64,000 bases of DNA from a virus. The stretch's first letter is position 1; the number at the start of each line of letters is the position of its first letter. Under the pieces are notes generated by a model. That model ran no database searches and was not told the DNA's origin. It saw nothing but the letters and a program-made list of their open reading frames with translations. Below are positions 1 to 64,000 of this stretch, one piece after another. A program made the translations under genes and the position numbers. The DNA lies in the IMG/VR virus record IMGVR_UViG_3300025860_000003, positions 32,001-96,000 of that record; one strand, written 5' to 3'.

Positions 1-650
1 GGAGAGAGCCGCTTAACAAACTTATCATCAAACAGCTTACCAATACGATTCACAAGATATGGAATATCAAACCCTTCAATGTTCCAACCAGTTACGATAT
101 CTGGATCGAGTCTCTGCCACAAAGCGACAAACGCAGATAACAAACGTTTCTCGTTGATGCAATTAACATACTTCACATCATCACGCTCACTGTCATCATA
201 CTCGCCAACGCCCATAACATAGTATTGACGCTTGCCGTTCCTCGTCAAAGAGACGGTGATTGCAGTCACTTCTTGGTTTGCTAACTCAGGAAGCGGGAAG
301 CCATCTTCAGAAGCAACCTCAATATCAATGTTGGCGACACGGATAGTGTCCGTATCATAATCATTACCGAACCGCTCGTTGATGCAGACATGCGCCCACT
401 TAGTGGAACCATATGTCTTGAAGTTAGAAACACCCTCGTATTTCTGGACAAACTGTGCAGCCTCGCGGATGTCACCAAGCGCAACCTCGTCTACATAGTC
501 GCCCTCTAGTGTTGTCCACTTAGTGGGGTTGGGTGACGGCACATACAACTTTGGGTTGTACTCAACTTTGTGGACAAAGCGTCTGCCGTCCTGATAGCCA
601 CGGATGTTGACATTGTTGCCTCGCACATGGGCATGGGTATAAAAATACAT
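1..650 (-). CDS. gp43: T4-like family B DNA polymerase, N-terminal part (runs off the window)
   Basis: Not in the ORF track. Manual translation from ATG at 650 gives MYFYTHAHVRGNNVNIRGYQDGRRFVHKVEYNPKLYV...IRVANIDIEVASEDGFPLPE...ITGWNIEGFDIPYLVNRI, with exonuclease motifs DIE and GWN..FD. The start overlaps the upstream stop (TAATG). Confidence 0.95.
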   Translation of the reverse strand, partial: MYFYTHAHVRGNNVNIRGYQDGRRFVHKVEYNPKLYVPSPNPTKWTTLEGDYVDEVALGDIREAAQFVQKYEGVSNFKTYGSTKWAHVCINERFGNDYDTDTIRVANIDIEVASEDGFPLPELANQEVTAITVSLTRNGKRQYYVMGVGEYDDSERDDVKYVNCINEKRLLSAFVALWQRLDPDIVTGWNIEGFDIPYLVNRIGKLFDDKFVKRLS

Positions 651-1108
651 TAAGCGTCAATAGCCTCGACTTCTGTAATTTCAAGTTCGCCAATCATAAT
701 AACGTTTGATTCCTCGCTATCATAACCCTCTTCCTCAAGGAAGAAGAATCCATCCTCATTATAACCCTCTTCAAGAGTTTCCTGCTGTTCCTTAGTGAGA
801 TCACCGCCGACAAAATTGATGTCCACTGAAACCCCATCCCAAGTAGAACCGAATTCAAATTCCTCAAAGGAATATGGCTCAAACTCATCGTCATCTTCAG
901 CGTATAGTGCTGCTTCCAAAGCCTCGACTTCATCCGCATTTTGCGGAATAACATTGACCGTTCCGTTGCGCCACAATACACTCACGAGCATTTTTTGCTC
1001 AGGATCATCGCAGTGGACGAATGTCTCAGTCTCAACAAAACATTTTTTATACATCGGGGAAACGCTGTATGTCTTACCAACCTTAATTTCCATCAACCCA
1101 ATTTCCAT
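650..1108 (-). CDS. acidic hypothetical protein (paralogue of 12329-12772)
   Basis: ORF in operon context; N-terminus IKVGKTYSVSP resembles IEIGKTYKLSP. Confidence 0.7.
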   Translation of the reverse strand: MEIGLMEIKVGKTYSVSPMYKKCFVETETFVHCDDPEQKMLVSVLWRNGTVNVIPQNADEVEALEAALYAEDDDEFEPYSFEEFEFGSTWDGVSVDINFVGGDLTKEQQETLEEGYNEDGFFFLEEEGYDSEESNVIMIGELEITEVEAIDA

Positions 1109-1109
1109 C

Positions 1110-1700
1110 TCACTCTCCGATTATCATATAGTAAATATCACGCCAGTTCTTGGCTCTTGTTCCATTATACTCTTTATTGTACCTGTGGTCAATCAAAATA
1201 CTCTTTAACCCAAACCGATCACCTAACTCAGCATTGGCAGGCTTATCTTCGATCCACCAACACTCGGAGTCTCTATATTGTAACAACGCTTCATCCTTAT
1301 CAGCACCACAATCAAGGCAGGTCAATAATTCAAAGACACCTTTACCGAATACCGCATCAAGATTTCTCTGTCTCAGCGCAATGGCTTTCACATCATCCGA
1401 CATAGAAGTGATACAGTGGAATACATAACCATGTTCTTCATGTAACTTGCGAACATACTTAACTGCGTCTCTGAGGGGCGGGATGTCTTCCATCCAAGCA
1501 CTCTCATTGAAGTGTCTGACCATCGGCTTAGACTCAGCACGTGTCAGCATGTATCGCTCATTGACATTATAGATATCTCTATATCCGTCTACAGGCTCAT
1601 ATCCTTTTGAATCCATCCACTTACTGAAAGCATACTCCCAGTCAAGCAGAACACCATCACAGTCAGTTAAAATGACCTTATCGTTAGTAGCGTACATCAC
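1110..1700 (-). CDS. HAD-family 5'(3')-deoxyribonucleotidase-like phosphatase
   Basis: HAD motif I DCDGVLLDW and motif IV WIEDKPAN. Confidence 0.8.
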   Translation of the reverse strand: MMYATNDKVILTDCDGVLLDWEYAFSKWMDSKGYEPVDGYRDIYNVNERYMLTRAESKPMVRHFNESAWMEDIPPLRDAVKYVRKLHEEHGYVFHCITSMSDDVKAIALRQRNLDAVFGKGVFELLTCLDCGADKDEALLQYRDSECWWIEDKPANAELGDRFGLKSILIDHRYNKEYNGTRAKNWRDIYYMIIGE

Positions 1701-1728
1701 ATTATTACCTTATCGTTATTGAGTTGTT

Positions 1729-1757
1729 ATTATACTACATGCAACACCGACTGTCAA
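1729..1757 (-). promoter_or_regulatory. sigma70-type early promoter TTGACA-N17-TATAAT
   Basis: Perfect consensus upstream of the HAD gene and gp43. Confidence 0.8.
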
Positions 1758-1955
1758 CTACTTTCCCCAAGCATCTCCAATTCCGTCGCGGACAAAGTAC
1801 AGAGAGATGAACACTAAGATCAATGTTTGTCCGAAGTAAAGCCTCTCCACAACATCAGGATCAGCAGGGTTGGTCATGCAATGATAAAAGATACCAGCGC
1901 CGATTAAGCCGAGGATACCTGTTACGAAGTTTTTCTTACTTTCAAGTTTAAACAT
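1758..1955 (-). CDS. small membrane protein
   Basis: Two hydrophobic segments; AGGAG ribosome-binding site upstream. Confidence 0.65.
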   Translation of the reverse strand: MFKLESKKNFVTGILGLIGAGIFYHCMTNPADPDVVERLYFGQTLILVFISLYFVRDGIGDAWGK

Positions 1956-1967
1956 TATATCTCCTGA

Positions 1968-2390
1968 TCAATTATTTGATGTAACAAACGAGACTTCTTC
2001 TCTAATTGCTCTTAGTTCAAGTTCTAATCTAAATGCTCTAGCATAAGAGTCACCGATAGATGGCACATTTTTCAACACAGCGTTGATATGATCAGTTTCC
2101 ATATCACATAGTCTTACCCACCTCAAAGGCTGATCACCATTGATTCCATAAGTACCCCATTCGACTGCTTTACGCACCTTGTCAAACGGATCGTCATCCC
2201 AGACGCAATGATGAATCTCATCACCATTAGCTGAACATCTCACATAGTCAAGACCACCATCGATCATATATGTTTTACCATTAGCGTCTAGATGCGTCTT
2301 ATAATCATGTCGACTACGAGAGTATAACACAGTACCGTCTGGTGTTTCAAGACAATTCTTTACTAATTTCGCAACTTTTTCTTCACTCAT
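1968..2390 (-). CDS. conserved phage hypothetical protein
   Basis: Probable start MSEEKV at 2390; HDY...IDGGLDY motif typical of a small phage protein family. Confidence 0.65.
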   Translation of the reverse strand: MSEEKVAKLVKNCLETPDGTVLYSRSRHDYKTHLDANGKTYMIDGGLDYVRCSANGDEIHHCVWDDDPFDKVRKAVEWGTYGINGDQPLRWVRLCDMETDHINAVLKNVPSIGDSYARAFRLELELRAIREEVSFVTSNN

Positions 2391-2391
2391 A

Positions 2392-2805
2392 CTAACTCCA
2401 GCTAATCGTCGGACGTGTATCGCCCTTTCCGTTCCAATGTATCTCACATCCACATTCTTCAATGATGGGGATGATCGCTTTTAAATTCTTAACTCCTTCC
2501 TTACTGCCATCAAAGCAGAAGCAACTACTAAACATCTGATCAGAACTCAGCATGTTAGTATGATCATACTCGAGTTCAGCATCTTCTGTTTCTTCTTCCA
2601 TTTCTTCATCATCCCAATTTTCACAGTCCTGCTCATGATTAAACAGGACTTTAGAAAGATCTACATCTTCACCTTTAAATGGACCAATGTCGTGTTCATC
2701 AGGTAGAGACATCCAAGCACAATTTGTGCAACACATCTCGCCCCAACCACAAAACCAACCGTCTTCACGGAGTCGGTCAAACAACTTTTCTAATTTATTG
2801 CTCAT
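2392..2805 (-). CDS. hypothetical protein (Cys-rich, acidic)
   Basis: ORF in operon context; CCTNCAW motif. Confidence 0.65.
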   Translation of the reverse strand: MSNKLEKLFDRLREDGWFCGWGEMCCTNCAWMSLPDEHDIGPFKGEDVDLSKVLFNHEQDCENWDDEEMEEETEDAELEYDHTNMLSSDQMFSSCFCFDGSKEGVKNLKAIIPIIEECGCEIHWNGKGDTRPTISWS

Positions 2806-3004
2806 CGCGGTTTGGCTCCTTAATGCTTGCTTTAAACTTAGCCATCAATTCAGCATCGCGTTTTCTAGCACGGGCTTGTCCAGCCAGTCGTGCGGCGGTC
2901 TTTTCTTTCTCGAGAAGATACAAACAACACACAAATCCAATAACAATCACGACAGCCAACAAAATCATTGTTGCGGTCAGTAAGCTACTCAATAACGTTC
3001 CCAT
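2795..3004 (-). CDS. small membrane protein
   Basis: N-terminal transmembrane segment followed by a basic tail. Confidence 0.6.
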   Translation of the reverse strand: MGTLLSSLLTATMILLAVVIVIGFVCCLYLLEKEKTAARLAGQARARKRDAELMAKFKASIKEPNRDEQ

Positions 3005-3006
3005 AA

Positions 3007-3492
3007 TCAGTACCCTTTCGCGACAAGTGTATATTGAGATTGGTCATATCTTGGAGGTTCATACGTGTTTAAACATTCTGCGTCTTCTCCTAATACAACA
3101 CATTTATAATTTTCACGACCACCTTCAGCAGTCATAGTGTAGTTTTCCACTACTGGCTTTGCCCAGTGGGTGGGTCTACGAGTAGCAATCCAGTTGCCAT
3201 TCTCGTACTTGAGAATCCAAGGTTGCTCATAGTCGTCCCAAGGTGTAGCAACATCATCGACAAAAGTAAAGTCGAGAATGAACTCCTGAAAGAACTCATC
3301 ACTACGCTCTATCAATTTGGATAGCGTAGGAATACCCTCCTTGCGGATTTTAGAAACTTGAGCCGAACTCAGATTCTCTACCACATAGGTAGAGCCGCCC
3401 TTATTCTTCCAGTACTCCAGACATTCACCTGTACCATCCCAATCGTGGGCACCGTAGTTTTCTCTGTGCTGAGTATCAATAATCAATTTCAT
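3007..3492 (-). CDS. hypothetical protein
   Basis: ORF translationally coupled to neighbours; ENYGAHDWDG...WKNKGG. Confidence 0.7.
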   Translation of the reverse strand: MKLIIDTQHRENYGAHDWDGTGECLEYWKNKGGSTYVVENLSSAQVSKIRKEGIPTLSKLIERSDEFFQEFILDFTFVDDVATPWDDYEQPWILKYENGNWIATRRPTHWAKPVVENYTMTAEGGRENYKCVVLGEDAECLNTYEPPRYDQSQYTLVAKGY

Positions 3493-3821
3493 TTGGAGAT
3501 CCTCTTAGATTTAGGTTTGGCTTTAGGCTTGGCTTTAGGCTTGGCTTTAGGCTTGGCTTTAGGCTTGGCTTTAGGCTTGGCTTTAGGCTTGGCTTTCACT
3601 TTAGGTTTAGGCTTCTTGACTACAACCTCTTTGACCACATTGACTTCGCTCTTCGACAGCTCACCGTCAACCAACCCATACACAAACTTATTTGTCACAA
3701 CTTGAATACCGTCAAATAACACAACCTTTTCTTTCGTCTTCTTAGAGTTATAATCATTGACGATTCTAGTCTTCAGGCTAGTCAGGCTGTCCCAGTTCTT
3801 CTTTTTGGTATAGTCGATCAA
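3489..3821 (-). CDS. basic protein with histone H1-like (KAKP)n tail
   Basis: C-terminal KPKPKV(KAKP)x7KSKRISK. Confidence 0.7.
   Translation of the reverse strand: MIDYTKKKNWDSLTSLKTRIVNDYNSKKTKEKVVLFDGIQVVTNKFVYGLVDGELSKSEVNVVKEVVVKKPKPKVKAKPKAKPKAKPKAKPKAKPKAKPKAKPKSKRISK
3510..3596. repeat. 12-bp tandem repeat (TTTAGGCTTGGC, about 7 copies) encoding KAKP
   Basis: Directly visible in sequence. Confidence 0.9.
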
Positions 3822-4084
3822 AGTGCTGTCGCGTTTCGATTAGCGATTATGGCATACACTTCTTTCAGGTCTTTCGCTACCGCAGCAGCTTCAGAGCGAG
3901 AGCGTTCACCGTCCATATGCAGGACTTCAGGCTCAAGTTTAGAAGTGATGATATTCATCAACTCAGCCGCAGCATCTTCTGTAAGAGGGAGTTCAATAGG
4001 TGCTTCGCCCCAGAGTGAGCGAAAGGCATTTTCACGGATAAGGAATTCTTCTAATAATTTATTCATAATATAGGTCTCTCTCAA
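3818..4084 (-). CDS. hypothetical protein
   Basis: ORF downstream of an early promoter; LEPEVLHMDGERS. Confidence 0.65.
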   Translation of the reverse strand: MRETYIMNKLLEEFLIRENAFRSLWGEAPIELPLTEDAAAELMNIITSKLEPEVLHMDGERSRSEAAAVAKDLKEVYAIIANRNATAL

Positions 4085-4098
4085 TCAATTCAAATACA

Positions 4099-4127
4099 AT
4101 TATACATCAACGGAAGACTGAAGGCAA
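4099..4127 (-). promoter_or_regulatory. sigma70-type early promoter TTGCCT-N17-TATAAT
   Basis: Consensus spacing, intergenic. Confidence 0.65.
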
Positions 4128-4132
4128 GGGAT

Positions 4133-4357
4133 TTATACCATACTGGCTTCAGCCTTATATGCCATCTCAAGGACGCGCATGTTTTCATTATAGATATTCA
4201 CCAGCTCAGAGTGGGTGTATATCTCATAACCGCTGAAGAGGATCTCTTTACCAACACTAGGAACTTCAGTATCAGCAAACGGCTTCAGCGTCAAGGCATC
4301 AACCTCAAAACCCAACAACTCAGCCAATTCAGCGGTAGTCTTAATCTCAATACTCAT
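4133..4357 (-). CDS. hypothetical protein
   Basis: ORF with AGGAG ribosome-binding site and its own promoter. Confidence 0.65.
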   Translation of the reverse strand: MSIEIKTTAELAELLGFEVDALTLKPFADTEVPSVGKEILFSGYEIYTHSELVNIYNENMRVLEMAYKAEASMV

Positions 4358-4381
4358 GTCAAACTCCTATCTCAAAAACAC

Positions 4382-4410
4382 ATTATACACTATCGACAAC
4401 CTAAAGTCAA
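4382..4410 (-). promoter_or_regulatory. sigma70-type early promoter TTGACT-N17-TATAAT
   Basis: Consensus spacing; preceded by AAAATAGTTG as in other copies. Confidence 0.75.
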
Positions 4411-4413
4411 CAA

Positions 4414-4725
4414 CTATTTTGAATTATTTACATATAATTGGTGACGGTTGATAGCCCACTTCTCAACAACGGGATCACCGTTCTCGTCCTCGTCAGTGAT
4501 GATATAGGCGACAGTCTTCAGCACGCGAGCGTATCTCCAAGCGTGCATACCACCGAGTGGATTGCTCGTTACATAGACCTTATGGGGATATTCTTCAGGA
4601 TTGAATGCGCTGGTCTCTTCATCATTCACAGTGAACTCGAACAGCTCATCGAAGTCTTTCTCAACAAACGCTCCGAGGATGGTAGCGTCTTGATCAAAGT
4701 AAGTGTTTATCGGGGCAAATGACAT
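4414..4725 (-). CDS. hypothetical protein
   Basis: ORF with GAGGAG ribosome-binding site and its own promoter. Confidence 0.7.
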   Translation of the reverse strand: MSFAPINTYFDQDATILGAFVEKDFDELFEFTVNDEETSAFNPEEYPHKVYVTSNPLGGMHAWRYARVLKTVAYIITDEDENGDPVVEKWAINRHQLYVNNSK

Positions 4726-4751
4726 AGGAACTCCTCAATTTCAGAACAGAT

Positions 4752-4780
4752 ATTATACCATATCCGAACGCCGAAGACAA
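4752..4780 (-). promoter_or_regulatory. sigma70-type early promoter TTGTCT-N17-TATAAT
   Basis: Consensus spacing, AT-rich upstream region. Confidence 0.7.
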
Positions 4781-4825
4781 GCATTATTTTGATTAATTTT
4801 AGGTAATAATTGGTATTTCAGGCAT

Positions 4826-4850
4826 AAAAAAAGGGACTCGAAAGTCCCCT
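4826..4850 (-). terminator. rho-independent terminator with UUCG loop
   Basis: GGGACT-TTCG-AGTCCC followed by T7 on the minus strand. Confidence 0.85.
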
Positions 4851-4869
4851 GATTCGGTTAAAAAGTAAC

Positions 4870-5382
4870 CTATTTAATTGATCCACCCATGGGGTTGGCT
4901 AAGTAGTCCATGCCGTCCCAGAGGTTATCGACTTCCTTTTGAATTCGATCTAACTTCTTATTGACTTCATCACTCTTTTCTGTGGCTATCTCGGCTTTGG
5001 TCACGGTCACTTGCATGTCCTTAACCAGTTTCTCAACCTCAACCACTCGCTCTTGGAGAGCAACCAACTCTTGCTGACGATCCATAATCGTTTTAAGGTT
5101 TGTGCCTAACTCGACTAACTTACCTTGTAGATTATCAATGTCACTTACTTTGAGTTCTTCCTCAATGACAGCCACTCTGGATTTGAAATCAGAAAGGTCA
5201 TTGCCAGTGTTTTCGATGAATAGCGGAACAGTTATTCCAAGGTCTTCAACCGCTTCAATGCGAGAGAAGAACTCAGATGCTGTCCAAATACCACCACCAA
5301 TTGTTGTTGCAAAACTAAGAAGAACAGCAATCCAAACTCCCTTTATCTTAGTACCGCCTACATCTAACTCCATATTTTCCAT
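4870..5382 (-). CDS. membrane-anchored coiled-coil protein
   Basis: N-terminal TM segment (VWIAVLLSFATTIGGGIW) then a long heptad-rich region. Confidence 0.75.
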   Translation of the reverse strand: MENMELDVGGTKIKGVWIAVLLSFATTIGGGIWTASEFFSRIEAVEDLGITVPLFIENTGNDLSDFKSRVAVIEEELKVSDIDNLQGKLVELGTNLKTIMDRQQELVALQERVVEVEKLVKDMQVTVTKAEIATEKSDEVNKKLDRIQKEVDNLWDGMDYLANPMGGSIK

Positions 5383-5397
5383 AGCTCTACTTTCCTA

Positions 5398-6273
5398 TTA
5401 TCTTGGTTCTGGGTCTATCATTGGATCATACATCTCACCGTCACACTCTATACTCATCGGATCGAAGAAGCAAGGATCACCGCCAGTTGGTCCAGTGTTA
5501 TAAAACTCAGAATTCATACCATCGCCATATATTTGAGCAGAGTTGATATATCCCATTCCAAGATCGAATGATATAAACATCGAAGTTGTGTTGAAAAGTG
5601 TTACTACAGTTGGACCTTCTGCTGCCGCTACAAACATGAGAGAATCAGCATTCAGGAAGTCTTCGCCAGCAGCCGCCACTTCACTTTCCATCTGTGACAT
5701 AAGCTCACCGTTATTGGCAACCGCAACAAAGGCAGCGAACGCCTGACCAGATTCTTCAACAGCATCAAGTGAATCGTTATATACATCAACATGAGTGTCA
5801 GATATTGTCACATCATTTGTTGCAATGTATGACTGGACACTTTGAGCCTTTATAGCATCACCGCTTTTTTCAGCATCGTTTGCCATATCATTTACCGTAA
5901 CAGCCTCAATCAATACACTAGATGCTCCAATGTATGAATCAACAGCAACACCAAAATCTGCTGCCGCATCTTGGCGAGCAACGTCCACATACTCCTGAAC
6001 TGACATAGTGTATACTGCTTGCTGTGTGGCGTCCAAAGCAGCATTATACGCATCTGCTTGTTCATATGTTAAATGCGATTCAGAAGCAGTACCTACTCCT
6101 ACAATCTCTCCATTGACTGTGGCAGTAGTGACACCACCCACATATTGTATTCCCTGATCAAATGTTGTTACGATACTACCACTGGCAGTAACCAGTTGGT
6201 CTAAATCAATCTGACTTTGTGCGGAAACGCTCAGACACGCTAAGACCGCCACCATCAATAGTTTCTTCTTCAT
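5398..6273 (-). CDS. secreted/periplasmic hypothetical protein
   Basis: Signal peptide MKKKLLMVAVLACLSVSAQS; Ala/Asp-rich helical body. Confidence 0.75.
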   Translation of the reverse strand: MKKKLLMVAVLACLSVSAQSQIDLDQLVTASGSIVTTFDQGIQYVGGVTTATVNGEIVGVGTASESHLTYEQADAYNAALDATQQAVYTMSVQEYVDVARQDAAADFGVAVDSYIGASSVLIEAVTVNDMANDAEKSGDAIKAQSVQSYIATNDVTISDTHVDVYNDSLDAVEESGQAFAAFVAVANNGELMSQMESEVAAAGEDFLNADSLMFVAAAEGPTVVTLFNTTSMFISFDLGMGYINSAQIYGDGMNSEFYNTGPTGGDPCFFDPMSIECDGEMYDPMIDPEPR

Positions 6274-6895
6274 CTATTGTTACCCCTATCCCGAGTAAAG
6301 AGTTATATGTTTTTTGGTTTTTTAATGTACCAAACTTAGTCTTTTCATTATAGTCAGGAATGTATAGTTCTGGTCGCCTTTTCATAGCGATCAGTGCATT
6401 CTTACCGAAGATCATCTTTCCGTTCACTAAGACAGGACATGGTGTCCCTGCCGAAAACATTGCTTTCCAGTTCTCTAGATTCTGGCACATTCGCGCAACT
6501 GCGGCGATCGACATACCAAGATCCTTCAATACTTTCGCATCCTTTCGTCTATTACATTCTTCATCTTGTTTGTATCCACCGCCACTAAGACCGAGAATAT
6601 CCATCTGGAGCGCAATGCTTTTGCTCTTGAGGCAGGTGTCATTACCTGACGACATTAATGATGGGGATATTGCGGTTGGTGGTGGAGCGGGTGATCCAGC
6701 GCCAGCGCCCACGTTTTGCGTAGTCTGGCTATTTGATGTTGTTGTATTATTTGAGTTGACCGTTGAGTCCTGAGTATTTGTGTTCAGGTCTCCGTTTTGG
6801 TCGTTAGTCTCGTCGTCTTGGGCATAAGCCATTGAACAGAATGACAGACACAACAATACAAATGCAACTTTGCCCTTGCGCATAATCTTATCCAT
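6206..6895 (-). CDS. secreted Cys-containing hypothetical protein
   Basis: Signal peptide ending AYAQ, N/T/S-rich linker, PPPTAISP, several Cys. Confidence 0.75.
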   Translation of the reverse strand: MDKIMRKGKVAFVLLCLSFCSMAYAQDDETNDQNGDLNTNTQDSTVNSNNTTTSNSQTTQNVGAGAGSPAPPPTAISPSLMSSGNDTCLKSKSIALQMDILGLSGGGYKQDEECNRRKDAKVLKDLGMSIAAVARMCQNLENWKAMFSAGTPCPVLVNGKMIFGKNALIAMKRRPELYIPDYNEKTKFGTLKNQKTYNSLLGIGVTIDEEETIDGGGLSVSERFRTKSD

Positions 6896-6949
6896 TTCAT
6901 TGTTATTATTATAATAGAATAATGTAAATTTTTACATCGTTTTACGATC

Positions 6950-6957
6950 TATTTATA
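6950..6957 (-). promoter_or_regulatory. T4-type late promoter TATAAATA
   Basis: Exact gp55 consensus upstream of 6895. Confidence 0.75.
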
Positions 6958-6994
6958 AAATGGATTCTTGCATCGGGCGTTTTTTTGTGCTTTC

Positions 6995-7240
6995 CTATAA
7001 ATTATTGGCGACTCCGCTGAGCAGCAGAGTAAGCATAACTGAATTTAATATGATCAATGCTCTATCATTCCAAAGGATAGAAACCCATAACCACATGATA
7101 GTACCAGCCGAACCAACTGCCATGTCTATCAGATGATACTCTGTTCCAGCTTGACGGAACAAGACTGAAATCAAAATAAGTATAGTGGCAGTCCACTTGA
7201 CATACCACTCGACCGACTTTTTCGGTGAACTATTCTCCAT
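6995..7240 (-). CDS. small multi-pass membrane protein
   Basis: Three hydrophobic helices; WYVKWTAT...W..DRALIILN. Confidence 0.7.
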   Translation of the reverse strand: MENSSPKKSVEWYVKWTATILILISVLFRQAGTEYHLIDMAVGSAGTIMWLWVSILWNDRALIILNSVMLTLLLSGVANNL

Positions 7241-7394
7241 GGAGATTCATCCTCGACACCGCATTCATGGCAACGATAATACCAACAAGAGCAATTGTTG
7301 TGCCCATCGCAAAACTCATTCTTTCTGTTTCCATACTTCCAACAGACCCAAACATTAAAAAAGCACCAATTGCTAATTGCAATTTATCTAACAT
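7230..7394 (-). CDS. small membrane protein (54 aa, not in ORF track)
   Basis: Manual translation MLDKLQLAIGAFLMFGSVGSMETERMSFAMGTTIALVGIIVAMNAVSRMNLHGE; fills the gap between two ORFs. Confidence 0.55.
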   Translation of the reverse strand: MLDKLQLAIGAFLMFGSVGSMETERMSFAMGTTIALVGIIVAMNAVSRMNLHGE

Positions 7395-7395
7395 G

Positions 7396-7848
7396 TTATT
7401 CTACCTCACCTATTTTCTTATACCGATTAAGTTCATTAAGTTCCAGCGCCCATGGCCAGCAATCAAGAAACAATTCTCGCTCCAAGCGATATGCTTCCTT
7501 TTCCCATGGCTGATTCTCATACTGGAAGTTGTTAGCGTTTCGACCTTTCCACTTCCACACGCCAGTCGAGGATAACTCCCCACGAAGAAACTGTTTAGCG
7601 TGAACCATCTCATGAGCCAGTGCTTGCATCTGCATCATAAATGGTTGATCCTTTGTGGCGATACTGATGTCAACTTCTTTCTTATCGCCGACACAGAGTC
7701 CTTGAGCATCATTATCTAAAGTGCCTTTGAAGTGCACAGTCACACGTCGACTCAGGCGATTGATCTTCAGCTTCCTAGCCATAAGATATAGATACAACTC
7801 GACGTGATCTTTGTTCCTGTGACATCCTACAGTTTCAACAAACATCAT
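7396..7848 (-). CDS. putative zinc metallopeptidase (HEXXH, ImmA/IrrE-like)
   Basis: LAHEMVHAKQ and PWEKEAY motifs. Confidence 0.75.
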   Translation of the reverse strand: MMFVETVGCHRNKDHVELYLYLMARKLKINRLSRRVTVHFKGTLDNDAQGLCVGDKKEVDISIATKDQPFMMQMQALAHEMVHAKQFLRGELSSTGVWKWKGRNANNFQYENQPWEKEAYRLERELFLDCWPWALELNELNRYKKIGEVE

Positions 7849-8084
7849 ACAGCTTCACTCAGTTTAGTCTCATTTAAATCACGGGCATGCTCAGTGTGGC
7901 GGATAACAGTCTCAACGACATCAGAATAATCGGCAGCAATGCTGATCAGCATACCCACCAAGTAGCCAGCAGCATAAGCGGGATTGCCATCTACTTTCAA
8001 CTCAGCATACAGAGCTTCCACGGCATTTCGGGCAATTGCTTTTTCTTCAGTAGTGGGGATATTAATATTCATAGTAGACCTCAA
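7845..8084 (-). CDS. hypothetical protein
   Basis: ORF in early operon. Confidence 0.6.
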   Translation of the reverse strand: MRSTMNINIPTTEEKAIARNAVEALYAELKVDGNPAYAAGYLVGMLISIAADYSDVVETVIRHTEHARDLNETKLSEAV

Positions 8085-8107
8085 TAATAAAAGAAAGGGG
8101 ATGGAGA

Positions 8108-8383
8108 CTACGCTTTTGCAAGCATAGTCAAAGGGACGTTCCAGCGCTGACCAGCAGCAGTCTCAACGATGGCTTTGGTTCTATTAACTTTAACAACAAC
8201 AGCGTTCATACCCTCACTAGGGATGAAGACTTTAGAACCCTCACCGAGCGCAGACTTGATGACTACAGATTTGGCTTTACGAAGAGATTTTTGCTTTAAT
8301 TTGACAGCATCAATAATAGCATTCAAGTCAGATGTATTATCAATAGTCATAATAGACGCGATAGCAGAAGTAACTTTACTCAT
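8108..8383 (-). CDS. hypothetical protein, C-terminal SH3/KOW-like
   Basis: GSKV...VVKVNRTKAIVE...WNVP pattern. Confidence 0.65.
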   Translation of the reverse strand: MSKVTSAIASIMTIDNTSDLNAIIDAVKLKQKSLRKAKSVVIKSALGEGSKVFIPSEGMNAVVVKVNRTKAIVETAAGQRWNVPLTMLAKA

Positions 8384-8392
8384 AATATAATC

Positions 8393-8467
8393 CTATAGGT
8401 ATTGTAGTGCTAATACAGCAACAGCGATGATAATGGCAAATTGAAACAGAAATCTTAAAACAGGCAT
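8393..8467 (-). CDS. 24-aa hydrophobic micropeptide
   Basis: MPVLRFLFQFAIIIAVAVLALQYL; first ATG after the promoter at 8502-8530, with a GAGAG site. Confidence 0.45.
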   Translation of the reverse strand: MPVLRFLFQFAIIIAVAVLALQYL

Positions 8468-8501
8468 AATATATTCTCTCAATTCATTAATTTATAAGGG
8501 A

Positions 8502-8567
8502 ATTATACGGCATATATCAGGGGAAGACAACAACTATTTTGAGGTTTCTTATACCGATTTGGAATAA
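8502..8567 (-). promoter_or_regulatory. early promoter TTGTCT-N17-TATAAT with upstream palindromic box
   Basis: -10 at 8502-8507, -35 at 8525-8530, box TTATTCCAAATCGGTATAAGAAA at 8545-8567. Confidence 0.75.
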
Positions 8568-8632
8568 GCGTTATAACTTTTAGTTCTTTCGTTGTATTCT
8601 TCGGTTTCAAAGTATCTGATGTCAGCCCTCTC

Positions 8633-8815
8633 TTATTTTAAAAATAATCTTTGCGTGTGCAAACTAAGAACTTTGCTCCTATCCGATCTTGTATTGTGTA
8701 AAACCCTAGCATCGTCTATACCGCTATAAACTTTACCATCGTCCATCTGGACAATAATATCGTCGTCAAGGTCTTGGATTAATTTCTTTAAATCACCGAC
8801 ATTAAATATCATCAT
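8633..8815 (-). CDS. hypothetical protein
   Basis: ORF; NVGDLKKLIQDLDDDI start typical of small phage proteins. Confidence 0.55.
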   Translation of the reverse strand: MMIFNVGDLKKLIQDLDDDIIVQMDDGKVYSGIDDARVLHNTRSDRSKVLSLHTQRLFLK

Positions 8816-8979
8816 ACTGTACGCTTCTTAATGTCATATGCAGCTTTCCACATATCAAAAGAAACTGGCTCGCTATAGTTGACCATCTCTTTATCGTACC
8901 GAGCTTGAAGATAAAGTTCTTCTTCACGCTTCATGTCACGAGCTTCTAGGTTATTCATCATAATAGTCTGGTCGTTCAT
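8812..8979 (-). CDS. hypothetical protein (55 aa, not in ORF track)
   Basis: Manual translation MNDQTIMMNNLEARDMKREEELYLQARYDKEMVNYSEPVSFDMWKAAYDIKKRTV; follows a promoter and its stop overlaps the next ATG. Confidence 0.6.
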   Translation of the reverse strand: MNDQTIMMNNLEARDMKREEELYLQARYDKEMVNYSEPVSFDMWKAAYDIKKRTV

Positions 8980-9007
8980 ATTTTCTCTCTCATCAATTTA
9001 GGAAGCC

Positions 9008-9063
9008 ATTATACCGCGATTTCGGGTTGACGACAACCACTTTCTTATACCGATTTGGAATAA
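9008..9063 (-). promoter_or_regulatory. early promoter TTGTCG-N17-TATAAT with upstream palindromic box
   Basis: -10 at 9008-9013, -35 at 9031-9036; 23-bp box at 9041-9063 identical to 8545-8567. Confidence 0.75.
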
Positions 9064-9118
9064 AAGGAGAGTTTTAAGAACTTTTTTGTATATGCTGTAA
9101 AATCAACAACTTAGAGAG

Positions 9119-9145
9119 CCTGCTCGCCCGAGTAGAGCGAGCAGG
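9119..9145 (-). terminator. stem-loop after the M15 peptidase gene
   Basis: CCTGCTCGC...GCGAGCAGG inverted repeat; no clear U-tract. Confidence 0.45.
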
Positions 9146-9155
9146 AGGGGACAGG

Positions 9156-9620
9156 TTATTCGGTCAGACCAACGCTGTAGTGGGTCTTGCCGTCTACGCG
9201 AGCGGCTGTTAAGACGCTCTTGCGGTTATCTTCTGAACTCACATATGATACATGAACCCATCCTGAGTCGGGGATACCTGATGTATAGAACTCAAGGATC
9301 AGCTGATCAAAGTCGCAGTTGTCTTCAATCCACGTGGCGAGCTCATAGTTCGGAACTCCTGGAACTTCAATGTCTGCTGCCTGACCTTTACAGTGTTGTG
9401 ACTTTGAACTACCACCAACAGCTTCGTTTAATTCAGGACCACGATATCCGCTATTCAATACAGTAGGACCAAAATGATCACGAACCTTTTGTACTACCTT
9501 CTCGAATAATTCTACCGCTGCAGCCATGTGTTCTTCGTTAGGAGTATTATCAATTCCTTTACGTTCTGCTGTTTGGCTCTTTGTGAATTCAGCCAATGAG
9601 AAATTTTTACTTAGTTTCAT
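9156..9620 (-). CDS. peptidase M15A family (D-Ala-D-Ala carboxypeptidase-like; candidate endolysin)
   Basis: LSKNFSLAEF, SGYR, SQHCKGQAADI and WVHVSY motifs. Confidence 0.88.
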   Translation of the reverse strand: MKLSKNFSLAEFTKSQTAERKGIDNTPNEEHMAAAVELFEKVVQKVRDHFGPTVLNSGYRGPELNEAVGGSSKSQHCKGQAADIEVPGVPNYELATWIEDNCDFDQLILEFYTSGIPDSGWVHVSYVSSEDNRKSVLTAARVDGKTHYSVGLTE

Positions 9621-9628
9621 ACGTCAAC

Positions 9629-9997
9629 CTATACAAATTTGTTCATGTTTGGTGCCCAGTAATTTGGACCTTTTAATACTTTACCGTCTTCACGATAGAT
9701 AGGACTGCCATCTTCACCTAGCTTGCTCATATTTGATTCATGAACTTCACTGAATGTTGCGTCTAGATCAATGCCATATGCAGCGCCAGCACCATAGACA
9801 ACATACAACAGGTCAGTAAGAGCATCAGCTATCTCAGCCATGTCTTTTTGATCAACAGCCTCACACAATTCTTGTAGCTCTTCAGCAATCAACTCAATAC
9901 GAAGATCCGCAATATCGTCCCCAGCCCAATCGGGATCAGACTTCACTTCTTGTCCAAACGTGTTCATAAAATCTTTAACTTTTTCATAATTACTCAT
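9629..9997 (-). CDS. MazG-like all-alpha NTP pyrophosphohydrolase
   Basis: LIAEELQEL...DALTDLLYV..G...EVHESNMSK...DGKVLKGPNY. Confidence 0.88.
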   Translation of the reverse strand: MSNYEKVKDFMNTFGQEVKSDPDWAGDDIADLRIELIAEELQELCEAVDQKDMAEIADALTDLLYVVYGAGAAYGIDLDATFSEVHESNMSKLGEDGSPIYREDGKVLKGPNYWAPNMNKFV

Positions 9998-10016
9998 AAT
10001 ATACTCTTTTGTGTGT

Positions 10017-10415
10017 TTAGAATTTCTTGCCGATGTTATACTTAGTTTCCAATGCCCACTCGTCTTTCTCTTTATATGGAAGGACTTTAATTTGGTTTAA
10101 TGGGGCAATTGGCTCTTTGCTCTTCTCCGCATCCACTAACTTAATCAAACCCCATTCAGCTAGTAAATTTGCGATTGTATTACGTCTGCCGACATCTTCA
10201 ATGCCAAAGTTACTTGGCTTACCGTCTAATGCAAATAGTTCTTTAAAGTGGACAATGTAATACTTACCTTGCTTATGCAAGATATGGCATGATTGATACA
10301 GTGTTTTGTTTTTGTGTGAAGCCACGCCAATGCGTGTGAGTGTTTCGCGGATCTTCAGAAAATCGTCATCATCCTTTAATACTACTTCCACCAGACTATC
10401 CAGCATGTTTCCCAC
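10017..10415 (-). CDS. regA: translational repressor RegA
   Basis: DDFLKIRETLTRIGVAS...LYQSCHILHKQGKYYIVHFKELF. Confidence 0.97.
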   Translation of the reverse strand: MGNMLDSLVEVVLKDDDDFLKIRETLTRIGVASHKNKTLYQSCHILHKQGKYYIVHFKELFALDGKPSNFGIEDVGRRNTIANLLAEWGLIKLVDAEKSKEPIAPLNQIKVLPYKEKDEWALETKYNIGKKF

Positions 10416-10800
10416 CCTTATCCATTCTTGTTTTTATATCACTGATTTGGTCAGCAGTAAGAATGGTGAGGGCTTGGTGGGCTTTAATATCGCTGTATCC
10501 ATAATATTCTTTGACACACGCCACGTCACTATCTTTCTGCTTCTTTTCCCATTTAGCATAACGCTTTTTGGGTCTAACAGTATTTATAAAAAACTGAAAC
10601 TGCGGCTTCTTATCTAGATAGTGGCGTGTGTTCATTTCATTAGCAAGAGCGATTGTGTCCGTATGATATGACAACGCACGGTTTGTTAAGAATGGCTCAT
10701 AACCTTTCTCGGCAAGTTGATCATTAGCAGTACCAGTCATCAAGTCGACCTTGGAACTGTTGATAGCATTGATGTAGTCGAAAGGATTTGCTTTTGCCAT
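10396..10800 (-). CDS. gp62: clamp loader small subunit
   Basis: YEPFLTNRALS...ANEMN...VKEYYGYS; directly upstream of regA as in T4. Confidence 0.93.
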   Translation of the reverse strand: MAKANPFDYINAINSSKVDLMTGTANDQLAEKGYEPFLTNRALSYHTDTIALANEMNTRHYLDKKPQFQFFINTVRPKKRYAKWEKKQKDSDVACVKEYYGYSDIKAHQALTILTADQISDIKTRMDKGGKHAG

Positions 10801-11033
10801 TATGAGTAATCATCCAATTTGTTGATCTGTAGGAATGTGTTCCATAGTTTTTGGAACCTCAACTCATATAAGTCGCCTATACCTGTCAATTGATTGCTCA
10901 ATTGGTCTTGATGTTTAGGATCAAGTCCCTTATACATATCGGTGTCGACAATTATTTCTGCCATGAGTTTAGTGTCATCAACTACATTCCAACAATTCAT
11001 TATAGCAGCTTCTAAATCAAAACGGTCGTTCAT
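10800..11033 (-). CDS. hypothetical protein
   Basis: Translationally coupled ORF. Confidence 0.65.
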   Translation of the reverse strand: MNDRFDLEAAIMNCWNVVDDTKLMAEIIVDTDMYKGLDPKHQDQLSNQLTGIGDLYELRFQKLWNTFLQINKLDDYS

Positions 11034-11626
11034 TATTCGTCTCCTGCAACGATGTCAATGAGCTTTTGCATGCGCATAACATCCATAACAATATCATGGC
11101 GTGGATCGTGACCCACGAATTTGTCGGCTAACTCTTCAGGTATAAACGAATTCTTCAGAGGCGAGCCATATGATAAACCCTCAATGAATGATCGAGTATC
11201 TCGAATCAACCACCAGTCAAACGGATCTTTCTCGCCAGAGTGCGCAAGTAATGTCCGTAGAAAGATAGGATCAAATGAGTTGCCTCGTGTCCAGACCTTT
11301 CTTACTGGCGCTACATCAAGTTTATCACAGAACCAATTATACAACTCTTTGACTGATTTGTCAAGCGGCGATGGAGCTAGTAACGCTTGCGCTTCTTTGG
11401 GCTGATTCTTCCACCAAGCCAAAGTGCTCTTCTGGATGTTGCGTCCAAGTTTAACCTGCTCAGCAACATCAAACTTAATCATATGAGTGTCAGCAAGTAG
11501 CTCTTCATAGGTGTATGGATTCTTCAGGAATCTCTTATCGTCATACTGGAGAACAGCCAAGCTAACCGCAACACCATTCACCATATCTTGACTTAATGTT
11601 TCAAAGTCATATATCACACTATTCAT
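11033..11626 (-). CDS. dexA: DexA-like DEDD 3'-5' exonuclease
   Basis: YDFETL, WTRGNSFDP, IRDTRS and HDPRHD motifs. Confidence 0.8.
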   Translation of the reverse strand: MNSVIYDFETLSQDMVNGVAVSLAVLQYDDKRFLKNPYTYEELLADTHMIKFDVAEQVKLGRNIQKSTLAWWKNQPKEAQALLAPSPLDKSVKELYNWFCDKLDVAPVRKVWTRGNSFDPIFLRTLLAHSGEKDPFDWWLIRDTRSFIEGLSYGSPLKNSFIPEELADKFVGHDPRHDIVMDVMRMQKLIDIVAGDE

Positions 11627-12332
11627 ATTTCCATCCTATAGGGGTTTTGTTGCAGTGGTCGTTATAATCTTCTTCCTGATGCCATGATGATGCCCAATGG
11701 TGGACTGCATATGCTTCAGGGCATGTTTCAGCAAAGTCTTCATTCCTTCTATCCATCTCATCCCAGAGATATGGATATAACAGTTCACGCGGAACAGCCT
11801 TTTCATATCCTGCAGTGTCGCTGAAAAATACTGTACCATATTTCTTTTGCGCAGGGTACACAAACCCTTCATTCATCAATGTCAGCTGGGCTTGGGTTTC
11901 TTTGATGTGCTGGTGTCGGGCATAACAACCCTCAACAAGGTCGTGCATCTCGACACCACCCTTTGCTGAGGCTATGAACGCATTACACATATATTCATCG
12001 CTCTCAGCCCCAGCAACAAAACTCTTTCCACTCATAAGATCATCAATAGGCTTCAGACATTCATAATCAATATCAGTATAAACTCCACCATATCTAAACA
12101 GTATCTCATATCTCAACAAATCAGACACTTCAGCCAAAGATGTCGCATATTCAGCTATATATGAGTTCTTGAACAAAAACCCATCAAGCCTAGCTACACG
12201 TAGAGCATTCTCATCCCAGACAATAAATTCCCATTCTGGATTATGCTTCTTCCATGTTGATTGCCAATACTTTTGCTCTGCGCTTAATCTTCCACCACCC
12301 AGCCATATTTGGTGTATTATTTTAGGTATCAT
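11619..12332 (-). CDS. GT32-family (OCH1/DXD) glycosyltransferase
   Basis: IPKIIHQIW, SDLLRYEILFRYGGVYTDID and HHWASSW motifs. Confidence 0.88.
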   Translation of the reverse strand: MIPKIIHQIWLGGGRLSAEQKYWQSTWKKHNPEWEFIVWDENALRVARLDGFLFKNSYIAEYATSLAEVSDLLRYEILFRYGGVYTDIDYECLKPIDDLMSGKSFVAGAESDEYMCNAFIASAKGGVEMHDLVEGCYARHQHIKETQAQLTLMNEGFVYPAQKKYGTVFFSDTAGYEKAVPRELLYPYLWDEMDRRNEDFAETCPEAYAVHHWASSWHQEEDYNDHCNKTPIGWKYE

Positions 12333-12772
12333 ACTTCCACCACATTAAGAGTCCCAGTCAAAAGGCATTCATTGCCAGACAATTCATATCCATTCTCTTC
12401 AAGGTCAAACATAACCATATTACCAGACGCTTCATATAGACTGGTGACATGCTTTCGATTATCTTCTTCCCACCATCCTTCAGTAAGGAACACCTCTGAA
12501 ACGCTCGAGCGTTTAACGCTCTCAAAGCAAGACATATTTTCCCATTCCTCAAACACCGCATCTGGATCTAAATCACAATTACTGTCACCAGTACTTATAA
12601 GATTCATCAAAGCAATCTCATCTTCGGTCTGCGGAGTAACTTCAATCGAGCCAGTTTGCCATACACTCTCTAGAACAACAATCTCAGCATCACGAGCATA
12701 TGTCTCTGTTGTGCAGAAGCACCCATTCTCTTTAGGGCTTAACTTATATGTTTTACCAATTTCTATTCTCAT
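12329..12772 (-). CDS. acidic hypothetical protein (paralogue of 650-1108)
   Basis: Probable start MRIEIGKTY at 12772. Confidence 0.65.
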   Translation of the reverse strand: MRIEIGKTYKLSPKENGCFCTTETYARDAEIVVLESVWQTGSIEVTPQTEDEIALMNLISTGDSNCDLDPDAVFEEWENMSCFESVKRSSVSEVFLTEGWWEEDNRKHVTSLYEASGNMVMFDLEENGYELSGNECLLTGTLNVVEV

Positions 12773-12773
12773 T

Positions 12774-13301
12774 TCAATCCCATAAACTTTGATAGTATTT
12801 GCCGAACAACATGAAGCCATTTGCAATACGATCTTGTTCTAATTTTAAACCTTCAAGATCTAACTTGTAAGTATGACCTTCACCCTTTTCCCAAGTGTAT
12901 CCAATCTCGGTTCCATCTTTACCTATAACTGGAATGCTATCATAATCGATCTCGCCAGTAGAATACTTATCTTCCCAATCATTTAGTTTAGACTCGAAGG
13001 CAAAGATCATCTCAGACATTACCCAATCCCATCGATCATGAACCATTAGCTCACCTTCACCCTCAGAACTTCTTAAAGCCTCAGGCACATCTTCGTCATC
13101 GACCAATGCTGATCCATGCTTAGTCTTCGCTAGTTGATATAGCATAGGGATAATAATATGAGCTAGTGTAGTGTCCATGCTCCACGTATCGTAGTTATGG
13201 ATCTTCACTTTAACCTTTGGAGTAGGAGCATAATCAAACCAATCATGCAAATAGTTATGATACCAACGCCAAGTTGGATATTTACCGATTTTAACTTTCA
13301 T
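12774..13301 (-). CDS. conserved phage hypothetical protein
   Basis: DTWSMDTTLAHII.PML...WDWVMSEMIFAF...GFMLFGKYYQSLWD; probable start at 13301. Confidence 0.75.
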   Translation of the reverse strand: MKVKIGKYPTWRWYHNYLHDWFDYAPTPKVKVKIHNYDTWSMDTTLAHIIIPMLYQLAKTKHGSALVDDEDVPEALRSSEGEGELMVHDRWDWVMSEMIFAFESKLNDWEDKYSTGEIDYDSIPVIGKDGTEIGYTWEKGEGHTYKLDLEGLKLEQDRIANGFMLFGKYYQSLWD

Positions 13302-13305
13302 TACA

Positions 13306-13986
13306 TTACCCTGCGAATGATGTCCAGAGTTCCATCGCTTCTTCAAGCGATTCAACTTGGAAGTTTATTTGGTTCTTGTTAGACTTTGAGTCAAGCGTGT
13401 ACTCGCTCAGCACTTCATCACACTTAGCAACAAGTGCTTTGAAATACTTATCACCATTTGCTTTCACATAACAAGTGATCTGTGGGTCTTTGGTTTGAAC
13501 CTTAATGCCAAAGTATATATTATCTTTCGCAGGAGTCTCAATAATGTAAGACGATGCACGAGTCTCGGTGTATCCAATATTGTTGAACACTTCACTGTTA
13601 GATAGAACGAGATCCGAGATCTCAGAGAACATATTACGCTGGCTGTCGACATACGAACCAAACAATTTAGATAAATCTGCCATAACAAAACAATCCTTAT
13701 AATGACCAGAGACTGAGTTGTCTTCTGGCGACCAATGTGCTATCAAGTAAGACTCAAGGACAAACGAAGCATCCTTTTCATCCAGTTTAAATTTCTCAAG
13801 GTTTCTTGCTACAATGACGCAATCGTCAATACTATAACCCTTGTCTTTCAGGTGGGATAAACATCTTCCACCAGTGCCTTTACCAACATATGCTGGACCA
13901 GCACCCAAGGTACGACTGCGATACATGTAGACATAATCACCTAGTGTATCAAAGAACGCTGCAGTAGGTTTGATTGGAGAGAACAT
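13306..13986 (-). CDS. GIY-YIG-like nuclease domain protein
   Basis: YVYMY...YVGKGTGGRCLSH...LESYLI...N. Confidence 0.65.
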   Translation of the reverse strand: MFSPIKPTAAFFDTLGDYVYMYRSRTLGAGPAYVGKGTGGRCLSHLKDKGYSIDDCVIVARNLEKFKLDEKDASFVLESYLIAHWSPEDNSVSGHYKDCFVMADLSKLFGSYVDSQRNMFSEISDLVLSNSEVFNNIGYTETRASSYIIETPAKDNIYFGIKVQTKDPQITCYVKANGDKYFKALVAKCDEVLSEYTLDSKSNKNQINFQVESLEEAMELWTSFAG

Positions 13987-14928
13987 TTACTTCCACTCAC
14001 AATCAATCATCATCTCAGTCAACATAGCCATCATGTTGATCTCAGCATCTGCCGCAAACGCAGCTTTGTACTGATAGTCGGCTAGGGTAACAACCACTTG
14101 TGGAACACTGTTCGGCGCAACATACTCACCAGCAGTATCGTAGATTTTACGGAATGTTTGAGACGTATCGCCATCCACATTCTGAGCAACCCACTTACGA
14201 ACCTTGGTGAACTCTTTTGCTTTCATTGAAGCCATCAAGTCTTTCAGGTTTAAGTCTGCATAGTTTACTAGGATGCCAGAATCAATCTTACCAGTGCCAG
14301 CATAACGCTGTAATTCATTCAAGACTCTGCGGTTATCGGGGAAGTGGCGCTTCACAACCTCAGCGACCACCTGCTTATCATACTCCACATTCTCAGTGTC
14401 AAGAATACTAGAGACACGCTTGAATAGTTGAGCCGCAAGTTTAGGTTTATCAGAAGCAGCCATCTTGAACTCAACGACAGAACATCGTGAGTGTAGCGGA
14501 GCAATGATCTTGTTCACAAAGTTACATGTCAGGATAAACCCACAGTTGGCGCTATACTCTTCCATAAAGTTGCGAAGAGCTGGTTGGACTGTCTCAGCAT
14601 TAAGATAGTCCGCTTCGTCTAGGATGACATACTTTCTGCCACCCGCCAAAGACATAGACGAGGCGAATCCTTTTATCTTAGTGCGTAGCGTATCAATCAA
14701 ACGTCCCTCATCGGATCCGTTGATTACGATATAGTCACAACCCAGCTCTTCAAGCATTGCTTTGGCGATAGTCGTTTTACCAACACCTGCGGTGCCAGTG
14801 AGTAGTAAGTTTGGAACATTTTTATTATCAACAAATGTCTGGAATGTTTCTTTCAGAGCATTAGGTAGGATTGCGTCAGCCACGGTCTGTGGACGATACT
14901 TCTCAACATACAAAAATTCATTCAACAT
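13987..14928 (-). CDS. gp44: clamp loader large subunit (AAA+)
   Basis: VEKYRPQT, GTAGVGKTT, ILDEADYL and LHSRC motifs. Confidence 0.97.
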   Translation of the reverse strand: MLNEFLYVEKYRPQTVADAILPNALKETFQTFVDNKNVPNLLLTGTAGVGKTTIAKAMLEELGCDYIVINGSDEGRLIDTLRTKIKGFASSMSLAGGRKYVILDEADYLNAETVQPALRNFMEEYSANCGFILTCNFVNKIIAPLHSRCSVVEFKMAASDKPKLAAQLFKRVSSILDTENVEYDKQVVAEVVKRHFPDNRRVLNELQRYAGTGKIDSGILVNYADLNLKDLMASMKAKEFTKVRKWVAQNVDGDTSQTFRKIYDTAGEYVAPNSVPQVVVTLADYQYKAAFAADAEINMMAMLTEMMIDCEWK

Positions 14929-14956
14929 AATATAGTTTTCTCCTCAATATACATCT

Positions 14957-14985
14957 ATTATACTACAAGATAGGTGGTATGTCAA
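14957..14985 (-). promoter_or_regulatory. sigma70-type promoter TTGACA-N17-TATAAT
   Basis: Perfect consensus upstream of gp44. Confidence 0.8.
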
Positions 14986-15746
14986 GCGGAAAATGGTACA
15001 ACCGCACCTCTACCGCCTGACTGATAGTAGAAGTTGTATGTGTCTGGCAGGTCTAATTTGAGGTCTTCGGGGATGTTGATGTCCCTTGATACCATGCCTC
15101 TCTCAAACTCATAGTTAAATGTCACTAGATCTAGATGATGAGCTTCAGTGATTATATCAACCACATCATCAGTGTAGTAACTCCGATAGTCATACTCCCT
15201 CATCGATGAGTTCCAATATGCGAGTTTGGAGAAACTGGGCAGACCAATTGCATCCGCGACTATTTTCCAGTCTTGTTTTATAGACTCATAACGACCAATG
15301 AAGTTCATGAGACTATTACCATCGGGATCAATGAAGTTGCCGATCTGCGGTCTGATGCAAAAGCCTCTGTTCCATTGGTAGTCGTAGTCGGATGATTCAA
15401 CGTCCAGCACTACAGCTTCATCGTATCTCCACTTAACCCAGTCGGCGAAAGACACATCCCACTTACATTCAGCGATACACTGAGAAGCGTATATACTCAC
15501 CTCACGATCAAACGGATTTCTGACAAAGCCAAACTTATAGCGTGTGTCGAATGTTTCCTTTGGCAATACGCGAGAGGCTTCATATGCTATTCCGTGTTGA
15601 GGAACAACACCGCTATGATCACAGAGAGCGTCATATGTAGACGAACCACCCTCTGTATCACAGACAGTCATGTCAGTCGGTCTAAGCCAATCAAGCATAC
15701 TGGTTCCAGCAGCTTTTGGGTTATGGACAAATATCCATTTAGTCAC
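14982..15746 (-). CDS. sulfotransferase family 2 protein
   Basis: PAPS-binding motifs FVHNPKAAGTS and FVRNPFDR.VS; FIGRYE; YRSYY. Confidence 0.85.
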   Translation of the reverse strand: MTKWIFVHNPKAAGTSMLDWLRPTDMTVCDTEGGSSTYDALCDHSGVVPQHGIAYEASRVLPKETFDTRYKFGFVRNPFDREVSIYASQCIAECKWDVSFADWVKWRYDEAVVLDVESSDYDYQWNRGFCIRPQIGNFIDPDGNSLMNFIGRYESIKQDWKIVADAIGLPSFSKLAYWNSSMREYDYRSYYTDDVVDIITEAHHLDLVTFNYEFERGMVSRDINIPEDLKLDLPDTYNFYYQSGGRGAVVPFSA

Positions 15747-16005
15747 TGATCGGTCTCCATCCAGTCACAGTATTGGTGCGGAATGATCTCCACGCCTTAA
15801 CATCAATTCCCCAAACAGGGATGTCAGCAGAGCCACCAGAAACAGAACTCACGGTGATAGCAGAGCCAGACTCCTCCAAGATTATCTCAGGATTGAGAGT
15901 ACAAGGCATCACCCTTGTACCCCCATCATTGATCTTCTCAAAAGTAACTTCGACCACACCCTCTTTGAGGTGTTTGATCAAGTCATTAACCACAGACGTC
16001 AACAT
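15739..16005 (-). CDS. WYL_2/SH3-like small protein
   Basis: GVVEVTFEK..G.TRVMPCTLN...WRSFR. Confidence 0.7.
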   Translation of the reverse strand: MLTSVVNDLIKHLKEGVVEVTFEKINDGGTRVMPCTLNPEIILEESGSAITVSSVSGGSADIPVWGIDVKAWRSFRTNTVTGWRPISD

Positions 16006-16265
16006 TACTTCAACACCGTTTCGTACAATGCCTCAACATCTTCCATCTCACCAACAGTCTCGCTTAGATTCTGTTTGTGGAAGATTTTAGCCAATTTGTT
16101 CAGGTACTTCTTTGGCACATCAACGTCATCAGCAAGAGCTTCAATCGCTTCTTTGATGAATTCACGCTCTGCTTCCATCCGTGTGTACGAGTTGCTGATC
16201 TCTTCCATACAACCTTTGATTCGTTCTTTGTCTGAATCGCTAGACGGTAAAATAATATTGCTCAT
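16005..16265 (-). CDS. dsbA: T4 DsbA-like double-stranded DNA-binding protein
   Basis: Resembles T4 DsbA (..NKLAKIFHKQN...E.VEALYETV). Confidence 0.75.
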   Translation of the reverse strand: MSNIILPSSDSDKERIKGCMEEISNSYTRMEAEREFIKEAIEALADDVDVPKKYLNKLAKIFHKQNLSETVGEMEDVEALYETVLK

Positions 16266-16301
16266 TGTGTTTCTCCATTGTAAAGTTATATTTCAATTTA
16301 A

Positions 16302-16862
16302 TTATATCACACCATAAATATCTTCAGACTCAACCCATGTCATATAACCTTGCTTATGCAAGATGTTTGTGATAAGGCTATCATCTATGTGCGCATGCTC
16401 AATCTTAACAAATGTGGGTTTAACTTTCCAGCTGTACACGCCGAGGATATTTAACTCATGCCCCTCAACGTCGATCTTCATGAAGTCAATATGACCAATC
16501 TCGTTTTCTATGAGATAAGTGTCCAGTCTACAACATGGCACTTCAATCCTATCCAACAGAAGATGGGCGTTAGCTGGGCGACTGAACATGCGCCCACCTA
16601 AATGATCCGCATCGTCCACAACACCAATCCCACGCGCCCAGTCATCGGTTTGAATGCTTTGGTTGAACGCAACTGTACCATTCTTATTCGATACAGCCAT
16701 GTTATCAACTTTGACATCATATTGGGCTGTCTTGTTAGCCATAATTTCAGCATAACGTGGATCAGCCTCAATCATATATCCAGACCAACCTGCTTCAGCG
16801 AGAGGAAGACACGTGTCAAAATCACACGTGCCTATCTCTAGGAAGACTTTCCCATTACCCAT
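16302..16862 (-). CDS. FkbM-family methyltransferase
   Basis: FLEIG, IEADP and IDFMKIDVEGHE motifs; probable start MGNGK at 16862. Confidence 0.85.
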   Translation of the reverse strand: MGNGKVFLEIGTCDFDTCLPLAEAGWSGYMIEADPRYAEIMANKTAQYDVKVDNMAVSNKNGTVAFNQSIQTDDWARGIGVVDDADHLGGRMFSRPANAHLLLDRIEVPCCRLDTYLIENEIGHIDFMKIDVEGHELNILGVYSWKVKPTFVKIEHAHIDDSLITNILHKQGYMTWVESEDIYGVI

Positions 16863-17523
16863 TGTATTTGCTTCCAGCCTCAGTAGCAACCCAATACTCA
16901 ACAACAGAGCCGAGGAAGTGGGAGATGCCTTTAGACGATACACTAACCTTATAATCATCAGACATAAACTTCAGATTCTCGGTCTTGAAGATGAACTCAA
17001 ACTCAGCTTCAGTGTTACCAACCGACAGACCAAACTCATTAGAAGTTGGATTCTTTGTATCAGTAGCAACCAAAGAGACAGTGCCGTCCGAACCACGAAC
17101 AACAACTTCAGGCAATGACAGTTGATTCGCAGCGTTGACAACTTTCTTATAGTTGGCAGCGGTCATATCAAATTGAACTTCAGGATCAGGCAGCTCAAGA
17201 TTCTTCTCGGGTGGAGAAGTTATCATTGACGGATCAGTGTATGTGTAGCGACATTGACTACTTGGTTGTGACGCTTCACTGACGGTTAGTGACGATGAGC
17301 CGAAGTCAAAGACAGCATCCTCAAACAAACTAGTCAACCCAAGAAACTGATTCATCTCATAGATGGCAAAGTCTTGTGGGAATGATTCACTTACAACAGC
17401 AGACGCAAGGATGTTCTTCTGGGGTGATACAGTTCGTAACACGTTGCCAGTCTTAAATGATAACGATGGATTTATCGTTGAGAAGTTCTTTAAAACTTCA
17501 AAGGTGCTTTCACTAATTTTCAT
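16855..17523 (-). CDS. gp45: DNA polymerase sliding clamp
   Basis: MKISESTFEVLKNFSTINPS...FAIYEMNQFL...YWVATE. Confidence 0.96.
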   Translation of the reverse strand: MKISESTFEVLKNFSTINPSLSFKTGNVLRTVSPQKNILASAVVSESFPQDFAIYEMNQFLGLTSLFEDAVFDFGSSSLTVSEASQPSSQCRYTYTDPSMITSPPEKNLELPDPEVQFDMTAANYKKVVNAANQLSLPEVVVRGSDGTVSLVATDTKNPTSNEFGLSVGNTEAEFEFIFKTENLKFMSDDYKVSVSSKGISHFLGSVVEYWVATEAGSKYNG

Positions 17524-17526
17524 AAT

Positions 17527-18003
17527 CTATCTCTCCAGTTCTTGTAAGTCGTGATTGTGTAATGCGATCAACGCATAATGTAATACTTTCATTAAGTCCG
17601 CACGATTATAGCCATTCTTGTTGCCATATCGTTGGACATATTTAAGAACATTTCCAAGGGCAAAACCCTCACCATGTCCGCAGTCAATAATAAACTCAGT
17701 TGACTGGAATTTATTCTTCGAGTAATGGGCTGAGTAAGTCGAGTCGACATACTCTTGAAATTCATTAATTAACTCAGCTTCATTAAACTTATAGAGATTA
17801 TAGTCGAAATCATTGCGTCCGTCAACCCCAGAGTCACCATCACCACACATTGCTTGGTTACGGTCAATATCAGCATAATACTCGTCGGTGTGGGCATAGC
17901 TATCTTCGACACTTCCCTCTTTATTAACATATGGGTATGTTTGCGTTACCTCTGCAGTTGTCCGTTCCTTTCCATAAGTTGTCCAATTCCAATTCTTTTC
18001 CAT
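17527..18003 (-). CDS. DUF3310-like protein
   Basis: HY...GFALGNVLKYVQRYG.K....DLMKVLHY. Confidence 0.75.
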   Translation of the reverse strand: MEKNWNWTTYGKERTTAEVTQTYPYVNKEGSVEDSYAHTDEYYADIDRNQAMCGDGDSGVDGRNDFDYNLYKFNEAELINEFQEYVDSTYSAHYSKNKFQSTEFIIDCGHGEGFALGNVLKYVQRYGNKNGYNRADLMKVLHYALIALHNHDLQELER

Positions 18004-18863
18004 TACTTTTTCACCCTTTTCTTGTTTCTCTTTATGTCAGTCCCAGCAGTAGGTGAAGCACCCACCTCAGAAAGGTCTGCCAATGAACCACCAAATGTGT
18101 ACGAACCAGTATGAAGCAATCTCATCCAAGGACACAACCAAGTCTCAACACCAATCTTTTGCATCCACTGACAGAACATATAATCTTCTGACAAGTATCG
18201 CTTTGAGTCTGGATCAATCAATGCTTGGAAGTACATCATGATCTCGCGTGAACCATCAAACGACTCAGTTCTTGCGTGGTCAGGCAAGTATGTATAATCT
18301 GGATATGCTTCTTGGAACTTCTCAAACGCAGATCGTTGAATCATCATGAACCCAGTGCCACCCTCAAGAACCTTACACGGCTGATTGAGTAAGATATTTC
18401 CTGATTCTTTGGGGTTGAATACATAATCACCAACATACTTCTCAAGATCATTAGGGTTGTCGTCAGCAAAACCTTTATCGACAGCCATCTTAATCTTTTC
18501 CCAAGCAATCGTTTTCTTGGGATATGCACCACACATCACTTCTTTGCGGTCTTCACCCTTTTCTTCTGGATCCATAAATGCAGCCAGAGACAAAACGTCA
18601 TGAGGATCAAACCCGATATCCGAATCAATGAACATCAAGTGGGTGCATTCACTTCTCATAAACTCATCAACGCAATAGTTTCTGGCGCGAGTGATTAGCG
18701 ATTCATTGAACAAATAAAAGAATGTTAGATCCACACCATATGCTTGGCATAGTCTAGACAAGTCAGAACAGGATTTAGAGTACATCCCGTGACACTGTCC
18801 CCCATACATTGGAGTGGCGAGCATAATTTTGCGTTTCCGCAACTCTTCAACTGGTATTTCCAT
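18003..18863 (-). CDS. GT-A fold glycosyltransferase-like protein
   Basis: ATPMYGG, ESLITRARN, LMFIDSDI (DXD), GTGFMMI.R and YLSEDYMFC motifs. Confidence 0.75.
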   Translation of the reverse strand: MEIPVEELRKRKIMLATPMYGGQCHGMYSKSCSDLSRLCQAYGVDLTFFYLFNESLITRARNYCVDEFMRSECTHLMFIDSDIGFDPHDVLSLAAFMDPEEKGEDRKEVMCGAYPKKTIAWEKIKMAVDKGFADDNPNDLEKYVGDYVFNPKESGNILLNQPCKVLEGGTGFMMIQRSAFEKFQEAYPDYTYLPDHARTESFDGSREIMMYFQALIDPDSKRYLSEDYMFCQWMQKIGVETWLCPWMRLLHTGSYTFGGSLADLSEVGASPTAGTDIKRNKKRVKK

Positions 18864-18899
18864 CAGTACCTCTTTGATTATAAATTAAGTTATGTGTAG

Positions 18900-18928
18900 A
18901 TTATACAATAGAAAGGGAGAAAAGTCAA
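18900..18928 (-). promoter_or_regulatory. sigma70-type promoter TTGACT-N17-TATAAT overlapping the cobS terminator
   Basis: -35 at 18923-18928, -10 at 18900-18905. Confidence 0.65.
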
Positions 18929-18948
18929 CCCGAAAGTTGACTCTCCCA
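18912..18948 (-). terminator. terminator hairpin with UUCG loop after cobS
   Basis: AGTCAACT-TTCG-GGTTGACT followed by TTT. Confidence 0.7.
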
Positions 18949-18954
18949 TTACCG

Positions 18955-20124
18955 CTAGAATGGAGCGTCTTGAGTAGTGTCAGCATTGGCAAGAGGATCA
19001 CCCACATCACTGTCACCGCCCAAGTTTACATCAGCGTCCAGCTTGGCGTACAAGTCACGAAACGAGGCTTTGGTGTCCTCATCAAAGCGATTAATACACA
19101 TGTCAATAGACTTCATACGGTCATCAAATATCTTGAACGCTTTGGCGATGTGGACAAGGCGACGAGTAGAAATTATCTCATCAATACCACCATCATAGAA
19201 AGTCTTGCGGATGATGTCAGCCCAGTCAACCAGTTTAGAAACAAACTCATCATCTTGGACAGCAAGGTCTTCAAACACAGCCGAGAGTATTTTCTTCTCA
19301 ACAGCAACACTAGGATATTCTTGCTCAAAGGTGACAGGGAAACGCTCAAGGAACGCTTCATTCAAGACGTTAGTCCCGATAAATCGACCATCATCAGATC
19401 CTTTACCTTTGGTGTTACCAGTAGCAACAACAGTGAAGCCAGCAGCAGGAGAGACAAACTCACCAGTCTTCTTGATGAAGTAGCCTTTACCCTCAAGGAT
19501 AGACTGGAGACACATGATCTTGGCAGGGTTGCCCAAGTCAATCTCATCCAGAAGCAATACCGCACCACGCTCCATAGCTTTGATGACTGGACCTTTGAAG
19601 AAGCGAGTCTCACCATCAACAAGACGGAAGCCACCAATCAAGTCATCTTCATCTGTCTCAACAGTAAAGTTCACACGGATTGATTCACGCTTCAATTGAG
19701 CACAAGCCTGATCAACCGAAAACGTCTTACCATTACCAGACATACCAGTAATGAATACGGGATAGAACATGTTAGACTTGATAACATTCTTCAGAGTGCT
19801 GAAATTACCAAACGGAACAAACAGCGGATCCTTGACGGGCACTAAGTTTTGAGTGAAGCCTGTAGAAACGACATTCAAGTCAGCGACTAAGGCGTTTGGC
19901 TGTAGCGCAGGCGCAGGAGCTGGAGCCGAAGCTGGAGCAGGTGCAGGGACGGTATTCGGCGCTATATCAGGGAGATTGTACAACCCACGATCAACGCGCA
20001 AGGATTTGTGGAAGTATGAACTCGGAACTTTCACCCCAAGCTCACGAGCTACTCGCTTCGTCTCAAGGCTAGGAACAGGCGCATCGGGATATAGGCTCTT
20101 CAAAGTATCAAATAAATTGGTCAT
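18955..20124 (-). CDS. cobS: CobS-like MoxR-type AAA+ ATPase
   Basis: GMSGNGKT, LLLDEID, TGNTKGKGSDDGRFIGTNVLNEAFLERF and ISTRRL motifs; probable start MTNLF. Confidence 0.92.
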   Translation of the reverse strand: MTNLFDTLKSLYPDAPVPSLETKRVARELGVKVPSSYFHKSLRVDRGLYNLPDIAPNTVPAPAPASAPAPAPALQPNALVADLNVVSTGFTQNLVPVKDPLFVPFGNFSTLKNVIKSNMFYPVFITGMSGNGKTFSVDQACAQLKRESIRVNFTVETDEDDLIGGFRLVDGETRFFKGPVIKAMERGAVLLLDEIDLGNPAKIMCLQSILEGKGYFIKKTGEFVSPAAGFTVVATGNTKGKGSDDGRFIGTNVLNEAFLERFPVTFEQEYPSVAVEKKILSAVFEDLAVQDDEFVSKLVDWADIIRKTFYDGGIDEIISTRRLVHIAKAFKIFDDRMKSIDMCINRFDEDTKASFRDLYAKLDADVNLGGDSDVGDPLANADTTQDAPF

Positions 20125-20157
20125 ATAGGTCTCTCTCATTCATTCATTTAAGTAGCC

Positions 20158-20223
20158 ATTATACGGCATAATTCGGTATAAGACAACAACTATTTTCAGT
20201 TTTTTTATATCGTTTTGGAATAA
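20158..20223 (-). promoter_or_regulatory. early promoter TTGTCT-N17-TATAAT with upstream palindromic box
   Basis: -10 at 20158-20163, -35 at 20181-20186, box variant at 20201-20223. Confidence 0.75.
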
Positions 20224-20269
20224 AGAATCCTTTCCTTATAACCAAAATATAGGTTAAATATCAACCTAT

Positions 20270-22483
20270 TTAAGCGATAGCCGAGATCAGGTCGGACAAC
20301 ATCTTTCTAGAAGACTTCTTATCATTGTTTGCTTTCTTAAACGCAGTCCGCACCGAACGCTTCGACTCACCACGCTCCACTTCAATAGCACCATTAGCAG
20401 TCTGAAGGTTCTTGCCGCCACTAATAAGATAAAGGTGATCGTATCCAGAGTTTGGAACCACCGCAAACTTTTCCTTGCGGACGCCAGAATATAGGCTTTG
20501 GCCATCTTCCCAACTAACCGACGATGGAAGCGAATTGCTGAACTGTCGTCTATTCAACGGCATAATTCGATAGCCGATAGTGGTAGAGCCAGTTTGATCT
20601 CGATAGAATTCAAGTAAGGTCTTGGTGATAGCATCTCTCTGACCATTAACCCGCTTGCGCTTCTTGGTTACTGGATCAGTAATATAAAGGACTTTGGATC
20701 CAATATAGTTAAATGCCCCACCAACACGCTTGTTAAATTGTCGATCAGGAGCTTGTTCAGCATCATAGTAGAAACTTGTGTTACTATCACCGTCAGTCAA
20801 GAACATAGTGTTGACAATATCAACGCGAGTCTTTTTCTTGAAGTCATCATGTATTTTAAACGCAGCCATGATTGATTCGTTCAATGGAGTCGAACCGAGC
20901 ATCAAGCGATTCGGGATATAATAATTGATGTATCCACGCGTATATCCAGAAGAATATTGATTATAATAATTACCAAGAACCAACATATTTTCAGCCATCT
21001 CAGTAAACTTCTTGCGGTTCATATCGCTAGAGAAAAATTCAATCAAGCGGAATCTTGGATCATATGTCATCTGTCTATCACTAGCATTATCTGGGTGAAG
21101 CGCACTGGTCGTTTCCAACTCCGCGAACCTATCACTAAAGGCATACACGCGGAATGGGATATTGACTTGGCGACAGAACAAAACAAGGTTCAGCATTTGA
21201 TCAATAGTGGGCTTCAAGTCTGCAGCCATAGAACCAGACCAATCAATATACATGATCATACCATGATTTTTTCCGTCAGGCGTTATGCTAACCTTTCGGA
21301 AGATATCGTCATTGTAACGATAGCTGTTCATCTTGACAGGATCAATAACACCAGTCTTTGACACAGACTGGCGGGCATATTCTGCCGCAGACTTTTTCAT
21401 CTCAAATTCTTTTGCCATATACTTGATAGCAGGCTTATTGTTCACAAGGAATTGTTTGTAGAGCGCGACACCAGTCGCTCTCATCGTGGGCGCAAACTCA
21501 CTAGTGTTAAACATCTCAAAGATATCGTCAGCACGAACAACAAGATCATCAACAGGGTTGGTCGGGAAATGAATACTGGTCACTTCAACATTAGGATCAT
21601 CACCATGTTCAGCGCTGATAGCTTGACGAAGAGCGCTGTCAGTCTTTGAGGCGATTGATTCTTCTGGGTCACCCGAGTCATCACGGTCATAGCCAGAGCC
21701 AACCGATTCATCACCGTCATAATCTTCATCACCGTCTTCATCTTCTTCTTCATCTGATTCTTCATCACCAGCGCCTTTCTCATCACTCTCAGTCTCATCA
21801 TCAGAATCATCATCTGATTCTTCATCACCAGCCTGCTCACCAGCACCGTCAGTCTCAGGCGAGTCATCTTCACCGTCAGCATAATCTTCTTCATCAGCAG
21901 CCTGATTGGCAGCAGCGCGATCATCTTCGTTTCGCTCTTTACAAAAAGCATACAACTCATCAGTAAGGGCAACAACTTCTTCCCATGTTTGAAGCTGCTC
22001 AATCTTTTTGATCCAGACCATTTCATCACGCTCAATACGAACACCAGCAGAGCGTCCTGCTTTGAAGTAAGTATTGATTCGGTCAATGAAGCTGTAGCGA
22101 TTAATCTCTACAATGTCACCACCAAAGAACCCATCAGCAAGCATGCGCTTATAAGAAGATATAAACGAGCGGCGCAATCCAGGATATCGTGTCTGAACCA
22201 TTTTCTCAATGCGGGCATCTTCAACGATGTTCAGATACTGGCGATAGATTTCACCCTTTGAAGAGGCAGACTCATGCCAACCAGCTTCAGGAGTATATAA
22301 GGCATGACCAACTTCATGACCTACAAGATGGTCATAAGTGTCAGCATGCATGTTATCCCACATAGGGAGAGTAAGGACGCGATCACGAACATTAAAGGAA
22401 GCAGTCGGAGCTGTCTTATGAACAACCGTGATATTCTCGGAAGCCAACAGGCGAGCTAGGATGTCTTTAGAAGCGATATTCAT
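20270..22483 (-). CDS. CobT-like protein: N-terminal HEXXH domain, acidic linker, C-terminal vWA domain
   Basis: HEVGHALYT, NIVEDARIE, D/E-rich linker, MIDAS DWSGSM...TPL...LTDGD; partner of the adjacent CobS. Confidence 0.85.
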   Translation of the reverse strand: MNIASKDILARLLASENITVVHKTAPTASFNVRDRVLTLPMWDNMHADTYDHLVGHEVGHALYTPEAGWHESASSKGEIYRQYLNIVEDARIEKMVQTRYPGLRRSFISSYKRMLADGFFGGDIVEINRYSFIDRINTYFKAGRSAGVRIERDEMVWIKKIEQLQTWEEVVALTDELYAFCKERNEDDRAAANQAADEEDYADGEDDSPETDGAGEQAGDEESDDDSDDETESDEKGAGDEESDEEEDEDGDEDYDGDESVGSGYDRDDSGDPEESIASKTDSALRQAISAEHGDDPNVEVTSIHFPTNPVDDLVVRADDIFEMFNTSEFAPTMRATGVALYKQFLVNNKPAIKYMAKEFEMKKSAAEYARQSVSKTGVIDPVKMNSYRYNDDIFRKVSITPDGKNHGMIMYIDWSGSMAADLKPTIDQMLNLVLFCRQVNIPFRVYAFSDRFAELETTSALHPDNASDRQMTYDPRFRLIEFFSSDMNRKKFTEMAENMLVLGNYYNQYSSGYTRGYINYYIPNRLMLGSTPLNESIMAAFKIHDDFKKKTRVDIVNTMFLTDGDSNTSFYYDAEQAPDRQFNKRVGGAFNYIGSKVLYITDPVTKKRKRVNGQRDAITKTLLEFYRDQTGSTTIGYRIMPLNRRQFSNSLPSSVSWEDGQSLYSGVRKEKFAVVPNSGYDHLYLISGGKNLQTANGAIEVERGESKRSVRTAFKKANNDKKSSRKMLSDLISAIA

Positions 22484-22512
22484 ATATTGGTCTCTCATCA
22501 AATTAGACGCCC

Positions 22513-22662
22513 ATTATACGGCACAATCAAGGGCAAGTCAACAACTAATTTTAGCCAACTTTTACGGACAGCAGGCTCTCATCAATTTAGAAGCCCATTA
22601 TACGGTATATTCAGAGATTAGACAACAACTATTTGGGGGATTTTTATACCGATTTAGAATAA
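22513..22662 (-). promoter_or_regulatory. tandem pair of early promoters plus palindromic box
   Basis: TTGACT-N17-TATAAT (22513-22541), TTGTCT-N17-TATAAT (22597-22625), box at 22640-22662. Confidence 0.75.
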
Positions 22663-22746
22663 TAATCGAGGTTTTTAGAACTAAAAAGAATAAGGGAATA
22701 AAGCCTTGTAATAACAACAACTTAGCTCTATTCCCTCATTTGGGTG

Positions 22747-22839
22747 TTACGTTAGGCTGAAAAGACAATAACTCATAACAGCATATGCAGTCACTTGAAA
22801 TGCCCAACAACCCACGCATTCGGCTTTTGACCTTAACAT
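22747..22839 (-). CDS. 30-aa Cys-containing hydrophobic micropeptide downstream of hsp20
   Basis: MLRSKAECVGCWAFQVTAYAVMSYCLFSLT with GAGGAG 8 nt upstream. Confidence 0.5.
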   Translation of the reverse strand: MLRSKAECVGCWAFQVTAYAVMSYCLFSLT

Positions 22840-22858
22840 GGGGATTTCTCCTCGAAAA

Positions 22859-23275
22859 TTAGTTTATATTAATTTTTCGAGGACGCTTCTCTTCTGGTAA
22901 ATTGACCTTTAGATTTACTACAAGGATTCCTTTATCTAGAGTTGCTCCAACTACTTCGACATACTCGGACAGTCGAAAAGTTCTTTGGAACCTTTTTGTG
23001 GAAATACCTTTGTGTAGATACTCACACGATTCATCGTGGTATTGATCGCCCACGATATTCAAAGTTCTTTCATCTTGTTCAATAGATAGATCCTTCATAT
23101 CGAAACCCGCGACCGCAACCTCAATCACATATTCATGCTCGCTGATTTTAACAACGTTATGTGGTGGGTATGTATCCTTGGCGCTTCGAGTTACAAAGTC
23201 TAGTTCACTGAACAGGTGGTCAAATCCAACAAATGATGCGCGTGGGAAAAGACTCGGTGTTTTAATACTCGTCAT
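22859..23275 (-). CDS. hsp20: small heat shock protein Hsp20 (IbpA-like)
   Basis: FVGFDHLF, YPPHNVV, IEVAVAGF, YLHKGIS, GIL and PEEKRPRKI.I motifs; start MTSIK at 23275 after AGGAG. Confidence 0.95.
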   Translation of the reverse strand: MTSIKTPSLFPRASFVGFDHLFSELDFVTRSAKDTYPPHNVVKISEHEYVIEVAVAGFDMKDLSIEQDERTLNIVGDQYHDESCEYLHKGISTKRFQRTFRLSEYVEVVGATLDKGILVVNLKVNLPEEKRPRKININ

Positions 23276-23280
23276 AATGC

Positions 23281-23335
23281 TCTCCTTTTTAAAGCAAGAT
23301 TGATAAGTGAACCCGATTATTCGGCATTCACTCAC
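23281..23335 (-). promoter_or_regulatory. ROSE-like RNA thermometer in the hsp20 5' UTR
   Basis: UCUUGCUU-UAAA-AAGGAGA hairpin sequesters the SD with a bulged G; second hairpin upstream. Confidence 0.6.
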
Positions 23336-23336
23336 C

Positions 23337-23344
23337 TATTTATA
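23337..23344 (-). promoter_or_regulatory. T4-type late promoter TATAAATA (hsp20)
   Basis: Exact consensus just upstream of the structured UTR. Confidence 0.75.
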
Positions 23345-23899
23345 TCAACTGGCTATTGATTTCTCAATAAAGTCAATAATTTGTTGTGTATCTTCAGGGA
23401 CATTGTGAGCAAAGGTATGGACACATCCAGCTTCACCCATCAATATTTTCTCCCCAAACATATCTTCAATGTTAGCAACCTTAGTCACCCGTCCATTGAT
23501 AAACGTCTCAGACTGATCAGAACCTCTGTCCGCATAACGCTGTTGGCGTACTGCGTCATCTGTTTTCAGAACTATGATTGATAGATCATGTCCCGCTCTC
23601 TTCACAGCCTCGAAAAATTTAGAAGAAGTAAGCCGATCACCCTCGAACACAACGACAGGTGATGGCTCATTCCCCATATACTCTACTGCCATTGGCTGTA
23701 CTGCCATTGACAACTTATCAGTTCCCGCAAAGACTTCACCGTCTTCATACTTACCAAACAAGCGGATGTCGCCTGAAACATAACCATCAAGCAACTTAAC
23801 AGGAGTGTCTTTAGTCCATTCCCGCTTTGCCATCCACTGCCGCATGAGCGTTGTTTTGCCAGTTCCTGGAATACCAATGATACCAATCACTTTACTCAC
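23345..23899 (-). CDS. P-loop kinase of DNA hypermodification type (candidate 5-hydroxymethyl-pyrimidine DNA kinase)
   Basis: GIPGTGKTT, FAGTDKLS, FEGDRL and RGSDQ motifs; adjacent to TET/JBP and aGPT-Pplase genes. Confidence 0.75.
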   Translation of the reverse strand: MSKVIGIIGIPGTGKTTLMRQWMAKREWTKDTPVKLLDGYVSGDIRLFGKYEDGEVFAGTDKLSMAVQPMAVEYMGNEPSPVVVFEGDRLTSSKFFEAVKRAGHDLSIIVLKTDDAVRQQRYADRGSDQSETFINGRVTKVANIEDMFGEKILMGEAGCVHTFAHNVPEDTQQIIDFIEKSIAS

Positions 23900-25281
23900 G
23901 AGAAGAAACCCTCTAATGATGTTTGCGATTCAGCTTCTGGATGATATTGATTCAGCATATCAACTCCACCTTTATCTTTAAGGTAATCAAACCACTCATC
24001 TTCAGCCCACATACTTGGCGAAACGCCATTCCAAAAACTTTTCCATAGCTTATGATCTTTGTTTAATCTACGATCATCAACATACTGCTTTCGGAGAGAT
24101 TCATATTCCCACGAGCCAACATCAAGCATTTTCTCACGGAAGTAGCATACAAGCGAGATACGCTCCATGTCTTCAATAGAAGTTCCAGCAGGTGGCTTCA
24201 GCTCAGTGTTGCCGTGTATGCCGCCATGGTTGTTGATCAATAACAGATCTCCAGGACGGATGTTAATGCCAACACGAAACTCTGGAAGAACAAGATAACC
24301 ACCCTCCCAATTCTTTGCTTTAGCAACAACAGTTAGATTAGAGAAACCTTCATTCAAGTCGCCAGCATCTCGGTGACATGCGGTGCGGAAGTTCTTATTC
24401 ACAGTAACTGTAGTGAACGGAGTATCTTCGCCCGCAACACGGAAGCGTGGATCTAGTTTAGCGGCAGCTTCATTCTGAATACCATATCGAATAGGCAAGT
24501 GTTCTTTAAACTTAGCGGACAACTGACGCATGAAAGGATAGCACTTCTCATATACGCTGTAGTTGTTCTCAGTGTACGCAGTCGCTCGACCATATGGGAT
24601 GCGAGGATAGCGATCAAAGAAACCAGCAATACCTGACAACACCATGTTAGCATATGTTGTCTCAGAGATATAGTTCTTCTGTGTTGCCTTTGCGTCTTTC
24701 TGAGAATCTTCGGCAGACATACCTTTCCACTCTTCAACCTTATCACTGAAGAACGATTCATAGTTGTAGCCATTGTCGGTAATCTTAGAACGGATCCAGA
24801 CAATACCACGTGACTCACTCTCAGCAGCCACAGCGTGTCTAGCTTTGATTCTTTCTACTGGATCAGTGTCGTCCTCAAACAAAGTAACTTCACGTTCAGC
24901 AAAGTGCTTCATAATGTCTAACTGTTCTTCAGTAACCCAATCACGACCGCCTTGCTTTGCTCCTTTTGGACCAGCAGCTAGACCACGATTCTGTGTGGGT
25001 AATGCCGCACCAAGTAATCCCTCATATGCGCCATGTTGTTGTTCTTCAGTGAATACGTTTTTACGAAACTTGAAGATAATGTTGTCTTCGTTATTCTCTC
25101 CACCAAAGCCAGCAGGAGCATAGAAGTCAGTGTTCTCCTCACAGATAAAGTCCCAGTCAGTATCTTCCATATACTTGCCGAGTTTGTCTTCGCAATTATC
25201 CCAAAATTTAGCGGTAACAGTTCTGACTCCAGTTCTGTTATCTACACTCACATCATATCTTTCGTTTATCACGCCAATCAT
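23896..25281 (-). CDS. TET/JBP-family Fe(II)/2-oxoglutarate dioxygenase
   Basis: FTTVTVNKNFRTACHRDAGD (HXD), GGYLVLPE, HGNT and RISLVCYFRE motifs. Confidence 0.88.
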   Translation of the reverse strand: MIGVINERYDVSVDNRTGVRTVTAKFWDNCEDKLGKYMEDTDWDFICEENTDFYAPAGFGGENNEDNIIFKFRKNVFTEEQQHGAYEGLLGAALPTQNRGLAAGPKGAKQGGRDWVTEEQLDIMKHFAEREVTLFEDDTDPVERIKARHAVAAESESRGIVWIRSKITDNGYNYESFFSDKVEEWKGMSAEDSQKDAKATQKNYISETTYANMVLSGIAGFFDRYPRIPYGRATAYTENNYSVYEKCYPFMRQLSAKFKEHLPIRYGIQNEAAAKLDPRFRVAGEDTPFTTVTVNKNFRTACHRDAGDLNEGFSNLTVVAKAKNWEGGYLVLPEFRVGINIRPGDLLLINNHGGIHGNTELKPPAGTSIEDMERISLVCYFREKMLDVGSWEYESLRKQYVDDRRLNKDHKLWKSFWNGVSPSMWAEDEWFDYLKDKGGVDMLNQYHPEAESQTSLEGFFS

Positions 25282-26288
25282 ATCATAAATCTCTCTAGAC
25301 CGATATCGGTCATCTCATTTGTAAATGTATTCATATGGTCAATTTTCCCAGTATCTAGGAAGAGTTCCATTTTACCCTTATTCACTGAATTTGTCAAGTA
25401 TTCATTTCGTAGTGTTTCTTTCCTAGCATCCCACATAGGAGTCCAGTCTATACCAACCCACTCATCGCACTCGACTTTCTTTATTTCCTCAGCCTGTCTA
25501 TCTATATAATATCCGAGATAGCGTCCTCTGCTCTTGCGGAATAACTTCTTGAATGAGCACAGCGCAGTTTCCATAGCAAAGAAGTCAGCCTTGTGAGCCG
25601 AGTCAGGAAACGCAGTCTTGACCTCAGCCAACATATCCGCACCCTCATCTTCCATCCACTGTATTTGATCAGCAGTCAACTTAGTGCTCACCCAGTCATC
25701 TTTACCCAGAGCATAACATAAACCGTTGCGGTGGGATTTAGATCCTGAGTAGTCATGTAACCATAGGTTTGGAACATCAACATTCAAGTCAGCACACTGC
25801 TTCAGAGTCTGTATATAGAACCAAGAAGTGTAACGACCAAACTTATGTAGAGAGTTGACAGCTTCCCACACATTAGCAAAGTTCTCATATTTATCACCAT
25901 TACATAACTCGGCAAACGCTTGAGCTTGAGTTCTATCACCAACCCATGCTTTGTATGATTCAAACTGATCCGCTAGATGACCTTTGTTCCACTTAGTGTC
26001 AGTCTGATAACGTAGTCTTGAATAGTTTTCGTTGTTCCATTCTCTCAGACGATCTACACCAACCAGCTCCATATCAGGAAACTCATTCCAGATAAGATAT
26101 GCTGTAGGGAAGTTGTATGTCGTACCATATAACCAACACAACCAAAGGCGCTGCTCTATATTATACTCAAACCGATCAAAGAAATAGTTTGTGATGTATA
26201 GCGCAGAGTCACAATCTTCTATCTCAAGACCCCACCCAAACCAATTGATGAATGCTTGCTTACGATGTTCACTTAGTCGATAATCCAT
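25278..26288 (-). CDS. alpha-glutamyl/putrescinyl thymine pyrophosphorylase-like amino-acid:DNA transferase (aGPT-Pplase2 type)
   Basis: FGRYTSWFY, SHRNGLC, ETALCSFKK and RYLGYYIDR motifs; operon context. Confidence 0.8.
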   Translation of the reverse strand: MDYRLSEHRKQAFINWFGWGLEIEDCDSALYITNYFFDRFEYNIEQRLWLCWLYGTTYNFPTAYLIWNEFPDMELVGVDRLREWNNENYSRLRYQTDTKWNKGHLADQFESYKAWVGDRTQAQAFAELCNGDKYENFANVWEAVNSLHKFGRYTSWFYIQTLKQCADLNVDVPNLWLHDYSGSKSHRNGLCYALGKDDWVSTKLTADQIQWMEDEGADMLAEVKTAFPDSAHKADFFAMETALCSFKKLFRKSRGRYLGYYIDRQAEEIKKVECDEWVGIDWTPMWDARKETLRNEYLTNSVNKGKMELFLDTGKIDHMNTFTNEMTDIGLERFMI

Positions 26289-26941
26289 TAAAAGAAACCC
26301 TCTAGAGTATTTGGCTCATCACCTATCAATTTATCACGCATCCAATATTCGCCTACAGCAGCAATTGCTTCTTCTACAGTAGCGGTCTTTTTCTTACCAA
26401 AGCCATGTGATTCAAGCGACTCATTTGTAAGCTGCTTCACAACCTTAGCGTCAGTGGGTGTGGCTAGATGAGGCATCTTAATTGCGGTAGCTCTGAACAT
26501 CCGTTGTTCTCTCGCAGAGGCAAATAGTGGCTGGTCAGATCGTAACGAGCCTGTCGGATCAACTGCCCAGAATACTAGACCATTTCTCTTATGCCAAGTA
26601 ACTGATGATGGAGTACATGACAACTTCAATCGAGTCATACCATTATCGCAAGCATCAGCCATAACCTGTTCCCAGATAATTGTAGCGTAACCTTTACCCT
26701 CTTGCCCTTGGCGAGTTACGATCTCATATAGATTGATGTATCGTGATCTCTGACTATATGTAGCGAATACAAAGGCAACCAACTCACCATCCACTTCCAA
26801 AGCAAACGGCGGATTCTTATCATAGTTCTTGAATCGAAACCAAAGGCTGTGTGAAGAGTTGAGAAACTTAGTGTTTCTACCCTCTGGGGAGTCCTCTATG
26901 ACTGCCTCCACCATCTCTTGTGTACAACGTACTAACTGCAT
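26288..26941 (-). CDS. GNAT-family acetyltransferase
   Basis: Acetyl-CoA-binding motif QGQEGKGYA; W....G..FW. Confidence 0.75.
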   Translation of the reverse strand: MQLVRCTQEMVEAVIEDSPEGRNTKFLNSSHSLWFRFKNYDKNPPFALEVDGELVAFVFATYSQRSRYINLYEIVTRQGQEGKGYATIIWEQVMADACDNGMTRLKLSCTPSSVTWHKRNGLVFWAVDPTGSLRSDQPLFASAREQRMFRATAIKMPHLATPTDAKVVKQLTNESLESHGFGKKKTATVEEAIAAVGEYWMRDKLIGDEPNTLEGFF

Positions 26942-27624
26942 TGTAGATCCCTCACTAAAGCGCCGCCACGTATTTTTTTTCCGACACTTAGCTCACCATT
27001 GTAAATATAAGACTGGTACATACCGCATTGTGTTGTATCGCCGCAGCCGCTTCGATTCAGGATATCTTTGGTTGACGCAAACACTACACCATTGCTTCTG
27101 GCACTATACCATAATGGTCTTGCTTCGTTTCTAAACGCAGATAATGTTTTGTCTTTGGTGATACTACAAACTGCCATACTAGCAGGAGAGAAGTCATTGA
27201 GTGGATGTCTATTGGCTTCAAAGGACTTCAATATGAGCTCACTATCATTTGCTGTCTCGGTGTCATACTTCCATTGGCTCATATCTTCTTGCGAGATAAC
27301 GCCGTTATGGACTATGCTTTGATTGCCGTTAGAGAATGGTTGGTTGTAACGCAAGTCAGAAGTGGAGTAGCGGATATGACCAATAAGGTATATTCCACCA
27401 TCCTCATTGACCATACTGCTGATGGGGTATCTCTCTAGAAATTGGTCGCAAGGAATCCCTTCCTTAATGGTGTGAATTTCGCCATTCTTGATATAAGAGA
27501 CTCCAGTCGCATGCTTGCCTCTTATCATTGACTGTTGGAAGACATTCTCGACTAGACGGATATTCTCCAAAGAGTCGCGACTCACTGTCGACCTTTCCAA
27601 CCATACACCTATCACACCACACAT
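26932..27624 (-). CDS. class II (Ntn) glutamine amidotransferase domain protein
   Basis: N-terminal MCGVIG; RG..ATG, GHIRYST, NQP, HNGVI, DSE and RPL motifs. Confidence 0.88.
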   Translation of the reverse strand: MCGVIGVWLERSTVSRDSLENIRLVENVFQQSMIRGKHATGVSYIKNGEIHTIKEGIPCDQFLERYPISSMVNEDGGIYLIGHIRYSTSDLRYNQPFSNGNQSIVHNGVISQEDMSQWKYDTETANDSELILKSFEANRHPLNDFSPASMAVCSITKDKTLSAFRNEARPLWYSARSNGVVFASTKDILNRSGCGDTTQCGMYQSYIYNGELSVGKKIRGGALVRDLQCS

Positions 27625-27653
27625 AATATACCCTGAATTAGTTGATTTCAGTT

Positions 27654-27682
27654 ATTATACACTACTTCACCAGATTAATCAA
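27654..27682 (-). promoter_or_regulatory. sigma70-type promoter TTGATT-N17-TATAAT for the DNA-modification operon
   Basis: Consensus spacing upstream of 27624. Confidence 0.6.
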
Positions 27683-28195
27683 GTATTTTTTTCGCAATTT
27701 GTCTAGCCTTTTCTTTTCTTTCCTAGCTCTGTCTACTTGGACAGATGAAGCTCTGCTGGTGAAGTTTATACCAATAAGGTAATCGTTCGCTTGCTGAAAA
27801 TACTTCGCCATGAACTCATTAAGTTTGTGTGTGTCAACGTTACCGTCAGCAGCGGCATATCTTGCTCTAATATACGATGGACGCTTCACCTTAATGAACA
27901 GCCCATTATATGTAACACATCCCTCTTCTTCATTTATTGTCTCTTCCGATTCCCACACGATAGTTGGGTTGAATACGGTGATGATATTATTAGGATCATC
28001 AGGATTCCCGACAACAAAAACCGAAAGGTTGATTCCACACTGATTAGCCGACAGCGCATAGGCACGATTAGCTATCATCGTTTCTTTAAGGTTCTCTGCC
28101 AACTCAACTGGATCCATCTGTGGATTGTCGAAGTCAAACTTCACTGTTGCTCTGCGCAAACCAATATGGTCTAACGACATCAAATTATATATCAT
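27662..28195 (-). CDS. def: peptide deformylase-like protein with degenerate active site
   Basis: ALSANQCG, FNPTI, EEGCVT and VKRP motifs; QHEXDH replaced by QQANDY. Confidence 0.8.
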   Translation of the reverse strand: MIYNLMSLDHIGLRRATVKFDFDNPQMDPVELAENLKETMIANRAYALSANQCGINLSVFVVGNPDDPNNIITVFNPTIVWESEETINEEEGCVTYNGLFIKVKRPSYIRARYAAADGNVDTHKLNEFMAKYFQQANDYLIGINFTSRASSVQVDRARKEKKRLDKLRKKYLINLVK

Positions 28196-29907
28196 GGTGC
28201 TATCCTGCTAAACGATTTAACTTTCTCAAAACGGATCTGGCTGCGGAATTTATCAGTCAGAACGTCACCCTTGGTATGTGTAATGATAAAGACATTAGTG
28301 TCAGACATATCATTCAATAACTTTGTCAACTCATCAGTACCTGTAATGTCAAGAGAGTTATCAAACACTTCATCGAGTATCAGTAGGTTTGTGTTTGTTG
28401 AATTCTTCAGCTTTGCAATGGCTCGCCATGTAAGTAGTAAGGCGATATCAATACGAGTCTTTTCTCCCTCAGAGAAACTAGCATAAGAAAACTCATCACG
28501 ATGGCGACTTTTAATAATTTCATTGAATTCCTCATCAAGTTCAAAGTTCACAAAGAAGTCTAATGCTGACAAGTATTTGTTCACCAGCTTATTCATAATA
28601 GGGACATACTGCTTGATGATCTTTGACTTAATGCCGCCATCTTTAAGCATAGTAGATGCGATCTCAAACAATGCCTTATCTTCTGACAATGCGCTGGCTT
28701 GTTTACTATACACCCCCAAGTCTGTCTTGTAGCTATCCAGTTTAATGGTCGCATCGCTGTCTACAGTAGATTGCTGCTCGGCAGTTTGAATCTTCTGCTC
28801 AACACCTTTGATCTGATCACCATACAAACTAATTTGCGTTTGACAATCACGTATCTTATTCTGAGCATCTTGTATCTCATACTGTATAGTATTCATCTGA
28901 CTCAGCTCTTCATGCAGCTCATCATACTCAACCTTCAATTGGCTTATAGCGTCTTGCGTTGTATGCAGTATCTCAGCGGTCTTGTCGATCTTCTGCTTCT
29001 TAACTTGCATGTCAATGATCTGTTCGCAGGTCGGGCAATTATCGTTGTTGTCATAGAACTTGATGCGCTTCTCAGCTTTCGACGACTTATCATGTAGCTT
29101 ATCTAAGAGCGTTGACATCTTATTTGACTTAGCTTCAGACTTTCCTTTATGAGAGATTGAGTCAATCAGAGTATCAGCTGTCATAGTAAGCGCAATACAA
29201 AGGTTGTCAGCATCCTGCTTTGACTCAACATATCCCTGAGCCTCATCCTTTAGCGAGACAATCAGCTTATTGGCGTCCGAAGTAACCTGTCGAAGATATT
29301 CCTTTTGTACATCTATCTTCTCTTGAGTTATATCAAGTTGATAATTGACTTCAGCGATATTCCGTTTGTTCTCAGAAACTCTTTCTTTCAACAAGAGATT
29401 CATAGTGGAGAATATCTGGATATCAAGCAAGTCCTCAATAACCTCTCTACGATCACGTGTAGATAACTGCATGAACGGAGTGAAGGATGCGTTGCCTAGA
29501 ATAACGATCTGAGTGAACGATTTATAATTCAGCTTGAGGATAGTGTTCTCTAGAATAAGCTGATAGTCTCTGGCATTTCCAGGTTGGTCAACCAACTTAC
29601 CATTTTTGTATATCTCGAAGAATGCAGGCTTCATACCTCTACGAACCTTATACTCAACGGTTCCTACATTGAACTCAATCTCAACCACACATCCCTTTTC
29701 GTTGATACTATTACAGAGCAACGCCTTATTGATCTTGCGGAAAGGTTTGTTGAATAGACCAAAGACGAGAGCGTCTAATATGGTAGATTTACCCGCACCA
29801 TTTTCGCCTGTAATGACCGTGCTCGGAGACCGATTAAGCTGGATCTCTGTAGCCACATTACCTGTGCTCAGGAAATTCTTGTAGGATAACTTCTTGAATA
29901 GTATCAT
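28192..29907 (-). CDS. gp46: recombination endonuclease ATPase subunit (Rad50/SbcC-like)
   Basis: GENGAGKST, CPTC zinc hook, FSEGEK and LILDEVFD motifs. Confidence 0.97.
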   Translation of the reverse strand: MILFKKLSYKNFLSTGNVATEIQLNRSPSTVITGENGAGKSTILDALVFGLFNKPFRKINKALLCNSINEKGCVVEIEFNVGTVEYKVRRGMKPAFFEIYKNGKLVDQPGNARDYQLILENTILKLNYKSFTQIVILGNASFTPFMQLSTRDRREVIEDLLDIQIFSTMNLLLKERVSENKRNIAEVNYQLDITQEKIDVQKEYLRQVTSDANKLIVSLKDEAQGYVESKQDADNLCIALTMTADTLIDSISHKGKSEAKSNKMSTLLDKLHDKSSKAEKRIKFYDNNDNCPTCEQIIDMQVKKQKIDKTAEILHTTQDAISQLKVEYDELHEELSQMNTIQYEIQDAQNKIRDCQTQISLYGDQIKGVEQKIQTAEQQSTVDSDATIKLDSYKTDLGVYSKQASALSEDKALFEIASTMLKDGGIKSKIIKQYVPIMNKLVNKYLSALDFFVNFELDEEFNEIIKSRHRDEFSYASFSEGEKTRIDIALLLTWRAIAKLKNSTNTNLLILDEVFDNSLDITGTDELTKLLNDMSDTNVFIITHTKGDVLTDKFRSQIRFEKVKSFSRIAP

Positions 29908-29917
29908 AATTTACAGT

Positions 29918-30976
29918 TTACTCTATTGTGAGGGATTCATTATATAACGAACGGAGCAAAGAGTCAAGCCTTTCTTTGGGTACGTTGTCAGATAAGCCTC
30001 CGACATACTTGGAGAGTATCGTCATAGTGTCCTCAGCCTCATTCACTATATCCTCATCGTCCTCTAGATTCAGGTTCATATGATCATCTACGATCTGGAT
30101 ATTGAGCGGATCAGACTTATACAGCTTGTCAATGAATAGATCAAACCAGTATGGATTGTCACACTTCTGTTTAATCACCTTGACATAGGTGTTCTTGAAC
30201 CCGTCAAAGTCTACATCAAGAAGATCTTCCATCGTCTTGCCGTCTTCATTATAGAACACTTTATGGAACATAGAGTATGGATTGCGTACAAACTCAAGCT
30301 CTCGCTTATCAGTATCGTAGATATGGAAGCCTTTAGTATCGCCATAATCAGCCCATGTAAGCTCATAGGGACAGCCGAGATACTCGATATTGTTTGTAGT
30401 TGACTTATGGTGGAAGTGACCAGAACATACAAGCTCAAACTTAGAGAAGTCCGCAATCTTCATACCATGCTCGTTCATGTTACCGCGATCCATCAGACAG
30501 CCAGCAATCTCTAGGTGACCAAACAACACTTGAGCTGGGGTGTCTTTCATAGACTGAATCGCAGCGGCATAGTTTTGATTGTTTATCCAAGGCATGATAT
30601 GAATGTCATGACCATCAAACTTCAGGTCAGTAGGCTCTGAGTAATAGTTCACATTAGACTTATCAAACAGCTCCCGCATGGAGTTCACATCATTAGTGTT
30701 TTTATATGGAACGTCATGATTGCCGACTATAACGTGTAACTCAATACCCTCTTCAGTACACTTATCAATGAACATCTCCTTCATTCTACGGAGAGTTACA
30801 TAGTTGATATACTTGCGTCGATCGACAATATCACCCAGATGGATGATTGTATCAATACCCTGCTCCTTCAGGTGAGGAAAGAAGTGTTTGCTGTAAAACT
30901 TCTCAAAGTAGTCTAAGAAGTTTACGCTGTCATTACGAATACCGAAGTGTGTGTCGGTTACTAATCCAATTTTCAT
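29918..30976 (-). CDS. gp47: recombination endonuclease nuclease subunit (Mre11/SbcD-like)
   Basis: DTHFG, HLGD, GNHD, GHLE and SGHFH motifs. Confidence 0.97.
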   Translation of the reverse strand: MKIGLVTDTHFGIRNDSVNFLDYFEKFYSKHFFPHLKEQGIDTIIHLGDIVDRRKYINYVTLRRMKEMFIDKCTEEGIELHVIVGNHDVPYKNTNDVNSMRELFDKSNVNYYSEPTDLKFDGHDIHIMPWINNQNYAAAIQSMKDTPAQVLFGHLEIAGCLMDRGNMNEHGMKIADFSKFELVCSGHFHHKSTTNNIEYLGCPYELTWADYGDTKGFHIYDTDKRELEFVRNPYSMFHKVFYNEDGKTMEDLLDVDFDGFKNTYVKVIKQKCDNPYWFDLFIDKLYKSDPLNIQIVDDHMNLNLEDDEDIVNEAEDTMTILSKYVGGLSDNVPKERLDSLLRSLYNESLTIE

Positions 30977-31536
30977 TGCTGAAGTTTGCCCTCTTCCGTT
31001 TCTTTCTTCTTCTTGATCTTTCTTCGCTTATTTTCTTCGAAGTCCTCAACAAACCTCGCCATGTAGTCTTCAGTCCACTCGCCATACTTAACGTTGTCAT
31101 TGTAGTCATTACCAGAATCATGACCTTGAGTGTCCGCAGTATCACCCAACACATTAGTGTGCTCAGAGAACTTAATCTTCACATACAGGTTCTTTTTCTC
31201 TTTCTGTATTCTACGGAGGAACGCATAGTAGATGATCTGTGTGAAATACGCAAATGGGTTGTTCGACTTCTCAGGGTTGAAGTTGTCAATATATTGTAGG
31301 CAGTTCTCGATACCATCACAGACCATCTCATCTCGAAAGGTGTAGTTGATGAAGTTTGGTTTGTATGATAGGTGAGTCGCTATCTTCATAATGCAGTCAG
31401 CAATATAGTTCGAGACGATAGGTCTTGGTGCACCACTTTCCTTTGCGTCTATGACGCTCTGACGGAACTCAGTCATAGCCCCCAAGAACTTCTTGTTATC
31501 AACATAGTATGGCTTCTTCTTTGCTGCTTTTGACAT
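30973..31536 (-). CDS. gp55: late transcription sigma factor
   Basis: YVDNKKF...NFINYT.RDEM..DGIENC..Y..NF.PEKS.NPFAYFTQI. Confidence 0.96.
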   Translation of the reverse strand: MSKAAKKKPYYVDNKKFLGAMTEFRQSVIDAKESGAPRPIVSNYIADCIMKIATHLSYKPNFINYTFRDEMVCDGIENCLQYIDNFNPEKSNNPFAYFTQIIYYAFLRRIQKEKKNLYVKIKFSEHTNVLGDTADTQGHDSGNDYNDNVKYGEWTEDYMARFVEDFEENKRRKIKKKKETEEGKLQQ

Positions 31537-31545
31537 AATATAATC

Positions 31546-31959
31546 CTAATGCATCGTTGTATTAGCTGTTGATTCTGATTGAGCCACGACTTTAGCATAC
31601 ACTTCCTGTATCTGTCTATCGGTCATCTGTTCTTCATCATCAGAAGAGAAAAATGAAGCAGAGCTATCACTTTCCATTGAATCATTTATTGTTTCTAGAC
31701 ATCTATTATAATACGTTATCATGTCCTCGTCAACCTCTGATTTCAACATAATTGCGCTTTGCTTTATGTGAAACAGATTCACTTCTTTAGTCAACGGAAC
31801 CCATATTGTACAGATGCAAATAGGCGAAGCATCCTTTCTGGTGTGTACAGTTATCTGTACTGGGTCGATGATATGAAGATGCGTTTCGTCTTCAAATGTA
31901 ACTTCAGTAAGAAGCGTCTCTCCATTGATTAGCTTAACAATCTCAATGCTCATTCTCAA
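31546..31959 (-). CDS. conserved hypothetical protein (Sm-like, between uvsW and gp55)
   Basis: IVKLINGE...P...W.P pattern; usual position in T4-like phages. Confidence 0.7.
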   Translation of the reverse strand: MRMSIEIVKLINGETLLTEVTFEDETHLHIIDPVQITVHTRKDASPICICTIWVPLTKEVNLFHIKQSAIMLKSEVDEDMITYYNRCLETINDSMESDSSASFFSSDDEEQMTDRQIQEVYAKVVAQSESTANTTMH

Positions 31960-33415
31960 TCCCTATATTATATATTTTATATTCAAAATTCTCTTCATTA
32001 TACATCTTAACTCTCACAGCAAAATGTTTCAGTGTATGGTTATTCCATGACTTCCAACTCAGGTCATCGGATACATCATAGAGAGTGGCGACCTCTTTAT
32101 CATCGCCCTTTCTCAAGCCCCTGCCGATCGACTGTAAATTTCTTACACGTGACTTACTAGGACTGGCAAAGATAACATTATGTAAATTTCTAATGTTGAT
32201 GCCAGTAGAGAAAGTCCCATAAGACGCAATAATAACGGCGTTGTTTTCTTTTTCGGTGATAGCACGTACACTCTCTCTGGTATCGGCATCTACTCCTCCA
32301 TATATAAAAAATACTTGTCTACCCTCTTCAGCAGCTTCGCTTATCATATCATATAAGATACGACCATGCTTATCAACATACTGGAAGAGTAATAGTGTAT
32401 TACCTTTTCGTGTTAAAGTCAAGTTCTTTAGGAACGCATTACGCTTGGCGTGGCTTACTATGAAGTCCATTTCAGCTTGATAAGTTGAGTTCTTCACAAC
32501 CTTTCGAGTAGCATCATCATACTTTAAGACGAGACATTTGATACGGAAGTCTGATAGAGTCTTGTTGTCAATCAGCTCTTTAGTGGTGATCACCCGCATA
32601 ACTGGACCAAACATTCCCTCCAACACCAGCTTATTGGTTACAGTTCCGTCTAGTGTTCCAGTGAAGCCAAACCGATACTTACAATCAACCATCTTCTCCA
32701 TAATCTTAGTCAGAGACGTTGCTTTAAATAGGTGGGCTTCATCGCCGATGATTATATCAAATTGATCGAAGTATGATTTTGGTTGCTTGTAGATACTCTG
32801 CCAAGTACTGATAATTATTTTCGCTTCATCGACAGATTTAGCTTGACCTCCAGTAACAAGATGGGTATAATAGAACTGTCGCTCTTCGGAATAGTCATTA
32901 AAGTCTCCATTAAGCTGTGCTACCAATGATGTAGTCGGTACAATAACGAGTGCTTTCTTACAGGTCTTGCGTAGATAATACTTTAGTAGACAGTAGATGA
33001 TAAACGACTTACCTGAAGCAGTAGGTGATAATATCAAAGCTCTGTGATTGCGAACAGCGTGAGCAACAGCTCTTAACTGATAGTCCCTTGGCTTCCACTT
33101 ACCCTCTGTAAGAAACTTCTCCAAACCATTCAGCGGAATGTCAATTGTATCGTCGATACCATCATGAACAATAACTTCATACTCTCTATCAGCAGCAAAC
33201 TTCTTTATCTTAGTGAGCAACCCTTTATAGATTTGCATTGTATTGACGTTGAATAGTCTTATCTTACCGTCCCACATCTTAGCTCTTACTGATGGGATGA
33301 ACGAAGCTCCTGGAACCTCAAACTCAAAATAGCTTGATAGCTCCATAGCAATTCCACGATCGCATTCGACCTTTATGTGGACTTCATTCTTATTGTATAT
33401 GTGTATCTGTTCCAT
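31943..33415 (-). CDS. uvsW: UvsW SF2 helicase
   Basis: PRDYQ, SPTASGKS, DEAH, GFTGT and QSIGRGLR motifs. Confidence 0.96.
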   Translation of the reverse strand: MEQIHIYNKNEVHIKVECDRGIAMELSSYFEFEVPGASFIPSVRAKMWDGKIRLFNVNTMQIYKGLLTKIKKFAADREYEVIVHDGIDDTIDIPLNGLEKFLTEGKWKPRDYQLRAVAHAVRNHRALILSPTASGKSFIIYCLLKYYLRKTCKKALVIVPTTSLVAQLNGDFNDYSEERQFYYTHLVTGGQAKSVDEAKIIISTWQSIYKQPKSYFDQFDIIIGDEAHLFKATSLTKIMEKMVDCKYRFGFTGTLDGTVTNKLVLEGMFGPVMRVITTKELIDNKTLSDFRIKCLVLKYDDATRKVVKNSTYQAEMDFIVSHAKRNAFLKNLTLTRKGNTLLLFQYVDKHGRILYDMISEAAEEGRQVFFIYGGVDADTRESVRAITEKENNAVIIASYGTFSTGINIRNLHNVIFASPSKSRVRNLQSIGRGLRKGDDKEVATLYDVSDDLSWKSWNNHTLKHFAVRVKMYNEENFEYKIYNIGIENEH

Positions 33416-33418
33416 AAT

Positions 33419-33850
33419 CTAACCTGTTGTAAAGCGTGCCCAATCAACAGCCGATTTGATTTGGAAGCCACGGTTGTTTATACTCTTGATTATCGACTCA
33501 AGATAGCCAACCTTTTCTTCCTGCATACCAAGCTGTAGATTAGCCTGAATCATCATATCGTCTGATTCTATATAGGTGTCTACTTCATTCTTCAATAATT
33601 TCTTAAAGAATTGCTGGCGACCGATCTCTTGCAATTCGTCTTGATCAAGCTCGCCAAGATAATACTCAAGAAGTTTCCTCCGAGTTTTCTTTGACTCAGC
33701 CTTGAGCTTGAACAGAGCTATGCGCTCGCCCATAAAGATTTTTAGATATTTGTTGTGTACTTGGGGAATCTTGGCGCTTTCCGCACCAAGCTCAGTTTCA
33801 TCAATCTTACTATCTTTGTCCCACTCTTTTACTATCTGTTCTACGTTCAC
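33419..33850 (-). CDS. uvsY: recombination mediator UvsY
   Basis: WDKDSKID...KIPQVHNKY...RGFQIKSAVDW.RF..G. Confidence 0.93.
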   Translation of the reverse strand: MNVEQIVKEWDKDSKIDETELGAESAKIPQVHNKYLKIFMGERIALFKLKAESKKTRRKLLEYYLGELDQDELQEIGRQQFFKKLLKNEVDTYIESDDMMIQANLQLGMQEEKVGYLESIIKSINNRGFQIKSAVDWARFTTG

Positions 33851-33887
33851 ATATCACCTCATTAAAAAAAACACCATTCACCATACT

Positions 33888-33916
33888 ATTATACCGCATT
33901 ACTTGATAGTCGTCAA
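33888..33916 (-). promoter_or_regulatory. sigma70-type promoter TTGACG-N17-TATAAT
   Basis: Consensus spacing upstream of uvsY. Confidence 0.7.
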
Positions 33917-34420
33917 CTCATATTTCCTATAGTTGAATGTTACTTGGGCTTGTAGATAATCAACATCAGTTTGTTCAATGTTGAATTCAAGTGAAGAAAG
34001 GCTTGTTGGATACAAGTCTGTAAACTTGATTTCGATATTCGGGTTCATCGCAGCAGTAGTGATGATCATTGATCCGTCAGAATAGATGTTGCCCTTATCG
34101 CTTTTGGTTCGACCAAATGCTTTTGCTTGATCGAAGTTGTCTGGATAACCAAGACCGATCAACCAATCATATATCTCGATGAAGTTTTTCATGTCTTCAT
34201 CGACACGAAAGTTCAGAGTGAACGTTCCGAAAGACAGCTTGTCTCCTGGAACTGGCATCTGAATGAATGGGTTGTTTACTGGACCTCCTTCGCTGAGGGA
34301 GATATCTGGTATGGTAGCTGCTGTACAAAAATAATTTACGTGCGGCAAGCGTTGCATACTGAACCTAAACCCTATGGGTGATAGGAAACTCTTGTTGATT
34401 GGTTGTGTGTTCTGTGTCAT
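33899..34420 (-). CDS. gp3: tail completion / sheath stabiliser protein
   Basis: FLSPIGFRF...PGDKL.F...F.VDEDM.N..EI.DW...LYPTSLS. Confidence 0.9.
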   Translation of the reverse strand: MTQNTQPINKSFLSPIGFRFSMQRLPHVNYFCTAATIPDISLSEGGPVNNPFIQMPVPGDKLSFGTFTLNFRVDEDMKNFIEIYDWLIGLGYPDNFDQAKAFGRTKSDKGNIYSDGSMIITTAAMNPNIEIKFTDLYPTSLSSLEFNIEQTDVDYLQAQVTFNYRKYELTTIK

Positions 34421-34449
34421 GTAACTCCGCCTTTAAATTGCTTACCCTC

Positions 34450-34457
34450 TATTTATA
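34450..34457 (-). promoter_or_regulatory. late promoter TATAAATA (gp3)
   Basis: Exact consensus. Confidence 0.8.
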
Positions 34458-34461
34458 AGGC

Positions 34462-34490
34462 AAAAAAAAGAGGAGACCGAAGTCTCCTCT
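34462..34490 (-). terminator. rho-independent terminator after gp23 with C(UUCG)G loop
   Basis: AGAGGAGAC-TTCG-GTCTCCTCT followed by a T-tract. Confidence 0.9.
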
Positions 34491-34532
34491 CAAAATGTTC
34501 GGTATAAACCGAATCTTTTTTCTTCTTATTGC

Positions 34533-35876
34533 TTACATAAGGTTAGCAACAGTCACTCGACGGTAGTACGAGTTCTTATCGTTAGCGGCAGTACCAACAA
34601 CACCAGCACCTTCGCTAGTAGCGAAAGGATTGGCAACCATGCCATAGCGAGTCTTAAAGCCGATTTTAGGCTGGAAAGTATTCTCGCCAACAGCACGAAC
34701 CATTTGTAGAGGCACATATGGGCAGTAGAACAAGCCAGCGTCAAAGGCAGAAGTACCTTTGTAGCCAAGAGTGAAGTAGTTAGTAGTAGTGTAAGGATCG
34801 ATATAAACTTTAATGCGACCGTTTAATACACCAGCGAAAGTGTTACCAGAATCGTCTACTTGTAAGCTGTTGCTTAAAGCAGGAGCATAGTCAAGAACAC
34901 CAGCCATTTGAAGAGCAGAAGCAACATCAGATGAACAGATCATCACGTTACCTTTACCACGACGAGTAGCTTTAGCGATTGCATTAGCTTCTTTTTCGAT
35001 TTGGAACATCAAGCCTTTGAACTTCTCAACAGACCAGCGACCGTTAGAGTCAGTGTCTAGATCGAAAGTACCAGCAGTAGTTACACTATCTTGAGCACCA
35101 ACAGTAGCAGTGATGTTGATAGTACGAACAACTTCACGGTTGATTTCAGCAAGGATTTCAGCAGAAAGGATATTGCTTAACTCTTGCTCAGCGTCTAGAC
35201 CATGTACAGCTTTAAGGTCTTGAGCCAACTCCATTGTGTACTCAGCTTTAAGCGCACGGCTCACAGCAGTTACAGCAACTTTGTCGATCGAGAAAGCCAT
35301 TTCGTTGAAAGCATTGGCAGCGCCATCGCCTAATTTCTCAGCATCATCAGTGTCCATACCAGTAGATACTGTGTAAGTACCAGAAGGATCAGTACCAGCA
35401 GCAGCACCAGCAGCACGAGCACCAGCACCGTTACCGATGGTTCCCTGAGAAGCAGCATTAGCAAAAGCAGAACCAGAGAAAGTAGTATCAGCTTCGCCGA
35501 ACAAAGCCTCACCAACACCAGTTTGGGCAGTGTATTGAGATTTCATTGCAAAGATAAGTCCAGTTGGACCAGTCATAGGCTGTACGCCACAGATATCATA
35601 TGCAATCAAGTTAGGCATAGAGCGACGAACAAGGCTGATCAATACAGGATCAAAATTGTCAACGCTTGCGCCAGTTGCGTTAGCAGGAGCTGCTTCACCT
35701 AAAAGGCTAGGAGCGTGTGCGCCCATCTGGTGACCAGACTGCTCACGTGCTGCTTTTTCTTGGTTTTCTAAAAGTGTAGCAATAGTTGAACGCTTGTGCA
35801 CACCGTCAATCTTTGGTAGATCAGCGTGCTCAAGGACAGGTTGCCACTTCGCTTGTAAATCGTTTGTTAGAATCAT
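34533..35876 (-). CDS. gp23: major capsid protein
   Basis: DPVLISLVRRSMPNLIAYDICGVQPMTGPTGLIFAM; RALKAEYTMELAQDLKAVHGLDAE. Confidence 0.99.
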   Translation of the reverse strand: MILTNDLQAKWQPVLEHADLPKIDGVHKRSTIATLLENQEKAAREQSGHQMGAHAPSLLGEAAPANATGASVDNFDPVLISLVRRSMPNLIAYDICGVQPMTGPTGLIFAMKSQYTAQTGVGEALFGEADTTFSGSAFANAASQGTIGNGAGARAAGAAAGTDPSGTYTVSTGMDTDDAEKLGDGAANAFNEMAFSIDKVAVTAVSRALKAEYTMELAQDLKAVHGLDAEQELSNILSAEILAEINREVVRTINITATVGAQDSVTTAGTFDLDTDSNGRWSVEKFKGLMFQIEKEANAIAKATRRGKGNVMICSSDVASALQMAGVLDYAPALSNSLQVDDSGNTFAGVLNGRIKVYIDPYTTTNYFTLGYKGTSAFDAGLFYCPYVPLQMVRAVGENTFQPKIGFKTRYGMVANPFATSEGAGVVGTAANDKNSYYRRVTVANLM

Positions 35877-35918
35877 TAGGTTCTCCTTAAATAAGACCTT
35901 GTAGTATAGATACTTAGT

Positions 35919-35926
35919 TATTTATA
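35919..35926 (-). promoter_or_regulatory. late promoter TATAAATA (gp23)
   Basis: Exact consensus. Confidence 0.85.
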
Positions 35927-35931
35927 ATATT

Positions 35932-36996
35932 TTACTTTTTAATGCTTTTTGAAATGGCATTCAAGTAAGCAGACATACCCGCATCAACAGGCGCTTCAGT
36001 CTCTTCAGCAAGCTCAAGAGGCTCATCATCAACAATTACTTCCTCAACGACAACTTCTTCTTTAGTGAAGTAGTTCTCTTTGATCACCTCTAACTTAGCA
36101 GCAAAAGATTCTTGGTCTTCAAATTCAACACCTTCAGACAAAGACTTTAACTTAGCAGCTTGAGATTCAGTAATGCTTCCGCAAGCAGCAGACAAGATCA
36201 CAGACTTCTGTGACTCAATCAACTCTTTGCGAAGAACGATGTTTCTTTCCATTTCTTCGTTGATAGAAGATTCGAGATCAGTAACTTTAGACGCTAATTC
36301 GTCAACCAAGTCAACTTTCTCTTCTGGGATATCGATGTAGTTTTCAGTGAACAGACCGCGCAATCCAGTCATAAAGTTCTCAACGATCTCAGCACGGATG
36401 CCTTGCTCGACTGCCAACTCATTCTCTTGCATCCACTCTTCAGCGACATACTCAAGGTAGTCGTCTAAGCGAGTAGACAGAGACTCAGAAATAGTAGTCT
36501 TTTCAGCTTCAAGTTCAGCTTCAAAATCAACAGTTACAGATTCAAGAATCTCGTTGACCTTAGAAACAACAGCAGCTTCGAAGATAGTAGTGGCTTTAGA
36601 TACAAAATCTTCTGAAAGATCTTGACCGCTAAACATTGCTTCAACGTCTTCTGATACGACTACGTCTTCGGCACTGATTTGACGGATCTCTTTGATTGAT
36701 TGTGTTTCGATTTCTTCAGAAACTTCTTCAGCTTCAAAACCTTCAACCTTCAAAGACGCCATAATTGATTCGTATGATGCGCTGATGTCGTCTTTCTTCA
36801 TGCCTTTAACAGCATCCATCATTGCGTTGATCATACCAACTTTAGTTTTTGGTAAAGAAGTTTGCTTGGGAGCACCTTTCTTAATGTCAGTTGCTGAATC
36901 GTCGGCGATTTTCTCACCGTCAACTACAGAATCAACTGTTGCTTCATCAAGGGCATCAGTTGTTTCTACAACACCCTCTAGTTCTAAATCAGACAT
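35932..36996 (-). CDS. gp22: prohead core scaffold protein
   Basis: KATTIFEAAV...DDYLEYVAEEW..EN..A.E.GIR.E; position between gp21 and gp23. Confidence 0.95.
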   Translation of the reverse strand: MSDLELEGVVETTDALDEATVDSVVDGEKIADDSATDIKKGAPKQTSLPKTKVGMINAMMDAVKGMKKDDISASYESIMASLKVEGFEAEEVSEEIETQSIKEIRQISAEDVVVSEDVEAMFSGQDLSEDFVSKATTIFEAAVVSKVNEILESVTVDFEAELEAEKTTISESLSTRLDDYLEYVAEEWMQENELAVEQGIRAEIVENFMTGLRGLFTENYIDIPEEKVDLVDELASKVTDLESSINEEMERNIVLRKELIESQKSVILSAACGSITESQAAKLKSLSEGVEFEDQESFAAKLEVIKENYFTKEEVVVEEVIVDDEPLELAEETEAPVDAGMSAYLNAISKSIKK

Positions 36997-37028
36997 GGAT
37001 TTCTCCTTTAAATTAATTGAATACAGTC

Positions 37029-37036
37029 TATTTATA
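37029..37036 (-). promoter_or_regulatory. late promoter TATAAATA (gp22)
   Basis: Exact consensus. Confidence 0.8.
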
Positions 37037-37041
37037 AAAAT

Positions 37042-37698
37042 TTATAATTTGGAAATAAAGTCGCTAAACACAGCCATTTTCGCTTCTTCTAAGTCGCGCA
37101 TCGTAGCTTTTTGTATCTTCTTCTGGTATTCCGCAACTTGCGATTCACGGATGATGCCATTTTCCCAAACCCACTCCTTTCCTTCCATGATGCCTTGTAC
37201 AAACGCATCTGGAGCGGATGGATCAGCCACAATATCAGCTGCAGTAGCTAAGTAGAAGTCACTCTGCACTTCGCCAACACCGCTTTTAGTTTGCTTAACC
37301 GAACCCATTCCCCGAGACGAAACACCTAATTGAGCGCCCTCGTCCATTAATGACTTAACGATAGCACCATAAGGTGTTTCAGTCATAATTTTTGCACGAC
37401 CCATGAAGTTTGAGCCATCACGCTCTAACTTAGTGATCATATGAGATACACGCTCTAGGTTTATACTTGGACCTTGTGGATGACCAAGCTCACCATAAGC
37501 ACGATTCTTCTTAACATAAGATTCGTTATATCTATTTATCTCTTTGTCCAAAATCTCTGCAGGATACACTCGACCGTTACGGTTCTGGATATCGCCTTGC
37601 AAGAATACGCCCTCGATGAAATACGACTTCTTGCCGTTTTCATCTTTGGCTTCGGTTAGATAATTAATATCTTCATTTACTTCGCATATGAGTTTCAT
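37042..37698 (-). CDS. gp21: prohead protease
   Basis: NRNGRVY, GELGHP, GVSSRGMGS and DIVADPSAPDAFV motifs. Confidence 0.97.
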   Translation of the reverse strand: MKLICEVNEDINYLTEAKDENGKKSYFIEGVFLQGDIQNRNGRVYPAEILDKEINRYNESYVKKNRAYGELGHPQGPSINLERVSHMITKLERDGSNFMGRAKIMTETPYGAIVKSLMDEGAQLGVSSRGMGSVKQTKSGVGEVQSDFYLATAADIVADPSAPDAFVQGIMEGKEWVWENGIIRESQVAEYQKKIQKATMRDLEEAKMAVFSDFISKL

Positions 37699-37699
37699 A

Positions 37700-37957
37700 T
37701 TAGTAACCTGCGTTTGCTATAGCTGTGCCGTAGAAAGTTGCGGCACCGCGTAGACCTTGACCGTCTGCTAAATGGAGAACAATACCTGAGCCAGCACCAA
37801 CATATACTGTTCCGATGTTAGCGTCATCTGCAGCATTGCGGACAGTGGCGACCGCAGCAGCAGTATGTGTATTGAATACATACACAGCGTGTTGTCCAGT
37901 TGTATCGAATTTTGTTGTGTCGGCAGCGAATACTGTTGCTGTACCTAGTACCTTCAT
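37700..37957 (-). CDS. small virion-associated hypothetical protein
   Basis: ORF in head operon. Confidence 0.65.
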   Translation of the reverse strand: MKVLGTATVFAADTTKFDTTGQHAVYVFNTHTAAAVATVRNAADDANIGTVYVGAGSGIVLHLADGQGLRGAATFYGTAIANAGY

Positions 37958-38565
37958 GACTTACCCCCGAATGCGATGTCAACCAACTGAAACATTCCTT
38001 CAGGCGATTTCTCTAACATCTTCTCAGCCTTTGCTGAATTTGCAGGGTTTAATTTATTTAGCATGTTAACAAGAGCAGATGCAGTAGTCATGTCAATTGT
38101 CTCAGACTTACCGTTACCAAACTTAACTTTCTTGGCAGACTTAGTCTTTACAATATCGTTTAACTGGTCGACAACTTTGCCTTCAGCAAGGTCTGACACT
38201 TCAACAGCTTCTTCGCCTAGTTGTACTAGGAATTTGCCGCCAGAGTCTTTCACAGCCTTACCTTTATGCTTTTTTGCGAGCTTATCCGCCTTTGATTTAT
38301 CAAAGAGACCAGCATCAGCGTATCCGTCATCAGACTCGCCAGTACCTTTTTGATTCAGATACTTTTCTTCAGTAATCTCTGCACGATCGCCATCAAACTG
38401 ATGATCGCCAGCAACTGGATGTTTTGTTACAGTCATTTTATGTTTTGCTTTAAAATCCTGCTCACCCTTGGCGCGTGGCTCCAAAACATCCTTTTCAGTA
38501 TTGTCATTTGGACGACCGCCAGAAGCAGCTTCGGAAACGAACGATTTAAATCTTTTGATAGCCAT
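37954..38565 (-). CDS. putative prohead core / internal head protein (gp68 position)
   Basis: Position; possible gp21-type cleavage sites (ITE, LAE, VSE). Confidence 0.6.
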   Translation of the reverse strand: MAIKRFKSFVSEAASGGRPNDNTEKDVLEPRAKGEQDFKAKHKMTVTKHPVAGDHQFDGDRAEITEEKYLNQKGTGESDDGYADAGLFDKSKADKLAKKHKGKAVKDSGGKFLVQLGEEAVEVSDLAEGKVVDQLNDIVKTKSAKKVKFGNGKSETIDMTTASALVNMLNKLNPANSAKAEKMLEKSPEGMFQLVDIAFGGKS

Positions 38566-38574
38566 TATTCTGCC

Positions 38575-38784
38575 TTATTCCTCTGGTTCTTGATCAGCAT
38601 CTGGTGCTGACATAAAATTTGTAGAGACATCGTGTGTCTTTATCTCTATAGAATCCTTAATTTTATCCATCAATAAATCATTAACAACGTTCTTAAACGC
38701 TGCTACATCACCATTTACCGCAGCATTAATAGCGTCAATCGACGTAACTGCATTTTCTTCATCACTCATAATATTCTCCAACAT
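38575..38784 (-). CDS. gp67-like prohead core protein
   Basis: Small acidic ORF after the portal gene. Confidence 0.6.
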   Translation of the reverse strand: MLENIMSDEENAVTSIDAINAAVNGDVAAFKNVVNDLLMDKIKDSIEIKTHDVSTNFMSAPDADQEPEE

Positions 38785-38796
38785 ACATATGTATTA

Positions 38797-38804
38797 TATT
38801 TATA
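38797..38804 (-). promoter_or_regulatory. late promoter TATAAATA
   Basis: Exact consensus. Confidence 0.8.
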
Positions 38805-38817
38805 AGAGCAATAATCT

Positions 38818-40314
38818 TTATTCAAGATCATCGCCATCTTCTTCGCCCGCACCCTCTTCTTGCATCTCACCGTCCATCGTTTCGATGTCTTCTTCAGACT
38901 GCATCAATACCGTTTTACGAATCCACGCTTCCGAGAAATACTTACCAGCGTACTGATCAACGTCTTGTAATAAAGACAGACGCTCTCTCATAACTTCAGA
39001 TGTTTTTAGTTCAGAAAAGTGGTTGTCTTCAGCAAAGTTGAACCGCAACTCTTTGGATATTTCTTTCCACTCATCTTTAGTGATAACACCCTTCAATAAG
39101 AGCTGCTTCTCTAAGATGATTAGGAATAGTTCTGAGAATCTACTTCTTAGTCTCTTAACAAACTTTGAAAATTTCAACTCATCACGATTAATCTCTGATG
39201 CTCGACCAAGATTGAACTGTCCGTCAGAGGATAGTCTTGATGAAGGAACATTTAATGATTCGTATAGTTTTCTTTTGAAGTATTCAACGTCATCCATCTC
39301 GCCGAGGTTTTGACCTCCTGGAAGTGTGGTTATCTCTGTGCCGCTGCTGCCCTCTCTTCGAGGAAGCCAATAATCTTCAAGCATGGTTAAATGTTTACGA
39401 GAATCATTAACCGCACCAGTGTTAGCATCATACACTAACTTATTCTTGTGCTTAACCATCATATCACGCAAGTATTGCTCGGCTTTAGCCTTTGGCAAAT
39501 TACCTACATCTATGTAAAAAATTCTTCGCTCAGGAGCGCGTGCGAGACGATAAATTACAGTCGCGTCTTCCAGCATACGAAGTTGGTTTAATGGCTTCAC
39601 GGCTTTTTGTAGATGACCGAGAACCATGCTGTTCTGTTGATCCATCACACCACTATGTACATATGCTATAGAGTCAAGGGATATTTTAACACCTTGATTG
39701 CCTGCAGCAACGCCTTTACTGGAGTAGATGAAGTATTCGTTGTATTTCTTTGGAAGAGCTTGTTTGTTCTGTATTCCAGCATTAGCGCCAGAGTCACGTT
39801 TTTCTGACCGCACTTTTTTGATCTTTCGCGGATCAATATACCTTAGCTCTTGTATGCCTGCCGAAATATTGGCAGTGTCGATCATAATATGGTAGTATAG
39901 ACGACCGTCTACATACCAATTTCTGAAGATGTCATAACCTTTTGTGTCAAAGTCTAATAGACTCAACACTTCGTCAAACTCTTCTCGAATTCTTTTCTTT
40001 ATCGCGTCAGCGTGTTTAATCTCATCAACAACAACTTCCACCGCCGACTTGTTATCTTCAAACACAACAGCTTCGTTGATAATATCATCTACAGCCTTAT
40101 CGCATTCACCTTGTTGCGACATATCTCTATATCGCGTGATCAGTGCGGTCTCGGACTTTGCCGAACCCTCTAAATCAACTGTGGTGCCGAAAGCCCCGCC
40201 AGCATTTACATCCAAAGCCCCATCACTGTTAGGTGGTGGTGCGAATGACTGCACTGTGGGTGGAGTTTCTTCTTCTTTGCGTCCGATCTGGAAGCCGAAA
40301 AGTTCTAATGCCAT
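38818..40314 (-). CDS. gp20: portal protein
   Basis: WYVDGR, YIDPRKI, YRLARAPERRIFYIDVGNLPK and EDYWLPRREG motifs. Confidence 0.98.
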   Translation of the reverse strand: MALELFGFQIGRKEEETPPTVQSFAPPPNSDGALDVNAGGAFGTTVDLEGSAKSETALITRYRDMSQQGECDKAVDDIINEAVVFEDNKSAVEVVVDEIKHADAIKKRIREEFDEVLSLLDFDTKGYDIFRNWYVDGRLYYHIMIDTANISAGIQELRYIDPRKIKKVRSEKRDSGANAGIQNKQALPKKYNEYFIYSSKGVAAGNQGVKISLDSIAYVHSGVMDQQNSMVLGHLQKAVKPLNQLRMLEDATVIYRLARAPERRIFYIDVGNLPKAKAEQYLRDMMVKHKNKLVYDANTGAVNDSRKHLTMLEDYWLPRREGSSGTEITTLPGGQNLGEMDDVEYFKRKLYESLNVPSSRLSSDGQFNLGRASEINRDELKFSKFVKRLRSRFSELFLIILEKQLLLKGVITKDEWKEISKELRFNFAEDNHFSELKTSEVMRERLSLLQDVDQYAGKYFSEAWIRKTVLMQSEEDIETMDGEMQEEGAGEEDGDDLE

Positions 40315-40386
40315 CTTGATAGTATCCTCATTATTAATAGGGGCAACACATAGTATTTATGCGTGCCCCCAGATCACTTTTTAGGA

Positions 40387-40935
40387 CTAGATGCCGCCAG
40401 CATTGCCAGTAGAGCCGCCCGCAACTTCCCAATAATCATACTGGAATGTTACGCCATACTCTTGGATGCCTTCGTTATCCCACGCCAAGTCGATAGCACC
40501 GACTTCTGAAGGATACAAGCCAACAAAGTTGTAAACACGGAGTATTGCGCCGTCTTTACCGAACTGTGTTACTTGAGCATTAGACTTATACAAGCTAGGA
40601 GCAGTACCGCCAGCAGTATTCAAGTTACCCTGAGCACTGTTGATAGAGTGTGACCACTGTTCCATAGCATTACGGATGCCAAAGTCTTCGTCATTGATAA
40701 TAGTTGGTGCCCATTCAGCATAAGTGCGGTTTCCAGCCAACTTGATTTGGCGACCGAAGTATGGAACTTCAACCGTACCAAGTGTAGAGGCAGGAATTTG
40801 CGCAGCTTTCACCATGAATGAAACTTGTTGATCAGCAACACCATTGATTGGATTTGTAATCTGGACTTGGAAAAGCGATGACCGAGCACCGCCCCCCTTT
40901 AAAGCACCAGAGAAATCATTTACGTTAAACGCCAT
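40387..40935 (-). CDS. gp19: tail tube protein
   Basis: GARSSLF...VPYFGRQIKLAGNRT...W..TIINDEDF. Confidence 0.96.
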   Translation of the reverse strand: MAFNVNDFSGALKGGGARSSLFQVQITNPINGVADQQVSFMVKAAQIPASTLGTVEVPYFGRQIKLAGNRTYAEWAPTIINDEDFGIRNAMEQWSHSINSAQGNLNTAGGTAPSLYKSNAQVTQFGKDGAILRVYNFVGLYPSEVGAIDLAWDNEGIQEYGVTFQYDYWEVAGGSTGNAGGI

Positions 40936-40962
40936 TTTTAAATCTCCCGATAATCTTTATAT

Positions 40963-42867
40963 TTATGCGCGACCAACAATCTCAGAGAACTCAACACCGC
41001 TGCGTACTGCAACAAAGTTCAACTGAATAAAGTTGATTGATCGGGCTGGTTTAATGTAGATATCACCAATGAATTCATTGCGGTCTACAACTTCGCCAGT
41101 ATTATTTGTTCCGTCACATACAACAACGAAATCAGTAATACCACGACGACCTTGAACATCACGTAAGAAAGGTTCTACCAAGTTTCTGAACTGGCTTCGA
41201 GTGAAATCATCATTGAATTCAAACAAAGTGAATTTAGAAGCAGTAGAGATAGCCTTTTCTAAAACGATAAACAGGCGACGAACATTGATACGATCAAACG
41301 CAGATGGCTTAGACAATAACGTCTTATCACCGAACAGTACAGTACCCTGTCCAGGAAATGTAGTTACTGGGTTGATGCCTTTCTTGTAAAGGGCATCACG
41401 ATCGCCTTTGCTTGGGTTATAAGCAAGTTTGATAACGTTCTTAACGTTGCCACGGTTGAAGCCAGCAGGTGAGAACCATGGATCACGAACCAAGTCCGTT
41501 TGAACCATAAGTCCAGCAGTGTCAGCATTCAATGGAACATAGCGATAAACATCATTGTACTTATCGTACTGATATTTCCAGCCAGAATCCATAACGGCAT
41601 ATGAAGATGATGGCAAACCATTACGGAATGCGATAACGTCTTCAGTTTCTTTGCCAGCATAGCTATTGTTATTAACAACATCAGCACGCTCTGGAGACAA
41701 TACAACGATACAATCTTTACGAGACTCAGCAATATTGCTGATCAAGTGTGTCGCTAGTGTAGTGTCAGCACTGCCGCCGAGTAGGAAAGAAACATCAACA
41801 TCTTCAGCAGACTTAAATAAGTCATAGCCGTTGATTTTGTTTGCTTCAGTCAAGTCGCCGCCGCCAGTACCACCAGCAAGATCCACGTTAGTTACAATAA
41901 CGGTTTCAGTGGCGAAGTTAGTAGACTTCGCAGCACCAGAACCGTTATATGCTGCGCCACCGATGCTGAGATAAGCAGACTGCTGGTTGATAACATTTAA
42001 CCAGTAGTTGCCAGCACCTTGTTCAGTCTTAGCATCAACAGCAAGCGAAACGCTCGAATATGTTTCTAGAACTGATCCAGCAACGCCAGTAAATGCGCCT
42101 TCAGCGTCAATTACAACAACGTGTACTTCATCGTCTTGACCACCAGATGCAAGAGCATCAGCAGTTGTAACAGGAGCATCGTCAAACAGACCGTAGTATT
42201 CCCACTTACGATTCAATGACTTCTCAGTAGCACCAACTGCAATTGTAGGAGCATCATATGGCTTGTTCAGAGTGATTACAGTATCAGAACCAGACGCAGC
42301 GAATGATTTTACTGTGCGAGTCAATTCAGTGTTATTTGGACCAATAACGATTGTATCACCGACTTGTAAAACGTCACTAATGTCATCATCACCAGTAACA
42401 AGGATTGTACTAGCACCACGTGTTGCGCTGTAAGTTACATTAGTGTTTGATTCCCATGCTCTTGCTCCAGCACAGACAGATACTTTGATCGAATTACCCA
42501 ATTCACCAGCATACTTAGCATAAAATGTTTCAGCAGCAGGGATTGTTGAGTCTTCGTTTTTAATTAGTGCGGCGTTACCAGCTGTTCCAGCAGCATTTTT
42601 GGCATCTGTATGAACAACACGAACTACGTTCAGTGCGTTTCCATATGCTAAAAAGTTGGCTGCGGTGAAAAAATCTGTCGCATTGTTTGAGTTTGGTTTT
42701 TGGAATATGCTTACGAGACGATCTTCGCTGTCGACCAGAACACGCTGATCAGCTGGACCCCAACGAAATGCACCAGCAATCGCACCTTCAGTGGTGGATA
42801 CAGCAGGGACAACCGTTGTAAGATCAATCTCACTTACATTAACTCCAGGACTTACTTGGAATGGCAT
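40963..42867 (-). CDS. gp18: tail sheath protein
   Basis: SPGVNVSEID, PWFSPAGFNRG and FDRINVRRLF motifs. Confidence 0.98.
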   Translation of the reverse strand: MPFQVSPGVNVSEIDLTTVVPAVSTTEGAIAGAFRWGPADQRVLVDSEDRLVSIFQKPNSNNATDFFTAANFLAYGNALNVVRVVHTDAKNAAGTAGNAALIKNEDSTIPAAETFYAKYAGELGNSIKVSVCAGARAWESNTNVTYSATRGASTILVTGDDDISDVLQVGDTIVIGPNNTELTRTVKSFAASGSDTVITLNKPYDAPTIAVGATEKSLNRKWEYYGLFDDAPVTTADALASGGQDDEVHVVVIDAEGAFTGVAGSVLETYSSVSLAVDAKTEQGAGNYWLNVINQQSAYLSIGGAAYNGSGAAKSTNFATETVIVTNVDLAGGTGGGDLTEANKINGYDLFKSAEDVDVSFLLGGSADTTLATHLISNIAESRKDCIVVLSPERADVVNNNSYAGKETEDVIAFRNGLPSSSYAVMDSGWKYQYDKYNDVYRYVPLNADTAGLMVQTDLVRDPWFSPAGFNRGNVKNVIKLAYNPSKGDRDALYKKGINPVTTFPGQGTVLFGDKTLLSKPSAFDRINVRRLFIVLEKAISTASKFTLFEFNDDFTRSQFRNLVEPFLRDVQGRRGITDFVVVCDGTNNTGEVVDRNEFIGDIYIKPARSINFIQLNFVAVRSGVEFSEIVGRA

Positions 42868-42912
42868 TGTTATTCTCCTTTGAAGAGTTTTAATTTTTCA
42901 ATTCAGACTTGA

Positions 42913-42920
42913 TATTTATA
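42913..42920 (-). promoter_or_regulatory. late promoter TATAAATA (gp18)
   Basis: Exact consensus. Confidence 0.8.
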
Positions 42921-42932
42921 AAAACTCAAAGT

Positions 42933-44573
42933 TTAGTAATTATTGAAGTTCCCGTGTGTGACATAACTATCTATGTCGAACGCTTCTGATTGCGGGTGGA
43001 CTACAACGTTTTCATCGGGCATGCCATCATCGTGAAATCCGAACGGCAGCATACTCTCCATCATCTCTTTATTAGACTTTTCTCTCAGCTGCATTACAGT
43101 ACTGATGTCTGTCATATCTTTAAAATATGCTTGATCGCTTAACCAAGCAAATAAAACGAGACACATAACAAGATCGTCATGCGCCCCTGATTCAGCTTCA
43201 TACGAGTTTCTCTTTCTCGAAAAAGTTGACAATTCTTTTATGGTTTGGAAGTCATTGAGTATCAGTTGTTCTTGTTCGATCAACAACTTCAGGATTGAAC
43301 AACCTACAGCCTTAACGCTCTTTGTTGTCCGTATACCCTTGTCACAACGCTTACCAAAACCAGTAGAAATTCTTTTACCAGAGCGTCCTGCGCTTTCGGT
43401 GTATAGAATGTTCTCATACTCATACTCATAATGTACCAATTCAGCAACCTGTTCTCCAATGTCGTTTATTTCGACAAGAACGGTTGCTTCATTATATCTT
43501 TTACCAGTTCTATATATTACTTCTGCATATTCAGCAGGAGTGATAAAGTTATCTCTATACACACAGACCTGCTCGTATGGCATTTTTGTGATGTCTATTA
43601 TCTGGAACGCAGAGTAATCAAGTCCCTTTCCTCTAGATACATCAACGATACATGCGTATTGATGTTCTGGTTCAGGCTTCTTATACATTGAGATACCGCT
43701 TCCCTCAATGATAGGCTCTTGGTGCACCAACGTCTTTAGCTTACTTCCCTCAATTAATGTCCCCGAACTCCCCAGAAACTGACATTCATATTCTTGAGCA
43801 AACTTCTCCTGATCATAATCCATAGCCTGCAACGTTTCTTCTTTCCACGCAGCGTCACGTCCAGGAACATCATCCCAATTAACTTTAACAAACTGATACC
43901 CATTTGTGCCTTTACTCGCACCCTCACAGGTCTTGTAAAAATGGTTCAATCCATTTGGTGTAGATGTCAATAGTATCTTGGTCGTATTACCTGATGATAT
44001 TGTTGGAAACACTGAAGCAAAGAACTCATCCCAGTTCTCTACGAATGCAGTCTCATCAATATACAAGAATGATACAGACTTACCACGAATAGCGGATGAG
44101 GATGTCGCCGCAGCAATGATCTTACAACCATTCTCAAAAGTAACCGAACCCTTGTTCCACTCAACAACACCCTGTTGCATCCATTGCGGTAATGCTTCAT
44201 ATGCTATCTTGATTCGATCTAGAATCTCACGAGCAGCGTCACCTTTGTTTGCTAATAATGCAACAGTCTTATGTTCGTTGAATAGTATGAACTGTAAGAT
44301 AACCGCAACCGCAGTTGTTGTCTTACCAGCCTGTCGTGATGTTACTACAGCCGCTCTACGATTATTGGTTATCTTGTCAATAATCTCGCGCTGATAATCA
44401 TACAGGCGCATTGGTATTAAGCCGTGATCTACATGAACAATCTGTATGTAGTTCTCAGCAAAATAGATCGGATCTCTAGCGCATTTCACATATTCTGCGA
44501 CTTGCTCTTGAGTCCAATTGATTTGAACGCCCTTCTTTTTTAGAAGAGCATTGCCATTATATGTATCAGCCAA
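42933..44573 (-). CDS. gp17: terminase large subunit (TTG start)
   Basis: SRQAGKTT, YIDETAF, STPNGLNHFY, DVSRG.G.DYS and HDDLVM motifs. Confidence 0.98.
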   Translation of the reverse strand: MADTYNGNALLKKKGVQINWTQEQVAEYVKCARDPIYFAENYIQIVHVDHGLIPMRLYDYQREIIDKITNNRRAAVVTSRQAGKTTTAVAVILQFILFNEHKTVALLANKGDAAREILDRIKIAYEALPQWMQQGVVEWNKGSVTFENGCKIIAAATSSSAIRGKSVSFLYIDETAFVENWDEFFASVFPTISSGNTTKILLTSTPNGLNHFYKTCEGASKGTNGYQFVKVNWDDVPGRDAAWKEETLQAMDYDQEKFAQEYECQFLGSSGTLIEGSKLKTLVHQEPIIEGSGISMYKKPEPEHQYACIVDVSRGKGLDYSAFQIIDITKMPYEQVCVYRDNFITPAEYAEVIYRTGKRYNEATVLVEINDIGEQVAELVHYEYEYENILYTESAGRSGKRISTGFGKRCDKGIRTTKSVKAVGCSILKLLIEQEQLILNDFQTIKELSTFSRKRNSYEAESGAHDDLVMCLVLFAWLSDQAYFKDMTDISTVMQLREKSNKEMMESMLPFGFHDDGMPDENVVVHPQSEAFDIDSYVTHGNFNNY

Positions 44574-44616
44574 TTACGTCAACAACTCGAATAATCTTAC
44601 ATCTATATTCATACAT
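44566..44616 (-). pseudogene. 16-codon remnant of a staphylococcal-nuclease (SNase)-like gene
   Basis: MYEYRCKIIRVVDVIG*: matches the MYEY.....RVVDGDT start of phage thermonucleases and breaks at the DGDT motif. Confidence 0.6.
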
Positions 44617-45046
44617 TTTTATCATCACCATTAATTAGTTTTTGGAGATCCGCAGTGCTGCCGACATACAATGTGTTGTTGGTCACGCCAGCTGAGGGGT
44701 CTTTTGTTTCTTCTTCACGTAAAATTTTGACTTTCTTCTGTATATCGAGCAAGTCTTTATTCGCCTCAACTAAGGTCTTCGTTAGCTGAGAGACCACCTC
44801 GAACGCCCGAGGATGCTCACTCGCCTTCGCAAGCTCTAATAGGTTATCTAAGGCAAAGGTTCCTTTCTCTATAACATCATAGAGATTATCTCTTGCATAA
44901 TGGTAGTCTTCGGAGATGTCATCTGGGAGAGACTTAGCCTTTTCTTCAAAGTTGGCTCTCCTTAATGAGTGGGTGGGCGCATCATCTACTAGCTCTGATT
45001 CTACGTCAAATATCTCATTCAAATTATCTGTAACATTATTTTTCAT
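44609..45046 (-). CDS. gp16: terminase small subunit
   Basis: DYHYARDNL...A..SEHPRAFEV...NNTLYVGSTADLQK. Confidence 0.95.
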   Translation of the reverse strand: MKNNVTDNLNEIFDVESELVDDAPTHSLRRANFEEKAKSLPDDISEDYHYARDNLYDVIEKGTFALDNLLELAKASEHPRAFEVVSQLTKTLVEANKDLLDIQKKVKILREEETKDPSAGVTNNTLYVGSTADLQKLINGDDKNV

Positions 45047-45060
45047 ATCAATTATCTTTT

Positions 45061-45885
45061 TTAACTACTGAAAAAATCTTCTTTATCAAACGCAAACCCA
45101 AAGTTGTTGTCTGAAGTTATTGTAGATGTCGCAACACTAGCAGAGGAGTTTGCTGTCGGAGTGCCGTCAGGCAGTAATCCAGGAGTCAATGTCGTTCTGC
45201 TCTGAGGATCTACAGCTGGGTTTGGAACAAACGTTTCAGAGGGTATTCCAATGTCAACGATTGATCTCTTAATAACACCCTTAGTGTTTACTGGACCGAA
45301 AATATAACCCTTGACTGTGAAGTTAAAAGAGTATATAATAGCTCTGCGTGTTTGATAATCTGCTTCATATGAGTCTTCTATTGACATGCCTTGTAGTACA
45401 GTTGGTATGTCATAATAGTGTCCTGTCTCTGGAACCAACTTAACACTATGTGTGAACTCAGGTCTGAAGTAAGGAAGTATCTGCTCAACTACTTGTACAG
45501 CATCTTCGTTATTCGCAAACATCCCATATAACGTTATATTTATATCATACGGAACAGGTGTGAATTGTGATGACATCGCCTGATTGTTTGTTCCAACACT
45601 AGTGTTTCTCTGTAGCTTATTCAGCCCACGATTAGCACTGTATGACATATCAGTTATCTCAAACGAAAGTCTAGGAAGTTGTGTTGCCACTTTCCTATCT
45701 AAGTTTGGATCTTGATTCAGCCTTGCTAGAAACTTTTCTTTTGGACCATATGCAATAGGAACGCGAATTGCTTGTGTAGCATTTCCATCGTTATCTTTAC
45801 GCACAATATCAATATCATTAAACATTCTTCCGAACATAATGATGTATTTTCGTAGTGCGCCGTGATCGTAGTGTGATCCGAACAT
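45061..45885 (-). CDS. gp15: tail sheath stabiliser / terminator protein
   Basis: FG.MFNDI...VPIAYGPKEKF...LPRLSFE...EQILPYF.P. Confidence 0.95.
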   Translation of the reverse strand: MFGSHYDHGALRKYIIMFGRMFNDIDIVRKDNDGNATQAIRVPIAYGPKEKFLARLNQDPNLDRKVATQLPRLSFEITDMSYSANRGLNKLQRNTSVGTNNQAMSSQFTPVPYDINITLYGMFANNEDAVQVVEQILPYFRPEFTHSVKLVPETGHYYDIPTVLQGMSIEDSYEADYQTRRAIIYSFNFTVKGYIFGPVNTKGVIKRSIVDIGIPSETFVPNPAVDPQSRTTLTPGLLPDGTPTANSSASVATSTITSDNNFGFAFDKEDFFSS

Positions 45886-46643
45886 TACCAGCTACCCCCT
45901 TCACTAAATGGATTCATTTCGCTGAAGTCAAGGAAGTCGTCAGATTCTGTGTTGAAGAGATCATTGGTGGCAGCTTTGTCAGTATTCTCGATAGCATAAC
46001 TCTCATCGACAATACTCTCACCAGACTCAAGAACAAGATTGTCTCCGTCCTCAGCAAGTATCTGGGTATCCATCATATCACCAGAGTATGCGTCTTCAAT
46101 ACCGTCAATCGCAGGAATGCCAGTGTTAAGTCTCTCGTGGCTGTATTCGAAGAGTTCACAACGCAAGTCGTATGTTTGCAGAGAACCCATCTGATAGAAT
46201 ACAGACTCATGCTCAACAAACTTCACTTCAAATATCTTATTATTCAGAGGGAAGTATATTAGATCTCCTTCTGATGGTCTGCCGATAGTGTTTGTTGTAT
46301 TCTCAAGCGGTATCTCTTCATCGAAACGTTTGCGCGCAACAGTAAGAACCATCTCATCGCGGATCTCGATATTGAACTTTGAGAGGAAATCACCCTCGCC
46401 TTCAAACCCATCAACAGACTTGATATACATCTCAACAATATGTGCGTTGGTCACATCACTGCCATTTACTGTATTAAATTTAGACAGTATGTCTTCGCCA
46501 AATAACTTATCTTCGGCAATAAGTTTTCTTGGCATGTAGTAACAGTCAATTCCATAGATCTTTATTGATTCAATGATCAAATTCTCTATTAGATTTTGTT
46601 CGCCACTAAAATCTTGATTGTTGAAATATAAGTTTGTCGCCAT
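45885..46643 (-). CDS. gp14: neck protein
   Basis: EQNLIENLIIESIKIYG...RPSEGDLIYFP...FYQ.G. Confidence 0.95.
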   Translation of the reverse strand: MATNLYFNNQDFSGEQNLIENLIIESIKIYGIDCYYMPRKLIAEDKLFGEDILSKFNTVNGSDVTNAHIVEMYIKSVDGFEGEGDFLSKFNIEIRDEMVLTVARKRFDEEIPLENTTNTIGRPSEGDLIYFPLNNKIFEVKFVEHESVFYQMGSLQTYDLRCELFEYSHERLNTGIPAIDGIEDAYSGDMMDTQILAEDGDNLVLESGESIVDESYAIENTDKAATNDLFNTESDDFLDFSEMNPFSEGGSW

Positions 46644-46647
46644 AATG

Positions 46648-47388
46648 TTAGCCTATCATGTCCATTGCTGGCATTGAGAATTTCTTCTGAACTTCTTCTT
46701 CTAACTTAATTATTTCTTCGTTAGCTTCTTGCCAGATAGTCTGACCGTTGAATGTTATTCCTCCTGGAAGTTGCATTCCTTCAAACTTCTTCATATTCTC
46801 GCCCCACTGTCGCTTAATTAAAGCTGTAGCGTATTGACGCAACCACCAATCACCCCAAACAGAAGTGTATGTGTCTGGATCCAATATTTTGTAGCACTCG
46901 ATGATTATATACTCACCGACCGACACTTGTTTCCAGTCCATATCAATCTGCAGTCTATCAGTATGTCTACTGAACCTGATTGGCTTTTTGCCCACAAATA
47001 GTTCTTCAAGCAGAGCAATCCTTTCCATTGAAGAAACATAGTTTTGGACTTTGGCGTGAGACCAATCATAAACGTCATTCAACGTCATCTGATATCTCAT
47101 ATTGAATATGTTGTTGGTGTTCAGACCATTACCGATAGGGAATATGTTGATAACACCCATGATGGTCTGAGGGATAGCAAGATATTCGTTAGATATATCA
47201 TCTGCTGTCAATTGGTGTTTGAGGAATGTTCTCTCTGTGCCGTCATAATGATAGTCTTGATAGAATACAAGAGCGTCATCAACGCGATCATCCAGCTGCA
47301 TTTCATCAACGTTGATCTCTACGACAGGTGCGCCAAGTCTGCGCAAGCAATATTTTTTGAATTCTGTTCTTGTTGTCGGTGTCGCCAT
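46648..47388 (-). CDS. gp13: neck protein
   Basis: YCLRRLGAPVVEINVD...KRQWGEN..KF.G.QLPGG. Confidence 0.96.
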   Translation of the reverse strand: MATPTTRTEFKKYCLRRLGAPVVEINVDEMQLDDRVDDALVFYQDYHYDGTERTFLKHQLTADDISNEYLAIPQTIMGVINIFPIGNGLNTNNIFNMRYQMTLNDVYDWSHAKVQNYVSSMERIALLEELFVGKKPIRFSRHTDRLQIDMDWKQVSVGEYIIIECYKILDPDTYTSVWGDWWLRQYATALIKRQWGENMKKFEGMQLPGGITFNGQTIWQEANEEIIKLEEEVQKKFSMPAMDMIG

Positions 47389-47422
47389 GTTTAATAGTCT
47401 CGAAGTCTAGAATAATCAAGAC

Positions 47423-47430
47423 TATTTATA
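47423..47430 (-). promoter_or_regulatory. late promoter TATAAATA (gp13)
   Basis: Exact consensus. Confidence 0.8.
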
Positions 47431-47440
47431 AGAAACGGAA

Positions 47441-47785
47441 CTACTCTGGATGGCGGTCTTCTACTTCTACAAAATTGCCATCTTCGTCTATAATATATGG
47501 TGTAGGAGCCGCAACTGCATTTTCTATAATATAGTCTCTGTAACTGTCTCTAAATTGTTCTGTCCAATTTTCAGCTCGGTGTGCAGAAACTGCATCATAC
47601 ACGACCTGCAAGCCCCGACACCGCTCAAGGTTCCACTCGATTAAGTCATCAGTCAATGGTGCGAATATTATAGCTTCTGCTACAGAGGAAAAGCAATCAT
47701 ATTCCGTTTCGAATGTGATACTCAGTTGCTTGAATTGATCGTCGAGAACTTCAGAAGATGTGATGGTGCACGATATCGGTATCAT
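47441..47785 (-). CDS. hypothetical protein (fibre-associated?)
   Basis: Coupled to the upstream ORF by ATGA overlap. Confidence 0.6.
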   Translation of the reverse strand: MIPISCTITSSEVLDDQFKQLSITFETEYDCFSSVAEAIIFAPLTDDLIEWNLERCRGLQVVYDAVSAHRAENWTEQFRDSYRDYIIENAVAAPTPYIIDEDGNFVEVEDRHPE

Positions 47786-49725
47786 GGCTCTATATACCTC
47801 ATTACTGAAATTTGGTTGTCTGTAGAAATTGGAGGATATATTTGTGTCTGTCCATAACCCCCGAAGTATGTGTTTGGCGGCTTTTGGTCACGATATGCAT
47901 ATGTCGTGTAAGTGCCAGCAGCTGTGCCCCACAGTTTGGGATTAGATTTGTCATGTATAGACTGTACACTCATCCTACACCCACCACTGTACTGTAGCCA
48001 TTGATTAGTGCCAGAAAACTGGTGCGCCTTTACGTTGGGAGTTGTCCTACTGGAGATCAATCTTGCGAGACCAGAAGGTGTACTCCTGCCTTCTCGCCAT
48101 TGCTGCGATGAACCAGACTGATGATCAGATGCTGTCATATGCAATACAATATCACCATATTTGCATGGATATGAAAGAACATCCCTATAACCATAAGACT
48201 CATCTGAAAAGACGGTAGGTCTGTTTCCGTTTCTTAGATAGTGTCCACCCGACCCAGTCAAGTCTGCAGGTTCCCATTTTCCTGGAAGAACCAAAAGGCT
48301 AGATGAATTCCACCAATTGGGATCCAGATCCTTATGCTGCGACTTAACGCGAGCAAGATCAGAATATGGGATGTCTAAGTGGATATAACTAAACTCGCTG
48401 TGCCCCATCTCGTCCATATTATTGGAGCCAATGTCATATTGTCTTTCGGGGTTCTGAGCATATATACCAAGACTTCTATCCGCATACCACCCTTGCATAG
48501 AGATTAGTTTTGTTGCTTCATCGCTGCCACCTAGAGTGAAGTCTGTAAGTCCCGCAAGATAGTCACCAGCTGAAAGTCTGTCAAGCTCGAGATTATTATT
48601 AATGTGCGAGACGAATTCATTGATTTTTAATTGAGTCAGAACATTTGAAGAGGTAGAAGTCTCGCCACTTGGACGCAATCTAGCGTGATGGAATACAAGA
48701 GTGGTGTGTTTAGTATTTCTTGTCTTTTCGTGGTGGTGTCGATATCCCGAAGAACCTAGAGTAGATGGGCTTGATGTACCCTTTCGAATTCCAAAGTTAT
48801 AAGTTGTGATTGGGCGTCTGGTCGGTTCATTCACTAAATTCTGACCCTTGAAATCAAGGTCATCATCTATCGCACCCACAACATCGAAGATACCATCATA
48901 TGGATCTGCAACAAAGTCATTCCTAGCACGTTCTTGGCTGGTGAAATTATTCGCTGCGAGATAACCCATCAATGACGGGATCTCCCATTGTTTGAGATTC
49001 TTCCCTTTATTTCTGAAGTCTGAGAACTTTATCGTGTTTCCATGTGTAGGTATTTCGTGCGTTGACTCTATCGCAAAGAACACATTGTTCGCTTCACCGC
49101 GAGGGACATCCATTTTTTGCATAAACTTTTCGGACGTATCCTCGACTACACCACCATCGATAACCATTCCTGGAGCTATATCTTGATAAGTTGCAATTTT
49201 CTCCTTCAAGAAATAATTTGCATCAACCACACCATTAGCATGGTTTGTTATATCATACAACCCGCCGCTTGTGTAGTGAGAAACCTCGGTAGTGTCTGCT
49301 AATCCTCTAGAAAACGCGCCTCTAAAATCGCCATAAAAACCATTTTCAGGCTGGCCAGCACCAGCAGGATGCGTAGTCTTACCAACGGTCAAGCCATTTT
49401 GATAGTCGCGCAGAATAGTCGCGTATTTACTTCCTTCTGGTTTAGACGCATCGTACCTGAGAATGAACCGCGATTCACTAAAGGTATTAGTATCATATTT
49501 GTCTGACGCAAAACTTGCATCAGACGTCAATCCTCTATAAAAGCCACTTAGATATGCTTGGGAATGAGTTTGGTTGGTGTGTTGGGTGTAATTATTAGCG
49601 AAGCCGAACTCATCTAAAAGACCATTATGGTATTCAAACGAATTATCTGAGTTGGTGTTGGCCACAGTAACCGTTTTCTTAAATCGGATACTCTTGTGAC
49701 TTGATGATGATGGAAATATCGGCAT
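47782..49725 (-). CDS. putative virion adhesin / fibre-tip protein
   Basis: 647-aa ORF in a late operon; EFG...LS.FY and IP..G..I.FSDF motifs of fibre-docking N-termini. Confidence 0.55.
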   Translation of the reverse strand: MPIFPSSSSHKSIRFKKTVTVANTNSDNSFEYHNGLLDEFGFANNYTQHTNQTHSQAYLSGFYRGLTSDASFASDKYDTNTFSESRFILRYDASKPEGSKYATILRDYQNGLTVGKTTHPAGAGQPENGFYGDFRGAFSRGLADTTEVSHYTSGGLYDITNHANGVVDANYFLKEKIATYQDIAPGMVIDGGVVEDTSEKFMQKMDVPRGEANNVFFAIESTHEIPTHGNTIKFSDFRNKGKNLKQWEIPSLMGYLAANNFTSQERARNDFVADPYDGIFDVVGAIDDDLDFKGQNLVNEPTRRPITTYNFGIRKGTSSPSTLGSSGYRHHHEKTRNTKHTTLVFHHARLRPSGETSTSSNVLTQLKINEFVSHINNNLELDRLSAGDYLAGLTDFTLGGSDEATKLISMQGWYADRSLGIYAQNPERQYDIGSNNMDEMGHSEFSYIHLDIPYSDLARVKSQHKDLDPNWWNSSSLLVLPGKWEPADLTGSGGHYLRNGNRPTVFSDESYGYRDVLSYPCKYGDIVLHMTASDHQSGSSQQWREGRSTPSGLARLISSRTTPNVKAHQFSGTNQWLQYSGGCRMSVQSIHDKSNPKLWGTAAGTYTTYAYRDQKPPNTYFGGYGQTQIYPPISTDNQISVMRYIEP

Positions 49726-49740
49726 TATTATTTTCCTATC

Positions 49741-50073
49741 TTATTCTTCTTGCAGCCAAGGCAAATCTCTAGCTACTGGTGCGCTTTGCTTCATTTCAAT
49801 GATACCATCGACCATAGCCTTGATTCTATTAGCGTCTTCTTCAGATATATTCTGTTCTATCCACCCAACCACAGTAGCTGCTTCTAAAGAATCAAAGGCT
49901 ATGGTTGTTTCTGTGATAGATGGGTCGATCTCAGTATTGTAGGCGATATGCGCTACTGTACCGTCATCAGCAGTAGCTACATATCTCCAGTTTATGTTAC
50001 AGACCAAACCCGCTGTATCATCAACAGTTTTAGTGTCAAGATAAGTAATGTCGTAATAGTATTCGGTTGCCAT
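49741..50073 (-). CDS. small tail-fibre-associated protein
   Basis: V.NINW......DG...F..L....V.GW...LPW pattern common beside fibre genes. Confidence 0.65.
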   Translation of the reverse strand: MATEYYYDITYLDTKTVDDTAGLVCNINWRYVATADDGTVAHIAYNTEIDPSITETTIAFDSLEAATVVGWIEQNISEEDANRIKAMVDGIIEMKQSAPVARDLPWLQEE

Positions 50074-50111
50074 GTAATTTCCTGCGATTAATTATATTCT
50101 AAGTTATGAAC

Positions 50112-50119
50112 TATTTATA
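50112..50119 (-). promoter_or_regulatory. late promoter TATAAATA
   Basis: Exact consensus. Confidence 0.8.
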
Positions 50120-50132
50120 AGGAATACACTTC

Positions 50133-51260
50133 CTATATTTTGATTTTTTGCTTTTTCATCTTTGTTGCTGGTATAGACCCGCTTTGTATGCACTTCTCCA
50201 TTAAAGATTCCTGAGTAGAGTTTGATGGGTGTTTCACAAACATTCTATCACCAGCATCATTGTATGCGACCCAAACATATTCACCAACCACCCCATATAC
50301 TTCTGCTGAATATTCTACTGGATAATCGACTTCTAATTCTGGAAGATAAAATGACTTAGCGAGTACACCCTCCCTTTCCATATCACTAACCTTTGCATTG
50401 TATGCGTACATCCAATTGAAATTATTAGAACCAAACCCAGAAACATTACAAACAACTCCTGGGATACTATTATCATATATGTATGTTGGTGTCAATTCAT
50501 CTGTACATACCATGTCAAGCCTGCCGTGATATGCTTCATTCTTGAGTGTTAGGTATTGAATCGTATCTTCCCCTATAAGAATATCCTCAATGAATGGAAC
50601 CTTTGCAGCCTTTCTTGAGTACCACGTCACCCTGCAATGTGCTTCAGTCTTCTCCGAATACAGTGCTTGCTTTCTATAGTATTTCTTTTGCTCAACTATC
50701 TCTCTATATGAAACTGATTTACTGGGCAACACTGAGTCTAGATGATCTGTGTTTTGTATGAGATGGTCAGACGGTCTGGTGAATGGGAATTGAGGTTTGA
50801 CATACAGGTCTTCTTCTGTTAGTGAATCAACGCCACCTTCCTCAACTTTCCTGCGAATCAAATCGTGTTTTTTAGCGTCAACAACCAAAGCAACTTGATT
50901 GTATAAACAAATACAATCTGGGGGCGATTCTGTATTGGATATATGTTTGTACATCCATACGCCATGCGGTGTTAAGTAGTCGTCGCCGTCAATCAAAACA
51001 AAGTGATCGTCATCCTTACTGAGGAATATGTCTAGAACACTATTCTTTCCCTTTCCAGCAGATCCATTAGACTCTGTTATGTAGTATTCTATGCCCTCAG
51101 CCTCACACCACTCCGATGCACTTTCGACATAGGTTTTATTTAGACTGTTTATGACTACAACAAGATCTTCCTTTTCGATCCCACTAGCGTTGGGATCAAC
51201 GTGTCTTTTGAGTCTATCTAATCTCCTAGTTGTGAGGACATAAAATTTAAACTTAGCCAT
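50133..51260 (-). CDS. GT-A fold (GT2-like) glycosyltransferase
   Basis: GKGKNS.L, FVLIDGDDYL (DXD) and IGED motifs; coupled to the upstream PLOD-like gene by TAATG. Confidence 0.7.
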   Translation of the reverse strand: MAKFKFYVLTTRRLDRLKRHVDPNASGIEKEDLVVVINSLNKTYVESASEWCEAEGIEYYITESNGSAGKGKNSVLDIFLSKDDDHFVLIDGDDYLTPHGVWMYKHISNTESPPDCICLYNQVALVVDAKKHDLIRRKVEEGGVDSLTEEDLYVKPQFPFTRPSDHLIQNTDHLDSVLPSKSVSYREIVEQKKYYRKQALYSEKTEAHCRVTWYSRKAAKVPFIEDILIGEDTIQYLTLKNEAYHGRLDMVCTDELTPTYIYDNSIPGVVCNVSGFGSNNFNWMYAYNAKVSDMEREGVLAKSFYLPELEVDYPVEYSAEVYGVVGEYVWVAYNDAGDRMFVKHPSNSTQESLMEKCIQSGSIPATKMKKQKIKI

Positions 51261-53131
51261 TAATTCATGTCACCTTGGTATCTTGATGTCCACATAGTTA
51301 AGCTGTACTTGACACCTTTTTGGAGTTCCATACACTCATGTCCGTGTGTCACCATTCCAGGAAATAGTATGCAGCGACCGACAGCAATATCTTTATTCGA
51401 TATATTTTGTCTGTGGAACAATAGATCAGCGCCTTCATAGTCGTCATTCAATTTTACTGACCCTGTAACCAAACTTGCGTCTGTGTGGTGGCTCAAGCTA
51501 GTCTGTGTGTCCATAGCATACCGCATAACAAAGGCATCACGCAAGCCATACATCTGCATCGGACGCCAATATTGTTCAATAATCGGATAGAGATTTTTCT
51601 CCCAATGCCTTTCTAGTGTTTGGAACATACCAAGTTCTTTCATGCGTATTTCTTGTGCTGGAAATTTGTCTCCAGGAAGTGGTTCCCATGCGCCATTTCT
51701 ATCAGCGACATCAATTAAATCTTCACACTGCGTTTGTGTCATAAAGTCACAAACCAGCATATCCGTGTCTATAATGTCAACATGCTTGAATGCAGGCAAG
51801 TATAGCATTGGAGTGACTTGCTTCACCGATCGCACCATACCATCAAAATGTGTCTTAGCCTCGTTTCCTCCATTACCATGATAGATACATGAATATGCGT
51901 TGGTTATAGGATTGAAGACTTTCTTCTGATCATACTCGAAATATGTATCTGTGTCATGTGTCTGGAAGATATAACACTCATTATCAAGAGCAATGTCATA
52001 TTTGCCAGACAGAAACGCTTTTTGGTAGAAGAGCTGATCATCTTCATACTCAGCAATCTCGCTATCTGCGACAATACGCTTCAATTCGTCAACGCGACCG
52101 ATGAACGTTCCGCTGTTCAAGTATTTGTATTTCGTGTCGCACTGCGGAAACTTATCCGCAAGGCTCTTATCTGGCCAAATGTATTGTTCTGCTGAGAATA
52201 CAACTTTCTTCTTGAACCCAAGGTATCGTCTTGTTATTTCTTGGATGTCTGCATTGTAAATAACATCATATGCGTCTGTGAACAAAACAACATCACTATC
52301 AGGCAGTGTGTTGAGATACTCACGAAATATAGTCACCTTGTGCCCACCACCTGCTCCTGACATGTCAGTGCCTTTCCACTCAACATTGGTTCCTAGATTT
52401 TTAGGGTATACGCTATGCAACGCTGCGCTATCATTTAGCGGGATACACTTCTTACGATCAGTCCCTATTGTGACGGGATGGGTTTTAAAATCAACGAACC
52501 AGCCGCTGTCTTCTTCCTTCTCAATATCGGTATGTAATACCGTTCTACATTCTTGCTTCACAACATCTGTTTTCAGCGCCACAGCATTCAGATCCACTAA
52601 TCTGGAGCAGAGATAATCGTCTGTTGGTATGATGTCGTGCATGAATTTAGCGTCAGAAAGAACCTTTGCTGTTTCTGGAGTGATCACATACGCATGAGCA
52701 TTATATGGATGATTCGGGACAACCAACTTACTGTCAATAGATTTTGCTAGATCAGGAGTTTGTTCGATGTGTCCTAAGAATATGATACCGTAACTATTCG
52801 TCAGGTCTTCTACATATTCTTCATCATATCCATCAAGAAAGACTGCATCATCTTCTAATACTAGAACAGGCTCGCCTAGTTTGATGCAGGACAACCACGC
52901 TTCTCTGTGCGATAAGAAACAGCCAACTTCACCGTGGTTTATTGTTCTGTTGAAGAATGGATCCCGCCAACCAGACTTGGTCGACATATTGAATTGTTTG
53001 AGTGTTTGATGAGTGACTTCCTTTCCGTCTATAGCTTGAATCCACGAGACATCACCTATATGACTATTCTTATCTAGAAAGTTTATTTTGCGGTCTGCTC
53101 TCCGATCAAGATTGATCACCAACTTCTTCAT
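51260..53131 (-). CDS. three-domain GT25 + PLOD-type glycosyltransferase + lysyl-hydroxylase-like 2OG-Fe(II) dioxygenase
   Basis: GT25: INLDRRADR, AIDG, GEVGCFLSH, LEDD. PLOD GT: GGGHKV, FTDAYDV, FSAE..WPD, YLNSG.FIG, DDQLFY, IFQ, HGNG. Hydroxylase: FVMRY...Q.SL.HHTDAS, DYEG, FPG.VTH.H. Confidence 0.88.
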   Translation of the reverse strand: MKKLVINLDRRADRKINFLDKNSHIGDVSWIQAIDGKEVTHQTLKQFNMSTKSGWRDPFFNRTINHGEVGCFLSHREAWLSCIKLGEPVLVLEDDAVFLDGYDEEYVEDLTNSYGIIFLGHIEQTPDLAKSIDSKLVVPNHPYNAHAYVITPETAKVLSDAKFMHDIIPTDDYLCSRLVDLNAVALKTDVVKQECRTVLHTDIEKEEDSGWFVDFKTHPVTIGTDRKKCIPLNDSAALHSVYPKNLGTNVEWKGTDMSGAGGGHKVTIFREYLNTLPDSDVVLFTDAYDVIYNADIQEITRRYLGFKKKVVFSAEQYIWPDKSLADKFPQCDTKYKYLNSGTFIGRVDELKRIVADSEIAEYEDDQLFYQKAFLSGKYDIALDNECYIFQTHDTDTYFEYDQKKVFNPITNAYSCIYHGNGGNEAKTHFDGMVRSVKQVTPMLYLPAFKHVDIIDTDMLVCDFMTQTQCEDLIDVADRNGAWEPLPGDKFPAQEIRMKELGMFQTLERHWEKNLYPIIEQYWRPMQMYGLRDAFVMRYAMDTQTSLSHHTDASLVTGSVKLNDDYEGADLLFHRQNISNKDIAVGRCILFPGMVTHGHECMELQKGVKYSLTMWTSRYQGDMN

Positions 53132-53197
53132 TCTCTACCCCATAATAATTGTGTGTATCAGTTTTGTATTATATTTAGGAGCGGTCGTAGAATTACA

Positions 53198-53503
53198 TTA
53201 CCTGATGAATGTGTGCAGACTATTCAAAGCTGTCAACAATTCCCCTGCTTCAAATTTATTATCATCAATTGGTGTGTTATCTCTGTGTGTTATAGATATT
53301 TTTGGATACTCTGTAAACTCGGGGAAGAGTGTTTGTGATTCACTTTCAGTGAAATCTGCGCCCAAATTAAGAACAGTAACATCAAACTTGTACAACGACC
53401 AAGGATATTTTCTATCAACAAGCCAATTGTCTACAGTTGCGGACGCAGAATCAACACCAGTTGAGTTGGCATCGCTATATATTTTTATCTTTATTTCACT
53501 CAT
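53198..53503 (-). CDS. hypothetical protein
   Basis: ORF after the fibre cluster. Confidence 0.55.
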   Translation of the reverse strand: MSEIKIKIYSDANSTGVDSASATVDNWLVDRKYPWSLYKFDVTVLNLGADFTESESQTLFPEFTEYPKISITHRDNTPIDDNKFEAGELLTALNSLHTFIR

Positions 53504-53516
53504 TATGTTCTCTGAA

Positions 53517-54584
53517 TTAGTCGTGGAATGTTACATATGGTGCAAATACTTGCAGACCGCCACTCAGTACTGAAGGGTTGGCAGGATCGTGCAGGTCATT
53601 GTCACCTTCATGCATGTACGAGCAGTTTTCCGCAAAGTACATGGCGAAGCCTAGTTTCCTGCTAGTTCCTGTCTCTAGCGTGATTGTCGCTTCAATGTCT
53701 GTCCATTGCTCAATGTTGTCTTGATCTATTAGTAGTGATTCAGTAGCGGTGGTTGTGGTTTGGTTGGTGTAGAATGGCGCATTTGTACTAGTCGATTGAG
53801 GGGTGTTTGACATTCCTGTCCAATTATACTTTCCAGGATCTCCAGTCAAATCACCTGTCGGAAGAGTGTAAGATGCGTCAGTGTGTTTAATTCTGATGTA
53901 GTGCACCTTTTTATCTAGCCCAGTCGCATTCTCAGACCAAACATAAAAGCCTGCAAAATTCAATTCTCTCAGTTTATCTCCCGCAGGAATTCGCACTTTA
54001 GCTCCGAACTTAGCGGTTGTCTTGCCGTCTGGAATTGTCAGAGTCTGGAACCACTCCGTAACATTAGTCCACAATCCGACATTAGTCATAGCAGTGCTGC
54101 TGTCGATCGTGGATAATGTTGTGTGCGTAACCATCCTTGTCTTCGTTAAATTAGTGTATTTTCCGTTTTGAGAAGCACCTCTATCCGCATCATTGTTGGT
54201 GAAACTGCCTGTCGCCGAACCTGCGAACAGAGTGGCAGAACCATATATTATCAGAGGGTTTGGTATATCAATGCCTTCACCAAAATCTGTAACCGTATAT
54301 CCAGGATTGTCCGTTATCTGCAGATTGCCCATGTATGTGTAATACTGATTGGTTGCGATTATTAGCGGTGAGTAATGTCTCCATGCGGGAACAGATGTAT
54401 TGACGCCATTACTGATGGTGGTTGATGTGGTGGCGTTGACAAGCCTGTTGACACCGTTGTAATTAAACCCTACAGGATAAAAGCTGCCATGTGCCCAGAG
54501 AGGATTCTCTAGTACATTATCTGCGCTAGATACTGGAGGCACAAGGTTGTTTGGGGCAGTTGATACAACTGCGCTACTAAACAT
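53517..54584 (-). CDS. putative virion structural protein (carbohydrate-binding-like)
   Basis: Thr/Asn-rich, beta-rich; coupled to the fibre gene by TAATG. Confidence 0.6.
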   Translation of the reverse strand: MFSSAVVSTAPNNLVPPVSSADNVLENPLWAHGSFYPVGFNYNGVNRLVNATTSTTISNGVNTSVPAWRHYSPLIIATNQYYTYMGNLQITDNPGYTVTDFGEGIDIPNPLIIYGSATLFAGSATGSFTNNDADRGASQNGKYTNLTKTRMVTHTTLSTIDSSTAMTNVGLWTNVTEWFQTLTIPDGKTTAKFGAKVRIPAGDKLRELNFAGFYVWSENATGLDKKVHYIRIKHTDASYTLPTGDLTGDPGKYNWTGMSNTPQSTSTNAPFYTNQTTTTATESLLIDQDNIEQWTDIEATITLETGTSRKLGFAMYFAENCSYMHEGDNDLHDPANPSVLSGGLQVFAPYVTFHD

Positions 54585-57500
54585 TATTGTATGCCTGAAC
54601 CGAAACAGCTATATACGTTTTCTGCTGTACACACAATCTCAATAATTCCACCTTTTTGAATAGCTATTGAAGCTGCCGTGAGAGGACTTGCTCCCAACAC
54701 CAACCTGCTAAAAACGCTATTTGTATTTCTGCTGATCGTTACTGTTGATGTTCCTGCATTGACTAATGTGTAAGTGACACCCACATCAGCAGCTGGACAA
54801 TCATCTAATGTCCATGCACTAGCGGTTGCGCCATTGTATACAAGTTTTCTTCCGCTGTGCGTAGCCTTATTAATGCTGGCCACTGTGCCACTACCAATAA
54901 TAAGGGCAAGTTGACTGCCTTGAAATGAGTCGCCAGTAATAGCTCCTGCTGTAAGAGCACCAGTGCCAATGTCTATACTAGTAAACCCAGAAGTAATAGA
55001 ACCAGAATTAAGCGCACCAGTTGTAACGATATTACTAGAACCTGCGAATGTGCTTATCGCAGAATTCTCAACATTGTCCAAAGATAAGTCTGATTTCAAT
55101 TCAGCATAAGTTCTGCCTTTGACATTAGTGGTGCCCATCAATAAGACATCATTAGTTACTAGAGCTTCTTCAGATTTTAATGCGTTACCGCTCGCTTTAC
55201 CGAAAGTAAGAGCGCCTTGAGCGCCGATATCAGATAATACTTGAGCATCAGTTCGACTAACAAGACCTTCGGATGTGAATTGGGCAAACTCCCCACTAAC
55301 AGGAGTGCCATCAGCCACAAGACTATTTGTGTCAGCTATGCCAAAGGAGAGAGGCGCTTGCTTTGCATTCCAAGTATCTGCGCTAGAGATATATGTGTCT
55401 GTGATTGCTGTGCCATTCCACACACCAGTTCCAATAGTGCCAACACTTGTCAGTGACGAAGCAAGCACAGTAGAACCTAGAGTTGTTTGGTTCAACACTT
55501 CATTAGCATTGATTCTAAATGTTTTTGCAGAAGCTAATTCTAAATGCTCTGAAGATGTCCATGAATCAGTTGAGTCGACCCAGTTAAGTGTCTTATCAGT
55601 TGTGCCTTTAAGAGTTATGCCGCCACCATCAGCAGTGGTGTCTGTCGGTGTGGCTACGCTCCCGAGAACAATGTTCTTATCATCAACACTTAATGTTGTG
55701 GAGTTGATTACAGTTTCTGTACCATTTACTGTAAGATCGCCAGTTACGACTAGATCTCCCGATACCGATGCGTCGCCGTTTACTGCGAGGTCTGTAAGAT
55801 CTAATGCATTTTCAGTTCCCCCCACCCCTATAGTAACAGTTCCAGGTTCTAGTACCATTACATTTTTTGGGTTTGGAGTATCTATTGACCAATTGGTAGC
55901 ACCAGCTTTCGTGACCTCAAAAACCATTTGGCCAGCTATAGCTGATTCAGTACAGTTAGTAAACTTGCTAAAGATTCTGCCAGATGGCTTATATGATTCG
56001 ACGTTGGAATTGTCAGTATCAATAGCAACGCCGTAAAAGGGAATTACTCCCGTAAACTCTGTGGAAGATGTAGTCAGCCCGCTTGCAATGGTTTTTGAAT
56101 TAAAGAAATTAAGGTATGGCGATGCCCCGTTAATTATATTGGATTGAGCAGCCTGCACAACATTAACGTTGATACTTTCGCCAGCAAACTCAGTAGATGT
56201 GGCAGAAGACCCAACAGTTGTTAGATGTGTTAGAGAAGCATTTACAGCAAACGATGCATGGTCTGCCGTTTCTGCGGTGGTGTTTGCAACAAATGTCAGA
56301 CCTGTGTTTGCGAGAATATATGTCGGTGGTCTGGTCCAAAAACCTGCTTTATTTAATACTAGCTCTGGGTCTTCTCCAGCAGCACCACCAAGGTTTGCAA
56401 ATGCTGCGCCAGTAGATAAGCTGAATACTGTTGTATTCAGGTCTAGCCCAGTTCCTGCTGTATATTCTGTATTGTTATCGGAAGGAGCAACCCAAGAGCC
56501 ATCCTTTGCTAATAATAAAGATTCATCATCGCCCGATGCACCACCAAGGTTTGTAAGTGCCGCATTGATACCAAGTGTGATTGTATCATTAAGGGCAACA
56601 TTGGATGAGGCAATAACGTTGATGCCAGTACCGCCAGAATACTGCTTAACTGAATGCCAACCACCATCCTTTCTCAAGAAAGTGTGGAATAGAGGCTTGT
56701 CAGTCGTTTCTGGGTCCAAACCGCTGTAGTCAGTTCCATCACCACCAAGGTTTGTAAGTGATGCGCCAGTAGATAAGCTGAACTCAGTTCCATCTAATGT
56801 AAGACCAGTACCGCTAGTGTATGTTGTGTCTACAGGAGTAGACCACGCACCATCATTGCGCAAGAATGTTGTTGTGCTGCTGCCGCCTGTCAAATTACTT
56901 AGCGCAGCTCCGTCAGATAATGAGATAGTATTTGTGTCGAGATCTATCCCTGTTCCAGCAATTAGAGCAGTTTTTGATATTGATATTGCAGCGTCTGATT
57001 TGATATCAGCATTAATAATTGAATCGGAAGATATTGATGAAACACCACCAGCAGTGAATGTCACATCTCCAGTGATAGATTTATTATCCCAAGTATCAGT
57101 TCCATCATATATTAAGAATTGTCCAGCAACTGGGCTGGCAATGCTGGTGTCATTCAGTGAACTTATAGAGGATGTCGCATCTACATAAGCCTTTACAGAC
57201 TGTGATGTAGGGACATTAGTTGCTGTTGCTGTTCCGAAACTATCATCATCGATGAAGTCTGTTATTGTTAAAGCGCCTGTCCCACTAAATCCATCGGCTT
57301 CTACTGTTCCTGCTACATCAACATCTGCTGTAATGAGAACATTGTCCGTATCAACCCTTTTGATCGTCGCATCATCAATCCACTTACTTGTAGCATTATC
57401 ATACACTAGCAGAGAACCGTCGACAGGATTGGTGATATTAACCTCATCAATATAGTCGATTGCACCAGCTCGCGTAACTTCTTGAGTTACTGTCACTTGT

Positions 57501-57802
57501 CCTTGAACTAATCTTGTGCGCTTATCAGCACCAGATGTGATCTCAACATCATAGACATATCTTCCAGCTTCTAATGAAGAAGTGACAGACCGTGCCAACT
57601 CAATTGTGACCTCACCAGAAGTGCGCAACCCAAACCCTGCGGTAAATGGGGTTGCTGTTGAAGAATCATATGTTTTTCGGATCTGTCCCGCAACTGTGTA
57701 TCCGCTTAGATCGATGATAGATCCTGTCGATGTTTTCGCGATAATAGTTTCGGAGAAATCCGTACCTTGATCGACCTGTATGTTGAGCTTTTGAACTGAC
57801 AT
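54584..57802 (-). CDS. tail fibre / baseplate-anchored fibre protein
   Basis: N-terminal LNIQVDQGTDF...GRYVYDVEI module, repeated Y.(S/A)GTGL.L...FSLS units, and STTLSVDDKNIVLG...ADGGGITLKG module. Confidence 0.85.
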   Translation of the reverse strand: MSVQKLNIQVDQGTDFSETIIAKTSTGSIIDLSGYTVAGQIRKTYDSSTATPFTAGFGLRTSGEVTIELARSVTSSLEAGRYVYDVEITSGADKRTRLVQGQVTVTQEVTRAGAIDYIDEVNITNPVDGSLLVYDNATSKWIDDATIKRVDTDNVLITADVDVAGTVEADGFSGTGALTITDFIDDDSFGTATATNVPTSQSVKAYVDATSSISSLNDTSIASPVAGQFLIYDGTDTWDNKSITGDVTFTAGGVSSISSDSIINADIKSDAAISISKTALIAGTGIDLDTNTISLSDGAALSNLTGGSSTTTFLRNDGAWSTPVDTTYTSGTGLTLDGTEFSLSTGASLTNLGGDGTDYSGLDPETTDKPLFHTFLRKDGGWHSVKQYSGGTGINVIASSNVALNDTITLGINAALTNLGGASGDDESLLLAKDGSWVAPSDNNTEYTAGTGLDLNTTVFSLSTGAAFANLGGAAGEDPELVLNKAGFWTRPPTYILANTGLTFVANTTAETADHASFAVNASLTHLTTVGSSATSTEFAGESINVNVVQAAQSNIINGASPYLNFFNSKTIASGLTTSSTEFTGVIPFYGVAIDTDNSNVESYKPSGRIFSKFTNCTESAIAGQMVFEVTKAGATNWSIDTPNPKNVMVLEPGTVTIGVGGTENALDLTDLAVNGDASVSGDLVVTGDLTVNGTETVINSTTLSVDDKNIVLGSVATPTDTTADGGGITLKGTTDKTLNWVDSTDSWTSSEHLELASAKTFRINANEVLNQTTLGSTVLASSLTSVGTIGTGVWNGTAITDTYISSADTWNAKQAPLSFGIADTNSLVADGTPVSGEFAQFTSEGLVSRTDAQVLSDIGAQGALTFGKASGNALKSEEALVTNDVLLMGTTNVKGRTYAELKSDLSLDNVENSAISTFAGSSNIVTTGALNSGSITSGFTSIDIGTGALTAGAITGDSFQGSQLALIIGSGTVASINKATHSGRKLVYNGATASAWTLDDCPAADVGVTYTLVNAGTSTVTISRNTNSVFSRLVLGASPLTAASIAIQKGGIIEIVCTAENVYSCFGSGIQ

Positions 57803-60800
57803 CTATTTGTTTCCTAGTTCTTCGATCATTTTTCTGAGTTCTTGATTTTCTTCTTTCAGTTCTTTTATCGCCTCAATGAATAGGGCAGATAACTGAGCAT
57901 AATCAACTGTCTTATATTCTGTGGCGTTCACAATGTCATCGCCCGCTCGTGTTGTTACAGCTGACGGTAAGACTTTTTCTAAACTCTGCGCTATAACACC
58001 AGCACTGTCTTTACCACCATTGGTGTAGTTGAATGTTACACCATCAAGCGATTGCAACTTTTCAACTGCGTTATCAACAACTTCTATATTTTCTTTCAAT
58101 CTCTCATCAGAAACAGAAGCACCACCAAAGGCGATAATATCACCCTTAACTGCAAAATCACCAGCGGTGTTCAACGAACCCACTAGGCTGCTGCTGACGT
58201 AATGGAGAAGACCAGATGTCGAATGTGCAGTAAAGGTGCTGGAGTTGCCGTTATAGGCTAACGCGGTGGAAGCAACTCTTTGGTCTGCAAGATTGATTGT
58301 GGAAATGTTCGTGGTAGATATCTGAAGCCCACTAGACGAAGCCAAGAAGCCAAACCCATTAGTAGATTCATCCCAGAATACAATTCTATCAGCATTAGGG
58401 TCTGCTAACGAAAGAAGTCCTGGAGCACCTTTAGTGCCTTTCATGCCCTTAGAGCCTTTAGCGCCTCCAGCGCCTTTAGTGCCTTTCATGCCCTTAGTGC
58501 CTTTAGCGCCTTTAGTGCCTTTAGCCCCTTTAGTGCCTTTAACGCCTTCAGCACCTTTAGTGCCTTTAGCCCCTTTAGTGCCTTTAGCCCCTTTAGTGCC
58601 TTCAGCACCTTTAGTGCCTTTAGCCCCTTTAGTGCCTTTAACGCCTTTCTGACCTAAATCGCCAGTACGGGCGAATGTCACGATAACATCTTCATCAGCA
58701 CTGAACGAAGTCGCCGAGCCAGCTACATGTGCGCAGTTTACTGTGAAGTGGGCAGCGTTTTCATTAATGCCAGTAATTGTGAAGATAGCAAAATCAGAAG
58801 CATCTTGTTTATTTGAAATTCTAAAATGACCTTTTAAGGCAGAAGTAGAATCGTCAATAGTTCGTAAGAATGATTGTATGTCTGTGCTATTGTCATCTGA
58901 ATCAGCAATAAACATTTTGTTTGCATCTGCTGGTGTCGAATTATTTAACCTTAGCCCGCCTGTTCCTGGATCCGCATTACCAGTAGCAGTTTTGAAAGTG
59001 TAGTCAAAAGTAGCACCGCCAAAGTTTCCTTCACTACCTTTAGCGCCTTCAGCACCTTTAGTGCCTTTCATGCCCTTAGTGCCTTTCATGCCCTTAGAGC
59101 CTTTAGCGCCTTTGTCACCTTTAAGACCTGTGCTATCACCAGCCCATTTACCATCACCTTTGATAACTTCGGTGTTACCCATATGCAGTGGTTGGAACAG
59201 TTTTACTTTGTCTTGGATGACCGACATTACAGCGGTTGAGGCAACCTGCTGATCACCAGTACTACCACTCGTCAACTCGAAGTCCATTGAGGCATTGGTG
59301 CCCTCATCAGCATCAACATTAACGCTGATCCGCGCAGAGTTACCCTTTACACCCTCAGTGCCACCAGCCGTTTTATCTGGTGTTCTCGATCTGTGGTTGA
59401 ATGTTACATTCGCATTACCGCCACCATCATTTGCGGTTAGTGCAATACCACCACTACCAAACCCAGCTTCAATGTATCCTGAAGTAGATATGTTATCGGA
59501 TATGCCAGATACCGCACCTGTCGCACCTTTAGTGCCTTTAGCGCCTTTAGCGCCTTTATCGCCTCCAGCGCCTTTAGTACCTTTAGCGCCTTTAGTGCCT
59601 TTCATGCCCTTAGAGCCTTTAGCGCCTTTGTCACCTTTAGCGCCTTCGCCCACAAGTATAACTGCAGCAGACCATGTCACAGTAGTATCAGTTGCAGTTC
59701 CTTCAGCACTAAATGTGCCAGTACTGACATATAGATCTGATCCAGCTACTGGAGCAGGGATTGTAGCAGACCAACCATTAGGTGCAGTTAGGGTATCATT
59801 AGCGAAGTTATATGAGCCGTCATCTGCAGTTGGTGTAGCCAACGCAGTAGCACTACGCTTGTAGACCTTAGCAACAATAACACTTACACCTTGAACACCA
59901 CCAGCCCCTTTAGTGCCTTTAGCGCCCTTAGTACCTTTAGCCCCTTTAGTGCCTTTAGCGCCCTTAGTGCCTTTAGCGCCCTTAGTACCTTTAGCCCCTT
60001 TAGTGCCCTGTAGAGCTGCGTTTGTGATTGTGGCTTTCTTGAGCTTACCTGTATCAGAAGCGTCTAGCACTAGAAGATAATCGCCGCCAACTACGCTATT
60101 TGTGAGATCAGTCCTGTCTGCAATAGTTCTGCCATTATCAGTTAGGATTTCGTCATAGTTGGTTCCGTCAACCGTTAGATCCCAAAGACCGCTATCACCA
60201 CCCTCCTTCCATCGAATATCAACATCGGCTTGCGCACCACGATTGACCTGTAAACCAGCATCTTCAGTGGGGGTGTCACCAGCCGCAACATCACTATTCA
60301 GAGTGATCTGATTATCAGCAACATCTAAAGTTTCAGTATTGATTGTTGTTGTAGTGCCTGATACAGTAAGATTGCCAGCTACTGTCATATTCGTAGTTTG
60401 GACATCACTGAATCTTTTAGTTGAAGATCCGAGAGCAACAGAGTCATCCGTTTTAGGAATGATGCTTGATGCTAAAGAACCAGTAACTGTGATGTCGTCG
60501 CCAGTGCCATCACCAAGAGAAACAGCACCATCAAGAGATGTCGCCCCAGTGACAGTAAGCGAACCAAGCGAACTTGATGCGGTGGTAGATACCCCACCTG
60601 GAACATTTAGTTGGTTGTGGAATGTTGTATTCGCCCAAACAGTCATTGACGTGATATCGCCAGCAACGTATGCAGCCCTAAGTGCTGCATCTTGGGTAGC
60701 AGGATTAGCATCTGCATAATCAGCAGGATCATATACCACACCAAGAGTGATGTTGCTATTTGCACTCAGCGTACCATGAACATTAACGTCACTGCCCTTA

Positions 60801-63025
60801 ATCCCTATGGTAGCATCAGCACCAAGAGTGACGTCGCCATCAACATTTAAGGTTCCGTCTAAGTCTGTATTGCCTTTAACTCCAAGCGTGTTAGACAATG
60901 TTGTTGCGCCTGTAACACCAAGAGTAGAACTTATTGCAGTCGCACCACCAGCAGTCAGAGTTGTGACCTCTGTCGCACCAGCAGTCAGAGCAGCGTCTAA
61001 GACTGTTGCACCTTTAACGCCTAGAGTTCCAATAACAGTAGCAGCACCAGATTGTAACGTTTCAAGAGTTGTGGCACCATCGACATTCAACGTACTGTCT
61101 ATATCAACACCACCTTTAACCCCAAGCGCACCAATAACAGTAGCAGCACCAGATTGTAAGGTACTGTCTAGGACAGTTGCACCTTTGACACCCAACGCAC
61201 CAATGACTGTAGCAGCACCAGATTGTAACGTTTCAAGAGTTGTAGCTCCATCAACATTCAGCGTACCATCTAAGTCTGTATTACCTTTGACACCCAACGC
61301 ACCAATAACAGTAGCAGCACCAGATTGTAAGGTACTGTCTAGGACAGTTACACCTTTGACACCCAACGCACCAATAACAGTAGCTGCGCCAGATTGTAAC
61401 GTTTCAAGAGTTGTGGCACCATCGACATTTAAGGTTCCGTCTAAGTCTGTATTGCCTTTAACTCCAAGCGCACCAATAACAGTAGCTGCGCCAGATTGTA
61501 AGGTACTGTCTACAACAGCAGCACCTTTGACACCTAATGCGCCGATAACAGTAGCTGCGCCAGATTGTAAGGTACTGTCTAAGACTGTTGCACCCTTAAC
61601 TCCAAGCGCACCAATGACTGTAGCAGCACCAGATTGTAATGTTTCGAGAGTTGTGGCACCGTCAACATTTAAAGTTCCGTCTATATCAGCAGCGCCCTTA
61701 ACTCCAAGCGCACCAATGACTGTAGCAGCACCAGATTGTAAGGTACTGTCTAAGACTGTTGCACCCTTAACTCCAAGCGCACCGATAACAGTAGCTGCAC
61801 CAGATTGTAAGGTACTGTCTAAGACTGTCGCACCCTTAACTCCAAGCGCACCGATAACAGTAGCTGCACCAGATTGTAATGTTTCGAGAGTTGTGGCACC
61901 ATCAACATTCAATGTACCATCTAAGTCTGTATTACCTTTAACGCCTAATGCACCAATGACTGTGGCGGCACCAGATTGTAATGTACTATCTAAAGTCGTA
62001 GCACCTTTAACGCCTAGAGTTCCAGTAACAGTTGTATTCTTAGCGTCTAACGCTTCAAGAGTTGTGGCACCATCGACATTCAACGTACTGTCTATATCAG
62101 CAGCGCCTTTAACGCCTAGAGTTCCAGTAACAGTTGTATTCTTAGCGTCTAACGCTTCTAGTGTTGAATCACCATCAACATTCAATGTGCCATCTAAGTC
62201 TGTATTACCTTTAACACCTAGAGTGCCAGTGATTGTAGCATCACCAGAACCTAGCGTTCCTGTGAAATTAGCATTGCCGTTTGAGTCAATAGTCGCAACA
62301 ACAGCATCATCTGAGTCTACGATAACCAATTGTGATTGACCAGCAGCATCAACTAATTTTAAGTATAGGTCTGAATTACCAAGAGTCGAATCACCAGCAA
62401 GGTATATCGCAGCAATATCGTTGTTCCCACCTTCACCGCCAGTACCGCCAGAGAATAGTAAGTGTGGTGAATTGCCATCAGCACGGAATGTAGTGTTACC
62501 GCCAGCCATTGTTAAGTCGCTGTTGTTCACTTCATAGGCATGGTCGCCTTGTAAGTCTCTTAATTTGAAGTCTTGATATTGTAGTTCGTCGGTTGTTCCA
62601 CCTTCTTTTATTACAAGAACCTGACCAGAAGCACCGCCACCCAAGCGAATCCTACTCACATCGCCAAGATCGACTTGCTCTGTACCAGTAGTGTTGAATG
62701 TCACATTTGCGTTGAACACAGTATTAGCGTCAACAGTGAACAACTCAACTCCAGCGCCAGTTATATGTGTGTTGGATTCTATAAGAAGCGTTCCACCATT
62801 ATCACCAACTGTGTCGCCGCTTTTCAGTTTATCAGTTCTCAGCGTTGTAGAAGAGAACGTCCCCTCAACATGACCGTCTCCAGTAACTGAGCCGCCCCTA
62901 TTAGCACCACCTGCTCTCGCTACGGTGACAACATTGTTGCTTATAATCGTAGAGATGAAGTTGGTGTTTAATCTCCAAGTATTAAAGCTATCGCTCAGTT
63001 GGGTATTTGATACAGGTACTGTCAT
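57803..63025 (-). CDS. long tail fibre with beta-repeats, Gly-X-Lys collagen segments and C-terminal peptidase S74 chaperone
   Basis: SDSFNTWR.NTN N-terminus; (GAATVIGALGVKG...) repeats; four collagen blocks; SDERLKENI...G.IAQ...VDY..L....IEAIKEL. Confidence 0.92.
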   Translation of the reverse strand: MTVPVSNTQLSDSFNTWRLNTNFISTIISNNVVTVARAGGANRGGSVTGDGHVEGTFSSTTLRTDKLKSGDTVGDNGGTLLIESNTHITGAGVELFTVDANTVFNANVTFNTTGTEQVDLGDVSRIRLGGGASGQVLVIKEGGTTDELQYQDFKLRDLQGDHAYEVNNSDLTMAGGNTTFRADGNSPHLLFSGGTGGEGGNNDIAAIYLAGDSTLGNSDLYLKLVDAAGQSQLVIVDSDDAVVATIDSNGNANFTGTLGSGDATITGTLGVKGNTDLDGTLNVDGDSTLEALDAKNTTVTGTLGVKGAADIDSTLNVDGATTLEALDAKNTTVTGTLGVKGATTLDSTLQSGAATVIGALGVKGNTDLDGTLNVDGATTLETLQSGAATVIGALGVKGATVLDSTLQSGAATVIGALGVKGATVLDSTLQSGAATVIGALGVKGAADIDGTLNVDGATTLETLQSGAATVIGALGVKGATVLDSTLQSGAATVIGALGVKGAAVVDSTLQSGAATVIGALGVKGNTDLDGTLNVDGATTLETLQSGAATVIGALGVKGVTVLDSTLQSGAATVIGALGVKGNTDLDGTLNVDGATTLETLQSGAATVIGALGVKGATVLDSTLQSGAATVIGALGVKGGVDIDSTLNVDGATTLETLQSGAATVIGTLGVKGATVLDAALTAGATEVTTLTAGGATAISSTLGVTGATTLSNTLGVKGNTDLDGTLNVDGDVTLGADATIGIKGSDVNVHGTLSANSNITLGVVYDPADYADANPATQDAALRAAYVAGDITSMTVWANTTFHNQLNVPGGVSTTASSSLGSLTVTGATSLDGAVSLGDGTGDDITVTGSLASSIIPKTDDSVALGSSTKRFSDVQTTNMTVAGNLTVSGTTTTINTETLDVADNQITLNSDVAAGDTPTEDAGLQVNRGAQADVDIRWKEGGDSGLWDLTVDGTNYDEILTDNGRTIADRTDLTNSVVGGDYLLVLDASDTGKLKKATITNAALQGTKGAKGTKGAKGTKGAKGTKGAKGTKGAKGTKGAGGVQGVSVIVAKVYKRSATALATPTADDGSYNFANDTLTAPNGWSATIPAPVAGSDLYVSTGTFSAEGTATDTTVTWSAAVILVGEGAKGDKGAKGSKGMKGTKGAKGTKGAGGDKGAKGAKGTKGATGAVSGISDNISTSGYIEAGFGSGGIALTANDGGGNANVTFNHRSRTPDKTAGGTEGVKGNSARISVNVDADEGTNASMDFELTSGSTGDQQVASTAVMSVIQDKVKLFQPLHMGNTEVIKGDGKWAGDSTGLKGDKGAKGSKGMKGTKGMKGTKGAEGAKGSEGNFGGATFDYTFKTATGNADPGTGGLRLNNSTPADANKMFIADSDDNSTDIQSFLRTIDDSTSALKGHFRISNKQDASDFAIFTITGINENAAHFTVNCAHVAGSATSFSADEDVIVTFARTGDLGQKGVKGTKGAKGTKGAEGTKGAKGTKGAKGTKGAEGVKGTKGAKGTKGAKGTKGMKGTKGAGGAKGSKGMKGTKGAPGLLSLADPNADRIVFWDESTNGFGFLASSSGLQISTTNISTINLADQRVASTALAYNGNSSTFTAHSTSGLLHYVSSSLVGSLNTAGDFAVKGDIIAFGGASVSDERLKENIEVVDNAVEKLQSLDGVTFNYTNGGKDSAGVIAQSLEKVLPSAVTTRAGDDIVNATEYKTVDYAQLSALFIEAIKELKEENQELRKMIEELGNK
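58420..60010 (-). repeat. four collagen-like (Gly-X-Lys)n blocks encoded by 9-bp repeats
   Basis: Blocks at about 58420-58660, 59030-59130, 59520-59650 and 59900-60010; plus-strand unit resembles GCCTTTAGT/GCCTTTAGC. Confidence 0.92.
60830..62260 (-). repeat. tandem 23-aa and 38-aa (69/114 bp) fibre-shaft repeats
   Basis: LQSGAATVIGALGVKGATVLDST, and a longer variant with DLDGTLNVDGATTLET; about 16 LGVKG-containing units. Confidence 0.9.
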
Positions 63026-63118
63026 TTGAAATTCTCTATTCTCTTATAGTGAGGGACTAGTATTATTTATTAGAATTGATTGAGTCGTTTTCAGATATTT
63101 GTCGTATCAATTCAATCT

Positions 63119-63340
63119 CTATTGTCTGTTATTTATTAGAACTTGCAGCATAGTTTTTATATCTTGCATATCACTTTTGAGACTTTCTATCTCGTCTGTC
63201 ACGCGCTTGTCTTTTGCGTTTCTAACTATCTTCTCTTCATATGCTCTATTCGAAGAAACGTCATTGCAAAAGATCGCCCCAGACTCAACATCAAATGTCA
63301 AGTCAGGACGACCTCTAACAGAAACTACTTTCGATTGCAC
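63119..63340 (-). CDS. small coiled-coil hypothetical protein
   Basis: D..SGAI...EIESLKSDMQDIK.ML pattern typical upstream of T4-like fibre genes. Confidence 0.75.
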   Translation of the reverse strand: MQSKVVSVRGRPDLTFDVESGAIFCNDVSSNRAYEEKIVRNAKDKRVTDEIESLKSDMQDIKTMLQVLINNRQ

Positions 63341-64000
63341 TATACAGGTCTCTTATGCGTTACACTAGTCAAGTTGTGTATTGAAGGAGTGTAATCTCTA
63401 CCCTTACCATCAGGGCGAGTCAAAACAATCTTGTATTGGATATAATCAATACCAGAATATCTAGAACCATCCTTTGACTCATACGCAATAATCTTAGTAT
63501 CATCAGTGTTCTCGAACAACTTATTGGTAGTGGCAAACCCAGTAGCGGCAGTCGTAGAGAAAAGTCTGAACAATTTAGTGGTGCTTGAAGTGGAGTCGCC
63601 AAGCGTTGATTGTTCAGCAGGTCTTGTGTAATAATCCTCACATTGGGTGAAGATCTTATCCTCGATAGGCTCAGGGTCATTTTCATTCCTAGCTCTAACA
63701 TACACAGTAACACCACCCTCTTTCGGCATATATCCTCTAACAGCAAAGAAGAATTTCTCGCCAGCACCACCTTCAGGTCGACTAGCAGGAACAACCTGTG
63801 ATATATATCGAGCAGAAGCGTCACCTGCAGGAAACTGCTCATTTCCAGGAGTAGCACTAATTCTTTCTTGCTCAACACTCACCGATGCATCGTTTATATC
63901 GACTGTTGGACCAACGCGAATGTCAGTGGTTGTCATAGTACCTTTAATGAGTAATGACTTTGTATCTCTGTTTGATGCGCTATAGATTCTTTTCTGATCT
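63340..64000 (-). CDS. C-terminal part of a large virion structural protein (begins outside the window)
   Basis: Frame stays open from 63936 to the window edge (DQKRIYSASNRDTKSLLIKGTMTT...); P.VD, ARYIS.VV, VYVRA and QYKIVL motifs. Confidence 0.75.
   Translation of the reverse strand, partial: DQKRIYSASNRDTKSLLIKGTMTTTDIRVGPTVDINDASVSVEQERISATPGNEQFPAGDASARYISQVVPASRPEGGAGEKFFFAVRGYMPKEGGVTVYVRARNENDPEPIEDKIFTQCEDYYTRPAEQSTLGDSTSSTTKLFRLFSTTAATGFATTNKLFENTDDTKIIAYESKDGSRYSGIDYIQYKIVLTRPDGKGRDYTPSIHNLTSVTHKRPV

Follow-up and report, generated by a model that had tools for sequence, protein, structure and literature searches.

A minus-strand operon of five genes in a 64,000-nucleotide stretch of phage DNA (the window) very probably directs the hypermodification of thymine by way of 5-hydroxymethyluracil (5hmU) and 5-phosphomethyl-U. 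The overall explanation that best accounts for our data, to which we give an even chance, is more specific: enzymes held on the DNA by the sliding clamp would oxidize thymine after replication, bring in ammonia as the nucleophile, and acylate the product. Through thymidine hypermodifications, phage DNA is shielded against restriction and against CRISPR nucleases, and biotechnology can draw on them for DNA-modifying enzymes. The locus bears on published questions, namely the role of amidotransferases in such clusters and the reason why ParB-less Clade C1 dioxygenases gave no activity; published work also asks why phages modify after, not before, replication.

Gene content and genome context of the operon

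The window comes from a T4-like, cyanophage-related environmental phage, whose parent contig is 133 kb long and 74% complete. The ORF listing showed five minus-strand ORFs between 23345 and 27624, which overlap by 10, 1, 4, and 4 nt in gene order and form one operon. Domains were called by a Pfam profile search with curated cut-offs, and all five proteins scored above them: a glutamine amidotransferase (GATase; GATase_6, 38.2 bits against a cut-off of 27, E 1.7e-9), a GNAT (Acetyltransf_1, 31.3 against 20.7, E 2.8e-7), an amino-acid:DNA transferase (AADT; ADDT, PF18724, 85.0 against 26.2, E 8.7e-24), a TET/JBP dioxygenase (TET; Tet_JBP, PF12851, 85.5 against 34.9, E 3.1e-24), and a P-loop kinase (Ploopntkinase3, PF18751, 63.1 against 27, E 3.2e-17). 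The overlapping ORFs and the families given in a preliminary description of this DNA were thereby confirmed. That description had made its proposal depend on the family membership of the AADT and the kinase, and the HMM search placed these in ADDT and Ploopntkinase3, respectively. Its claim of a single sigma70-type promoter held in part: a candidate site is present ahead of the operon, in the 37-nt gap that separates the stop codon of the peptide deformylase gene from the start of the GATase gene, but the region shows no enrichment of sites of this kind (11 observed against 14.0 ± 3.2 in shuffles). The candidate alone is thus no evidence, as shuffles yield at least as many.

Table 1. Operon genes, C-terminal tails, and other features, by position in the window
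Feature	Position	Strand	Description
P-loop kinase ORF	23345-23899	-	184 aa, GTG start
TET/JBP ORF	23896-25281	-	461 aa
AADT ORF	25278-26288	-	336 aa
GNAT ORF	26288-26941	-	217 aa
GATase ORF	26932-27624	-	230 aa
Sigma70-like promoter candidate TTGATT-17-TATAAT	27654..27682	-	10/12 matches
TET tail TSLEGFFS	23899..23922	-	63/67 distinct homologs carry tail
AADT tail IGLERFMI	25281..25304	-	55/62 distinct homologs match pattern
GNAT tail NTLEGFF	26291..26311	-	33/43 distinct homologs carry tail
GATase DLQ tail (residues 226-230)	26935..26949	-	conserved C-terminus
gp45-type sliding clamp	16855..17523	-	PF09116 7.8e-20; phrog_223 1.9e-71

ThyX is encoded on the 133-kb contig. No match was found in this contig to a ThyA-family dUMP hydroxymethylase (PF00303), a C5 DNA methyltransferase (PF00145), or ParB_N (PF02195), and the missing part of the 74%-complete contig could hold any of these. 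The presence of ThyX, with neither hydroxymethylase nor C5 methyltransferase found, fits oxidation of thymine after replication, in line with the earlier view that the hydroxymethyl handle is made at that stage.

A neighborhood survey, which had been suggested as a check, showed that the cluster is common in IMG/VR and conserved in gene order: among 71 de-duplicated locus groups, 18 had the order of the window and 15 had TET moved to the front. The GATase accompanies the AADT in 50 of the 56 AADT-containing locus groups, and the six remaining AADT contigs stop no more than 2006 nt upstream of the AADT. Larger variants of the cluster encode, between GATase and AADT, extra proteins of 290 aa and ~440 aa that have no assigned family. 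That TET_JBP genes occur together with those for kinase, AADT, and amidotransferases is already in print, in the available text of Lee et al. 2021 and O'Toole et al. 2026 (PMC13229309), so this association is less novel than the preliminary description assumed. Our literature searches found no report of a PurF-like GATase docking on an AADT, nor of a polymerase-type clamp tail on TET, AADT, or GNAT.

Predicted chemistry of the pathway

The TET ORF encodes a predicted thymine dioxygenase of the TET/JBP 5-methylpyrimidine family. It also matched phrog_24024 (1.1e-152), and its residues H303, D305, H356, and R374 are invariant in 46/46 sequences; we take the first three to be the HxD...H iron triad and R374 to be the 2-oxoglutarate-binding Arg. 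Foldseek analysis of the AF2 model (pLDDT 80.8) indicated a TET-type double-stranded beta-helix, with CcTet, NgTET1, and TET2 as best matches (E 3e-9 to 1e-7, TM 0.3-0.5). From its family, its fold, and the genome content, this enzyme would hydroxylate thymine in phage DNA to 5hmU. The kinase carries the Walker A motif GIPGTGKT at residues 9-16, has homologs in Cr30 and in the ParB-dioxygenase-AADT-kinase clusters of Mycobacterium phages, and is by sequence a member of the 5-hmU DNA kinase family. As such, it would phosphorylate 5hmU to 5-phosphomethyl-U.

The AADT belongs to the aGPT-Pplase2 family and matched phrog_3271 (1.9e-63). Its E240 and C244 are invariant in 36/36 clade members and kept in 8/8 of a set including Ackermannviridae, Vibrio, Cygsa01, and Mycobacterium phage enzymes, GATase-less homologs among them. 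As reported in the available part of PMC8989533, mutation of this Glu/Cys pair abolished activity in M6 gp51 and ViI gp247, and the characterized AADTs described there all use an amino acid or putrescine, none ammonia. Judging from the family, the conserved Glu/Cys pair, and the predicted complex described below, Cys244 would attack C6, the phosphate would be expelled, and an amine would join the exocyclic methylene.

The GATase begins with MCG, which places the catalytic Cys right after Met1, and C2, R35, G36, H83, R85, Y86, S87, T88, N107, G108, D127, D226, and Q228 are invariant in 36 homologs. When its family profile was compared with the PDB, 8/8 matched chains were PurF (best 1.7e-6), and C2, R35/G36, N107/G108, and D127 align with PurF residues. 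No fused acceptor (synthase) domain was found in the 230-aa protein, which is filled by the glutaminase domain. We classify it as a stand-alone class II (Ntn) glutamine amidotransferase, PurF-like in sequence. PurF, the glutamine PRPP amidotransferase, uses ammonia to displace a phosphoryl leaving group from carbon. The two proteins share the class II Ntn glutaminase domain and its catalytic residues; however, the glutaminase of PurF is fused to its acceptor domain, whereas the phage glutaminase stands alone and is predicted to bind, in trans, a protein of unrelated fold.

Complex prediction, which covered the GATase:AADT pair, gave ipSAE values of 0.83, 0.83, and 0.82, against 0.00 for the best of three controls; the ipSAE mark was reached by 58/80 solved complexes and 2/110 mismatched pairs, counts that apply roughly since our own alignments were used. 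The runs share at least 92% of contacts, with partner pLDDT of at least 88. In the prediction, the glutaminase active-site face of the GATase, not its distal surface, sits on the AADT. The interface comprises GATase residues 1, 33-38, 86, 88, 167-170, 184-187, and 227-229, the last of these in the DLQ tail, and AADT residues 38-45, 68-72, and 278-284. D[LMI]Q plus 0-2 residues forms the C-terminus of 48/52 distinct GATase homologs, and the AADT patches 38-45 and 278-284 do not vary within the GATase-linked clade but diverge in four GATase-less AADTs. No solved structure of any AADT relative was found, so the high score is not the recall of a like complex. In this model, the GATase thus binds the AADT in trans through its Cys2 active-site face and DLQ tail. 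This predicted docking on clade-specific patches, together with the PurF-only matches in the PDB, lends support to the earlier suggestion of a direct supply of ammonia by the GATase, and we lean slightly toward GATase-derived ammonia as the nucleophile. The amine of the AADT step would then most likely be ammonia, released from glutamine by the trans-docked GATase, and the product would be 5-aminomethyl-U.

The GNAT consists of a core (residues ~1-140), a helical extension, and a clamp-type tail. Its AF2 model has a pLDDT of 93.6, dropping to 48 in the last block, and the closest solved folds by Foldseek are amine N-acetyltransferases, e.g., SpeG and RimI. A comparison with 50,697 phage records, among them PaMx11, detected no sequence relative of the GNAT, so that the analogy with acetylation is one of fold class. 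Given this fold and the PaMx11 precedent, the GNAT would N-acylate the amine of 5-aminomethyl-U. We assign acetyl as the added acyl group only tentatively; the pathway would likely end in 5-acetylaminomethyl-U or in a base with a closely related acyl group.

In PaMx11, 5-acetylaminomethyl-dU is made through gp46 AADT, gp47 FAD-dependent lyase, gp48 acetyltransferase, and gp49 5-hmU DNA kinase, according to the available text of Lee et al. 2021 (PMC8989533). Both systems combine a kinase, a clade-2 AADT, and a GNAT-class acetyltransferase acting on DNA, and likely reach the same end product. However, 5hmU arises in PaMx11 from a dUMP hydroxymethylase, whereas here it would come from TET/JBP after replication, and the stand-alone GATase takes the place of the FAD lyase; no FAD oxidoreductase of the PaMx11 glycinyl-thymine lyase type was found by Pfam in the five ORFs or their flanks. 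If the ammonia route is true, it would be a shortcut by which two enzymes place 5-aminomethyl-dU, a chemically useful primary-amine handle, in DNA.

Alternatively, the AADT could transfer a free amino acid (e.g., glycine, serine, or glutamate), as in M6, ViI, and PaMx11, after which the GATase would amidate the appended carboxylate and the GNAT would acylate the amine, giving an undescribed amino-acid-amide base. This route, which we consider unlikely but a genuine competitor, agrees with the substrates of all characterized AADTs and with the unchanged catalytic Glu/Cys pair, and the 290-aa and ~440-aa proteins of the larger clusters could be further tailoring enzymes. However, the core five-gene cluster has no ATP-dependent amidoligase/synthetase domain to activate the carboxylate, and the seating of the glutaminase face on the AADT, the confinement of the docking patches to the GATase-linked clade, and the nearness of the GATase to PurF with its phosphoryl-displacing ammonia all argue against the amino-acid route. 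Far less probable still is that TET oxidizes 5-methylcytosine instead of thymine, so that the pathway would decorate 5hmC. Phage TETs of clades A and B act as dioxygenases on 5mC, as the available part of PMC8256090 states, and a methyltransferase gene could lie in the missing quarter or so of the contig; against this, none was found in the 133 kb, the kinase and AADT families have been characterized on 5hmU, and the published inference for TET_JBP genes beside these enzymes with no neighboring methyltransferase is thymine.

C-terminal tails and the sliding clamp

TET, AADT, and GNAT share a [ST/G]LExF[FM] C-terminus with the phage's own DNA polymerase, whose C-terminal piece ends SSLESFFG, and the GATase and kinase have no such tail. 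The pattern occurs in 6/178 contig ORFs, including the polymerase piece, TET, AADT, and GNAT, whereas shuffled tails gave 1.0 ± 0.95 matches; the chance of at least three tailed proteins among the five operon genes is 2e-4. Outside the tailed enzymes, it was seen in 0/52 GATase homologs and 1/57 kinase homologs, and 5/7 AADT homologs missing the pattern end LE[AE]FYGxN. In the AF2 model of TET, pLDDT is low over the last 11 residues, where residues 456-460 form a short helix.

A gp45-type sliding clamp is encoded in the window. In T4 and RB69, gp45 is bound by the gp43 tails, as reported in the available text of PMC2988020; the database sequences of these tails are ASLDFLFG and ASLFDMFDF, respectively. 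The three enzymes have the features of T4-type clamp ligands in their sequence, namely a hydrophobic/acidic motif at the extreme C-terminus that resembles the end of the cognate gp43. The motif is short and set on a flexible linker, as in T4/RB69 gp43, gp55, and gp33; in contrast to these, it is carried here by base-modifying TET, AADT, GNAT, and TAGT as putative gp45 ligands. The tails also co-vary with the polymerase tail by lineage: in Cr30, the polymerase ends DLSSLFD and a 308-aa neighbor DLSKLF; in DLP6, the polymerase ends TLDSFFA and TET TLGDFFV; and the same holds in C48C1 and Cygsa01. Polymerases of related contigs end in the same tail as well. In sister loci, which occupy the same place in the genome with gp46 on one side and a 743-aa 'peptidase' gene on the other, a TAGT glycosyltransferase and enzymes of sugar-nucleotide metabolism come after TET, and both TET and TAGT are tailed. 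These base-J-like clusters share the position and the tailed TET with the window, but have a glycosyltransferase where the window has a GATase-GNAT-AADT-kinase module. Since the tail is shared with the polymerase, TET, AADT, and GNAT are probably held on DNA by gp45.

We regard it as improbable that the tail is no clamp ligand and serves instead in enzyme co-assembly, in contact with another phage protein, or as a stability signal. In favor of such a role, the GATase and the kinase of the same pathway have no tail, although the kinase also acts on DNA; 10/43 GNAT homologs likewise have none, and the C-terminus of the gp55 homolog (window 30973-31536) is without tail, unlike T4 gp55. The tail shared with the polymerases, the alignment with gp45-binding gp43 tails, the co-variation in four phages, and the tailed TAGTs nevertheless argue for the clamp. 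A 2025 preprint did not reproduce a claimed interaction of T4 alpha-glucosyltransferase with gp45, so that clamp tethering of modification enzymes has no confirmed precedent.

The ParB-dependent Clade C1 5mYOX clusters, which include GATases according to O'Toole et al. 2026 (PMC13229309), similarly link a TET/JBP thymine dioxygenase to P-loop kinase, AADT, and GATases. Mycobacterium phage Hydro is one example, with ParB, oxidoreductase, AADT, and kinase, and its dioxygenase is ~28% identical to TET over 104 residues. Unlike these clusters, the 133-kb contig gave no ParB_N match, and the dioxygenase has a polymerase-type clamp tail instead. ParB itself is a DNA clamp. Going by sequence alone, gp45 would tether TET, AADT, and GNAT and thereby take the role of ParB, the activator of related dioxygenases in other phages. 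More speculatively, gp45 may be a loading platform, possibly an activator, for TET, AADT, GNAT, and TAGT in T4-like phages, with a split GATase channeling ammonia in trans into the DNA-bound AADT for one-step formation of 5-aminomethyl-uracil; this combined proposal is doubtful. If the gp45 platform is true, it could account for the apparent inactivity of ParB-less Clade C1 enzymes expressed by themselves in E. coli. Tailed TET enzymes are also found in the cultured phages DLP6 and Cr30.

The probable hypermodification operon, its virus, and its relatives

The operon belongs with the known post-replicative thymidine hypermodification pathways, as a variant of them, and its interpretation as a DNA hypermodification pathway in the preliminary description was supported computationally. 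Two features probably set it apart: a PurF-like glutaminase that would feed ammonia in trans to the amino-acid:DNA transferase (AADT), and tails through which the DNA-acting enzymes would bind the sliding clamp. The ORF listing and Pfam matches above the cut-offs agreed with the five overlapping genes that had been claimed, successive ORFs overlapping by 10, 1, 4, and 4 nt; these matches included the HMM placement of the AADT in ADDT and of the kinase in Ploopntkinase3. PHROGs concurred for the AADT (phrog_3271, 1.9e-63) and the TET/JBP dioxygenase (TET; phrog_24024, 1.1e-152). A sigma70-type promoter had also been proposed, and a TTGATT-17-TATAAT site is indeed present. Since promoter-like sites were no commoner than in shuffles (11 seen versus 14.0 ± 3.2), the site is a candidate promoter only, and it was discarded as evidence for the operon. 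Searched by megablast against 50,697 phage records, the operon had no match.

Coordinates of the operon and of other features (window coordinates unless prefixed; C1 or G000:C1, the whole 133-kb contig; L, compared loci; Pfam cut-offs in brackets)
Feature	Position	Strand	Description	C-terminus
GATase	26932-27624	-	230 aa; GATase_6, 38.2 bits (27)	
GNAT	26288-26941	-	217 aa; Acetyltransf_1, 31.3 bits (20.7)	NTLEGFF
AADT	25278-26288	-	336 aa; ADDT, 85.0 bits (26.2)	IGLERFMI
TET	23896-25281	-	461 aa; Tet_JBP, 85.5 bits (34.9)	TSLEGFFS
P-loop kinase	23345-23899	-	184 aa; Ploopntkinase3, 63.1 bits (27)	
Candidate promoter	27682-27654	-	TTGATT-17-TATAAT, inside 37-nt gap upstream of operon	
gp55 late sigma homolog	30973-31536	-	phrog_234, 3.2e-59	KKKETEEGKLQQ
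Glycosyltransferase	11619-12332	-	DXD-type; downstream of operon	
Sulfotransferase-family protein	14982-15746	-	downstream of operon	
AAA ATPase	18955-20139	-	CbbQ/CobS-like; downstream of operon	
Split gp43	G000:C1:29827-32650 (L123)		483-aa N-terminal and 367-aa C-terminal ORFs	
Polymerase C-terminal piece	C1:29827-30930		phrog_262 match reaches last residues	SSLESFFG
208-aa ORF	G000:C1:832-1458 (L122)	-	candidate clamp client	SNLEDFFGE
~100-117-aa family	L043:7678-8007, L068:4824-5174, L076:5652-6005, L091:9047-9355		near TET or AADT	TLEMFLA, SLEEFMV
Enlarged variant	L021:4215-7042		insert between GATase and AADT	
TET module	L011:6842-10926		sister phage	
DLP6 TET/JBP homolog	L001, 27179-28525		annotated 'SNF2 DNA repair protein'	
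Cr30 TET/JBP homolog	L002, 59353-60681		annotated 'SNF2 DNA repair protein'	
Cygsa01 region	L124, 28636-32770		two AADT-neighbouring hypothetical proteins	VLDLF, VFDLF

The operon is flanked by genes for Hsp20, peptide deformylase, gp46/gp47, gp55, UvsW, gp23, the gp44 clamp loader, and the gp45 sliding clamp, and the phage polymerase shares 55-59% identity with cyanophage gp43, indicating that the virus is a T4-like, cyanophage-related phage. Its source record is an IMG/VR contig of 133 kb with a completeness rating of 74%. The clamp gene was located by the PF09116 profile; PF02916 matched nothing, positive controls included, so that search was uninformative. No tRNA genes were found in the window. 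Just outside the window, upstream of its start, the family-B DNA polymerase gp43 is encoded in two pieces, and the 90-aa ORF between them matches no known family; a gp43-B is annotated in Aeromonas phage 31.

Two scans of IMG/VR gave 116 loci. One or more of the five genes was present in 115 of them, and these 115 collapsed by identical proteins into 71 groups. Identical duplicate rows were dropped before counting, and counted ORFs had minimum lengths of 190 (GATase), 150 (GNAT), 300 (AADT), 400 (TET), and 150 aa (kinase). The window's order, GAT-GNAT-AADT-TET-KIN, was found in 18 groups and TET-GAT-GNAT-AADT-KIN in 15; GATase and AADT were separated by ~3 kb in 10, and TET stood without the other four genes in 14. 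Wherever a contig includes the flanks, gp46 precedes the cluster and a 743-aa 'peptidase' gene follows it. GATase was present in 50 of the 56 AADT-bearing groups, and the remaining six contigs end no more than 2006 nt upstream of the AADT, indicating that this AADT clade has GATase as a core partner. Mycobacterium phage Hydro differs: its AADT lies in a ParB-oxidoreductase-AADT-kinase arrangement without GATase.

The ~3-kb insert of the 10 spaced groups codes for three proteins, one of 290 aa, a divergent GNAT, and one of 430-495 aa; besides the example tabulated, such enlarged variants occur in loci L066, L101, L104, L025, L053, L077, and L094. The 290-aa protein bears an N-terminal YEIEWGDIDR motif. 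Neither it nor the 430-495-aa protein matched Pfam or PHROGs, except for a weak GIY-YIG match in one (0.0021), and both may be further tailoring enzymes. In the TET-only loci inspected, a ~270-aa protein follows TET; the single such protein scanned, from L011, is a TAGT glycosyltransferase. Sister phages with a TET module at the same genomic position (L010-L014, L016, L017, L020, L042, and L043) are exemplified by L011, where TET and TAGT are accompanied by an epimerase, a small P-loop kinase, and a protein resembling UDP-glucose dehydrogenase. The TET plus TAGT module looks base-J-like, and both proteins end in a clamp-type tail.

Origin of the hydroxymethyl group and published precedents

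The preliminary description had called for a check of the genome for thymidylate synthase versus dUMP hydroxymethylase and for a C5 methyltransferase. In the 133-kb, 74%-complete contig, a ThyX gene was present, and no match was found for the ThyA family (PF00303), C5 DNA methyltransferase (PF00145), or ParB_N, whereas positive controls matched. A pre-replicative route to 5-hydroxymethyluracil (5hmU) was thus discarded for want of PF00303, a 5-methylcytosine route for want of PF00145, and a ParB-dependent dioxygenase for want of ParB, each within that 74%. The TET residues H303, D305, H356, and R374 were kept in 46/46 aligned sequences (alignment A5, hand-picked from 67 distinct rows to thin near-duplicates), and the AF2 model (pLDDT 80.8) was nearest to CcTet, NgTET1, and TET2. 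Taken together, the gene content and the conserved TET residues and fold point to thymine oxidation after replication as the best reading, with the reservation that a quarter of the genome is missing. TET/JBP homologs in cultured DLP6 and Cr30 (43-49% identity) and in S-CBWM1 (27%) are annotated as 'SNF2 DNA repair protein', which looks like mis-annotation.

The text of Lee et al. (2021; PMC8989533) describes a 5-hmU DNA kinase yielding 5-PmdU, clade-2 aGPT-Pplases (AADTs) that transfer glycine or serine via an essential Cys and Glu, and, in PaMx11, an FAD enzyme that turns glycinyl-T into 5-aminomethyl-dU before acetylation. The masses given there are 257 u for 5-aminomethyl-dU and 299 u for 5-AcNmdU. 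The paper also describes metavirome contigs that pair kinase/AADT genes with TET_JBP instead of dUMP hydroxymethylase and hold 'amidoligase and glutaminotransferase' genes, their function being given there as unknown. The text of O'Toole et al. (2026; PMC13229309) describes Clade C1 dioxygenases as 'consistently linked' to GATases, P-loop kinases, and AADTs; many require a ParB activator, and certain ParB-less members had shown no activity (see also Burke 2021, PMC8256090). The gene association itself was therefore already known, and contigs like this one may already appear in Fig. 2 of Lee et al. or in Fig. 3, Fig. S3-S4, and Dataset S10 of O'Toole et al.

GATase, its predicted complex with AADT, and GNAT

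The GATase, a stand-alone class II glutamine amidotransferase without an acceptor domain, begins with MCG. Alignments A1-A3 comprised the window and 35 other loci with all three genes; in these 36 sequences, GATase residues C2, R35, G36, H83, R85, Y86, S87, T88, N107, G108, and D127 were invariant. A single GATase found no match in the PDB by phmmer, and the family profile was needed: all eight of its matches were amidophosphoribosyltransferases (PurF; best 1.7e-6), with alignment across the Cys, RG, HxRYST, HNG, and D motifs. A D[LMI]Q ending was found in 48 of the 52 GATase homologs.

Complex prediction covered the AADT:GATase pair and gave ipSAE values of 0.83, 0.83, and 0.82, compared with 0.00 for the best control; in a rough calibration using our own alignments, the ipSAE mark was reached by 58/80 solved complexes and 2/110 mismatched pairs. 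The runs shared at least 92% of contacts, and partner pLDDT was at least 88. On the GATase side, the predicted interface comprises the active-site face (1, 33-38, 86, and 88) and the DLQ tail (227-229), and on the AADT side residues 38-45, 68-72, and 278-284. Patches 38-45 and 278-284 were invariant in the GATase-linked clade but divergent in four GATase-less AADTs; catalytic E240 and C244 were conserved in 8/8 aligned sequences. The AADT profile had no real match in the PDB, so the score does not reflect recall of a known complex. The model supports, without proving, docking of GATase on AADT through its active-site face and DLQ tail. Glutaminase activity of the GATase would then supply ammonia to AADT in trans. 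Among the literature matches listed, none united glutamine amidotransferase, thymidine hypermodification, and ammonia.

The GNAT model (pLDDT 93.6) was nearest in fold to amine N-acetyltransferases such as SpeG, RimI, and EctA. By tblastn, GNAT had no match in phage records, and homology to PaMx11 gp48 could thus not be demonstrated. By analogy with that system, where 5-aminomethyl-dU is acetylated (Lee et al. 2021), the simplest role for GNAT would be acylation of a 5-aminomethyl group, and the final product would be 5-acetylaminomethyl-U or a relative.

C-terminal tails and the sliding clamp

TET, GNAT, and AADT end in a [ST]LExFF-type motif resembling the polymerase tail. The pattern occurred in 6 of 178 non-overlapping contig ORFs, compared with 1.0 ± 0.95 for shuffled tails, and the probability of at least three among the five operon genes was 2e-4. 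Distinct homologs carried the tail in 63/67 cases for TET, 55/62 for AADT, and 33/43 for GNAT, but in 0/52 for GATase and 1/57 for the kinase; five AADT homologs missing the pattern end in LE[AE]FYGxN. Among 1356 other ORFs of at least 80 aa in the compared loci, 62 were tailed; these included full-length polymerases, GNAT variants, TAGT enzymes, and a few small uncharacterised proteins. The models show the tails as terminal stretches of low confidence that follow folded domains, as expected for a linear motif.

The GenBank gp43 tails of T4 and RB69 are ASLDFLFG and ASLFDMFDF. Judged by sequence, tails track lineage in the cultured phages C48C1 (polymerase TLEDFFG, TET SLEEFFV), DLP6 (TLDSFFA; TET TLGDFFV, TAGT-like DLSSFFN), Cr30 (DLSSLFD; 308-aa neighbour DLSKLF), and Cygsa01 (SVMDFFS; AADT DLMGFFQ). 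We infer that TET, AADT, and GNAT, which are predicted to act on the DNA polymer, would ride on gp45, and that GATase, with its different tail, would dock on AADT instead. Against the gp45 reading, the kinase and a quarter of the GNATs lack the tail, as does the gp55 homolog; for T4 gp55, the text of PMC2988020 describes a hydrophobic clamp-binding tail, which the end of this homolog does not have. Binding of T4 alpha-glucosyltransferase to gp45, an older idea, was unreproduced in a 2025 preprint with C-terminally tagged enzymes. Clamp-type tails on TET or AADT enzymes were found neither among the literature matches listed nor under 'clamp' in the text of PMC13229309.

By analogy with a ParB-family clamp, the text of O'Toole et al. 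suggests a possible role for ParB in stabilising the dioxygenase on DNA (PMC13229309). A tail for the replication clamp could plausibly take the place of ParB in ParB-less C1 dioxygenases, in which case these enzymes would need gp45 and a free C-terminus.

The 208-aa tailed ORF had no Pfam or PHROG match and is a candidate clamp client by its ending. The ~100-117-aa tailed family occurs in some loci. In Pseudomonas phage Cygsa01, the endings of the AADT and its neighbours resemble the polymerase tail, and such tails on modification enzymes may thus extend past the window's lineage.
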